NCBI GenBank assembly: GCA_019348365.1
Contig: JAHWJO010000001.1
Coordinates: forward strand, 1-36,139
DNA length: 36,139 nt
Source: Armatimonadota bacterium
GTDB taxonomy: Bacteria; Armatimonadota; DTGP01; JAHWJO01
Direction of reading: 5' to 3'
A model generated the notes under the pieces. That model did not search any database, was not told the origin of the DNA, and worked only from the letters and a program-made list of their open reading frames with translations. Below, in pieces: positions 1 to 36,139 of this stretch (within the stretch, counting starts at the first letter, position 1; each line of letters opens with the position of its first letter). The translations under genes and the position numbers were made by a program.

Positions 1-106
1 GCATCAAGCTCAAACATCTCTACCCGTCAATGAAAGATTGACTGACTACTAGTGTACCCGGAATGGAGCGGATGAGACTCCCGCCTGCCCGGTCGGTTTT
101 CATCGT

Positions 107-135
107 TTGCCCGATCTCCCGAAAGGGAATATAAT
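107..135 (+). promoter_or_regulatory. candidate sigma70-type promoter: -35 TTGCCC (107-112), 17-nt spacer, -10 TATAAT (130-135)
   Basis: Read directly from the sequence. It has a perfect TATAAT hexamer, a TTG-containing -35 at canonical 17-nt spacing, and sits about 35 nt upstream of the radical-SAM start. Confidence 0.45.
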
Positions 136-145
136 AGTGGGTATG

Positions 146-157
146 GAACATATGTTC
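146..157. promoter_or_regulatory. candidate LexA operator (Cheo-type SOS box), GAACATATGTTC
   Basis: Perfect 12-bp palindrome matching the GAAC-N4-GTTC core of the CGAACATATGTTCG consensus. It lies between the -10 hexamer and the GGAGG/ATG of a DNA-repair-type radical SAM gene. Confidence 0.45.
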
Positions 158-170
158 TATGGAGGCGGAA

Positions 171-1022
171 ATGGGACGGGTAGAGATCACGGAAATCCAG
201 TCGAGCGGCATCCTCACTCCCCTGAAGAAGGGGAACCCGATGAACTACGACTTCAGCCTGAACCCGTATGTCGGCTGCGCGTTCGGGTGCTCGTACTGCT
301 ACGTGCGGCGCATGCAGCACGGCGACGATGCCGGGGAGAAAGCGGCGACGTGGGGAGATTGGGTAAAGATCAAGGCCAACGCCGTCGCGCTGCTGCAAAA
401 GTCATGGCGGCGGCTGTACGGCAAGAAGATCCTCCTCGGTTCCGCCACCGACCCGTACCAGCCCGTCGAGCGCCGGGCGGGGCTCACCCGCGCGCTCCTC
501 GAATCGCTGGTGATGGCGTACCCGGAGCGCATCCACATTCTCACCCGCAGCCCCCTCGTCACCCGCGACATCGAGGTGTTCCACCGCTTCGGGGATGCCT
601 TTTCGGTCGGCGTTTCCATCCCCACCGATGACGATTCTGTACGGAAGGTCTTCGAGCCCTCCGCGCCCTCCATCCCGCAGCGATTGGCGGCTCTGTCCAC
701 GCTTCATGAGGCGGGGATCCGCACCACCGTCAACATCGCCCCGATCCTCCCCTGCTATCCTTCGCGGCTGGGGGCGCTGATCCGGGGACGCGCCGATCAT
801 TACTGGGTGGATGCCATGCGCTACCACTGGTACGATAAAGAGATGGCCGCCCGGTATCGAACGCACGGCTGGGACCGCTGGCTGAACCCCGACCTTGATG
901 CGGTCCGCCGGGAGATCCGGCAGGCCTGGGAAGGGGCTCCCGATCCGGCGGATCTGAATTCTACCTCCCGGACCCGGCAGATTCCACTCATGCATGACGC
1001 GGCTCTGCCAGCGACGGCCTGA
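171..1022 (+). CDS. radical SAM protein, SplB-like / Rv2578c-family (COG1533 DNA repair photolyase-like)
   Basis: ORF 159..1022. The CxxxCxxC motif in NPYVGCAFGCSYCY is typical of this family. Start set to ATG 171 because GGAGG (161-165) lies 5 nt upstream; ATG 159 is the alternative. Confidence 0.85.
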   Translation: MGRVEITEIQSSGILTPLKKGNPMNYDFSLNPYVGCAFGCSYCYVRRMQHGDDAGEKAATWGDWVKIKANAVALLQKSWRRLYGKKILLGSATDPYQPVERRAGLTRALLESLVMAYPERIHILTRSPLVTRDIEVFHRFGDAFSVGVSIPTDDDSVRKVFEPSAPSIPQRLAALSTLHEAGIRTTVNIAPILPCYPSRLGALIRGRADHYWVDAMRYHWYDKEMAARYRTHGWDRWLNPDLDAVRREIRQAWEGAPDPADLNSTSRTRQIPLMHDAALPATA

Positions 1023-1087
1023 AACTTCAGGATGAGGTTTCAGCGATAGAACCTATGCAAAGACTCCTTCCCGATTCCCTCTGACTC

Positions 1088-1208
1088 TCTTCCATGTCAT
1101 CCGACTCCCTTCCCTGTCATTCCGAGCACAGCGAGGAATCTGACCTCAAGGACGAGAGACTCTCTCCCGTACAGTCAGATCCCTCGCTGACGCTCGGGAT
1201 GACATGGG
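1088..1208. repeat. palindromic intergenic repeat, copy 1 of the family with gtcattccgagc...gaggaatc / gatccctcgc...gctcgggatgac arms
   Basis: Left arm ctgtcattccgagcacagcgaggaatctgac pairs with right arm gtcagatccctcgctgacgctcgggatgacatgg. The upstream half-site ccatgtcatccgac is duplicated. A second copy lies at 26157..26381. Confidence 0.8.
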
Positions 1209-1313
1209 AGAGTGTCAATCCGCTCCGGAAGTCAAAAGCCGAGAGGGGGTGCGTCAGTCCTGATCGATCAAAGCGGTTTCCCTACGGCGATCACCGCTCC
1301 CGGCACATAATAA

Positions 1314-3434
<2,121 letters not shown>

Positions 3435-3437
<3 letters not shown>

Positions 3438-3703
3438 TGAATGGGACACGGAGCTTCGCTGCGCTCGCTACACGGAAACCCCAGGAAACCCCGGATACCC
3501 CCTGAACCCCTGACCAGATGACAAGATGAATGGGTGAGGGAGTTCATCTGCGTTCATCCGTGTTCATCTGTGATTCCATCGGGTTTTTTGTGGTCTTCGT
3601 GTCCTTCGTGTCCTTCATGGTTCAAAAGGGGTTCAGGGGGTATCCGGGGTTTCCTGGGGTTTCCGTGTAGCGAGCGCAGCGAAGCTCCGTGTCCCATTCA
3701 TCA
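3435..3703. repeat. very long perfect inverted repeat (arms 3435-3511 and 3627-3703) around a 115-nt centre carrying two tandem-repeat blocks
   Basis: By manual reverse-complementing, 3438-3510 equals the reverse complement of 3628-3700 with no mismatch, and the match extends to about 77 bp. The centre has gttcatc[t/c]g[c/t] x3 (3542-3571) and gtc(c)ttcgt-like x3 (3593-3618). The left arm starts at the ligA TGA. The right arm ends 6 nt before ATG 3710. Confidence 0.9.
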
Positions 3704-3709
3704 ACGAAT

Positions 3710-4888
3710 ATGAACCGAGACGTTCTCATCATCGGCGCAGGGATCATCGGGTGCGCGGCCGCGTATGAGGCCGCGAAGCGGGGACTCTCCGTGGCTATCC
3801 TGGAGCGGGGGGAGCCGGGCTCGGGCGCGTCCGGCGTGGGAGGCGGGTTCCTCAGCCTCGCCACGAAGAAGCCCGGACCTCACCGGGACCTCGCACGGGC
3901 TTCCGCGCGCCTCTACGAGACTCTGGAGGAGGCGCTCGGCCCGTCTGCACCCCTCGGTTATCGAAAGAACGGCAGCCTGATCTTCGCGGAAGGGGAATCC
4001 GATCTCGTTCATCTGGAGAACCTGGTACGGCAGAGCAGGGAATCGGGGGTCCGGGTGCTGCGGCTTTCCCCGGAGGAGACGGTTCAACGAGAACCGGGGC
4101 TCTCCCCCCATCTGGCGGGCGCGCTCCTCTTCCCGGAGGATGCCGAGGTCTTCCCGATTCGCGTACTGAACGCCTATCGTGAGGCCGGAGAGCGTTGGGG
4201 AGTGCGGTTCCACAGCCATACCGACGTTCAGTCTGTGAATCGGCGTGCGGATGTGTGGGAAGTGATCACAACGGAGGGCGAATTTTGCGCCCCGCATATC
4301 GTGATTGCCGCCGGGGCGTGGTCGGGGGTGGTCGGCAACCTCTTTCACATCGAAATTCCGGTGCGGCCCCGACGGGGGCAGGCGATACTGGTCCCGATGG
4401 AGGAGCGCCGGATTCATCGCCCGATGCTCTCGGCGGGGTATTACGGCGCGAAGCATGAGGGCGATTCCCCTTCAGGGTTGCAGCTCAGCCTGTGGCATCG
4501 CCCGGACGGGATGCTGTACGTTGGCGGCACACGGGAGTGGACCGGGTTCGATCCCGAACCGGACGCACGCGCTTTGGAAGAGATCCGCCGCCGCGCTGAG
4601 AGAGTTCTTTCTGACATGAGCGCCGCACCAACAGGATCGCTCATCGTGGGGTTCCGGCCCTCTTCCTTGACGGGACTGCCTCTTCTTGGGCCGGTAACGG
4701 ATCGTCCGGGGCTGTTCCTCGCGACGGGCCACGAGGGGGACGGCATCAGCCTCGCCCCGATCACCGGGAAACTCCTCGGCGAATGCTTGGCGGGGGAGTC
4801 CCCTTCGCTGAACCTGGAACCGTTCGCGCTTCCCCGCGCAGAGGGAGTGCGAGGGGATCGGCTTCCCAACCCGCAGGGTTCTGTGTGA
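3710..4888 (+). CDS. FAD-dependent oxidoreductase, DAO family (glycine/D-amino-acid oxidase-like)
   Basis: N-terminal dinucleotide-binding motif VLIIGAGIIGCAAAYEAAKRG and DAO-like length and layout. ATG 3710 chosen because the ORF-track start at 3689 (GTG) lies inside the inverted repeat. Confidence 0.8.
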   Translation: MNRDVLIIGAGIIGCAAAYEAAKRGLSVAILERGEPGSGASGVGGGFLSLATKKPGPHRDLARASARLYETLEEALGPSAPLGYRKNGSLIFAEGESDLVHLENLVRQSRESGVRVLRLSPEETVQREPGLSPHLAGALLFPEDAEVFPIRVLNAYREAGERWGVRFHSHTDVQSVNRRADVWEVITTEGEFCAPHIVIAAGAWSGVVGNLFHIEIPVRPRRGQAILVPMEERRIHRPMLSAGYYGAKHEGDSPSGLQLSLWHRPDGMLYVGGTREWTGFDPEPDARALEEIRRRAERVLSDMSAAPTGSLIVGFRPSSLTGLPLLGPVTDRPGLFLATGHEGDGISLAPITGKLLGECLAGESPSLNLEPFALPRAEGVRGDRLPNPQGSV

Positions 4889-4996
4889 AAATCCCGATAA
4901 TGAAGAGGGTTTTGCAACTCCTCGTTGAACCGAGTGTTGCTTTCCGTTATCCCATAGAGTAGAAGCGCTCCTGCTTCCTGTTCGGAAAGGGAATCG

Positions 4997-6274
4997 ATGC
5001 AAACGTATTCATTTTCTAATATCAAAAGTGTGGCCCGGTGGATCGTGCCGTCGATGCTGGCGCTGGCGGTGCTGCCGGGGTGTCAGCCGCCGCCCCAGCA
5101 AACCACCAACGCCGGTAACGCGCCGGCTACCCCGACGGCCCAGGGGACCCCGACCACCGGAGGGGCCTCCACCGAAGGGAATCAAGCTCCGACGACGGGG
5201 GACATCCCCATCGGGGAGTACAACGGCCTGACGGGCGAGACGGCGGGCTTCGGGAAGACCACTCACAACGGGATCGTCCTCGCGGTGGAGGAGATCAACG
5301 CCGCCGGGGGGATCAACGGGCGCAAGCTCAAGCTCTTCACCCTAGACGACGAGAGCAAGCCGGAGAAGGTCCCGCCGGTCGTCACCAAGCTGATCACGCA
5401 GAACGATGTCGTGGCGGTACTTGGCGAAGTGGCGAGCTCCCGCACCATCGCGGCGGCTCCCGTCGTGGATCGGTACGGCGTCCCGATGATCAGCCCCTCC
5501 TCCACCAACACGGCGGTGACGGTGACTCCCAACGGGAACATCCGCGATTACGTCTTCCGGGTCTGCTACATCGACCCGTTCCAGGGCGAGGCGATGGCGA
5601 AGTTCCTCCACGATACCAAAGGCCTGAAGCGCGTGGCGATCTTCCGCAACATCAAGGAAGATTACAGCAAAGGCCTCGCCGATGCGTTCATGAAGACGTT
5701 CACAGAGAAGGGCGGCACGATCACGACGGATAAATCCTACTCCACGGGCGACCGGGACTTCCGGGCGCAGTTGACCGCCATCAAGGCGAGCAATCCGCAG
5801 GCCGTCTTCGTGCCGGGGTACTACTCCGAGGTCGGCCTGATCGCGCGGCAGGCGAAGGAGATCGGGCTGAACGCTCCCCTCGCCGGGGGAGACGGCTGGG
5901 ACGACCCTTCCATCGCCAACCTCCCGGCCATCCAGGGCAGCTACATCACGAACCACTACTCGATGGACAGCAAGGACCCTCGCTCGGCCAACTTCGTCGC
6001 CGCGTACAAGAAGCGGTTCGGGCAGGCTCCGAACGCCCTCTCCGCCCTCGGCTACGATGCGACGAAGCTCCTCGCCGACGCGATGAAGCGGGCCAAATCC
6101 CTCAACGGCGGCGACCTACGAGATGCTATCGCGGAGACGAAGAACTTCCCCGGCGTCACCGGCGACATCACCATCAACGACCAGCACAACGCGGTCAAGC
6201 CCGCCGTCGTCCTCCAATACCAGAACGGCAAGCAGGTGCTCGTGGATACGATCCAGCCGGCGGCATCTTCTTAG
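4997..6274 (+). CDS. branched-chain amino acid ABC transporter substrate-binding lipoprotein (LivJ/LivK-like)
   Basis: Signal peptide with lipobox LPGC, then a T/P/G/Q-rich linker, then a type-I periplasmic binding fold sequence (GLTGETAGFG..., VLGEVASS..., GGDGWDD). It is followed by livHMGF. Confidence 0.88.
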   Translation: MQTYSFSNIKSVARWIVPSMLALAVLPGCQPPPQQTTNAGNAPATPTAQGTPTTGGASTEGNQAPTTGDIPIGEYNGLTGETAGFGKTTHNGIVLAVEEINAAGGINGRKLKLFTLDDESKPEKVPPVVTKLITQNDVVAVLGEVASSRTIAAAPVVDRYGVPMISPSSTNTAVTVTPNGNIRDYVFRVCYIDPFQGEAMAKFLHDTKGLKRVAIFRNIKEDYSKGLADAFMKTFTEKGGTITTDKSYSTGDRDFRAQLTAIKASNPQAVFVPGYYSEVGLIARQAKEIGLNAPLAGGDGWDDPSIANLPAIQGSYITNHYSMDSKDPRSANFVAAYKKRFGQAPNALSALGYDATKLLADAMKRAKSLNGGDLRDAIAETKNFPGVTGDITINDQHNAVKPAVVLQYQNGKQVLVDTIQPAASS

Positions 6275-6277
6275 CCC

Positions 6278-6520
6278 AAAGTCAAAGGTCTAAAGTCAAA
6301 GGTCTAAAGTCGCCCTCACCCCCGGCCCCTCTCCCAATTCTGGGAGAGGGGTGACTATGACGGTCACGAATTCCTTCGGAGGAAGGTTCTAAAAAAATTG
6401 TGTGGAGCAGTACCGATAGGAATTCCGTACTGATCCGATCCTCCCCCTCAGTGTACCTCGTCAGATCCCCTCTCCCAGGATTGGGAGAGGGGCCAGCGCG
6501 AAGCGCGGGGGGTGAGGGCG
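6278..6520. repeat. composite repeat in the SBP-livH spacer: 14-nt tandem (aaagtcaaaggtct x2.5) plus two inverted copies of a gccctcacccc...cccctctccca-N4/5-tgggagagggg unit
   Basis: Tandem at 6278-6312. The left unit (6312-6351) and right unit (6467-6520) are reverse complements of each other. Each contains its own cccctctccca/tgggagagggg hairpin. Confidence 0.8.
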
Positions 6521-6566
6521 CGTTCACCTCCTGAACCCGTATATGCAAATCACATAGCACACACCT

Positions 6567-7466
6567 ATGCAGGAATTCCTCCAACAGGTCATCAACGGCA
6601 TCGCGTGGGGCGGCGTCTACGCCCTCATCGCTCTCGGGTACACGATGGTGTACGGGGTGCTCCGGCTCATCAATTTCGCCCATGGCGACGTGTACATGTT
6701 CGGGGCATTCATGGCGTTCTACGCCTCGATGTGGATCGGGCCACGCGTGACCGGAGTGGGAGGCGTTGTCCTGGTGATCCTGTTCGCCATCCTGGCCTCC
6801 GTCGCGCTGGGGGTCGTGATCGAGCGGTTTGCTTACCGACCCGTCCGCCACCACCCCCGCCTGACCGCGCTCATCACCGCCATCGGCGTGTCGCTGCTGC
6901 TGGAGAACGGGGGCCAGCAGGTCTTCGGGGCGGACCCCCAGCCCTTCCCCTCCCTCTTCGGGTCCGCCGAACCGATCCAGATCGGCGGGCTCATCATCGT
7001 CCGGTCCATCGTCTACATTCTCGTCTGCACGACGGCGCTGCTTCTGCTCCTCCAGTACATCGTGATGTATACCCGGTTCGGGAAAGCCATGCGGGCGATC
7101 TCGCAGGACCCGACGGCGGCGGCCCTGATGGGCATCAACATCGACAACGTCATCACCGCGACGTTCGCGCTCGGATCGGCGCTGGCGGCGGCGGCGGGGC
7201 TCCTCGTCGCCTCTTACAACCCCCAGATCGACCCGTATATGGGCCTGCTACCGGGCCTCAAGGCGTTCGCGGCGGCGGTCGTCGGGGGGATCGGGAGCAT
7301 CCCCGGCGCGGTGATCGGCGGGCTGGTGCTCGGGCTGGCGGAGGTGTTCGTCGGCGCGTCGGCGTACGGCGACTGGCGCGAGGCCATCGCGTTCGCACTC
7401 CTCATCGTTATCCTGCTCGTGAAGCCCAGCGGGCTCCTGGGCACGGGAATCGTGGAGAAGGTTTGA
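6567..7466 (+). CDS. livH: branched-chain amino acid ABC transporter permease LivH
   Basis: 299 aa. The N-terminus MQEFLQQVINGIAWGGVYALIALGYTMVYG is highly LivH-like. Multi-pass hydrophobic profile. Confidence 0.92.
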   Translation: MQEFLQQVINGIAWGGVYALIALGYTMVYGVLRLINFAHGDVYMFGAFMAFYASMWIGPRVTGVGGVVLVILFAILASVALGVVIERFAYRPVRHHPRLTALITAIGVSLLLENGGQQVFGADPQPFPSLFGSAEPIQIGGLIIVRSIVYILVCTTALLLLLQYIVMYTRFGKAMRAISQDPTAAALMGINIDNVITATFALGSALAAAAGLLVASYNPQIDPYMGLLPGLKAFAAAVVGGIGSIPGAVIGGLVLGLAEVFVGASAYGDWREAIAFALLIVILLVKPSGLLGTGIVEKV

Positions 7467-7495
7467 AATCCGCCGCCGCTCACACCATTCACACC

Positions 7496-8572
7496 ATGAT
7501 CAGCTGGCTCCTCAAAGCCGTCTGGATCGCCGGGACGATCCTGGTGCTGCTCGCGCTCCAGCCTCTCCTCCAGAGCGGCGCGATTATCGACCCGTACTGG
7601 TTCCGCATCCTGCTCCTGATGGGAATCAACGTCACCCTGGCGGTAAGCCTCAACCTGATCAACGGCTTCTGCGGCCAGTTCTCCATCGCCCACGCGGGTT
7701 TCATGGCGGTCGGCGCGTACACGTCGTCGTACTTCACCCTCCACGCGCTCTACACCCCCGTCCGCAACCTCTCTTTCGCCCAGCAGGCGACCTGGATGAT
7801 CGGCGCGCTGCTCGTCGGGGCCGTGACCGCCGGAATCGCCGGTTTCATTGTCGGCATCCCCTCGCTGCGGCTGCGGGGGGACTACCTCGCCATCGCAACG
7901 CTCGGCTTCGGGGAGATCATCCGCGTCGCCATCCTGAACATCGAAGAGGTCGGCGGCGCGAGCGGCCTGTCGGACATTCCGCCCCTCTCCAGCTTCTTCT
8001 GGATCTGGCTCATCGCGCTCATGACCATCGCCCTCTCGCGGAACCTGCTCGTCTCCTCGCATGGACGAGCGGTGCTCGCCGTGCGGGAGGACGAGATCGC
8101 GGCGGAGGCGCTCGGGGTCCCCACCACCAAATATAAGGTGATCGTCTTCGCGTTCAGCTCGGCGCTGGCGGGAATGGCGGGGGTCCTGGCCGCCCACCTG
8201 GACCTGTCGATCTATCCCAGCTCGTTCACGTTCCTCCGCTCCATCGAAATCATCGTCATGGTCATCCTCGGCGGATTGGGCAGCACCACGGGCGCGGTGC
8301 TCGGGGCGGCGCTGGTGACGCTGCTGCCGGAGGGACTGCGCTACGTCCCGGCCTTCACCGTGCGGGGCTACGTCGTCGAGATGCAGGCCTGGCGGATGGT
8401 GATCTATTCCCTGCTGCTCATCGTGCTGATGCTGACCCGCCCGCGCGGGCTCCTCGGCGGGATGGAATGGAGCTGGCACGGACTCTCCCGCATCGGCGGG
8501 CGATGGTTCCGGGGCCGCCCCTCCGACCGGAACCTGCCCCCCGAGGAGCAGGGCGAGGGGGATCTGCTGTGA
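7496..8572 (+). CDS. livM: branched-chain amino acid ABC transporter permease LivM
   Basis: Distal part of ORF 6512..8572, from ATG 7496 (MISWLLKAVW...). Contains the LivM-like motif GQFSIAHAGFMAVGAYT. The part upstream of 7496 overlaps livH out of frame and is Arg/Pro/Gly junk. Confidence 0.88.
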   Translation: MISWLLKAVWIAGTILVLLALQPLLQSGAIIDPYWFRILLLMGINVTLAVSLNLINGFCGQFSIAHAGFMAVGAYTSSYFTLHALYTPVRNLSFAQQATWMIGALLVGAVTAGIAGFIVGIPSLRLRGDYLAIATLGFGEIIRVAILNIEEVGGASGLSDIPPLSSFFWIWLIALMTIALSRNLLVSSHGRAVLAVREDEIAAEALGVPTTKYKVIVFAFSSALAGMAGVLAAHLDLSIYPSSFTFLRSIEIIVMVILGGLGSTTGAVLGAALVTLLPEGLRYVPAFTVRGYVVEMQAWRMVIYSLLLIVLMLTRPRGLLGGMEWSWHGLSRIGGRWFRGRPSDRNLPPEEQGEGDLL

Positions 8573-9429
8573 GCCGACGACAGGGATCGGGGATCAGGGA
8601 TCCGGGGTCGGGGGTCGGGGACCAGGAGCCAGGGGTCAGGGATCGGGGAAATCCCGGTGCTCTCCTGCGGCTGGAGAGTTGCACGCGGGCTTTCGGCGGT
8701 CTGGTGGCGATGAAGGACGTGGACCTGGAGGTTCATCCGGGGGAGCTGGTCGGCCTCATCGGGCCGAACGGGGCCGGGAAGACGACCGTGTTCAACGTCA
8801 TCACCGGCATTTACGAGCCGACCGCCGGGAAAGTCCTCTTCGACGGGAAGGACATCAGCGGGCGGAAACCCCATCAGGTCGCCAGGGCGGGCATCAGCCG
8901 CACCTTCCAGAACATCCGACTCTTCCGCGCGCTTTCGGTGATGGACAATGTACGGATCGCGCTGCACCTGCGGCACCGCCACTCGTTCCCGGCGGCGCTG
9001 TTCCGCACCCCCGGCGTCGCGAATGAGGACCGTGCCCAGACGGAAGAAGCCCACCGGCTGCTGGAGGCGCTGGACCTCGGACATTTGAGCGGGGAGGCGG
9101 CGGGGTCCCTGCCCTACGGCGAGCAGCGTCGGCTGGAGATCGCCCGCGCGCTGGCGACTCACCCCCAACTGCTGCTGCTCGACGAGCCCGCCGCCGGGAT
9201 GAACGATCAGGAGACGGACCGCCTGATGGAGATCATCCGGGAGATCCGCCGGGTATTCGGCGTGACGATCCTCCTGATCGAGCACGACATGGGGCTGGTG
9301 ATGGGCATCTGCGAGCGGATCTACGTCCTCGATTACGGCGAGGTGATCGCGGCGGGACTTCCCGAAGAGATCCGCGCCGATCCCAAAGTCATCGAAGCCT
9401 ACCTCGGCGTTGAAAATGATGAGTTATGA
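8569..9429 (+). CDS. livG: branched-chain amino acid ABC transporter ATP-binding protein LivG
   Basis: Walker A GPNGAGKTT, signature LPYGEQRRLEIARAL, Walker B LLLLDEPAAG. The only canonical in-frame start upstream of the conserved LLRLES... is GTG 8569, which overlaps the livM stop as GTGA. That start gives an N-terminal extension of about 25 aa encoded by the G-rich repeat, so the start is uncertain. Confidence 0.85.
   Translation: MSRRQGSGIRDPGSGVGDQEPGVRDRGNPGALLRLESCTRAFGGLVAMKDVDLEVHPGELVGLIGPNGAGKTTVFNVITGIYEPTAGKVLFDGKDISGRKPHQVARAGISRTFQNIRLFRALSVMDNVRIALHLRHRHSFPAALFRTPGVANEDRAQTEEAHRLLEALDLGHLSGEAAGSLPYGEQRRLEIARALATHPQLLLLDEPAAGMNDQETDRLMEIIREIRRVFGVTILLIEHDMGLVMGICERIYVLDYGEVIAAGLPEEIRADPKVIEAYLGVENDEL
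8573..8655 (+). repeat. G-rich degenerate tandem repeat (gggatcgg / ggggtcgg / ggggtcagg units)
   Basis: Read directly: gatcggggatcagggatccggggtcgggggtcggggaccaggagccaggggtcagggatcgggg. It has many GGG/GGGG tracts on the sense strand. I found no reverse-complement partner. Confidence 0.75.
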
Positions 9430-9506
9430 AAGAGTAACTCTCATGCATAAATCTTTCATCTGGCTATGGGCAGTTTTTTTTCATCCTTCATCACTCATAA
9501 CTCATC
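9418..9506. repeat. inverted repeat bridging the livG stop and the livF start (gatgagttatga / tcataactcatc)
   Basis: 12-bp perfect arms at 9418-9429 (the last livG codons plus TGA) and 9495-9506 (7 nt before the livF ATG). There is an inner hairpin gagtta-N8-taactc, a T9 run, and tcatcc/tcatca/tcataa reiteration. Confidence 0.7.
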
Positions 9507-9512
9507 CTTCTT

Positions 9513-10223
9513 ATGAGCTTTCTTCAGGTCGATAATCTGGTGACGCGCTACGGGGCGATCACGGCGCTGCAGGGGGTGAGCCTTCGTGTGGAGGAGGGCG
9601 AGATCGTCACCCTGATCGGGGCGAACGGGGCGGGCAAAACGACCCTCCTCCGCACCCTCTCCGGCATCCTGCGCCCGGCGACCGGAGCCATCACGTTCCG
9701 GGGCGAGAACATCACTCCGTGGCAAACGGACCGGATCGTGCGAGCGGGGATCGTCCAAAGCCCGGAGGGGCGGCTCGTCTTCCGGGGCATGTCCGTCCGC
9801 GAGAACTTGCAGCTTGGGGCCTACACCCGCCGGGACCGCGACGAGATCGCGAAAGACATGGGCCACGTCTTCGAGTTGTTCCCTCGCCTGAAGGAACGCC
9901 TGAACCAGTCCGCCGGAACCCTCTCCGGCGGGGAGCAGCAGATGCTCGCTATCGGGCGGGCGCTGATGTCCCGGCCCAAACTCCTCATGCTCGACGAGCC
10001 CTCCCTCGGGCTCGCCCCGCTGCTCGTCCGGGAGATCTTCCGTATCGTCGAGGAGATCAACCGCGAGGGCGTGACGGTGCTGCTGGTGGAGCAGAACGCA
10101 CGTCAGGCTCTCGCCATCGCCCACCGGGGCTACGTGCTGCAAACGGGGCAGGTCGTGATGGAGGACACGGCGGCGGCGCTGGCCCAAAACGAAGTGGTGA
10201 GAAAAGCCTATCTGGGTGGGTAA
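9513..10223 (+). CDS. livF: branched-chain amino acid ABC transporter ATP-binding protein LivF
   Basis: 236 aa. Walker A GANGAGKTT, signature LSGGEQQMLAIGRAL, Walker B LLMLDEPSLGL. Confidence 0.92.
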   Translation: MSFLQVDNLVTRYGAITALQGVSLRVEEGEIVTLIGANGAGKTTLLRTLSGILRPATGAITFRGENITPWQTDRIVRAGIVQSPEGRLVFRGMSVRENLQLGAYTRRDRDEIAKDMGHVFELFPRLKERLNQSAGTLSGGEQQMLAIGRALMSRPKLLMLDEPSLGLAPLLVREIFRIVEEINREGVTVLLVEQNARQALAIAHRGYVLQTGQVVMEDTAAALAQNEVVRKAYLGG

Positions 10224-10228
10224 GAGAT

Positions 10229-10347
10229 GTGTGGGTGTGTGGGTGGATGGATGAGGTCCTTCTACAGCCGGATTGAACAGGCACAATTCAGATGTATTCT
10301 CAAGAGGAAACGGCTCCGGACTCATCCACACACCCACACACCCACAC
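10229..10347. repeat. inverted repeat with tandem-octamer arms (gtgtgggt units / acccacac units)
   Basis: Left arm gtgtgggtgtgtgggtggatggatgag (10229-10255) against right arm ctcatccacacacccacacacccacac (10321-10347). 25 of 27 positions are complementary by hand alignment. It starts 5 nt after the livF stop. Confidence 0.85.
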
Positions 10348-10368
10348 AATTATCAGAATTCCGCCGCT

Positions 10369-10605
10369 ATGCCCGAACCCACCCGACACGCTGAAGATTG
10401 GATACCGCTGGAGATTCTGAACGATCCTCGCCATCTCGTGCGGGATTGCGACGGGTGCCTGCACATGCTGACGGAAGGCCTGTGCGGCCTGGACCTCCAC
10501 CCGAAGGAGGTCTGGGCCAATGCGGAGGGATGCCCCGAATACGATCCGCTCTGCATCGAAGCGGGCGGCGATCAAAACCCGGAGTTGTTCATCGACTACT
10601 CCTGA
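10369..10605 (+). CDS. hypothetical small cysteine-rich protein (78 aa)
   Basis: Distal part of ORF 10273..10605. ATG 10369 chosen because upstream codons lie in the repeat arm. Third-position G/C usage looks like the neighbouring genes. Six Cys (CDGC...C...C...C). No family recognised. Confidence 0.45.
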   Translation: MPEPTRHAEDWIPLEILNDPRHLVRDCDGCLHMLTEGLCGLDLHPKEVWANAEGCPEYDPLCIEAGGDQNPELFIDYS

Positions 10606-11651
10606 ACCTGGTCCGGGGGGGTGTCGCGCAGGGCTTTCAGCGACTCCTCATACGGGGCAGACGCGATTCCTTTCTCCGTGATGATGGCCGTGACCAGCTC
10701 CGCCGGAGTCACGTCGAAGGCCGGGTTCAGGGCATCCACGCCGTCCGGCGCGACCGGTTCCCCCCGCAGGTGGGTCACTTCGTTCGCATCCCGCTCCTCG
10801 ATGGGGATTTCCTCACCGCTGGGGAGGGAGAGATCAATGGTGGAGAGTGGCGCGGCCACGTAGAACGGGATCCGATGATAGCGGCAGGCGAGGGCCACCG
10901 AATAGGTCCCGATCTTGTTCGCCACGTCGCCATTGGCCGCGATCCGGTCCGCCCCGACGACGGCGCACTGGATTTTCCCCTGGCGCATGAGTCCTGCCGC
11001 CGCCCCGTCGGCGATGAGCGTGACGGGGATGCCGTCCCGCTGAAGCTCGTACGCGGTGAGCATCGCGCCCTGAAGCCGGGGCCGGGTCTCATCGGCGAGC
11101 ACCTGAATTCGTTTCCCCGCTTCCACCGCCGCGCGGATGACTCCCAGCGCCGTGCCGTAACCGGCGGTCGCCAGCGCGCCCGCGTTGCAGTGGGTGAGCA
11201 CCGTCGCTTCCTCCGGGATCAGAGACGCCCCGAACGCCCCCATCCGGCGGTTCGCCTCCACGTCCTCCCGCTGGATCTCTTTCGCCCGGTGGAGCAAGGT
11301 TTCCGCAAGGGTTCGCGCGTCCTGCGCCCGGTGTACTCGATAGACGGCCCGCATCTCCTCGATGGCCCAGAAGAGGTTGACGGCGGTCGGGCGTGTGGCG
11401 GCGAGAATGCGGCAGGCCTCCTCGAACGCCTCCTCGCGCGCCGATGGATCGTCCGGCAGCGAGCGAGCCGCCAGCGCCAGCGCGAACGCGGCGGTGACTC
11501 CGATGGCGGGCGCGCCCCGCACCTTCATCTCCCGGATGGCGTCCGCCACCTCCCGGTAATTGTCGTACTCCAGGACGCGATACGTCTGCGGCAGGAGTGT
11601 TTGGTCCACCATCACGATCCTGCCGTCCCGCCAGTCTACGGTGTAATCCAT
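10596..11651 (-). CDS. mtnA: S-methyl-5-thioribose-1-phosphate isomerase
   Basis: 351 aa. eIF-2B alpha/beta/delta-like family with the N-terminus ...GRIVMVDQTLLPQTYRVLEY...MKVRGAPAIGVTAA typical of MtnA. It is adjacent to mtnP. Confidence 0.9.
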   Translation of the reverse strand: MDYTVDWRDGRIVMVDQTLLPQTYRVLEYDNYREVADAIREMKVRGAPAIGVTAAFALALAARSLPDDPSAREEAFEEACRILAATRPTAVNLFWAIEEMRAVYRVHRAQDARTLAETLLHRAKEIQREDVEANRRMGAFGASLIPEEATVLTHCNAGALATAGYGTALGVIRAAVEAGKRIQVLADETRPRLQGAMLTAYELQRDGIPVTLIADGAAAGLMRQGKIQCAVVGADRIAANGDVANKIGTYSVALACRYHRIPFYVAAPLSTIDLSLPSGEEIPIEERDANEVTHLRGEPVAPDGVDALNPAFDVTPAELVTAIITEKGIASAPYEESLKALRDTPPDQVQE

Positions 11652-11670
11652 GATCCTCCTTCAGTGGGGT

Positions 11671-12510
11671 TCAATCCCGGCTGAGAGCCGCCTGTTCCGC
11701 TTCCACCTGGCAGTTACAGTCCCTCTCCGTCCCCAACCGCCCGATTACGCGGAGAATCAGATCCCGCACGCGTTCCGTGTTGTCGTGCATCACCTTCATG
11801 ACTTCCTCGACGTTGACCGGGGGCCGCAAGAGGTCCCCGGCCACCCCCACGTCGTAATCGGTGACGAGCGCGATTCCGGCGTAGCAGATCCCCAGCTCCT
11901 TCGCGAGGATCGCTTCCGGGTACTGAGTCATGCCGACGGTGTGCCAGCTCATCTTCGTGTAGAATTCGCTCTCCGCCCGCGTGGAGAAGCGCGGCCCCTG
12001 AATCACGACCATCGTGCCGGCGGGGTGAATCCTCCCCTCCCCCTCCCCGGCAGCGGAAAGCACGGCCTCTCTCAGCCGGGGGCAGTAGGGTTCCGCCGCG
12101 CTGATGTGATGGGTGACCGGCCCGTCGAAGAAGGTGTCGCTTCGGCCCCGCGTGCGGTCCACGAACTGGTCGAGGAGGACGAAATCGCCGGGGTGGATGT
12201 CGGGCTGGAGGCTCCCGCAGGCGCAGGGGGCGAGGATCTGCCGGACTCCCAGCGCGTACATGGCCCAGAGGTTGGCGCGGTAGTTCACCGCATGGGCCGG
12301 GTGGGAGTGGTCCCTGCCGTGCCGGGGGAGGAACGCCAGCGTCTGCCCGTTCACCTCCGCCAGCGCGATCCGGTCGCTGGGGGGGCCGTAGGGGGTCTCT
12401 ATCCGGGTTTCGCGGACGTTGTCGAGGAAGCGGTAGAATCCGGACCCTCCGAAGACGCCGAGGGTGGCGCGGGGTTCGTCGGAGCTGCCGGGGAAGAGGG
12501 AATTGGGCAT
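11671..12510 (-). CDS. mtnP: S-methyl-5'-thioadenosine phosphorylase
   Basis: 279 aa. PNP/MTAP family: GVFGGSGFY, LPRHGRDHSHPAHAVNYRANLWA, PRFSTRAES. ATG 12510 is the only canonical start upstream of the conserved GGSG. Confidence 0.9.
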   Translation of the reverse strand: MPNSLFPGSSDEPRATLGVFGGSGFYRFLDNVRETRIETPYGPPSDRIALAEVNGQTLAFLPRHGRDHSHPAHAVNYRANLWAMYALGVRQILAPCACGSLQPDIHPGDFVLLDQFVDRTRGRSDTFFDGPVTHHISAAEPYCPRLREAVLSAAGEGEGRIHPAGTMVVIQGPRFSTRAESEFYTKMSWHTVGMTQYPEAILAKELGICYAGIALVTDYDVGVAGDLLRPPVNVEEVMKVMHDNTERVRDLILRVIGRLGTERDCNCQVEAEQAALSRD

Positions 12511-13202
12511 GAGATGAGTCCTTCCAGCGCGCGTTCGGCGGCTTGCTGCTCGGCGAACTTTTTGGAATGGCCCTTCCCGGTCCCCAGCACCTTTCCCTGA
12601 AGGACGGCTTCCGCATGGAAGGCGCGATTGTGGGGCGGGCCGGATTCGCCGCTGATCCGGTAGGTCGGGGTGGCGCGGAAACGCTCCTGCGTGTACTCCT
12701 GGAGGCGGCTCTTGAAGTCGCGCTCGCGCACTTCGCCGAGGGTGCCCATCTGCTCCAGCACGAACCTCCGCGCCTCCTCCAGCCCCAGGCTCAGGTACAC
12801 CGCCGCCACCACCGCCTCGAACGCATCGGAGAGGAGGGAGGGGCGGTCCCGCCCGCCGGACGCCTCCTCGCCCCGCGACATGTACATCAGATTGCCCAGT
12901 CCCATGCTTCGGGCGACTTCCGCCAGGGAAGGCTCGGAAACGGCGTCCACGCGCGCGCGGGTCAGCTGGCCCTCGCTGAAGTTCGGGAAATGGCGGAACA
13001 GGTACTCGGTGACGATGATCTCCAGGACCGCATCCCCCAGGAATTCCAGCCGCTCGTTATCGTATCCTGCATCCGCCGACTTGTGCGTGAGGGCCTGTTG
13101 CAGCAGCTGCGGGTCCACGGCGTAGCCGGGCAGCACCTCCTCCGGAGAGGCGGACCGGGGCGCACGTTTGCGTTTGGAGCGGAGCCACTTCAGCATAGGC
13201 AT
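12399..13202 (-). CDS. rnc: ribonuclease III
   Basis: Signature NERLEFLGDAVLE. A dsRBD follows (GPPHNRAFHAEAVLQGKVLGTGKGHSKKFAEQQAAERAL). A C-terminal P/S/A-rich tail of about 37 aa overlaps the mtnP start. Confidence 0.9.
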   Translation of the reverse strand: MPMLKWLRSKRKRAPRSASPEEVLPGYAVDPQLLQQALTHKSADAGYDNERLEFLGDAVLEIIVTEYLFRHFPNFSEGQLTRARVDAVSEPSLAEVARSMGLGNLMYMSRGEEASGGRDRPSLLSDAFEAVVAAVYLSLGLEEARRFVLEQMGTLGEVRERDFKSRLQEYTQERFRATPTYRISGESGPPHNRAFHAEAVLQGKVLGTGKGHSKKFAEQQAAERALEGLISCPIPSSPAAPTNPAPPSASSEGPDSTASSTTSAKPG

Positions 13203-13206
13203 TCAT

Positions 13207-13337
13207 GTTGGGTCGTTGGGTCGTGCCCTTCCCTATTCGGGTGTGCAAAGGGTTTACCGGCCCGGATCATGGATGGAAATACGGGCGTTTAGGAGCGACT
13301 CCCCCCACGACCCCATCACCCAACGACCCAATCACCC
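13207..13337. repeat. gggtcgtt-armed inverted-repeat element, copy 1 (conserved core ccctattcgggtgtgcaa ... cgggcgtttag)
   Basis: Left arm gttgggtcgttgggtcgtg, right arm cacgaccccatcacccaacgacccaatcaccc. Core blocks at 13231-13248 and 13282-13292 are identical to those at 35340-35357 and 35391-35401. It fills the whole gap between the FMN reductase stop and the rnc start. Confidence 0.9.
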
Positions 13338-13338
13338 T

Positions 13339-13959
13339 CTACTGGTCGCCGCCGGGATTTTCCGCCGCCTGTTCCCACTGGCGGATGAAGTCGGCGGCGC
13401 GGGTGGAGTGGAGGCATGAAAAGTGGGCGACTTCCCGCCCGATCTCCTTCAATCGCTCCTCCAGCTTCGGGTCTTTCAGGCGGCCCTCCGAATCGAAAGC
13501 GTCGTACGAGCGGGCGATGGAGACCTGCTGGGGGAGCACCCAGGCGTGGAGCTGGCGACCCACGGACCGGAGATGAGTCAGGGCGTTGATCGCGCCGATG
13601 CTGCCCCCCGCCACCCCCACCAGCCCGATCATCTTCCCCTCGAACTCGTCAAACCCCATCAGATCCAGGGCGTTCTTCAGCACCCCGCTGAAGCTGCCAT
13701 GATACTCCGGCGTGCCGAGGAGGATGCCTTCGGCTTCGCGGAACCGCTCGGAGAGGCGGGCCACGTCGGGAAACACCTCAGGGTCATGCGCCATCCCGGC
13801 AAAGGGGAGGGAATAATCCCGAAGGTCCACCAGTACGGTTCGGGCTCCGGCCTCCGCCGCGCCTTCCAGCGCGATTTCCAGCGCGCGGCGCGTGGCGCTG
13901 CGCTCCTTCAGGCTTCCGCACAGCCCCACCACCTCAACCCGATACCGTTCTTCCGCCAT
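13339..13959 (-). CDS. NADPH-dependent FMN reductase family oxidoreductase
   Basis: Distal part of ORF 13339..14136, from ATG 13959 (MAEERYRVEVVGLCGSLKERSATRRAL...). Flavodoxin-like FMN reductase pattern including GTPEYHGSFSGVLKNALD. Upstream codons lie in the repeat and overlap the aspC end. Confidence 0.82.
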   Translation of the reverse strand: MAEERYRVEVVGLCGSLKERSATRRALEIALEGAAEAGARTVLVDLRDYSLPFAGMAHDPEVFPDVARLSERFREAEGILLGTPEYHGSFSGVLKNALDLMGFDEFEGKMIGLVGVAGGSIGAINALTHLRSVGRQLHAWVLPQQVSIARSYDAFDSEGRLKDPKLEERLKEIGREVAHFSCLHSTRAADFIRQWEQAAENPGGDQ

Positions 13960-13971
13960 GCATCCCTCCGT

Positions 13972-14108
13972 AAATTGGGGAGTTGGGAAATTGGGAAATT
14001 GGGGAGTCGGGTATCTCCGATCCGTTTGCTCTGGCTTCGGAGTAGATTCTATTTCACCCCGATGTTTGGGGCGGCACAACTTCCCAATTTCCCAACTCCC
14101 CAATTTCC
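13972..14108. repeat. inverted repeat with ttggg(g/a)a-type tandem arms
   Basis: 13972-13997 (aaattggggagttgggaaattgggaa) is the perfect reverse complement of 14081-14106. The element occupies the aspC-stop to FMN-reductase-start gap. Confidence 0.9.
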
Positions 14109-15322
14109 TAAGTTCCAACGACTTCCGCGAGGGCATCGCAGATGTAGCCGATGTTGCGCTCGTTCATGGCCGCGACGCACATCCGGCTGCTGTCGGTCAT
14201 GTAGAGTCCGTACCGGTCCCGCAATTGCCGCACGTCCTCCAGCGGCAGCCCCGCGAAGGAGAACATCCCCTTCTGCCGCTCGATGAAGCTGAAATCCCGC
14301 TTCACGCCCTTCTCCCGAAGGGTTTCCACGAACAGATGGCGCATCTCCTGAATCCGGTTGCGCATCCCCGCCAGCTCCTCTTCCCACCGGGCGCGGAGGG
14401 CGGGATCGGAGAGGACAAGGGCGACGACCTGCGCCCCATGAGAGGGCGGGTTGGAGTAGTTCGTGCGGATCGTGCGCTTCACCTGGCTGAGGACGCGCTC
14501 GGCTTCCTCCCGGCTCGTCGTGATGAAGGAGAGCGCCCCCACCCGCTCCCGGTACAGCGAGAACGACTTCGAGAACGAGGAGGAGATGAGGCAGGGGATC
14601 TCCGCCTCCGCAAACGCGCGGACCGCGAACGCATCCGGCTCGATCCCTTCCCCGAATCCCTGGTAGGCGAAATCGATGAACGGGATCAGATCGGATGTGC
14701 GGAAGATCTCCACCATTTCCCGCCACTGGTCCCGCGAGAGGTCCACCCCGGACGGGTTGTGGCAGCAGACGTGCAGCAGGACGATGCTCTGTGAAGGCAG
14801 GCCCCGGATCGTCCGCTTCATCCCCTCGAAATCCAGGTCATGGGTCTCCGGGTTGTAATAAGGGTAGGACTCCGTCCGGAACCCCGCCGCCTCGAAGAGG
14901 GCGCAATGGTTCTCCCAGGTGGGGCTGCTCACCCACACCGTCGATTCCGGGTAGTACTTCTTCAGGAAATCCGCCCCCACGCGCAGCGCGCCCGTCCCTC
15001 CCGGCGCCTGCACCGTCACCACGCGCCCGTCGTTCAGGAGGAGGGAATCGGGGCCGAGGAGCAGCTTCTGCACTTCGGTGATGTAGGACGGCGGGCCGAC
15101 CTGCGAGAGGTACGATTTCGTCTCCTCCCGGTCGTGCCACCGCTCTTCCGCCTCGCGGACGACGTTCAGCACCGGGACCTTCCCCGATTCGTCCTGGTAG
15201 ACCCCCACACCGAGATTGACCTTCTCCGGGCGAGGATCGGCGTTGTAGGCTTCCGTCAGACCCAGGATCGGGTCGGCGGGGGCGAGCGGAACGTCGGCAA
15301 ACGGCGAGGGTGAGGCAGACAT
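14108..15322 (-). CDS. aspC: aspartate/aromatic amino acid aminotransferase (class I, AspC/TyrB type)
   Basis: 404 aa, collinear with E. coli AspC as I recall it: APADPILGL, NLGVGVY, GGTGALR, CCHNPSG, FAYQGFG, the PLP-lysine motif SFSKSFSLYRERVG, and YSNPPSHGA. Confidence 0.92.
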   Translation of the reverse strand: MSASPSPFADVPLAPADPILGLTEAYNADPRPEKVNLGVGVYQDESGKVPVLNVVREAEERWHDREETKSYLSQVGPPSYITEVQKLLLGPDSLLLNDGRVVTVQAPGGTGALRVGADFLKKYYPESTVWVSSPTWENHCALFEAAGFRTESYPYYNPETHDLDFEGMKRTIRGLPSQSIVLLHVCCHNPSGVDLSRDQWREMVEIFRTSDLIPFIDFAYQGFGEGIEPDAFAVRAFAEAEIPCLISSSFSKSFSLYRERVGALSFITTSREEAERVLSQVKRTIRTNYSNPPSHGAQVVALVLSDPALRARWEEELAGMRNRIQEMRHLFVETLREKGVKRDFSFIERQKGMFSFAGLPLEDVRQLRDRYGLYMTDSSRMCVAAMNERNIGYICDALAEVVGT

Positions 15323-15849
15323 AGAGGCCTTTCATAAACGGGGTTTTGATGGGAAACGGATTACAAAGCTAAGTATAATCAGATACTCCCGCCGAATCTA
15401 CCGCAGCGCACGCTCCGGAAAGGCCTTTGAAGCCCGACTCCTCTCCATTCGGCAGGGACCTCCCCGCGAACGGGGAATGGAGGGAGTGAGAACGAGCCTT
15501 CCCCTTAAAGCCGAACCTCCTTGGGGAGTTATTCAAGTAATATCCCTTCCGTTTTGAAACCGGTTCTGGGAGCGGTGGGGCTGAAGCCCTCCGCTGGGTG
15601 GCCTTTGGCCCAGTGTCCGTCTTCACGGACACAATCAACACCCCCTCGTTTAGAACTCGTTTCTTCAGAGTTGGTAAAGGAAGAAGGTACAAGGGAGAAA
15701 GAAACCGATCCGTGAACAGGTTCGGCTCCCCTCCCCGCGTCGGGGAGGGGTTGGGGGAGAGGTCCACCCCCTTCCGCAAGCCGAGAACTTCCATCCGATC
15801 GGGTCCACTACCCGTCTTTCGAGTCTTTCGAGGGAGAGAGGAGAAATCC

Positions 15850-17094
15850 ATGGCGACCGTGATCGCTGCATCCGCCAAGAAGCTCGCCGTTGAGGGCGGC
15901 GCGCCCGTCCGCACTCGACCGTGGCCGAGCTGGCCGGACCCCACAGAAGCCGAATGGAAAGAAGTCGTGGAGCCCGCCCTGCGGGAAGTGTACCTCTCCG
16001 GCACCGAAGGGCTCCCCTGCCCTCAGTCCGAACGGTTCGGGCAGGCGCTGGCGGACTACTGCGGCGCGAGCTACGGCCTGTTGATGCCCCACGGCACCGA
16101 CGCCATCAAGGCGGCGGTCGCCGGGGCGCTGGACCTGGACGGCTTTCAGGACGGCGGGAACATCCTCCTCCCCAACTACACCTTCGTCGCTTCCGCCAGC
16201 GCGCCGCTCGACGTGAACTGCTCCGTCACGTTCGTGGACATCGACCCGAAAACCTACACGATGTCGGTGGAGGCGGCGGAGGCGGCGATCCGCCCCGATA
16301 CAACGGCGATCCTGCCGGTGCATCTCGCGGGCCACCCCGCCGACATGGACGGTCTGAACGCCCTCGCGCGGAAACACGGTCTCAAAGTGATCGAGGACTG
16401 CGCGCAGGCCCACGGCGCGGAGGTGAACGGCAGGAAAGTCGGCTCGCTGGGAGATGCGGGCGCGTTCAGCTTCCAGTCGAGCAAGAACCTGACCAGCGGC
16501 GAGGGCGGGGCCGTCACCACCAACGACCTCGACACCCATCACCGGGTGATATCTTTCAGCAACGTGGGCCGGATCCCCGGCGGCGCGCGCTGGGAGTATC
16601 ACCGGCTGGGCTGGAACTACCGCCCCTCCGAGTACCTCGCCGCGCTGCTCCTCACCCGGCTGCCGCGCCTGGAAGAGCAGACGCAACGCCGGAACCGGAA
16701 CGCCCGGTGTCTCACGGAGCGGCTGAACGAGATCGAGGGGATCGCGCCGCCGGTCCACGCGCCATGGGCGACGATGCACGGCTATCACCTTTACCTCATG
16801 CGCTACGATCCGGCGGCGTTCGGGGGGCGGTCCCGCGCCGAGTTCCTGAAAGCGCTGGATGCCGAAGGGATTCCCTGCACGCCGGGGTACACCCTCCCCC
16901 TTTCCGAGCAGGCCGGGATGCTGCGGATGCGCGAGGTGTACCCGGACCGGGTGCGCGTGGAACCCTGCCCAAACGTGGAGAGCGCCGCCGAGTCCTGCGT
17001 ATGGCTCTACCAGAACCAGCTCCTCGGCGACGAGGGGGACATGGACGACATTGTCGAGGCGATCACGAAAATCCAGCATGCGTTTCGGCGATGA
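15850..17094 (+). CDS. DegT/DnrJ/EryC1/StrS family PLP-dependent aminotransferase
   Basis: Distal part of ORF 15598..17094. ATG 15850 is preceded by GAGGAG (15838-15843). Contains the PLP-lysine motif FSFQSSKNLTSGEGG and VIEDCAQAHGA. Confidence 0.88.
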   Translation: MATVIAASAKKLAVEGGAPVRTRPWPSWPDPTEAEWKEVVEPALREVYLSGTEGLPCPQSERFGQALADYCGASYGLLMPHGTDAIKAAVAGALDLDGFQDGGNILLPNYTFVASASAPLDVNCSVTFVDIDPKTYTMSVEAAEAAIRPDTTAILPVHLAGHPADMDGLNALARKHGLKVIEDCAQAHGAEVNGRKVGSLGDAGAFSFQSSKNLTSGEGGAVTTNDLDTHHRVISFSNVGRIPGGARWEYHRLGWNYRPSEYLAALLLTRLPRLEEQTQRRNRNARCLTERLNEIEGIAPPVHAPWATMHGYHLYLMRYDPAAFGGRSRAEFLKALDAEGIPCTPGYTLPLSEQAGMLRMREVYPDRVRVEPCPNVESAAESCVWLYQNQLLGDEGDMDDIVEAITKIQHAFRR

Positions 17095-17138
17095 ATTCCC
17101 CTTTCCCACCGATTTGAAGAATCTCTCACAATAGGAAT

Positions 17139-18755
17139 ATGGAGCCGACGACAGACAGGAAGGTTCACCCGGCGAGGGAGAGCGGAACGACTCCAGTGCT
17201 GGAAGCGCGCGGGATCGCCAAGGAATTTGGAGGCGTGCCGGCGCTGAAAGGCGTGGACCTGGCCCTCCATCCGGGGGAGGTCCACGCCCTGCTCGGCGAG
17301 AACGGGGCGGGCAAGAGCACCCTGATGAACGTGCTCTACGGCCTCCTGCTCCCCGATGGCGGCGAGGTCCTCTGGGAAGGCCGCCCCACGCGTTTCGGGT
17401 CGCCCCGCGACGCGATGGATGCCGGGATCGGGATGGTGCACCAGCACTTCACCCTCGTCCCGACCTTCACGGTAGCCGAGAACCTGTCCCTGGGCCGCGC
17501 GGGAAGGCTCTACCGAAGGAAAGAAGCGGAGACTCAGGCGGATGCGCTCTGCCAAAGGGTGGGCCTGCCGGTGGACCCCCGCGCCCGCGTGGGCGAGTTG
17601 AGCGTCGGGCTGCAACAGCGGGTGGAGATACTGAAGGCGCTCTCCCGGAATGCCCGCGTCCTCATCCTCGACGAGCCGACGGGGGTGCTCGCGCCGCAGG
17701 AGGTGGAGGGGCTGCTGGCGCTGATGCGCCGGCTGGCGGGGGAAGGGATGGCCGTCGTCTTCATCACCCACAAGCTCGCCGAAGTGGAGCGGGTCGCTGA
17801 CCGGATCACGGTGCTCCGGCGCGGGGAGCGGGTCTTGTCGGGCGATGCATCCGGGTACACCGCGCCGGAGATCGCGCGGGCCATGGTCGGCGCGGACCTC
17901 CCTTCCTCTCAGGGTCGTCGCGGGGTCCCGGAGGGGAACCGCGAGAGAATTCTGTCGGTGGAGGGCCTGACGATTCGGGATGAACGGGGCCGCGAGCGCG
18001 TCCGGGAGGTCTCCTACGAGATCCACGCGGGCGAAGTGCTGGGAGTGGCAGGGGTGGAAGGCAACGGGCAATCCGATCTGGCCGAAGCGGTCACCGGGTT
18101 ACGTCCTGCCGCTACCGGTCGGGTGAAGATAGCGGGTCTTACAATGGATGCCGTCTTCATGAGCCCCGCCGCCTTCATCGAAGCGGGCGGGGCGCACATC
18201 CCCGAAGACCGACGGAGGACCGGGCTCGCGCTGGAGATGCCGATCTGGGAGAATCTCATCCTCGAATCCCATCGCCGCCCGCCCGTCCGCCGGGGAGTCT
18301 GGCTGGACCGCCGCGAAGCCCGGAGGGAGGGCGAGACCGCCGTGGCCGACTACGAGATCCGCACGCCCTCCATCGACGTGAAGGCGGGCCGCCTATCGGG
18401 AGGCAACCAGCAGAAGGTTGTGATTGCGCGGGAGATGGGCCGCCGCCCCCGACTGCTCGTCGCCGTTAACCCGACACGGGGCCTCGACGTGCGCGCGGCG
18501 GCGTACGTCCACGAGAAGATCTGGGAGCACCGCGCAACGGGCGGGGCGGTCCTCCTCATCTCCACCGAGTTGGACGAGCTGTACGCGCTCTCGGACCGCA
18601 TCGCCGTGATGCACAGAGGGGAAATGGTGGCGGACCTCCCCCCCAACGTCCTCCGCGAGGAGCTGGGACTCTGGATGACTCGCGGATCAGGGCCGGAGGA
18701 CTCCCCCGAACCCTCCCTTGCAACGGATCGGAAGGGAGATCCCCATGGTAGATGA
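17139..18755 (+). CDS. ABC transporter ATP-binding protein with duplicated ATPase domains (sugar/nucleoside CUT2-type)
   Basis: 538 aa. First Walker A GENGAGKST with signature LSVGLQQRVEILKAL. Second domain has GVEGNGQS and LSGGNQQKVVIAREM. Confidence 0.88.
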   Translation: MEPTTDRKVHPARESGTTPVLEARGIAKEFGGVPALKGVDLALHPGEVHALLGENGAGKSTLMNVLYGLLLPDGGEVLWEGRPTRFGSPRDAMDAGIGMVHQHFTLVPTFTVAENLSLGRAGRLYRRKEAETQADALCQRVGLPVDPRARVGELSVGLQQRVEILKALSRNARVLILDEPTGVLAPQEVEGLLALMRRLAGEGMAVVFITHKLAEVERVADRITVLRRGERVLSGDASGYTAPEIARAMVGADLPSSQGRRGVPEGNRERILSVEGLTIRDERGRERVREVSYEIHAGEVLGVAGVEGNGQSDLAEAVTGLRPAATGRVKIAGLTMDAVFMSPAAFIEAGGAHIPEDRRRTGLALEMPIWENLILESHRRPPVRRGVWLDRREARREGETAVADYEIRTPSIDVKAGRLSGGNQQKVVIAREMGRRPRLLVAVNPTRGLDVRAAAYVHEKIWEHRATGGAVLLISTELDELYALSDRIAVMHRGEMVADLPPNVLREELGLWMTRGSGPEDSPEPSLATDRKGDPHGR

Positions 18756-19794
18756 GGCCCGGGAGTCCCCCGCCGATCTCACCCGGTCCCCGTTTCGTTC
18801 GGTTCTCCCCTCCCTCGTCACCGCGCTCATTATCCTTCTCGCGCTCGTCGGGGCGGCCCTGGCGGCGGGGGTGTCCCCCCTCCACGCGCTCGTTACCCTC
18901 TGGGCGGGGGCGTTCGGCGATGCCTACGCTGTCAGCGAGACCCTGACGCAGACCGTCCCGCTGCTGTTTGCCGGTCTCGGAGTTGCGGTTGCATTCCGGT
19001 GCGGGGTCTGGAACATCGGGGCGGAGGGGCAGTTCCTCGTCGGCGCGATGGCGGTGATGGCGCTGCTCGCGGTCTGGCAGCCGCCCAATGCCGTGCTGGG
19101 CATCCCGGCGCTGGTCATGGCGGGGGCGGGGGCCGGGGCCGTTTGGGCGGGACTGGCGGCGGCACTGAGGGTGTACCGCTGCGTGCCGGAAGTCATCAGC
19201 ACGATCATGCTGAATTTCATCGCTCTCCATATGTTCAGCTGGGCGATTCGCGGACCGCTTCAGGAGGCGGCGGGGCGTTACCCTCAGAGCGAGGAGGTTC
19301 CCGCGATCCTCCAGTTGGGGCGGTTCATGCCGCCGACCCGGCTCCACCTGGGCTTTCTCCTGGCGCTTCTGGCGCTCGCGGGGGTGCAGATCCTCCTGTT
19401 CCGGACCGTGCTCGGCTTTCAGATCCGCGCCACGGGCCAGAACGACCGCGCCGCGCGCTACGCGGGCATCCCGACCTCCCGCGTCATCCTCATCGCGATG
19501 GGGATCAGCGGAGGGCTGGCCGGGGTAGCCGGCGCGGTGGAGCTGACGGGAGTGACGTTTCGGCTGGTGGAGCCGTTCTCGCCGGGGTACGGGTTTACCG
19601 CCATCGCCGTGGCGCTCGTCGGGGGGCTGAAGCCGTACGGGATCGGCGCAGCGGCGCTCCTGTTCGGGGCGCTGACCGTCGGATCGGGCGCGCTCCAGCG
19701 GTCGGCCCACATCCCTTCCGTCCTGGTGTCGGTGATTCAGGCGGCGGTCCTCTTCGCGGCGGCGTGGCAGAGCGCGCGGGGTCGGAAGGGGTAG
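18745..19794 (+). CDS. ABC transporter permease (branched permease family, YufP/NupB-like)
   Basis: Multi-pass hydrophobic protein directly after the ATPase. ATG 18745 overlaps the ATPase stop by 11 nt; ATG 18718 is the alternative. Confidence 0.82.
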   Translation: MVDEARESPADLTRSPFRSVLPSLVTALIILLALVGAALAAGVSPLHALVTLWAGAFGDAYAVSETLTQTVPLLFAGLGVAVAFRCGVWNIGAEGQFLVGAMAVMALLAVWQPPNAVLGIPALVMAGAGAGAVWAGLAAALRVYRCVPEVISTIMLNFIALHMFSWAIRGPLQEAAGRYPQSEEVPAILQLGRFMPPTRLHLGFLLALLALAGVQILLFRTVLGFQIRATGQNDRAARYAGIPTSRVILIAMGISGGLAGVAGAVELTGVTFRLVEPFSPGYGFTAIAVALVGGLKPYGIGAAALLFGALTVGSGALQRSAHIPSVLVSVIQAAVLFAAAWQSARGRKG

Positions 19795-19851
19795 GCCGGT
19801 GTTTTTACACCCGGCGACTCAAGTCGCGGGGTACAACCAAGGCAAAAGCCT

Positions 19852-20760
19852 ATGCTGGAATTCCTGGATGCGACAATCAAGCTCTCCGTGCCGCTGCTGT
19901 TCGCCGCGCTGGGAGAGACGGTGACCGAACGCTCCGGAGTCCTCAATATCGGGGTGGAGGGGGTGATGCTGACTTCCGCCTTCTTCGGGTTCTGGGTCGC
20001 GCTGGCGACGGGGAACACTTCTCTGGGGATCGCCGCCGGAGTGGGTTCGGCCCTGGCGATGACCCTGCTGTTCGGATGGCTGACGGTGAAGATCCCGGCG
20101 GATCAGATCGTGGTGGGCATGGGGATCAACCTTCTGGCGGTCGGCCTGACCGGAGCCCTGTACCGCATCCTGTTCGGGGAAACGGGCTCCGCCCTTACCG
20201 TGACGACCCTTCCTCCGGCTCCCCTGCCCCTCCTCTCCGACCTCCCTTTGATCGGACCCGTCTTCTTTCGCCAAAATCTATTGGTGTATCTGTCGTTCGC
20301 CTGCGTGCCCGCGCTCGCGTTCCTGTTCTACCGGACGGGGGCGGGTCTCTCTCTCCGCGCGGTGGGGGAGGACCCGAAGGCGGCGGACACCGCCGGGGTT
20401 CCCGTTCATCGCGTGCGGCTGGCGGCGGTTCTGGCGGGCGGAGGATTGGCAGGGCTGGGGGGAGCGTTCCTCTCGCTGGCGCACGCGCACACCTTCACGG
20501 AAGGGATGACGGCGGGGCGCGGGTTCATCGCTTTAGCTATCGTCATTCTGGGTCGCTGGAGTCCCTGGGGTGCGCTCGGGGCGTCCCTGCTGTTCGGAGC
20601 GGCCAGCGCCCTCCAGTTCACACTGCAATCTCAGGGTTTCCAGGCGCCCTATCCATTCTTTCTCGCCCTGCCCTACGTCGTCACGCTGGCGGTGCTGATG
20701 GGGGTCCGGGGGACGGCCCGCGCTCCTGCTGCTCTCGCCCGGCCCTATGAGAGAGAGTGA
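19852..20760 (+). CDS. ABC transporter permease (YufQ/NupC-like partner)
   Basis: 302 aa hydrophobic protein (LSVPLLFAALGETVTERSGVLNIGVEG...), paired with the preceding permease. Confidence 0.82.
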   Translation: MLEFLDATIKLSVPLLFAALGETVTERSGVLNIGVEGVMLTSAFFGFWVALATGNTSLGIAAGVGSALAMTLLFGWLTVKIPADQIVVGMGINLLAVGLTGALYRILFGETGSALTVTTLPPAPLPLLSDLPLIGPVFFRQNLLVYLSFACVPALAFLFYRTGAGLSLRAVGEDPKAADTAGVPVHRVRLAAVLAGGGLAGLGGAFLSLAHAHTFTEGMTAGRGFIALAIVILGRWSPWGALGASLLFGAASALQFTLQSQGFQAPYPFFLALPYVVTLAVLMGVRGTARAPAALARPYERE

Positions 20761-20769
20761 ACCCAGATC

Positions 20770-20906
20770 GTTGAGCTTTGAGCTTTGAGCTTTGAGCGTT
20801 GAGCTTTGAAAACGACAGCCCTGCCCGTTTTGTCACAGGGACGCTCGGAAATTCACCAGAAAAATATCGCCGCCGTACTCAACGCTAAACGCCCAATGCT
20901 CAACGC
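20770..20906. repeat. inverted repeat with heptamer tandem arm (ttgagc[t/g] x5) and a degenerate gctcaacgc partner arm
   Basis: Tandem at 20771-20805. The right side ctcaacgctaaacgcccaatgctcaacgc (20878-20906) carries two reverse-complement copies. It occupies the permease-stop to queD-like-start gap. Confidence 0.8.
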
Positions 20907-20909
20907 CCG

Positions 20910-21740
20910 ATGCCAAAAACAATGATCGTCTATCTCACCCGGCAGGCCCGGTTTTCGGCGGGCCATCGATATTTTCATCCGGAGTGGACCGAGGAGGAGA
21001 ACCTTCGCCGGTTCGGTTCCTGCGCGCGTCCGCACGGCCACGGCCACGATTACCTGGTGGAAGCGACGGTCAGGGGGCCGCTCGATGCGCCGGTGGGGAT
21101 GGTCATCAACATCACCGAATTGAAAGCGGCCCTGCAATCGGCGCTGGAGCCGCTGGACGGGCATTTCCTGGACCGCCGCCACCCGCTCATGAACGACCGG
21201 AACCCGACGACGGAGACGCTCGCCCGGTACGTCTGGTCTGCGCTGGAGGGTCGATGGGAGACCTGTTTCCCCCATAATGTCCGTATTTATGAGAACCCAA
21301 CGCTCTGGAGCGATTACAGAGGGGAGGAATCCGTCGTGTATCTCACCCGCCGGTACGAGTTCAGCGCGGCCCACCGGCTGCACAGCCCCGTCTTATCGGA
21401 CGAGGAAAACCGGGAGGTCTTCGGCAAGTGCAACCACCCGAACGGCCACGGGCACAACTACGGCCTGGAAGTCACCGTTTCCGGGGAGGCGGACCCTGAT
21501 ACCGGCATGGTGATGGACCTGACCCGGCTGGATGAAGTCGTGCATCGGCAGGTGGTGGACCGGATGGATCACCGGCACCTCAATTACGACCTGCCGGAGT
21601 TCGAGGCGCTGAATCCCACGTCGGAGAACCTGGCCGTCGTGGCCTGGAGCCTGCTGAAGCCGGAGCTGGGCGACTCTCTCGTGAAGGTCGGTATTCGGGA
21701 GACGGATCGGAACTACTTTGAGTTCGGCGGGGAAGAATAA
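20910..21740 (+). CDS. two-module 6-pyruvoyl-tetrahydropterin / 6-carboxy-tetrahydropterin synthase family protein (tandem PTPS/QueD domains)
   Basis: Both halves carry the family hallmarks. Half 1 has FSAGHRYF and CARPHGHGHDY. Half 2 has FSAAHRLH and CNHPNGHGHNY. Each half also has the downstream D..LN/LD, T.E.LA..W and final E. ATG 20922 is an alternative start. Confidence 0.85.
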   Translation: MPKTMIVYLTRQARFSAGHRYFHPEWTEEENLRRFGSCARPHGHGHDYLVEATVRGPLDAPVGMVINITELKAALQSALEPLDGHFLDRRHPLMNDRNPTTETLARYVWSALEGRWETCFPHNVRIYENPTLWSDYRGEESVVYLTRRYEFSAAHRLHSPVLSDEENREVFGKCNHPNGHGHNYGLEVTVSGEADPDTGMVMDLTRLDEVVHRQVVDRMDHRHLNYDLPEFEALNPTSENLAVVAWSLLKPELGDSLVKVGIRETDRNYFEFGGEE

Positions 21741-21838
21741 CGTGGAAGCGCCCAAACCTCGGGACAGGCGTCCCATGAGACACTGAAGATACAACGATTC
21801 GTCCGTCAGCATGCCGGACTTAGGAAGGCGAGCGTTCA

Positions 21839-22399
21839 GTGGAGGATTATTACAGGGAGATCCTGAAGGAGATCGGCGAAGACCCGGACCGGGAGGGCCT
21901 GGCCCGCACCCCGAAGCGCGCCGGCGAGGCGATGCGGTTCATGACGCGCGGCTACACAGAGTCGGTGGACCAGCTGCTGAATAACGCCGTTTTCCACGAA
22001 GAGTACGACAACATGGTGATCCTCAAGGACATCGAATTCTACTCACTCTGTGAGCATCACCTGCTGCCGTTCTTCGGCCTCTGCCATGTCGCTTATCTGC
22101 CGGCGGGGAAGATCATCGGGCTCTCCAAGATCGCGCGGCTGGTGGACATGTTCTCCCGGCGGCTCCAGGTGCAGGAGCGGATGACGGCGGAGATCGCGCA
22201 CGCGCTGGAGGAAGCGATCCAGCCGCGCGGCGTGGCGGTGGTCTGCGAGGCGAAGCACATGTGCATGCTGATCCGGGGCGTGCAGAAGCAGAACAGCAGC
22301 ATGGTCACGAGCTACGTTTCGGGTACTTTCCGTGAAGACCAGCGGACCCGCACCGAATTCATGGAGCTTTTAAGGATCAGCCGCTCCTCCGACAGATAA
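21839..22399 (+). CDS. folE: GTP cyclohydrolase I (FolE, type IA)
   Basis: 186 aa with a GTG start. Contains [42 protein letters not shown] and CMLIRGV. Confidence 0.93.
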
Positions 22400-22471
22400 A
22401 TTGCATCCGAAGAGGGCCGGTTGGCACAGGATGAGTTCGTCTGGCTTCTCCACAGGGCGGAACAACGAAAC

Positions 22472-22531
22472 AGAAACGGGTTGATGATCCAATCACCGAA
22501 GAGGGATGTAATGGATCGTCAACCCGTTTCT
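22472..22531. terminator. 20-bp-stem hairpin between convergent folE and the GH78 gene (possible bidirectional terminator or another inverted-repeat element)
   Basis: agaaacgggttgatgatcca (22472-22491) against tggatcgtcaacccgtttct (22512-22531), 19 of 20 complementary with a 20-nt loop. There is no clean U-tract on the plus side and a T-rich run on the minus side. Confidence 0.5.
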
Positions 22532-22566
22532 CTTCTTACAGCCTTCAGGCAGGCGAATAGACGGAG

Positions 22567-25500
22567 CTACTCCGTCCGGGACCGGTACGTCCCCGCGCCG
22601 AGGGTGAAGACCGACGCACCCGGCTCTTCACGCACCAGCTTCACGCCCGCCGCCTGCGCCACGGGCTTGCCGGATTCTGTGATCCGCGCCTGCCCCGACG
22701 TGGGGAGGATAACCGTCGCCGTGGTGTTGGCGGGAACGGTAAAGGTGTAGCTCGTTCCGTTCCCCTCCCGCTTCCACACGCTGGCGATGGGGCCATAGGC
22801 GCTCTCGTACACAGCTTCGGCGTGGGTGAGGCCGCCGCCGGGCCGGGGCCGCAGCATGACGTGTTTGTATCCGGGCCGGTTCGGGTCCACGTCGATACCG
22901 GCGAGATACCCGTACATCCACTCCCCCACCGAGCCGAACGCGAAATGGTTGAACGAGTTCATGCTCGGGTCGCCGGTGTCCCCGTTCCACCGCTCCCAGA
23001 TCGTGGTGGCGCCCTTGTCGATCATGTAGCCCCACGAGGGGTAGGTGCGCTGGTTCAGCAGCCGGTAGGCCACATCGGTGTGACCGGTGTCGGAGAGGGC
23101 GGGCAGCAGGTACTCCGTGCCGATGAACCCGGTGGAGAGGTGGTATCCGCGCTTCTCGATGTCGGCGACGAGGTGTTTCGCGGCGAGGGGGCGCACCTCC
23201 GCCGGCAGGAGGTCCATGTAGAGCGCCATCGCGTAGGCGGTCTGGGTGTCGCCCTTGATCTTTCCGTCGGGGGTCACGAACTCCTTGTTGAACGCCTTTT
23301 TGATCCCGTCCGCCAGCTTCGCGTACTTCTCCGCGTCCGCCTTCCGACCGATGGCCTCCGCCATCTCCGACATGAGGTGGGCGTCCCAGGCGAAGTAGGC
23401 CGTCGCGATCACGTCCTTCGGGGTGTTGCTCCCCGCCGGGACCCAATCCCCGAAGTCGTTGTTGCGGCGGTTGCGCCAGATGAGGTCCTGGTTGGCGCTG
23501 TGGATGTAGTTCATCCACTTCTCCATCGGCCCGAAGTTCCGCTCGACGATCCGGGTGTCGCCGTACATCTGGTAGACGGTCCAGGGGATGATGATCCCGG
23601 CGTCGCCCCACGCGGGCGCGCCGTCGGCGAGGTCCACGACGCGGGGGGAGACGTCGGAGAAGCCGCCGTCGGCGCTCTGGGCATCCACGATGTCCTGCAT
23701 CCACTTCGTGTAGAAGCTCTGGAGGTCCATGTTGAAGGTGGAGGTTTTGGCGAAGAGCTGCGCGTCGCCCATCCACCCCAGGCGCTCATCGCGCTGGGGG
23801 CAGTCGGTGGGGACGCTCATCAGGTTCCCCTTCTGGCCCCAGAGGATGTTGTGCTGGAGCTGGTTGACGAGCGGGCTGGAGGTGACGAATTTTCCGGTGA
23901 TCGGCGCGTCGGTGTGGAACACCCGCCCGAGGATGCTGTTCAGGTCCGGGCGGCCCGGATACCCCGTCACCTCGACGTAGCGGAAGCCGTGATAGGTGAA
24001 GTGCGGCTCCCAGACCTCCTCCTCCCCGCCCCGGAGGATGTAGGTGTCGGTGGCGTCGGCTTTGCGGAGGTTCTCGCGGTAGAGGTGGCCGTCGGGCTTA
24101 AGGATCTCCGCGAACCGGAGCCGGACGGTATCGCCGCGCTTGCCGTTCACCTTCAGCCGCGCCCACCCGACCATGTTCTGCCCCATGTCGTAGATGAAGA
24201 CTCCCGGCGACGGCTCGGCGATGCGGACGGGCTTGATGTTGCCCGTGATCCGGATCGGCGGGGAGACCTGGGATTCGAGGGCGGCGGGCCAGTCTTTCAG
24301 CACCTCGACGTTCTGCCATCCGGCGGCGTTGAAGCCGGGGCGATGCCAACCCTGTGGGTCGAGCCGCGCGTCGTAATTCTCACCGGCGTACAGCTCGGAG
24401 CGGAGGATGGGTCCGGGAGTCGCCTTCCACGAGCCGTCGGAGAGAACCGTCTCCTTCGAGCCGTCCTTGTACGTCACCTCGATCTGAGCGAGGAGGCGGA
24501 GCGGCGGCGGCCCGAAGCTGTAACGCTGGAGGTTCCATCCCAGGCCGCTCGCGTACCACCCGTCGCCGAGCATGGCCCCGGCGGCATTGTCCCCCGTCTT
24601 CAGGAGGGGGGTCACGTCGTAGGTCTGGTAGCGGACGCGCTTCCGGTAGTCCGTCCAGTCGGGGCTCCAGACCTCGTTGCCCACCCGCGCGCCGTTCAGG
24701 AAGAGACGGTAGCTGCCGAGGCCGGTGACGTACGCGCGGGCGGACTGGATCGGCTTGGAGAGCGTGAAGCCTTTGCGGAGCAGCGGCGCGCGGAGGTTCG
24801 CCGTGCCGGAGGCGTTGACCGGCCCCCATGGGGCTTCGCCTACCTTCGCGAGGACCTGCACGGGAGTCCACCCGGCGGCCTCGAAGCCGGGGGTGAGCCA
24901 TCCGGCTTCCAATCGGTCGGACGACTTCCACTCCTGATCGATGGGGATCAGGTCCATGGCGGCGTTGCTCATCGCCACTTCCGATTCCTTGCCCGTCACG
25001 GGGTCCTTCACTTTGCGGATGACGACGCCGCTCTCGTGGGCCACGCGGAGCTGGCCCATGAGTCCCGCCGGGCCGTCCTCGTTCTTCGCCTCGATGGCGA
25101 GGACGTTCGTGCCCGGCTTGAGGAACGACTGGATGTCGATGACCGTCGGGCTGCGCCAGTCGTTCCCCTGCCCCGCCTCCCTGCCGTTGACGTAGAGGGT
25201 GAACCGGTTATCCGCCGCGAGGAGGAACCGGGCGTGGGTGATCTTCCGGCCTTCAGGATAAGTCAGGGTGCGCCGGAAGTAGCGGGTCGCATTCGGGGCC
25301 GGAGTCGCTTCGGGATGCCACACCCAGGAGAGTCCCTTCAGGTCGAACTCCTCCGGCTCCGGCGCAAGCCCGACCCACTTCGCTTTCCAGTCGTCGCGGT
25401 CCAGCAAACCCATCTCCCAGACGGCGGGCTTGCTGAACGGCGAGGGCTTGCCGGCGCCGTCCCAGGTCCGGACGGCCCAGTAGACCCGCTGCCGGGAGCG

Positions 25501-25854
25501 GAGCGGCTTACCGCCGTACTCCACCAGCACCGAGCGGTCGGAGGCGACTTTGCCGGTGTCCCAGAGGTCGGCTTTGCCGGAAGCGAGGAGGCGGGGCGTG
25601 GTGGCGACCCGCAGCTGATACGCGGACTGCCGCGCGCCGCGCCGGGGGTCGTTCACGCGCCACGAGAGCCGGGGTTGGCGCTCCTCGATCCCGAGCGGGG
25701 AGACCATCGTCTCGCATTGAAGGCCGGTAGGCGCGGCGAGGGTGGCCGGGGCAGCAACGGCGACTCTGTGCGGAAGCGCCAACATCGTGGAGAGCGCCGC
25801 GAGAGCGGAGAACGAGACGGAGAGATAACGGGTCATGGACGTTTGGATGGGCAT
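22567..25854 (-). CDS. alpha-L-rhamnosidase, glycoside hydrolase family 78 (secreted)
   Basis: Contains the hallmark DCPQRDERLGWMGD plus GH78 N-terminal, concanavalin-like and six-hairpin regions. Start set to ATG 25854 (MPIQTSMTRYLSVSFSALAALSTMLA..., a signal peptide); ATG 25836 or 25977 are possible. Confidence 0.9.
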   Translation of the reverse strand: MPIQTSMTRYLSVSFSALAALSTMLALPHRVAVAAPATLAAPTGLQCETMVSPLGIEERQPRLSWRVNDPRRGARQSAYQLRVATTPRLLASGKADLWDTGKVASDRSVLVEYGGKPLRSRQRVYWAVRTWDGAGKPSPFSKPAVWEMGLLDRDDWKAKWVGLAPEPEEFDLKGLSWVWHPEATPAPNATRYFRRTLTYPEGRKITHARFLLAADNRFTLYVNGREAGQGNDWRSPTVIDIQSFLKPGTNVLAIEAKNEDGPAGLMGQLRVAHESGVVIRKVKDPVTGKESEVAMSNAAMDLIPIDQEWKSSDRLEAGWLTPGFEAAGWTPVQVLAKVGEAPWGPVNASGTANLRAPLLRKGFTLSKPIQSARAYVTGLGSYRLFLNGARVGNEVWSPDWTDYRKRVRYQTYDVTPLLKTGDNAAGAMLGDGWYASGLGWNLQRYSFGPPPLRLLAQIEVTYKDGSKETVLSDGSWKATPGPILRSELYAGENYDARLDPQGWHRPGFNAAGWQNVEVLKDWPAALESQVSPPIRITGNIKPVRIAEPSPGVFIYDMGQNMVGWARLKVNGKRGDTVRLRFAEILKPDGHLYRENLRKADATDTYILRGGEEEVWEPHFTYHGFRYVEVTGYPGRPDLNSILGRVFHTDAPITGKFVTSSPLVNQLQHNILWGQKGNLMSVPTDCPQRDERLGWMGDAQLFAKTSTFNMDLQSFYTKWMQDIVDAQSADGGFSDVSPRVVDLADGAPAWGDAGIIIPWTVYQMYGDTRIVERNFGPMEKWMNYIHSANQDLIWRNRRNNDFGDWVPAGSNTPKDVIATAYFAWDAHLMSEMAEAIGRKADAEKYAKLADGIKKAFNKEFVTPDGKIKGDTQTAYAMALYMDLLPAEVRPLAAKHLVADIEKRGYHLSTGFIGTEYLLPALSDTGHTDVAYRLLNQRTYPSWGYMIDKGATTIWERWNGDTGDPSMNSFNHFAFGSVGEWMYGYLAGIDVDPNRPGYKHVMLRPRPGGGLTHAEAVYESAYGPIASVWKREGNGTSYTFTVPANTTATVILPTSGQARITESGKPVAQAAGVKLVREEPGASVFTLGAGTYRSRTE

Positions 25855-26156
25855 AGAAAAATCCTGAACGGTTGTGAACGATAATAAACGGTGAGGGAAG
25901 GACGAGCTGCCGGGAGGGGCTACCTCATGGATTCGGCGCGCGGCCTTTCCATGCCTCCTCGCCTGTGGCTGATCCATCGTTGATCGGCAGAGATGCTGCC
26001 TGCCTGCGGCGAGAGTTCAACAGCAGAAAACTTGGGTGTGAAATGCGGGACGAGTCCGGCGGTTGAAACTGCGCCTGGAGGGGCACGAAGTCCACCTTCG
26101 CGGATCCCCTCCGGAATCTCTGATAGATAGAGTAGGATAGAACTTACGAAGGGGCT

Positions 26157-26381
26157 CCCTTCCATGTCCTTCCGACTCCCTCCCCTGTATTCCGATTCTC
26201 TTTCCTGTCATTCCGAACGGAGTGAGGAATCCGACACCGAAGACGAAATGCTCTCTCCCGTAAGAAAGACTCTCTGATGGGCCGATAGACTTTCTCCCGT
26301 ACGGTCAGATCCCTCGCATACGATCGGGATGACAAGAGAGCACTGATTCGGGATGAAGGTCAAGTCGCCGGAGGGCGACTT
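26157..26381. repeat. palindromic intergenic repeat, copy 2 of the gtcattccga...tcgggatgac family, plus hairpin aagtcgcc-ggag-ggcgactt
   Basis: Shares cttccatgtc.ttccgactccc, ctgtcattccga, gaggaatc.gac, ctctcccgta and gtcagatccctcgc....tcgggatgaca with 1088..1208. The extra hairpin is at 26362-26381. Confidence 0.8.
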
Positions 26382-26486
26382 CGTGCCGTTGTTGCCACAA
26401 ATTCATTCGCCGGGAACTCACTCCCATCGTTAAACGGAGTCGGGTATGGGTGGCCCATTTCTACGGATCGAACGGGGGAACCGCTC

Positions 26487-28556
26487 TCAGTTGTCCGGCC
26501 ACCAGCCGACGTTCAGCCCGACGATGCGCTGCAACAGCGTCACCACGTCCGCCGTGGAGATTCGACCGTCCCCCATCCGGCCCGTCAGCTCGACCGGCGC
26601 CGGATCGTTCGGGCGAAGCCGGGGGGCCACGTCCCCGTAGTACTGCTGCTCCGGCGCCAGAGATTCCAGCCCCACCACCGCGCGCAGGGCGAGGATCACG
26701 TCCCGGAGATCCAGCGAATCGTCCCCGTTGAGGTCCCCGAACCGCCGGTTGACGAAGGCGATCAGGTCGAGGCGCATCTGAACCTCCCGCATCCCGGTCT
26801 CCGTCTGAAGCTGGCCCCGGATCTCCATGGGAATCGGCGAGACGCCCCGGGGTTCCGTCAGGGTGGACGGAAAGAAGGCTTCGACGTAGAGGAACGGCGC
26901 AGGACCCTTTGCCGGAGCGTTCATGATGAAATCCACCCCATTCTCCCGCGCCTCGAAGCTCTTGACCCCCAGTAGGGGGGAGCGCGCGATCCGGGTAACT
27001 CGCGGGCCGTTCGCTCCTCCCTCCGGGATCGAGAAGCTCAGGCTGCCCCCGATGACCCCGTTCGCCTGGGGAGAGAGGAAGATCGGGACATTGACCTTCC
27101 GGCCCCGGTACGCTTCGACCGCGTAGCCCTGGATCCATGCGCCCGCCGCGCTAAGAGGAGTCACCTGCCGGATTCGGAATGAATCGAAGCTCACCTCGAA
27201 CGGGACGCGGTCCGCGACCTCCGGGTCCAGGGAATAGACCCCGACGAGCACCGTTTCCGGCAGGCTCCCGAAGTGCGCCTCCCCCGCGTACTGCCAGATG
27301 CCCCCGTCGCTCTCCCGGAAATACGCGGTGAGCGTGGGGCCTCGTCGCGCCAGGCGGAGCCACACGCCGGCCTGTCCCGACTGCGTTTCGTAGAGCGCCT
27401 GGAAATTATCTTTCTCCTGCTTCTCCAGCAAGATCTGGTTGGCGTAATGAACGCCGTGGTTCAGACGGACGTAATTCTTCTGGTCGATCCAGAGGAGGAT
27501 TCCGCCGGTCCCCCGCTGGCGGTCCGGTCGTAAGGTGGGCCGGACGAACGTCTCCGCCTCGAAGTCCCCCCGGTAGGCGCGCAGGAGTCGCGGAGCGTCC
27601 TGGTTCTTGGGCGGCCACAGGTTGGCGAACCGGGGGGCGAGGATCGTGAGCCACCCCGGAAAGCTGGCGAAATCGGGCCCGGTCTCGCGCCGGTAATCGA
27701 CGAAGGCCCAATCGGGGGAAAGCGGCCCATCGAACGGGTCGAAGAAATCCCCCTCGCGGGCCGGCAGGAGGTGGAACGGGATGATCAGCCCCCGGCTTTC
27801 GGTCCAGTCGGCCAGGAACAGGCGCGTTTCGGTCGGCTCGGGGATCGTGTCGGGAGCGGTGTAGGTCTGGGTGGCGGGATTCCAGTGCCCCGGACCCTGG
27901 AGCCGCCATTCCAGCCCCTCCGTCGTGGCGGGAAGGTTGACCCCATTCCGCGTGAGGGTGATCCGCTCCGACATGTTGGGGCCCAGCGGGATGACCGTCG
28001 GGGTGAAGCGGATGCTTCGCGAGACCTCGAAGATCTGGAAGAGGATAGTGGCGGGCTCGCTGACGGACCGGCCGTCGCTGACGCGGAACGTGAAGGTGAC
28101 GGGATCAGTGGAACCGAGCGCCGCAGTGTAGTCGAGCGTAGGCGGCGCGCCGATGAGATGGCCCCGCTCGGGACCACTTACGATTTCGAAGGTCAGGGGA
28201 TCGCCGTCGGGATCGCTGCCGGTCAGTCTCACCGGCGTCGCCCCGTCCCGGAGGATGCCCAGGACCTGCCCATGCGCGACCGGCGGCCGGTTATCGCTCA
28301 GGACAATGGGCGAGGGCGAGGCGGTTTGCCACCGCAGCCATGGGTTCATTCCGGCGAGGAGTCCGCGTTTCGTGTCGGCAACGCCGTTCACCGATGACGG
28401 AGGAAGCGAAGACTGAGCGTTTATCGGAACTGAAACAAATATTCCGGCTCCCCACACCAGCAACAGGGTGAGGTATCGGAGGGAGAGAGAGGAGAGACGC
28501 ACAACGGAACGATGGAAGAGAGTCATGGGTGAACGGTGTTTCTGTGAGGGACGCAT
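26487..28556 (-). CDS. secreted multidomain protein: Ig/cadherin-like module, ConA-like (lectin/glucanase-type) module, cohesin-like module, C-terminal dockerin-like EF-hand pair
   Basis: Signal peptide. LTGSDPDGDPLTFEIVSGP...TFTFRVSDG is a cadherin/Ig-like signature. GDLNGDDSLDLRDVILALRAVVG and GDGRISTADVVTLLQRIVG are dockerin-type repeats. The middle-domain calls rest on pattern recognition only. Confidence 0.6.
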   Translation of the reverse strand: MRPSQKHRSPMTLFHRSVVRLSSLSLRYLTLLLVWGAGIFVSVPINAQSSLPPSSVNGVADTKRGLLAGMNPWLRWQTASPSPIVLSDNRPPVAHGQVLGILRDGATPVRLTGSDPDGDPLTFEIVSGPERGHLIGAPPTLDYTAALGSTDPVTFTFRVSDGRSVSEPATILFQIFEVSRSIRFTPTVIPLGPNMSERITLTRNGVNLPATTEGLEWRLQGPGHWNPATQTYTAPDTIPEPTETRLFLADWTESRGLIIPFHLLPAREGDFFDPFDGPLSPDWAFVDYRRETGPDFASFPGWLTILAPRFANLWPPKNQDAPRLLRAYRGDFEAETFVRPTLRPDRQRGTGGILLWIDQKNYVRLNHGVHYANQILLEKQEKDNFQALYETQSGQAGVWLRLARRGPTLTAYFRESDGGIWQYAGEAHFGSLPETVLVGVYSLDPEVADRVPFEVSFDSFRIRQVTPLSAAGAWIQGYAVEAYRGRKVNVPIFLSPQANGVIGGSLSFSIPEGGANGPRVTRIARSPLLGVKSFEARENGVDFIMNAPAKGPAPFLYVEAFFPSTLTEPRGVSPIPMEIRGQLQTETGMREVQMRLDLIAFVNRRFGDLNGDDSLDLRDVILALRAVVGLESLAPEQQYYGDVAPRLRPNDPAPVELTGRMGDGRISTADVVTLLQRIVGLNVGWWPDN

Positions 28557-28900
28557 GGATTTCGTTTAGAGACAGAAGAATCGCACATATTCTGGAGGCT
28601 ACTTGGTCTTATCGGGCGGGCATACTCTGGAAAGTGAGACGCTCGCTCCCCCGTGGAGGGGCGCCTCTTATTTCTATTATAAGCGAAGAGTAGCAATCTT
28701 TCGGTCTAAAATCATCCTGATTCTGGCCAAGTTTTCATGCTCGCTTCGATAGCATCCGACCCTATCGGGAGTGTGGAATGCTCCTCCCTCTATTCAGGGG
28801 GCAAAGAGGGGGTCGGAGGAACAAAGCCACCTCTTTGCATCGTCAGAGAGATGAGGGGGAAATTCAGACCCTCCGCAACGGATTCCTGGGGAGACACACC

Positions 28901-30199
28901 ATGCTGCGAAGGCTCTTTATACTGGGACTCCTATTGGCTCAAGGGTTATCCTGGGGCTGTCTGAACGACCGGGATTCGCTGGAGATGGAGGCGGATAGAT
29001 TCCCGGATACGGCGAAGGTCATCACCGGGCACTTCGAGCGGAATCCGCCGCTCTACTATGAGATGCGCCTGAATCGGGTCGCCGCCGAAAATGGCGCGCA
29101 CCCGGACCGCCTCGCCGCCTACGACGATGCCGGCGTGGCCGCCGACCGGCTGGGACGCTCGGCGGAGGGCATCCGGTGGATGGAGGCGAAGCGGGAACAC
29201 CTGGAGCGCATCGATCCGAAGCAGGTCTCCCAGAAAGAGCACTGGTACCGCTACTACGCGAACGTCGGCACGTTCCGGGTCCACCGCTGGCTGAAGGAAG
29301 GGGCGGACCGGAGCCGGCTGGCCGAGGTCAAGCGGGCCCGGAATGAGATCGCCCGCGCCATCGAGATCAAGCCCGACGCGCACTTCGGGCGGGAAAAGTA
29401 CCAGCTCGACGCGATGAACTGGATCCTCTACCCCGGCAAGCTGAACGGCAAGCCCGAACCGTTTGCTGCCTACCTCTACCGGAAACGGATCCAGCCGTTA
29501 CAGGGAGACAGCGATGCCCGATCAGAAGCGACGGATGCGGCGATCAAAGGGCTGTCCGGCCTGATCGTGATGGGGAACGCGTGGGAGAGCGTCGATATTT
29601 TCCATGCACTCTCCGCGATGCTGGATAGCAAGGGACTGGGTTCGCTGGCACACCTGGCCCGTCTGCGCCAGGAAGAGTTGATCCGTCGTGGACGGAAGCC
29701 CCTCTATGCCGCCGCCGATCTGGATGCACCCATCGGCAGGAGGGATGGAGTCAGCCCCCGCGAGAAGGCGAGGGTGGAGAAAGATTACCGTCGCCTCCGG
29801 GAACGGGCGGATGCGTGGCAGGAACGCCGGGCCGGTGCCATGCTCTCCCGGCTCCGCTCCGGCAGTCACCCGGACACGGACCGCGCCTTCTGGGACGGCG
29901 TGGAGGAGAAGAATCCGCCCGAGCTCGCTTTCACCCGGCGATACGGCGCGTACATCCCTTACATTCTCATGCTCCTCGTCATTCTCATCCCGCTGATCCT
30001 GATCGCGGCCCTCTTCTGTAAGTTGTGCTGGAAGGCGGCGAAAGTCATCGCTCTTCCGCTGAAGGAAAGGTACTCGCGGGGAAAGACGAGACGGCTACAA
30101 GAGGAGAGGATACCCCCCCCGGCAGAGGCGGAACCTCTCCCGGAATACCTGGCTGTTTGCGAGGACCGCGAGCAGGAGAAAGTGGAAGCCCTACATTAG
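28901..30199 (+). CDS. hypothetical lipoprotein-like protein with a C-terminal transmembrane helix
   Basis: ATG 28901 gives MLRRLFILGLLLAQGLSWGC (signal plus Cys). Long helical Arg/Glu-rich body. TM segment YIPYILMLLVILIPLILIAALF near the C-terminus, followed by a charged tail. No family recognised. Confidence 0.6.
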   Translation: MLRRLFILGLLLAQGLSWGCLNDRDSLEMEADRFPDTAKVITGHFERNPPLYYEMRLNRVAAENGAHPDRLAAYDDAGVAADRLGRSAEGIRWMEAKREHLERIDPKQVSQKEHWYRYYANVGTFRVHRWLKEGADRSRLAEVKRARNEIARAIEIKPDAHFGREKYQLDAMNWILYPGKLNGKPEPFAAYLYRKRIQPLQGDSDARSEATDAAIKGLSGLIVMGNAWESVDIFHALSAMLDSKGLGSLAHLARLRQEELIRRGRKPLYAAADLDAPIGRRDGVSPREKARVEKDYRRLRERADAWQERRAGAMLSRLRSGSHPDTDRAFWDGVEEKNPPELAFTRRYGAYIPYILMLLVILIPLILIAALFCKLCWKAAKVIALPLKERYSRGKTRRLQEERIPPPAEAEPLPEYLAVCEDREQEKVEALH

Positions 30200-32791
30200 G
30201 TTCATCGGGTCCACGTCGATGACCATGCTCTGCCGGACCGCGCGGTCCAGCCCCTCGACCGCCGGGCGCAGGACCTTGTTCATCGTGCGGAGGTCCGGGG
30301 CCTTCAGCACCAGATGCCACCGGTACTTCCCCTTGATCCGCTCCATCGGCGCGGCGGCGGGGCCAAGGACCGTCACCTTCGACTCCTCCCGCTCGATCTC
30401 CCGCTTCAACGCCTCGGCGATCTCGCCCGCGCGCTCCTTCGCCGTCTCCCGCGAGGGGTCGGAGATGACGAGGTTCGCCAGCCGGGAGAACGGCGGGTAG
30501 TTCAATCCCCCCTCCCGCCGGTGCTCGATCTCCTGCGCGTAGAAACTCGCATAGTCATGCTGGGCGGCGGCCTGGAGGCTGTAATGCTCCGGATTGAAGG
30601 TCTGCACGATGACCTCTCCAAGCAGGCTCCCCCGCCCCGCGCGCCCCGCGACCTGCGCGATGAGCCCGAAGCTCCGCTCCGCCGCCCGGAAGTCGGGGAG
30701 GTTGAGTGCGGTGTCCGCCGCGATGACCCCCACGAGCGTCACGCGGGGGAAGTCGAGCCCTTTCGCCACCATCTGCGTCCCGATGAGGATATCGGCCTCG
30801 CCCTGCCGGAACGCCGCCAGCAGCTCGTGGTGGGAGCCTTTGCGGGAGGTGGTGTCGCGGTCCATCCGCAGCAGCCGCGCGTCGGGGAAGAGGCGGCGGC
30901 ACTCCTCTTCCAGCTTCTCCGTCCCCAGCCCGAAGTGCCGGATGCGCTCGCTCTCGCACTTCGGGCATTTCGTGGGGGCGCGGCGGCGGTGGTCGCAGTG
31001 GTGGCACTGGAGGAGCCGCTGCTCGTGGTGGTAGGTAAGGGTGACGCTGCAATTCGGGCACATCGCGGTGTAGCCGCAGTCCCGGCAGAGGACGAACGTG
31101 GCGTACCCGCGCCGGTTGAGGAAGAGGATCGCCTGTTCCCTGTTCCGCAGCCGCTCCTCCATCCGCTCGGCCAGCTCCTCCGAGAAGATCTGGGGCGTGC
31201 CCTCCGGAGCGCGCAGGTCGATGATCCGCACCTCCGGCAGCGGGCGGTTGTCGATGCGGGTGGGCATCTCCAGGAGCTTTAAAATCTCCTGCTCCGCCCA
31301 GTAGTAGGTCTCCACCGAGGGGGTCGCGCTGCCGAGGACGAGTACGCCGCCGTCGAGCTGCGCCCGCCGCGCCGCCACGTCGCGGGTGTGGTAGCGGGGT
31401 GTGCTCTCCTGCTTGTAAGAGGTCTCGTGCTCCTCGTCGAGGATGACGAGGCCGATCTTCTTCAGGGGCGCAAAGACCGCGCTCCGCGCCCCCACGACGA
31501 CTGCCGCTTCGCCGCGCTGGATGCGCATCCACTCGTCGTACCGCTCGCCGTCCGAGAGGGCGGAGTGCAGCACCGCCACCCGCGCCCCGAACCGGCTTCG
31601 CACCGTGTCCATCATCTGCGCCGTCAGCGAGATCTCCGGCACAAGGAGCAACCCCTGCCGGCCCGACGCGGCGCAGGCTTCCAGGGCGTGAAGGTACACC
31701 TCCGTCTTGCCGCTCGCGGTGACGCCGTGCAGCAGGAATCGCTCCCCGCCGGGTACTTTCAGCGCCTTCGTGATGGCGTTCAGCGCCCTCTTCTGCTCCA
31801 TGTTGAGAGTAACAGGCTGCTTCAAGCCTTCACTCTTGCCTGTTGCCTGTTGCCTGTTGCCTGAAGTAAACGGATCTCGCCCGATGGCGACCTCCTCCGA
31901 GACTAGGAGGCCTTTCTTCTCCAGCGCGGTGAAGACCGCCGGGGTCAGGCCGAGTCGCTGCTGGAGGTCGGTCTGGAGGACGGGTTCGGTGGCGTTGACG
32001 AGGGACGCGACGACGGTGGCTTGTTTCGCGGAGAGCCCCGCGAAGTCCCCGCGCCACGATCCTGCGAGCCGCCATGCCTTCCGAAGCTTCGGCTTCATCT
32101 TCGGGGGCTTGAGGACGTACCGCTCCTCCACCACGCCCCGCTCCTTCAGCTTCTTGAGGAGGGCGAGGGGCTGGGGCGTCCGTTCCGTGCGGAGGGCGGA
32201 TGGGGTGGCGTGGCCGCCCAGCTCCCGCAGCCGCTCAGCGACGGCGCGCTGTCCGGGGGGAAGGACGCTCAACTCCACGTTCGGGCGGAGCTGGAAGCCG
32301 CGCTTCACCTGCGCGGTGATCGCCTCCGGCACGATACAGCGCAGGCTGTCGCGGGGGGTGCAGTGATACCGCTCGGCCATCCACCGGGCCAGCTCCCACT
32401 GCCGCTCATCGAAGAACGGCTCGGCTTCCAGCACGTCCACGATCTCTTTGAGGGTGTCGGGTCGTTGGGTCGTTGGGTCGTTGGGTGAGGGGATCGTTGG
32501 GTCGTTGTGTCGTTGGGTGAGGGGGACCAATTCGTTGGAACTGGACGGGGAGGTTGAGGGGAGGGGGCTGCCGACTTCCTCCCCGACTTCCGACTGCCCC
32601 TCCCAACGACCCAACGACCCAACGACCCCGCCACCCACCACGAAGCCGAGGAGCGTTTGCCCTCCGAACGGGACCACCACGGCGGACCCAACGGGAGGGA
32701 CGGGCAGGGGTTCCGGGACCCGGTATGTGAAGGGGTGACGAAGGTCGGAGACCTCGGCATCCACCACAACGGCAATAAGACGGTCATTCAC
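30191..32791 (-). CDS. priA: primosomal protein N' (replication restart helicase PriA)
   Basis: Walker A GVTASGKTEVY, DEEH box, Cys-rich zinc region CRDCGYTAMCPNCSVTLTYHHEQRLLQCHHCDHRRRAPTKCPKCES, and the N-terminal 3'-DNA-binding-domain pattern VVPFGGQTLLGFVV...LKEIVDVL. Start set to GTG 32791 (VNDRLIAVVVDA); ATG 32902 is the alternative. Confidence 0.92.
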   Translation of the reverse strand: MNDRLIAVVVDAEVSDLRHPFTYRVPEPLPVPPVGSAVVVPFGGQTLLGFVVGGGVVGSLGRWEGQSEVGEEVGSPLPSTSPSSSNELVPLTQRHNDPTIPSPNDPTTQRPDTLKEIVDVLEAEPFFDERQWELARWMAERYHCTPRDSLRCIVPEAITAQVKRGFQLRPNVELSVLPPGQRAVAERLRELGGHATPSALRTERTPQPLALLKKLKERGVVEERYVLKPPKMKPKLRKAWRLAGSWRGDFAGLSAKQATVVASLVNATEPVLQTDLQQRLGLTPAVFTALEKKGLLVSEEVAIGRDPFTSGNRQQATGKSEGLKQPVTLNMEQKRALNAITKALKVPGGERFLLHGVTASGKTEVYLHALEACAASGRQGLLLVPEISLTAQMMDTVRSRFGARVAVLHSALSDGERYDEWMRIQRGEAAVVVGARSAVFAPLKKIGLVILDEEHETSYKQESTPRYHTRDVAARRAQLDGGVLVLGSATPSVETYYWAEQEILKLLEMPTRIDNRPLPEVRIIDLRAPEGTPQIFSEELAERMEERLRNREQAILFLNRRGYATFVLCRDCGYTAMCPNCSVTLTYHHEQRLLQCHHCDHRRRAPTKCPKCESERIRHFGLGTEKLEEECRRLFPDARLLRMDRDTTSRKGSHHELLAAFRQGEADILIGTQMVAKGLDFPRVTLVGVIAADTALNLPDFRAAERSFGLIAQVAGRAGRGSLLGEVIVQTFNPEHYSLQAAAQHDYASFYAQEIEHRREGGLNYPPFSRLANLVISDPSRETAKERAGEIAEALKREIEREESKVTVLGPAAAPMERIKGKYRWHLVLKAPDLRTMNKVLRPAVEGLDRAVRQSMVIDVDPMNLM
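32459..32629. repeat. gggtcgtt-armed inverted-repeat element lying in frame inside priA
   Basis: Eight consecutive 8-nt units (gggtcgtt x3, gggtgagg, ggatcgtt, gggtcgtt, gtgtcgtt, gggtgagg) at 32459-32522. Three aacgaccc units at 32605-32628. Total span is 171 nt (57 codons). Confidence 0.85.
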
Positions 32792-32915
32792 ACCCTTATT
32801 ATGCCATGTGGGACCGGATTCACAGAGGGGATCGGGAGGAAGTGACGATGGTGGAGATCCCCTGCTATAGAGGCACGCCAGAGGAGGCCGCCTGGCTCTC
32901 AACTCCCCATCGAAT

Positions 32916-34214
32916 TTATTTCAGATAGGCCATCCAGTCCGACTGCGCCGACATCATCTCCTCGAACATACCCTCGATCTCCGGCAGGGAGCAGACGGCG
33001 GACGTGAGCGGGTCGAGCGCGAGGGCGTAGTACGCTTTCCGGCGGTCCTCCTCCAGCACCGCTTCGACGGTCATCTGCTGCACGGCGATGTTCGAGCGGT
33101 TGAGCCCCGCCAGCTGTCCCGGCAGCTCCCCGACCACGCAGGGGTGGACCCCCGTGTTGTCCACGAGGCACGGCACCTCCACGCAGCACCCTTCCGGCAG
33201 GTTGTCGATCAGCCCCCGGTTCGGCACGTTGCCGTTGAACCGGAACGGCTCGCCCGTGACGGACGAATGGATGATGTGGGAGGCGTACTCGTGCGAGCCT
33301 TTCAGGTTGATCGGCTCCTCCCCGGCGGCCTGTCTCAGCAGGGGCGAATCCTCCTTGCTCCAGCGCGTGACGGGCTCCGGGTTCGGCTCCTTGAACTCCA
33401 GACCCAGCGGCTCCATGATGTCGGGCCGCTTGCGGAAGTACGGGACGTACTCCGACATATGCCGCGTCGACTCGGTGACGAAATAATCGAAGTGGCGGAA
33501 CATCTCGAAGCGGACCGTATCTTTGGCGTAGATCTCCGGGTCCTCCATCGCCTGGCGAAGCAGGGGGTACGCATCCTCACCGTTCCATTTGAAGTCGAGG
33601 AACCAGGACATGTGGTTGATCCCGGCCACCCAGTAGGCGATCTCCTCCGGCGGCGCGCCGATATACCCCGCGAGCTGCTTCGAGGTGCCCTGAACGCTGT
33701 GGCAGAGGCCTACCGTCTTGATCGAGGTCGCTTTATCGATGGCCCAGCAGAGGGTCGCCATCGGGTTGGTGTAGTTGATCATCAGGGCGCCGGGGCAGAG
33801 TTCTTCCATGTCGCGGGCAATCGCCAGCAGCTCCGGTGCGACCCGCAGGGTACGGAAAATGCCCCCCGGCGCGAGGGTGTCCGCCACCGACTGGTCCACA
33901 CCGTATTTCTTGGGGATCATCTTATCGGCGTGGAAGAGCGGGCCGCTGTAGGCGGGTCCCCCAACGGCGATGGAGACGATGACGAAGTCGCTGCCCTCCA
34001 TCACGGCCCGCCGGTCGGTGTCGGAGAGGATTTTCGCGCCGGTCCCGTGAAGCTCCACGACGCGCCGGGCGTACCGGGTCGCGGGCTCCAGGTGGTCCGG
34101 GTTGATGTCCACCAGCGCGATGGTACTCTCTCGCAACTCCGGGTAGGACATGATATCGACGAGCAGGCGCTGGCAGAAAAAGCTTCCCGCCCCGATCATC
34201 GTGATTTTCGCCAC
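32916..34214 (-). CDS. glycoside hydrolase family 4 (NAD/Mn-dependent alpha-glucosidase/alpha-galactosidase, AglA/MelA-like)
   Basis: KITMIGAGSFF Rossmann N-terminus, NYTNPM and GLCHS motifs. GTG 34214 chosen because AGGAGG lies 7 nt upstream. Confidence 0.88.
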   Translation of the reverse strand: MAKITMIGAGSFFCQRLLVDIMSYPELRESTIALVDINPDHLEPATRYARRVVELHGTGAKILSDTDRRAVMEGSDFVIVSIAVGGPAYSGPLFHADKMIPKKYGVDQSVADTLAPGGIFRTLRVAPELLAIARDMEELCPGALMINYTNPMATLCWAIDKATSIKTVGLCHSVQGTSKQLAGYIGAPPEEIAYWVAGINHMSWFLDFKWNGEDAYPLLRQAMEDPEIYAKDTVRFEMFRHFDYFVTESTRHMSEYVPYFRKRPDIMEPLGLEFKEPNPEPVTRWSKEDSPLLRQAAGEEPINLKGSHEYASHIIHSSVTGEPFRFNGNVPNRGLIDNLPEGCCVEVPCLVDNTGVHPCVVGELPGQLAGLNRSNIAVQQMTVEAVLEEDRRKAYYALALDPLTSAVCSLPEIEGMFEEMMSAQSDWMAYLK

Positions 34215-34433
34215 AGGCTTCCTCCTATAGAATTCTATGCTACACAACAACGCTGATTAGAGTGCGATCTCTATCGTCACATCATTACGTGGTCATGAAT
34301 TGGGCCGGATCGTCTCGATCTCCTTCCCATTTCGTAAATCCTCATGGCATCGACAACGTCTCGCTTTCGTTCAGGGGGTGCCCCGCCTCATAATACAGAA
34401 GCACTCTTACCGAATACAGAAAAGGAGACGCGC

Positions 34434-35294
34434 ATGTACCGCTGTTTGAGTCCGGGAGCCATCGGCGTGAAGGCCGACCTGGAAGAGGGGCTTCGGCTGG
34501 CGAAGCTGGGAGGCTTTGGGGGGCTGGAGGTCGGGATCGGCGACATCGCCAGGCGAATCGATGAACAGGGGCAAAGCGCCGTGCTGGACCTCTTCCGGGA
34601 AGCGGAGATCCTGCCGGGCGCGTGGGGCCTGCCGGTGGACTGGCGCACCCCCGACGAATCCAAATTCGAGGCCGACCTGGAGAAGCTGCCCCGACTCGCC
34701 GCCGCCGGGGCCGCCATCGGCTGCACCCGCACCGCGACCTGGTTCATGTCGTTCTCGGACGAGCGGAATTACGAAGAGAACACCGAATGGCACGTTCGCC
34801 GGTTCTCCCCCATCGCCCGGATCCTGGCGGACCACGGCTGCTCGCTGGGGCTGGAATTCCTCGGGCCGAAGACGATCTACGACGGGCACCACTACGAGTT
34901 CGTCCACGATATGAACGCCGCGCTGGACCTCGCCGGGCGGATCGGGCCGAACGTGGGCCTCCTCCTCGACTGCTGGCACTGGTATCACGCCGAGAACACC
35001 ACCGGGGACATCCGGAAGACCTCCCCGGACAAGATCGTTTACGTCCACGTCAACGATGCGCCCGCTGGACGCCCGAAAGAGGAGATGAAGGACAGCCCCC
35101 GATGCCTGCCGGGAGAGACGGGCGTCATCGACATCACGGCGTTCCTCCAGGCGCTCCAGGAGATCGGTTACGACGGGCCGGTCACGCCGGAGCCGTTCAG
35201 CGAGACGCTGAAGAACACCGATTCGCAGGAAGAGAAGGTGCGGATCACCGGCGCATCCATGAAGAAGATCTGGCGACAGGCGGGATTGAGCTAA
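34434..35294 (+). CDS. sugar phosphate isomerase/epimerase (xylose isomerase-like TIM barrel)
   Basis: ATG 34434 preceded by AGGAG (34423-34427). Family-typical pattern ...LGLEFLGP...LLDCWHWY...VHVNDA...PGETGVID...GYDGPVTPEPF. Confidence 0.82.
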   Translation: MYRCLSPGAIGVKADLEEGLRLAKLGGFGGLEVGIGDIARRIDEQGQSAVLDLFREAEILPGAWGLPVDWRTPDESKFEADLEKLPRLAAAGAAIGCTRTATWFMSFSDERNYEENTEWHVRRFSPIARILADHGCSLGLEFLGPKTIYDGHHYEFVHDMNAALDLAGRIGPNVGLLLDCWHWYHAENTTGDIRKTSPDKIVYVHVNDAPAGRPKEEMKDSPRCLPGETGVIDITAFLQALQEIGYDGPVTPEPFSETLKNTDSQEEKVRITGASMKKIWRQAGLS

Positions 35295-35445
35295 GGGTCG
35301 TTGGGTCGTTGGGTCGTTGGGTCGTTGGAAAGTGCCCTCCCCTATTCGGGTGTGCAAGGGGCGTACGCTCTTGGAGTATAGACGAAAATGCGGGCGTTTA
35401 GCACTGACTCCCCAACGACCCCATCACCCGACGACCCAACGACCC
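35295..35445. repeat. gggtcgtt-armed inverted-repeat element, copy 2 (same family as 13207..13337)
   Basis: Left arm gggtcgtt x4 (35295-35328). Right arm ccaacgaccccatcacccgacgacccaacgaccc (35412-35445). 30 of 34 positions complementary. Shares the two conserved core blocks with copy 1. It fills the whole gap between two convergent stops. Confidence 0.9.
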
Positions 35446-36139
35446 CTACGAGCGAGGTACCGGCTTCAGGTCTCCGCTCTTGACCATGGCTTCCAGCGGG
35501 TTGTCCTCGATGTCGAGCGGGAAATCGACGCGCCCTCGGCGGCGGCTGCTCTCGTAGGCGCCGAAAATAATCTCCGTTGCGATGAGCGCGTTGCTCACGT
35601 CGAGCTGGCACTTGCGGCCCTCCTGAAGGCACGAGATCGCGTCCGCTATAGCTGCCGAAATCTGGTTCTCGTCGGGACCCAGTTCCGGCACGATCCACTC
35701 CTTCGATCCGGCGGGAAGGTAGCGGAGGTCCGGCCCTCCGCTGGGATAGACCTCGATCAGGCCGTTCGTTCCGATCAGTCGCGTGAAGCAGCCGACGGGC
35801 TTGTTGCCCCCCGCTCCCGACGCGATCAGCCCGAACACCCCGTTCTCGTACTCGGTCATCACCAGCGCCTGATTTTCAACGTGCCCGCCGAAGACGACGT
35901 TCTCCCTCCGGTAGTCGATCTGAGCCAGCACCCATTTCGCGGGGGTTTCATGGTTGTAGAAGCTCAACATGTCGATGGAGTGCGTCCCGAATTCGTAGAT
36001 GTTCGGGGCTTCGGACTCCAGCCGTATCAGGTCGCCGATCTCCCCCGCGTCCAGCAGCTGCTTCGCCGTCTTCCACGCCACGCCATACCGGCGCTGGTGG
36101 TTGAATGTCAGCTGCGTCCCCGATTCTTTCGCGGCGGCG
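35446..36139 (-). CDS. Gfo/Idh/MocA family oxidoreductase (C-terminal part; 5' end beyond the window)
   Basis: The frame stays open from 36081 to the window edge (...AAAKESGTQLTFNHQRRYGVAWKTAKQLLDAGEIGDL...). That is the typical junction between the Rossmann domain and the C-terminal domain of this family. Confidence 0.8.
   Translation of the reverse strand, partial: AAAKESGTQLTFNHQRRYGVAWKTAKQLLDAGEIGDLIRLESEAPNIYEFGTHSIDMLSFYNHETPAKWVLAQIDYRRENVVFGGHVENQALVMTEYENGVFGLIASGAGGNKPVGCFTRLIGTNGLIEVYPSGGPDLRYLPAGSKEWIVPELGPDENQISAAIADAISCLQEGRKCQLDVSNALIATEIIFGAYESSRRRGRVDFPLDIEDNPLEAMVKSGDLKPVPRS

Follow-up and report, generated by a model that had tools for sequence, protein, structure and literature searches.

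The gene for PriA in this soil-dwelling Armatimonadota bacterium contains a segment that reads as a hairpin of short tandem repeats, and this segment lies in frame within the N-terminal DNA-binding domain. This raises the question of where the segment came from, and whether it is read as part of the protein. The window analysed here is the whole 36,139 nt stretch of contig JAHWJO010000001.1. The most probable explanation, held with good but not full confidence, is that the segment is an in-frame copy of a dispersed hairpin repeat family lying in a PriA loop, a selfish-repeat insertion that is translated and tolerated.

The host gene and the layout of the element

The host protein has the N-terminal 3′-DNA-binding domain, the SF2 helicase core with a Cys-rich zinc ribbon and the C-terminal domain of PriA. 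Pfam matches to PriA_3primeBD (PF17764), DEAD (PF00270), Helicase_C (PF00271), Zn_ribbon_PriA (PF18319) and PriA_C (PF18074) are all present, and the E. coli and Klebsiella PriA structures (PDB) match the protein at E about 1e-130. The gene is assumed to be essential in this organism. Coordinates of the gene, the element and related features are given in Table 1.

Table 1. Features of the priA gene and of repeat elements with the same arms in the window
Feature	Position	Strand	Details and evidence
priA, host gene of the element	30191..32791	-	GTG start, 866 aa; ORF and translation, Pfam and PDB matches
Tandem-armed inverted-repeat element, 171 nt, in frame	32459..32629	.	PriA residues 55-111; absent from 93 other PriA
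G-rich arm, eight GGGTCGTT-type octamers	32459..32522	+	TRF period 8, 7.5 copies; period 32, 2.0 copies at 96%
G/C-rich core, 79 nt, with its own small stems	32523..32601	.	Sequence, fold, repeat census
C-rich arm, AACGACCC x3	32602..32629	+	TRF 100%; 32 nt inverted repeat at 94%
Second repeat-derived priA insert, TTGCCTG x4	31836..31863	-	TRF, alignments, pLDDT <50 at residues 314-322
Intergenic sister element, same octamer arms	13207..13337	.	Between FMN-reductase stop codon and RNase III gene start
Intergenic sister element, GGGTCGTT x4 arms	35295..35445	.	Shares core with 13207 element

The coordinates, the length of 171 nt (57 codons), the absence of stops and the translation of the 61 aa loop are exactly those of the original prediction. 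Its description of the octamers (eight of the GGGTCGTT type, a G/C-rich centre and three AACGACCC) also matches the sequence and the TRF output. On the + strand, the units of the G-rich arm run in the order GGGTCGTT x3, GGGTGAGG, GGATCGTT, GGGTCGTT, GTGTCGTT, GGGTGAGG, and the eight octamers represent a 32 nt block that is duplicated once (TRF period 32, 2.0 copies, 96% matches). On the priA mRNA this arm becomes AACGACCC-type codons (...LTQRHNDPTIPSPNDPTTQRP). The right arm (32602-32628) consists of 3.4 copies of CCCAACGA at 100% (TRF); it is C-rich on the + strand and forms a G-rich 5′ arm on the mRNA, which is read GVVGSLGRW and contains at least four G-tracts. The two arms form a 32 nt inverted repeat (94% complementary, spacing 106 nt), and a weaker version of 33 nt reaches 32454/32641. 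The CCGACTT/AAGTCGG heptamer, which ranks second in abundance among the short repeat units of one related MAG, occurs three times within the core.

Arms of the same octamers are present in the two intergenic elements (13207 and 35295), as had been claimed. The 16-mer GGGTCGTTGGGTCGTT, allowing up to two mismatches, occurs 12 times in the window, with all occurrences in 13207-13337, 32459-32628 and 35295-35445; the expectation from shuffles is 0.03. The 35295 element takes up all of the DNA from the stop codon of one gene to that of its convergent neighbour. Tandem-armed inverted pairs number seven in the window, and the density of period 7-9 arrays is 2-5 per 10 kb, both here and in repeat-rich MAGs. 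A GGGNATC-type array is also found in the window, at 8581-8649 (TRF). The window's genes are all housekeeping genes and include no transposase (Y1 or other) that could act as a mobilising gene, and an Rfam scan of the whole window matched no family.

A second repeat-derived insert lies elsewhere in priA, where the TTGCCTG array is read ...NRQQATGKSEG...; the linker that holds it is 20 aa long, compared with 10-13 in the 93 relatives in the alignment.

The loop in other PriA proteins and in predicted structures

The element lies within a variable loop of the N-terminal 3′-DNA-binding domain, following the strand that ends in GFVV. Across 94 aligned PriA sequences, the GFVV-to-LKxI loop is 61 residues long in this protein and 9-17 (mode 13) in the other 93. 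The figure of about 12 residues originally quoted for E. coli is correct, as PDB chain 8fak_H shows VV46-47, then SVSDASELPLNE (12 residues) and then LKAV. In the nearest relatives (73% and 69% identity), about 150 nt of insert DNA are missing, and their contigs contain zero arrays of period 7-9. The extra residues described in the original prediction are a property of this protein among those aligned, and a long loop without repeats, which that prediction had named as evidence against insertion, was found in none of the 93. The databases contained no close relative above 73% identity and no empty site was found in them; no empty-site allele was present in the soil-metagenome run described below (X1), where the joints come from other loci sharing the arms.

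Deletion of the 57 element codons leaves 4 loop residues, compared with at least 9 in every relative, so that this was not a clean insertion. Judging by that remainder, part of the native PriA loop was lost or overwritten. The core was considered as a possible remnant of the native loop and rejected, since it is built from AAGTCGG-type heptamers and the inner stem of the family.

A different origin would be growth on the spot, in which replication slippage multiplied native codons, nothing was imported, and the likeness to the intergenic elements is convergent. The arms consist of exactly the unit that recurs at three loci of the window and at dozens in other genomes, and the loops of the nearest relatives contain no octamer seed from which they could have grown. 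Slippage has been active here, as seen in the 32 nt duplication within the arm, and both the pure heptamer array of the second priA insert and the locus-specific cores would suit local growth, but inverted arms with a family inner stem are not produced by slippage alone. We regard this origin as very improbable.

The AlphaFold2 model of the protein has a mean pLDDT of 86.7 and a pTM of 0.87. Values of pLDDT below 50 are limited to residues 64-103, belonging to the 171 nt insert, and 314-322, belonging to the insert at 31836-31863, and the 3′-DNA-binding domain flanking the larger insert shows pLDDT above 85. The model is consistent with the surface-loop location originally claimed, with a low-confidence stretch predicted inside a confident domain. 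The element would be retained at each step of expression, being transcribed and then translated as a loop of ~57 residues that is rich in Pro, Ser, Thr and Gly and probably disordered, with the domain fold intact. The predicted tryptic peptide of the insert is HNDPTIPSPNDPTTQRPDTLK.

At the RNA level, the fold of the priA mRNA contains a predicted stem of ~30 bp (MFE -113.6 kcal/mol over 211 nt; z = -6.1 vs shuffles). The original prediction had the stem right and its length (about 24 bp) too short. With the G-quadruplex option of ViennaRNA, the isolated G-rich arm is predicted to form a G-quadruplex, and with both arms together the hairpin is favoured. As a side effect, either the ~30-bp stem or a G-quadruplex could slow ribosomes or attract RNase III, which this genome encodes (12399-13202 in the window). 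Three tiny RNA runs from the same study contained no matching words.

Read support and copies in related genomes

In a public soil-metagenome run (X1), Logan contigs are identical to the window (100%) in two segments, 31669-32507 and 32600-33000. Both priA-arm junctions are reproduced at 100% identity, and with both arms confirmed beside the priA flanks, some hairpin element certainly lies within the gene. The two contigs (depths 3.8x and 6.8x) each stop within an arm. No public read-derived contig, sequencing run or JGI metagenome contig holds an exact match to the 92 nt core 32508-32599, and the exact sequence and length of the core come from the window assembly alone.

If the assembly were in error, the arms would truly flank priA but be joined through a wrong or collapsed core, and the true locus could hold two strain variants, an insert that breaks the frame or a nested palindrome of greater length. 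The unequal depths and the break in the X1 contigs, and the lack of the core in public contigs, are compatible with this, as is the repetition of the arms at many loci, since contigs of X1 join the same arms via other cores. As assembled, the element is divisible by 3 in length and free of stops in the priA frame, which is only weak proof of correct assembly because in at least three of the six frames no stop occurs anywhere in the element. On the other hand, the confirmed junctions place both inverted arms directly at the flanks, the core carries the inner stem motif of the family and its typical heptamer units, and the coverage gap is explained by low depth and the poor sequencing of hairpins. 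A comparable complete element, of 141 nt, also occurs in frame in another protein, a 1255-aa ORF of a related MAG (L087). An artefact of this kind is considered unlikely.

Related genomes carry many copies of the family. A 22-mer of the arm was found in >117 genomic stretches, mostly from three Chthonomonadales/Armatimonadota MAGs (about 33, 22 and 8 loci). Array-bearing genomes also include those of Anaerolineales. Paired elements in these MAGs have a common layout of arms and GGGGAGGGGC...GCCCCTCCCC, and the priA element matches it, with arms followed by the GGGGAGGGG/CCCCTCCCC inner stem. The commonest array size is 3-4 units in all three MAGs, for a search pattern that itself demanded nearly three. 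Cores are unrelated between most copies, a common core being found only in the 13207 and 35295 elements and partly in one other (L091), and because of this any mobility of the element as a unit is putative. No target-site duplication was seen flanking the priA copy or 15 other paired copies, although fuzzy array edges could hide short ones.

Arrays that are in frame and have Pfam domains on either side occur in UvrA, Lhr helicase (two sites), a MetRS linker and DnaJ of the related MAGs, and further hosts of this kind are PSD1/PSCyt2 proteins and a GH2 mannosidase. The priA event is not singular, as there is a second repeat insert in the gene and many in-frame copies in related genomes. When (NDPTTQRP)x6 was used as a peptide query on 5.8 billion proteins, only 408 candidates shared words with it and there were 2 hits, a result of no value as a census, probably owing to low-complexity filtering.

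Many of the in-frame copies in related MAGs are bare arrays with no hairpin partner. This bears on whether the segment might be removed before the mature protein is formed, in the manner of an intron or intein, an idea to which the hairpin shape alone lends itself. Since partnerless single-arm arrays sit in frame in many proteins, read-through is the rule. A segment of 57 aa is also far too small for an intein, and both intron and intein were rejected, with no Rfam intron family matched in the window and no intein/Hint domain among the Pfam matches of the protein. The chance that the segment is removed is negligible.

Among the single arrays of domain-verified proteins, 10 of 11 are read NDPTTQRP (one-sided binomial p about 0.006), an orientation bias that fits selection on the peptide. 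On a reading in keeping with this bias, the priA insert might be kept because it is useful. In the mRNA it could serve as a cis-regulatory structure by braking translation, by folding into a G-quadruplex or by offering a site to RNase III; in the protein it could be a new disordered loop by the 3′-end binding pocket of PriA. The very stable predicted stem with its G-quadruplex potential, the presence of an RNase III gene in the window, and the end of the insert lying two residues ahead of the conserved Lys of LKxI are all in keeping with a function, but the insert is absent from all other aligned PriA, its loop is predicted to be disordered, and, as would be expected of a passenger, the same repeats turn up across unrelated proteins and in the gaps between genes. 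A useful role is judged improbable, and we regard the insert as a tolerated passenger, not an adaptation.

The reading preferred here, of a dispersed repeat that entered priA and was tolerated as a loop, agrees with the original prediction, and draws on the lineage-specific insert, the family arms and the disorder in the AlphaFold2 model. The family has arms of tandem G-rich octamers, (GGGTCGTT)n / (AACGACCC)n, with short intergenic gaps in this Armatimonadota lineage as its usual home. The priA copy may have been derived from another locus via recombination or transposition. The octamer arms are free of stops in all six frames and are read GSLGRWVV or NDPTTQRP; tolerance is possible because of this, because the length is a multiple of three and because the site is a length-variable surface loop. 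Slippage of units could also reset the frame, since each 8 nt unit shifts it by 2, and the 32 nt arm duplication may have done so, because without it the length would be 139 nt (171 - 32), which three does not divide.

In this protein, a selfish short-repeat family would be rewriting the surface loop of a replication-restart protein, and the family recurs in several other core proteins of related genomes, so that free-living bacteria can gain disordered segments from intergenic repeats. Such gains have so far been documented mainly in Rickettsia and, via different repeats, in Borg elements. A testable idea is that stop-free repeats with a period that is not a multiple of three could enter genes and have the frame restored afterwards by slippage. 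There is also a warning for annotation and assembly, as such hairpins break short-read assemblies and mimic frameshifts or gene fusions.

More tentatively, and with some doubt, the repeats of Chthonomonadales and relatives might represent an undescribed class of 7-8 nt G-rich elements that invade both intergenic gaps and the loops and linkers of core proteins. If so, arrays and nested hairpins have spread through the loops of PriA, UvrA, Lhr, MetRS and DnaJ. No frame of the units contains a stop and the period does not divide by three, so that slippage could rescue the frame after insertion; this would make these repeats exceptionally able to colonise essential genes and to create disordered protein segments. 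A dedicated copying mechanism would explain the same octamer at hundreds of sites, even in other phyla.

Comparison with known repeat systems

REP, BIME and REPIN sequences are imperfect palindromes of 20-40 nt with a GTAG/CGTC head, and are linked to a RAYT transposase. The octamer arms here have no such head, and there is no Y1 transposase among the window's genes. Classical MITEs, such as Correia/NEMIS of Neisseria, are small, have terminal inverted repeats and many copies, and are co-transcribed and possible targets of RNase III; MITE-type elements have been reviewed (PMC10969869). The priA element has inverted terminal arms (32 nt, 94%) and a suitable size (171 nt, below about 500 bp), but no target-site duplication, shared internal sequence or cognate transposase was found, the last among the window's genes. 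Unlike those of classical MITEs, its 'terminal repeats' are arrays in tandem whose number of units varies.

Cyanobacterial STRR (short tandemly repeated repetitive) heptamers form genome-wide arrays with several unit sequences and are mostly intergenic. The likeness is to this general description only, and consists of short-unit arrays with a mostly intergenic location; searches of the literature on Armatimonadetes/Chthonomonas repeats and on STRR heptamers found nothing relevant.

The repeat units within Borg genes are multiples of three. The Borg study describes rapidly arising direct tandem repeats, both intergenic and coding, that add disordered segments to proteins (PMC9879509). The intergenic and coding tandem repeats here are alike in yielding disordered segments, and differ in having 7-8 nt units, a frame kept by unit number or compensation, and arrays arranged as inverted pairs.

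The GGGNATC repeats of Xanthomonas and Nostoc (Rehm et al. 2015) are genome-wide tandem arrays of 6-9-nt G-tract units, with a preference for four. They are mostly intergenic near ORF ends and include convergent inverted pairs (70-75 cases per Xanthomonas genome), while a minority are intragenic, where the G-rich strand is avoided on the coding strand (PMC4692102). The repeats described here resemble this class in their dispersed G-tract units, which recur at three sites within 36 kb and at dozens of sites in each related MAG, in an array size that is typically 3-4 units, in filling intergenic gaps (13207, 35295), in a minority of intragenic copies whose coding strand avoids the G-rich sequence, and in forming the seven inverted pairs of the window. 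The array at 8581-8649 is even of the GGGNATC type. They differ in their consensus, the unit here being the GGGTCGTT octamer, in Armatimonadota, and in their nested palindromes with inner stems. A complete convergent pair in frame within a protein domain, as found here, is not described in that paper (PMC4692102). The G-quadruplex is a prediction in the case of the present repeats, and for the isolated arm.

Rickettsia palindromic elements (RPEs), of which there are ten families, are short palindromic repeats inserted in frame in housekeeping genes, where they are translated and compatible with the protein fold (PMC10969869). The priA element is similarly a palindromic repeat in frame and free of stops, is presumably translated, and at 171 nt encodes a loop predicted to be disordered; in related MAGs the family recurs in UvrA, Lhr and MetRS. 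A dispersed palindrome of about 100-170 nt, in frame and adding extra peptide, is a feature shared with RPEs and with intragenic MITE-like repeats (ERIC, BOX, Coxiella QMITE1). RPE copies have a conserved internal sequence and peptide, whereas only the octamer arms and a short inner stem are common here, and the in-frame copies include bare arrays without a hairpin partner, unlike RPEs. The hosts also belong to different phyla (Rickettsia and Armatimonadota), a relationship in sequence is not expected, and the likeness is one of behaviour, with no claim of membership. An in-frame hairpin element in PriA is uncommon, yet it has precedents, and the closest known kinds are the RPEs together with the G-rich 7-nt repeats that are dispersed in the genomes of Xanthomonas and Nostoc.

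Structure of the priA element

The longest open reading frame through the 171-nt element encodes, from a GTG start at 32791, a PriA protein of 866 aa with the full set of PriA Pfam domains and with matches (E about 1e-130) to PriA structures solved for E. coli and Klebsiella. The gene is assumed to be essential in this organism. The original observation of a tandem-armed inverted repeat in frame within priA is confirmed: the element comprises 57 codons without a stop, and the 61-residue loop sequence originally given is exact. Tandem Repeats Finder resolves the left arm both as a period-8 array of 7.5 copies and as two copies of a 32-nt block (96% matches). The arms pair over 32 nt as an inverted repeat with 94% complementarity and a separation of 106 nt, and this extends more weakly out to 32454 and 32641. 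In the core, the heptamer CCGACTT/AAGTCGG occurs three times; among the short units of the Chthonomonadales MAG JBBROJ01 it ranks second in frequency. The 16-mer GGGTCGTTGGGTCGTT (two mismatches or fewer) occurs 12 times in the window, versus 0.03 expected, and only in this element and the intergenic elements at 13207 and 35295, which do share its arm sequence as claimed.

Logan contigs of a public soil-metagenome run (X1) match the window at 100% over 31669–32507 and 32600–33000. Both inverted arms adjoining priA are therefore real. The 92-nt core is absent from public contigs and JGI metagenome contigs. Three or more reading frames run through the element without a stop, so that its in-frame status vouches only weakly for the assembly.

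Repeat elements and associated features in the window
Feature	Position	Units or sequence	Context
priA ORF	30191-32902		minus strand
priA element, left arm	32459-32522	GGGTCGTT x3, GGGTGAGG, GGATCGTT, GGGTCGTT, GTGTCGTT, GGGTGAGG	+ strand
priA element, right arm	32602-32628	CCCAACGA x3.4, 100% (Tandem Repeats Finder)
Second insert in priA	31836-31863	TTGCCTG x4	encodes ...NRQQATGKSEG...
269-nt palindrome	3435-3703	perfect 77-nt arms containing CGGAAACCC-type tandem units	ends overlap ligA stop codon (3435-3437) and first codons of next ORF (3689-)
Tandem-armed inverted repeat	10228-10348	TGTGTGGG	fills short intergenic gap
Tandem-armed inverted repeat	13972-14114	AAATTGGG	fills short intergenic gap
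Tandem-armed inverted repeat	20769-20918	TTGAGCT	fills short intergenic gap
13207 element	13207-13337	GGGTCGTT	core 13226-13305
35295 element	35295-35445	GGGTCGTT	core 35329-35410
GGGNATC-type array	8581-8649	about ten CAGGGAT/CGGGGAT heptamers	directly after permease gene, upstream of ABC ATPase domain
21-nt repeat, 2-3 tandem copies	1083-1125; 26155-26216	CTCCCTTCC[A/C]TGTCATTCC..	two distant intergenic sites
RNase III gene	12399-13202

The insert in PriA and its mRNA

The loop length of about 12 residues given for E. coli PriA is correct, since 12 residues (SVSDASELPLNE) separate VV46-47 from L60 K61. In an alignment of 94 PriA sequences drawn from a protein search, 61 residues lie between the GFVV strand and the conserved LKxI in this protein, versus 9–17 (mode 13) in 93 of 93 others; within this alignment no equally long loop was found, and the insert is confined to this PriA. 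The closest relatives, P0002 (73% identity, 814 aa), P0003 (69%, 818 aa) and P0004 (69%, 799 aa), are without the inserted segment, and at the DNA level the window has about 150 more bases here than P0002 and P0003. No nearer relative and no empty site turned up in the searches. Without the 57 element codons only four loop residues (GG..DT) are left, fewer than in any relative, indicating that the native loop was partly removed or overwritten. The second repeat-derived insert adds about 9 residues to a linker, bringing it to 20 residues versus 10–13 in the 93 relatives.

An AlphaFold2 model built on the same alignment has a mean pLDDT of 86.7 and a pTM of 0.87. Values below 50 occur in two segments only, residues 64–103 (the centre of the 171-nt insert) and 314–322 (the second insert), while the strands of the 3′-DNA-binding domain flanking the 171-nt insert score 85–95. 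The model thus predicts that the insert is disordered and loops out of an intact domain, consistent with the loop location originally proposed.

The element would form a stem of roughly 30 bp in the priA mRNA (MFE −113.6 kcal/mol, z = −6.1), and a G-quadruplex is predicted in the isolated 5′ arm; possible consequences include cleavage by RNase III, which is encoded in the window. Removal of the segment, in the manner of an intron or intein, is unlikely because no Rfam family matches and no intein domain was found in the protein by Pfam.

Related repeats in the window and in other genomes

Seven tandem-armed inverted repeats with units of 7–9 nt are present in the 36-kb window, three of them with GGGTCGTT and the others with CGGAAACCC, TGTGTGGG, AAATTGGG or TTGAGCT. 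Six occupy short intergenic gaps, the priA copy being the sole exception, and several of these begin or finish a few bases from a stop or start codon. No such repeat occurs on the contigs that carry the two nearest PriA relatives. The elements at 10228, 13972 and 20769 share an architecture while differing in sequence, implying either many small families or a local hairpin-making process. The perfect arms of the 3435 palindrome suggest that it formed very recently or is being actively homogenised. At 35295, the inverted repeat (35292–35448) takes in the stop codon of each of the two convergent genes (TAAGGG... / ...CCCCTA), so that both stops would sit in a hairpin stem. The cores of the 13207 and 35295 elements have sequence in common (CCCTATTCGGGTGTGCAA..., ...GCGGGCGTTTAG...), partly matched in another MAG (L091:4263-4378; GCGGGCGTTTGAGCA), and this conserved core may be a small RNA or serve as a binding site.

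A scan for GGGTCGTTGGGTCGTTGGGTCG over one genome per species gave at least 117 stretches. Among the matches listed, which do not include the window's own genome, about 33 are in JBBROJ01, about 22 in the Armatimonadota MAG DASXUI01, 8 in the Chthonomonadales MAG JBKJZI01 and some in two Anaerolineales MAGs, with others scattered over further phyla. In DASXUI01, paired copies consist of palindromes one inside another, in the order (GGGTCGTT)n, GGGGAGGGGCCTCAGAGGG, inner hairpin (in many cases built from other short tandem units), CCCTCTGAGGCCCCTCCCC and (AACGACCC)n. The priA copy shares the outer part of this arrangement, (GGGTCGTT)n-GGGTGAGGGGG ... GCCCCTCCC-(AACGACCC)3. Element cores are mostly locus-specific, a common one being found only at 13207, 35295 and partly L091, and no target-site duplication was seen at the copies inspected. 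Long GGGTCGTT arrays also occur in unrelated phyla, at L005, L026, L071, L082 (Anaerolineales), L010 (Acidobacteriota), L007 (Haloferula), L068, L067 and L056 (Solirubrobacterales; 270 nt); these may be due to chance, given the many octamers possible, to horizontal spread or to a generating mechanism that the genomes share.

Many GGGTCGTT/AACGACCC arrays in the related MAGs lie within long ORFs, which translation and Pfam scans show to be real proteins with domains on either side of the array. In related Chthonomonadales MAGs (L017, L029, L078, L063, L099, L036, L031, L075, L106, L087), the arrays are carried by UvrA (between the interaction and DNA-binding domains), an Lhr-type helicase (two sites), methionyl-tRNA synthetase (the linker preceding the tRNA-binding domain), two PSCyt2/PSD1 proteins (the same site within PSD1), a GH2 mannosidase, a DnaJ protein and an ADP-ribosylglycohydrolase fusion. 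The closest parallel to priA is L087, a 1255-aa ORF that contains an entire 141-nt hairpin element in frame. Of 11 single arrays in domain-verified proteins, 10 have AACGACCC on the coding strand (one-sided binomial p about 0.006), read as NDPTTQRP whatever the frame, and the hydrophobic reading GSLGRWVV is rare; such a bias suggests that selection acts on the peptide. Further in-frame peptides of these proteins, e.g., NPQSAIR, IQNPKSK and GRRTTDD, resolve to 7-nt arrays read in three frames. Another Armatimonadota PriA, P0026 (about 45–50% identical), carries an in-frame 108-nt element (L120:2463-2570) whose 28-nt inverted arms (CCCCCCCCGCCCCCAATTCTGGGGGAGC) match perfectly. It is located elsewhere in the protein, beyond the region of RecA-like domain 1; the PriA protein P0040 has a different sequence at that place.

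Origin of the insert and comparison with known repeats

The octamer arms of the priA element contain no stop codon in any of the six frames (GGG TCG TTG GGT CGT TGG GTC GTT / AAC GAC CCA ACG ACC CAA CGA CCC), its total length is divisible by three and its site is a variable loop. The element was probably copied in from another locus, would be transcribed and translated, and is probably tolerated without being useful. Since each octamer would shift the frame by two, gaining or losing one or two units could mend a broken frame, and the 32-nt duplication within one of the arms is in line with such a restoration, given that 171 − 32 = 139 cannot be divided by three. Overall, the reading of a hairpin element that entered priA and was tolerated as a loop is supported.

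No description of such elements was found in the literature on Armatimonadota. In behaviour the element is like the Rickettsia palindromic elements and other intragenic MITE-like repeats, which lie in frame within housekeeping genes (PMC10969869). Its anatomy and its distribution in the genome are closer to those of the G-rich GGGNATC heptamer repeats known from Xanthomonas and Nostoc, which number about 185 per genome (mostly four units), are 89–93% intergenic near ORF ends, form 70–75 convergent pairs per genome and have their G-rich strand avoided on coding strands (PMC4692102). The window has a GGGNATC-type array of its own, like these G-quadruplex repeats. By sequence the priA element belongs to neither group, and the target duplication and shared core typical of a MITE were not found either. 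Its interest is increased by the wide entry of the same repeats into core proteins of related genomes, and it unites two known phenomena, in-frame palindromic insertion and dispersed G-rich repeats.
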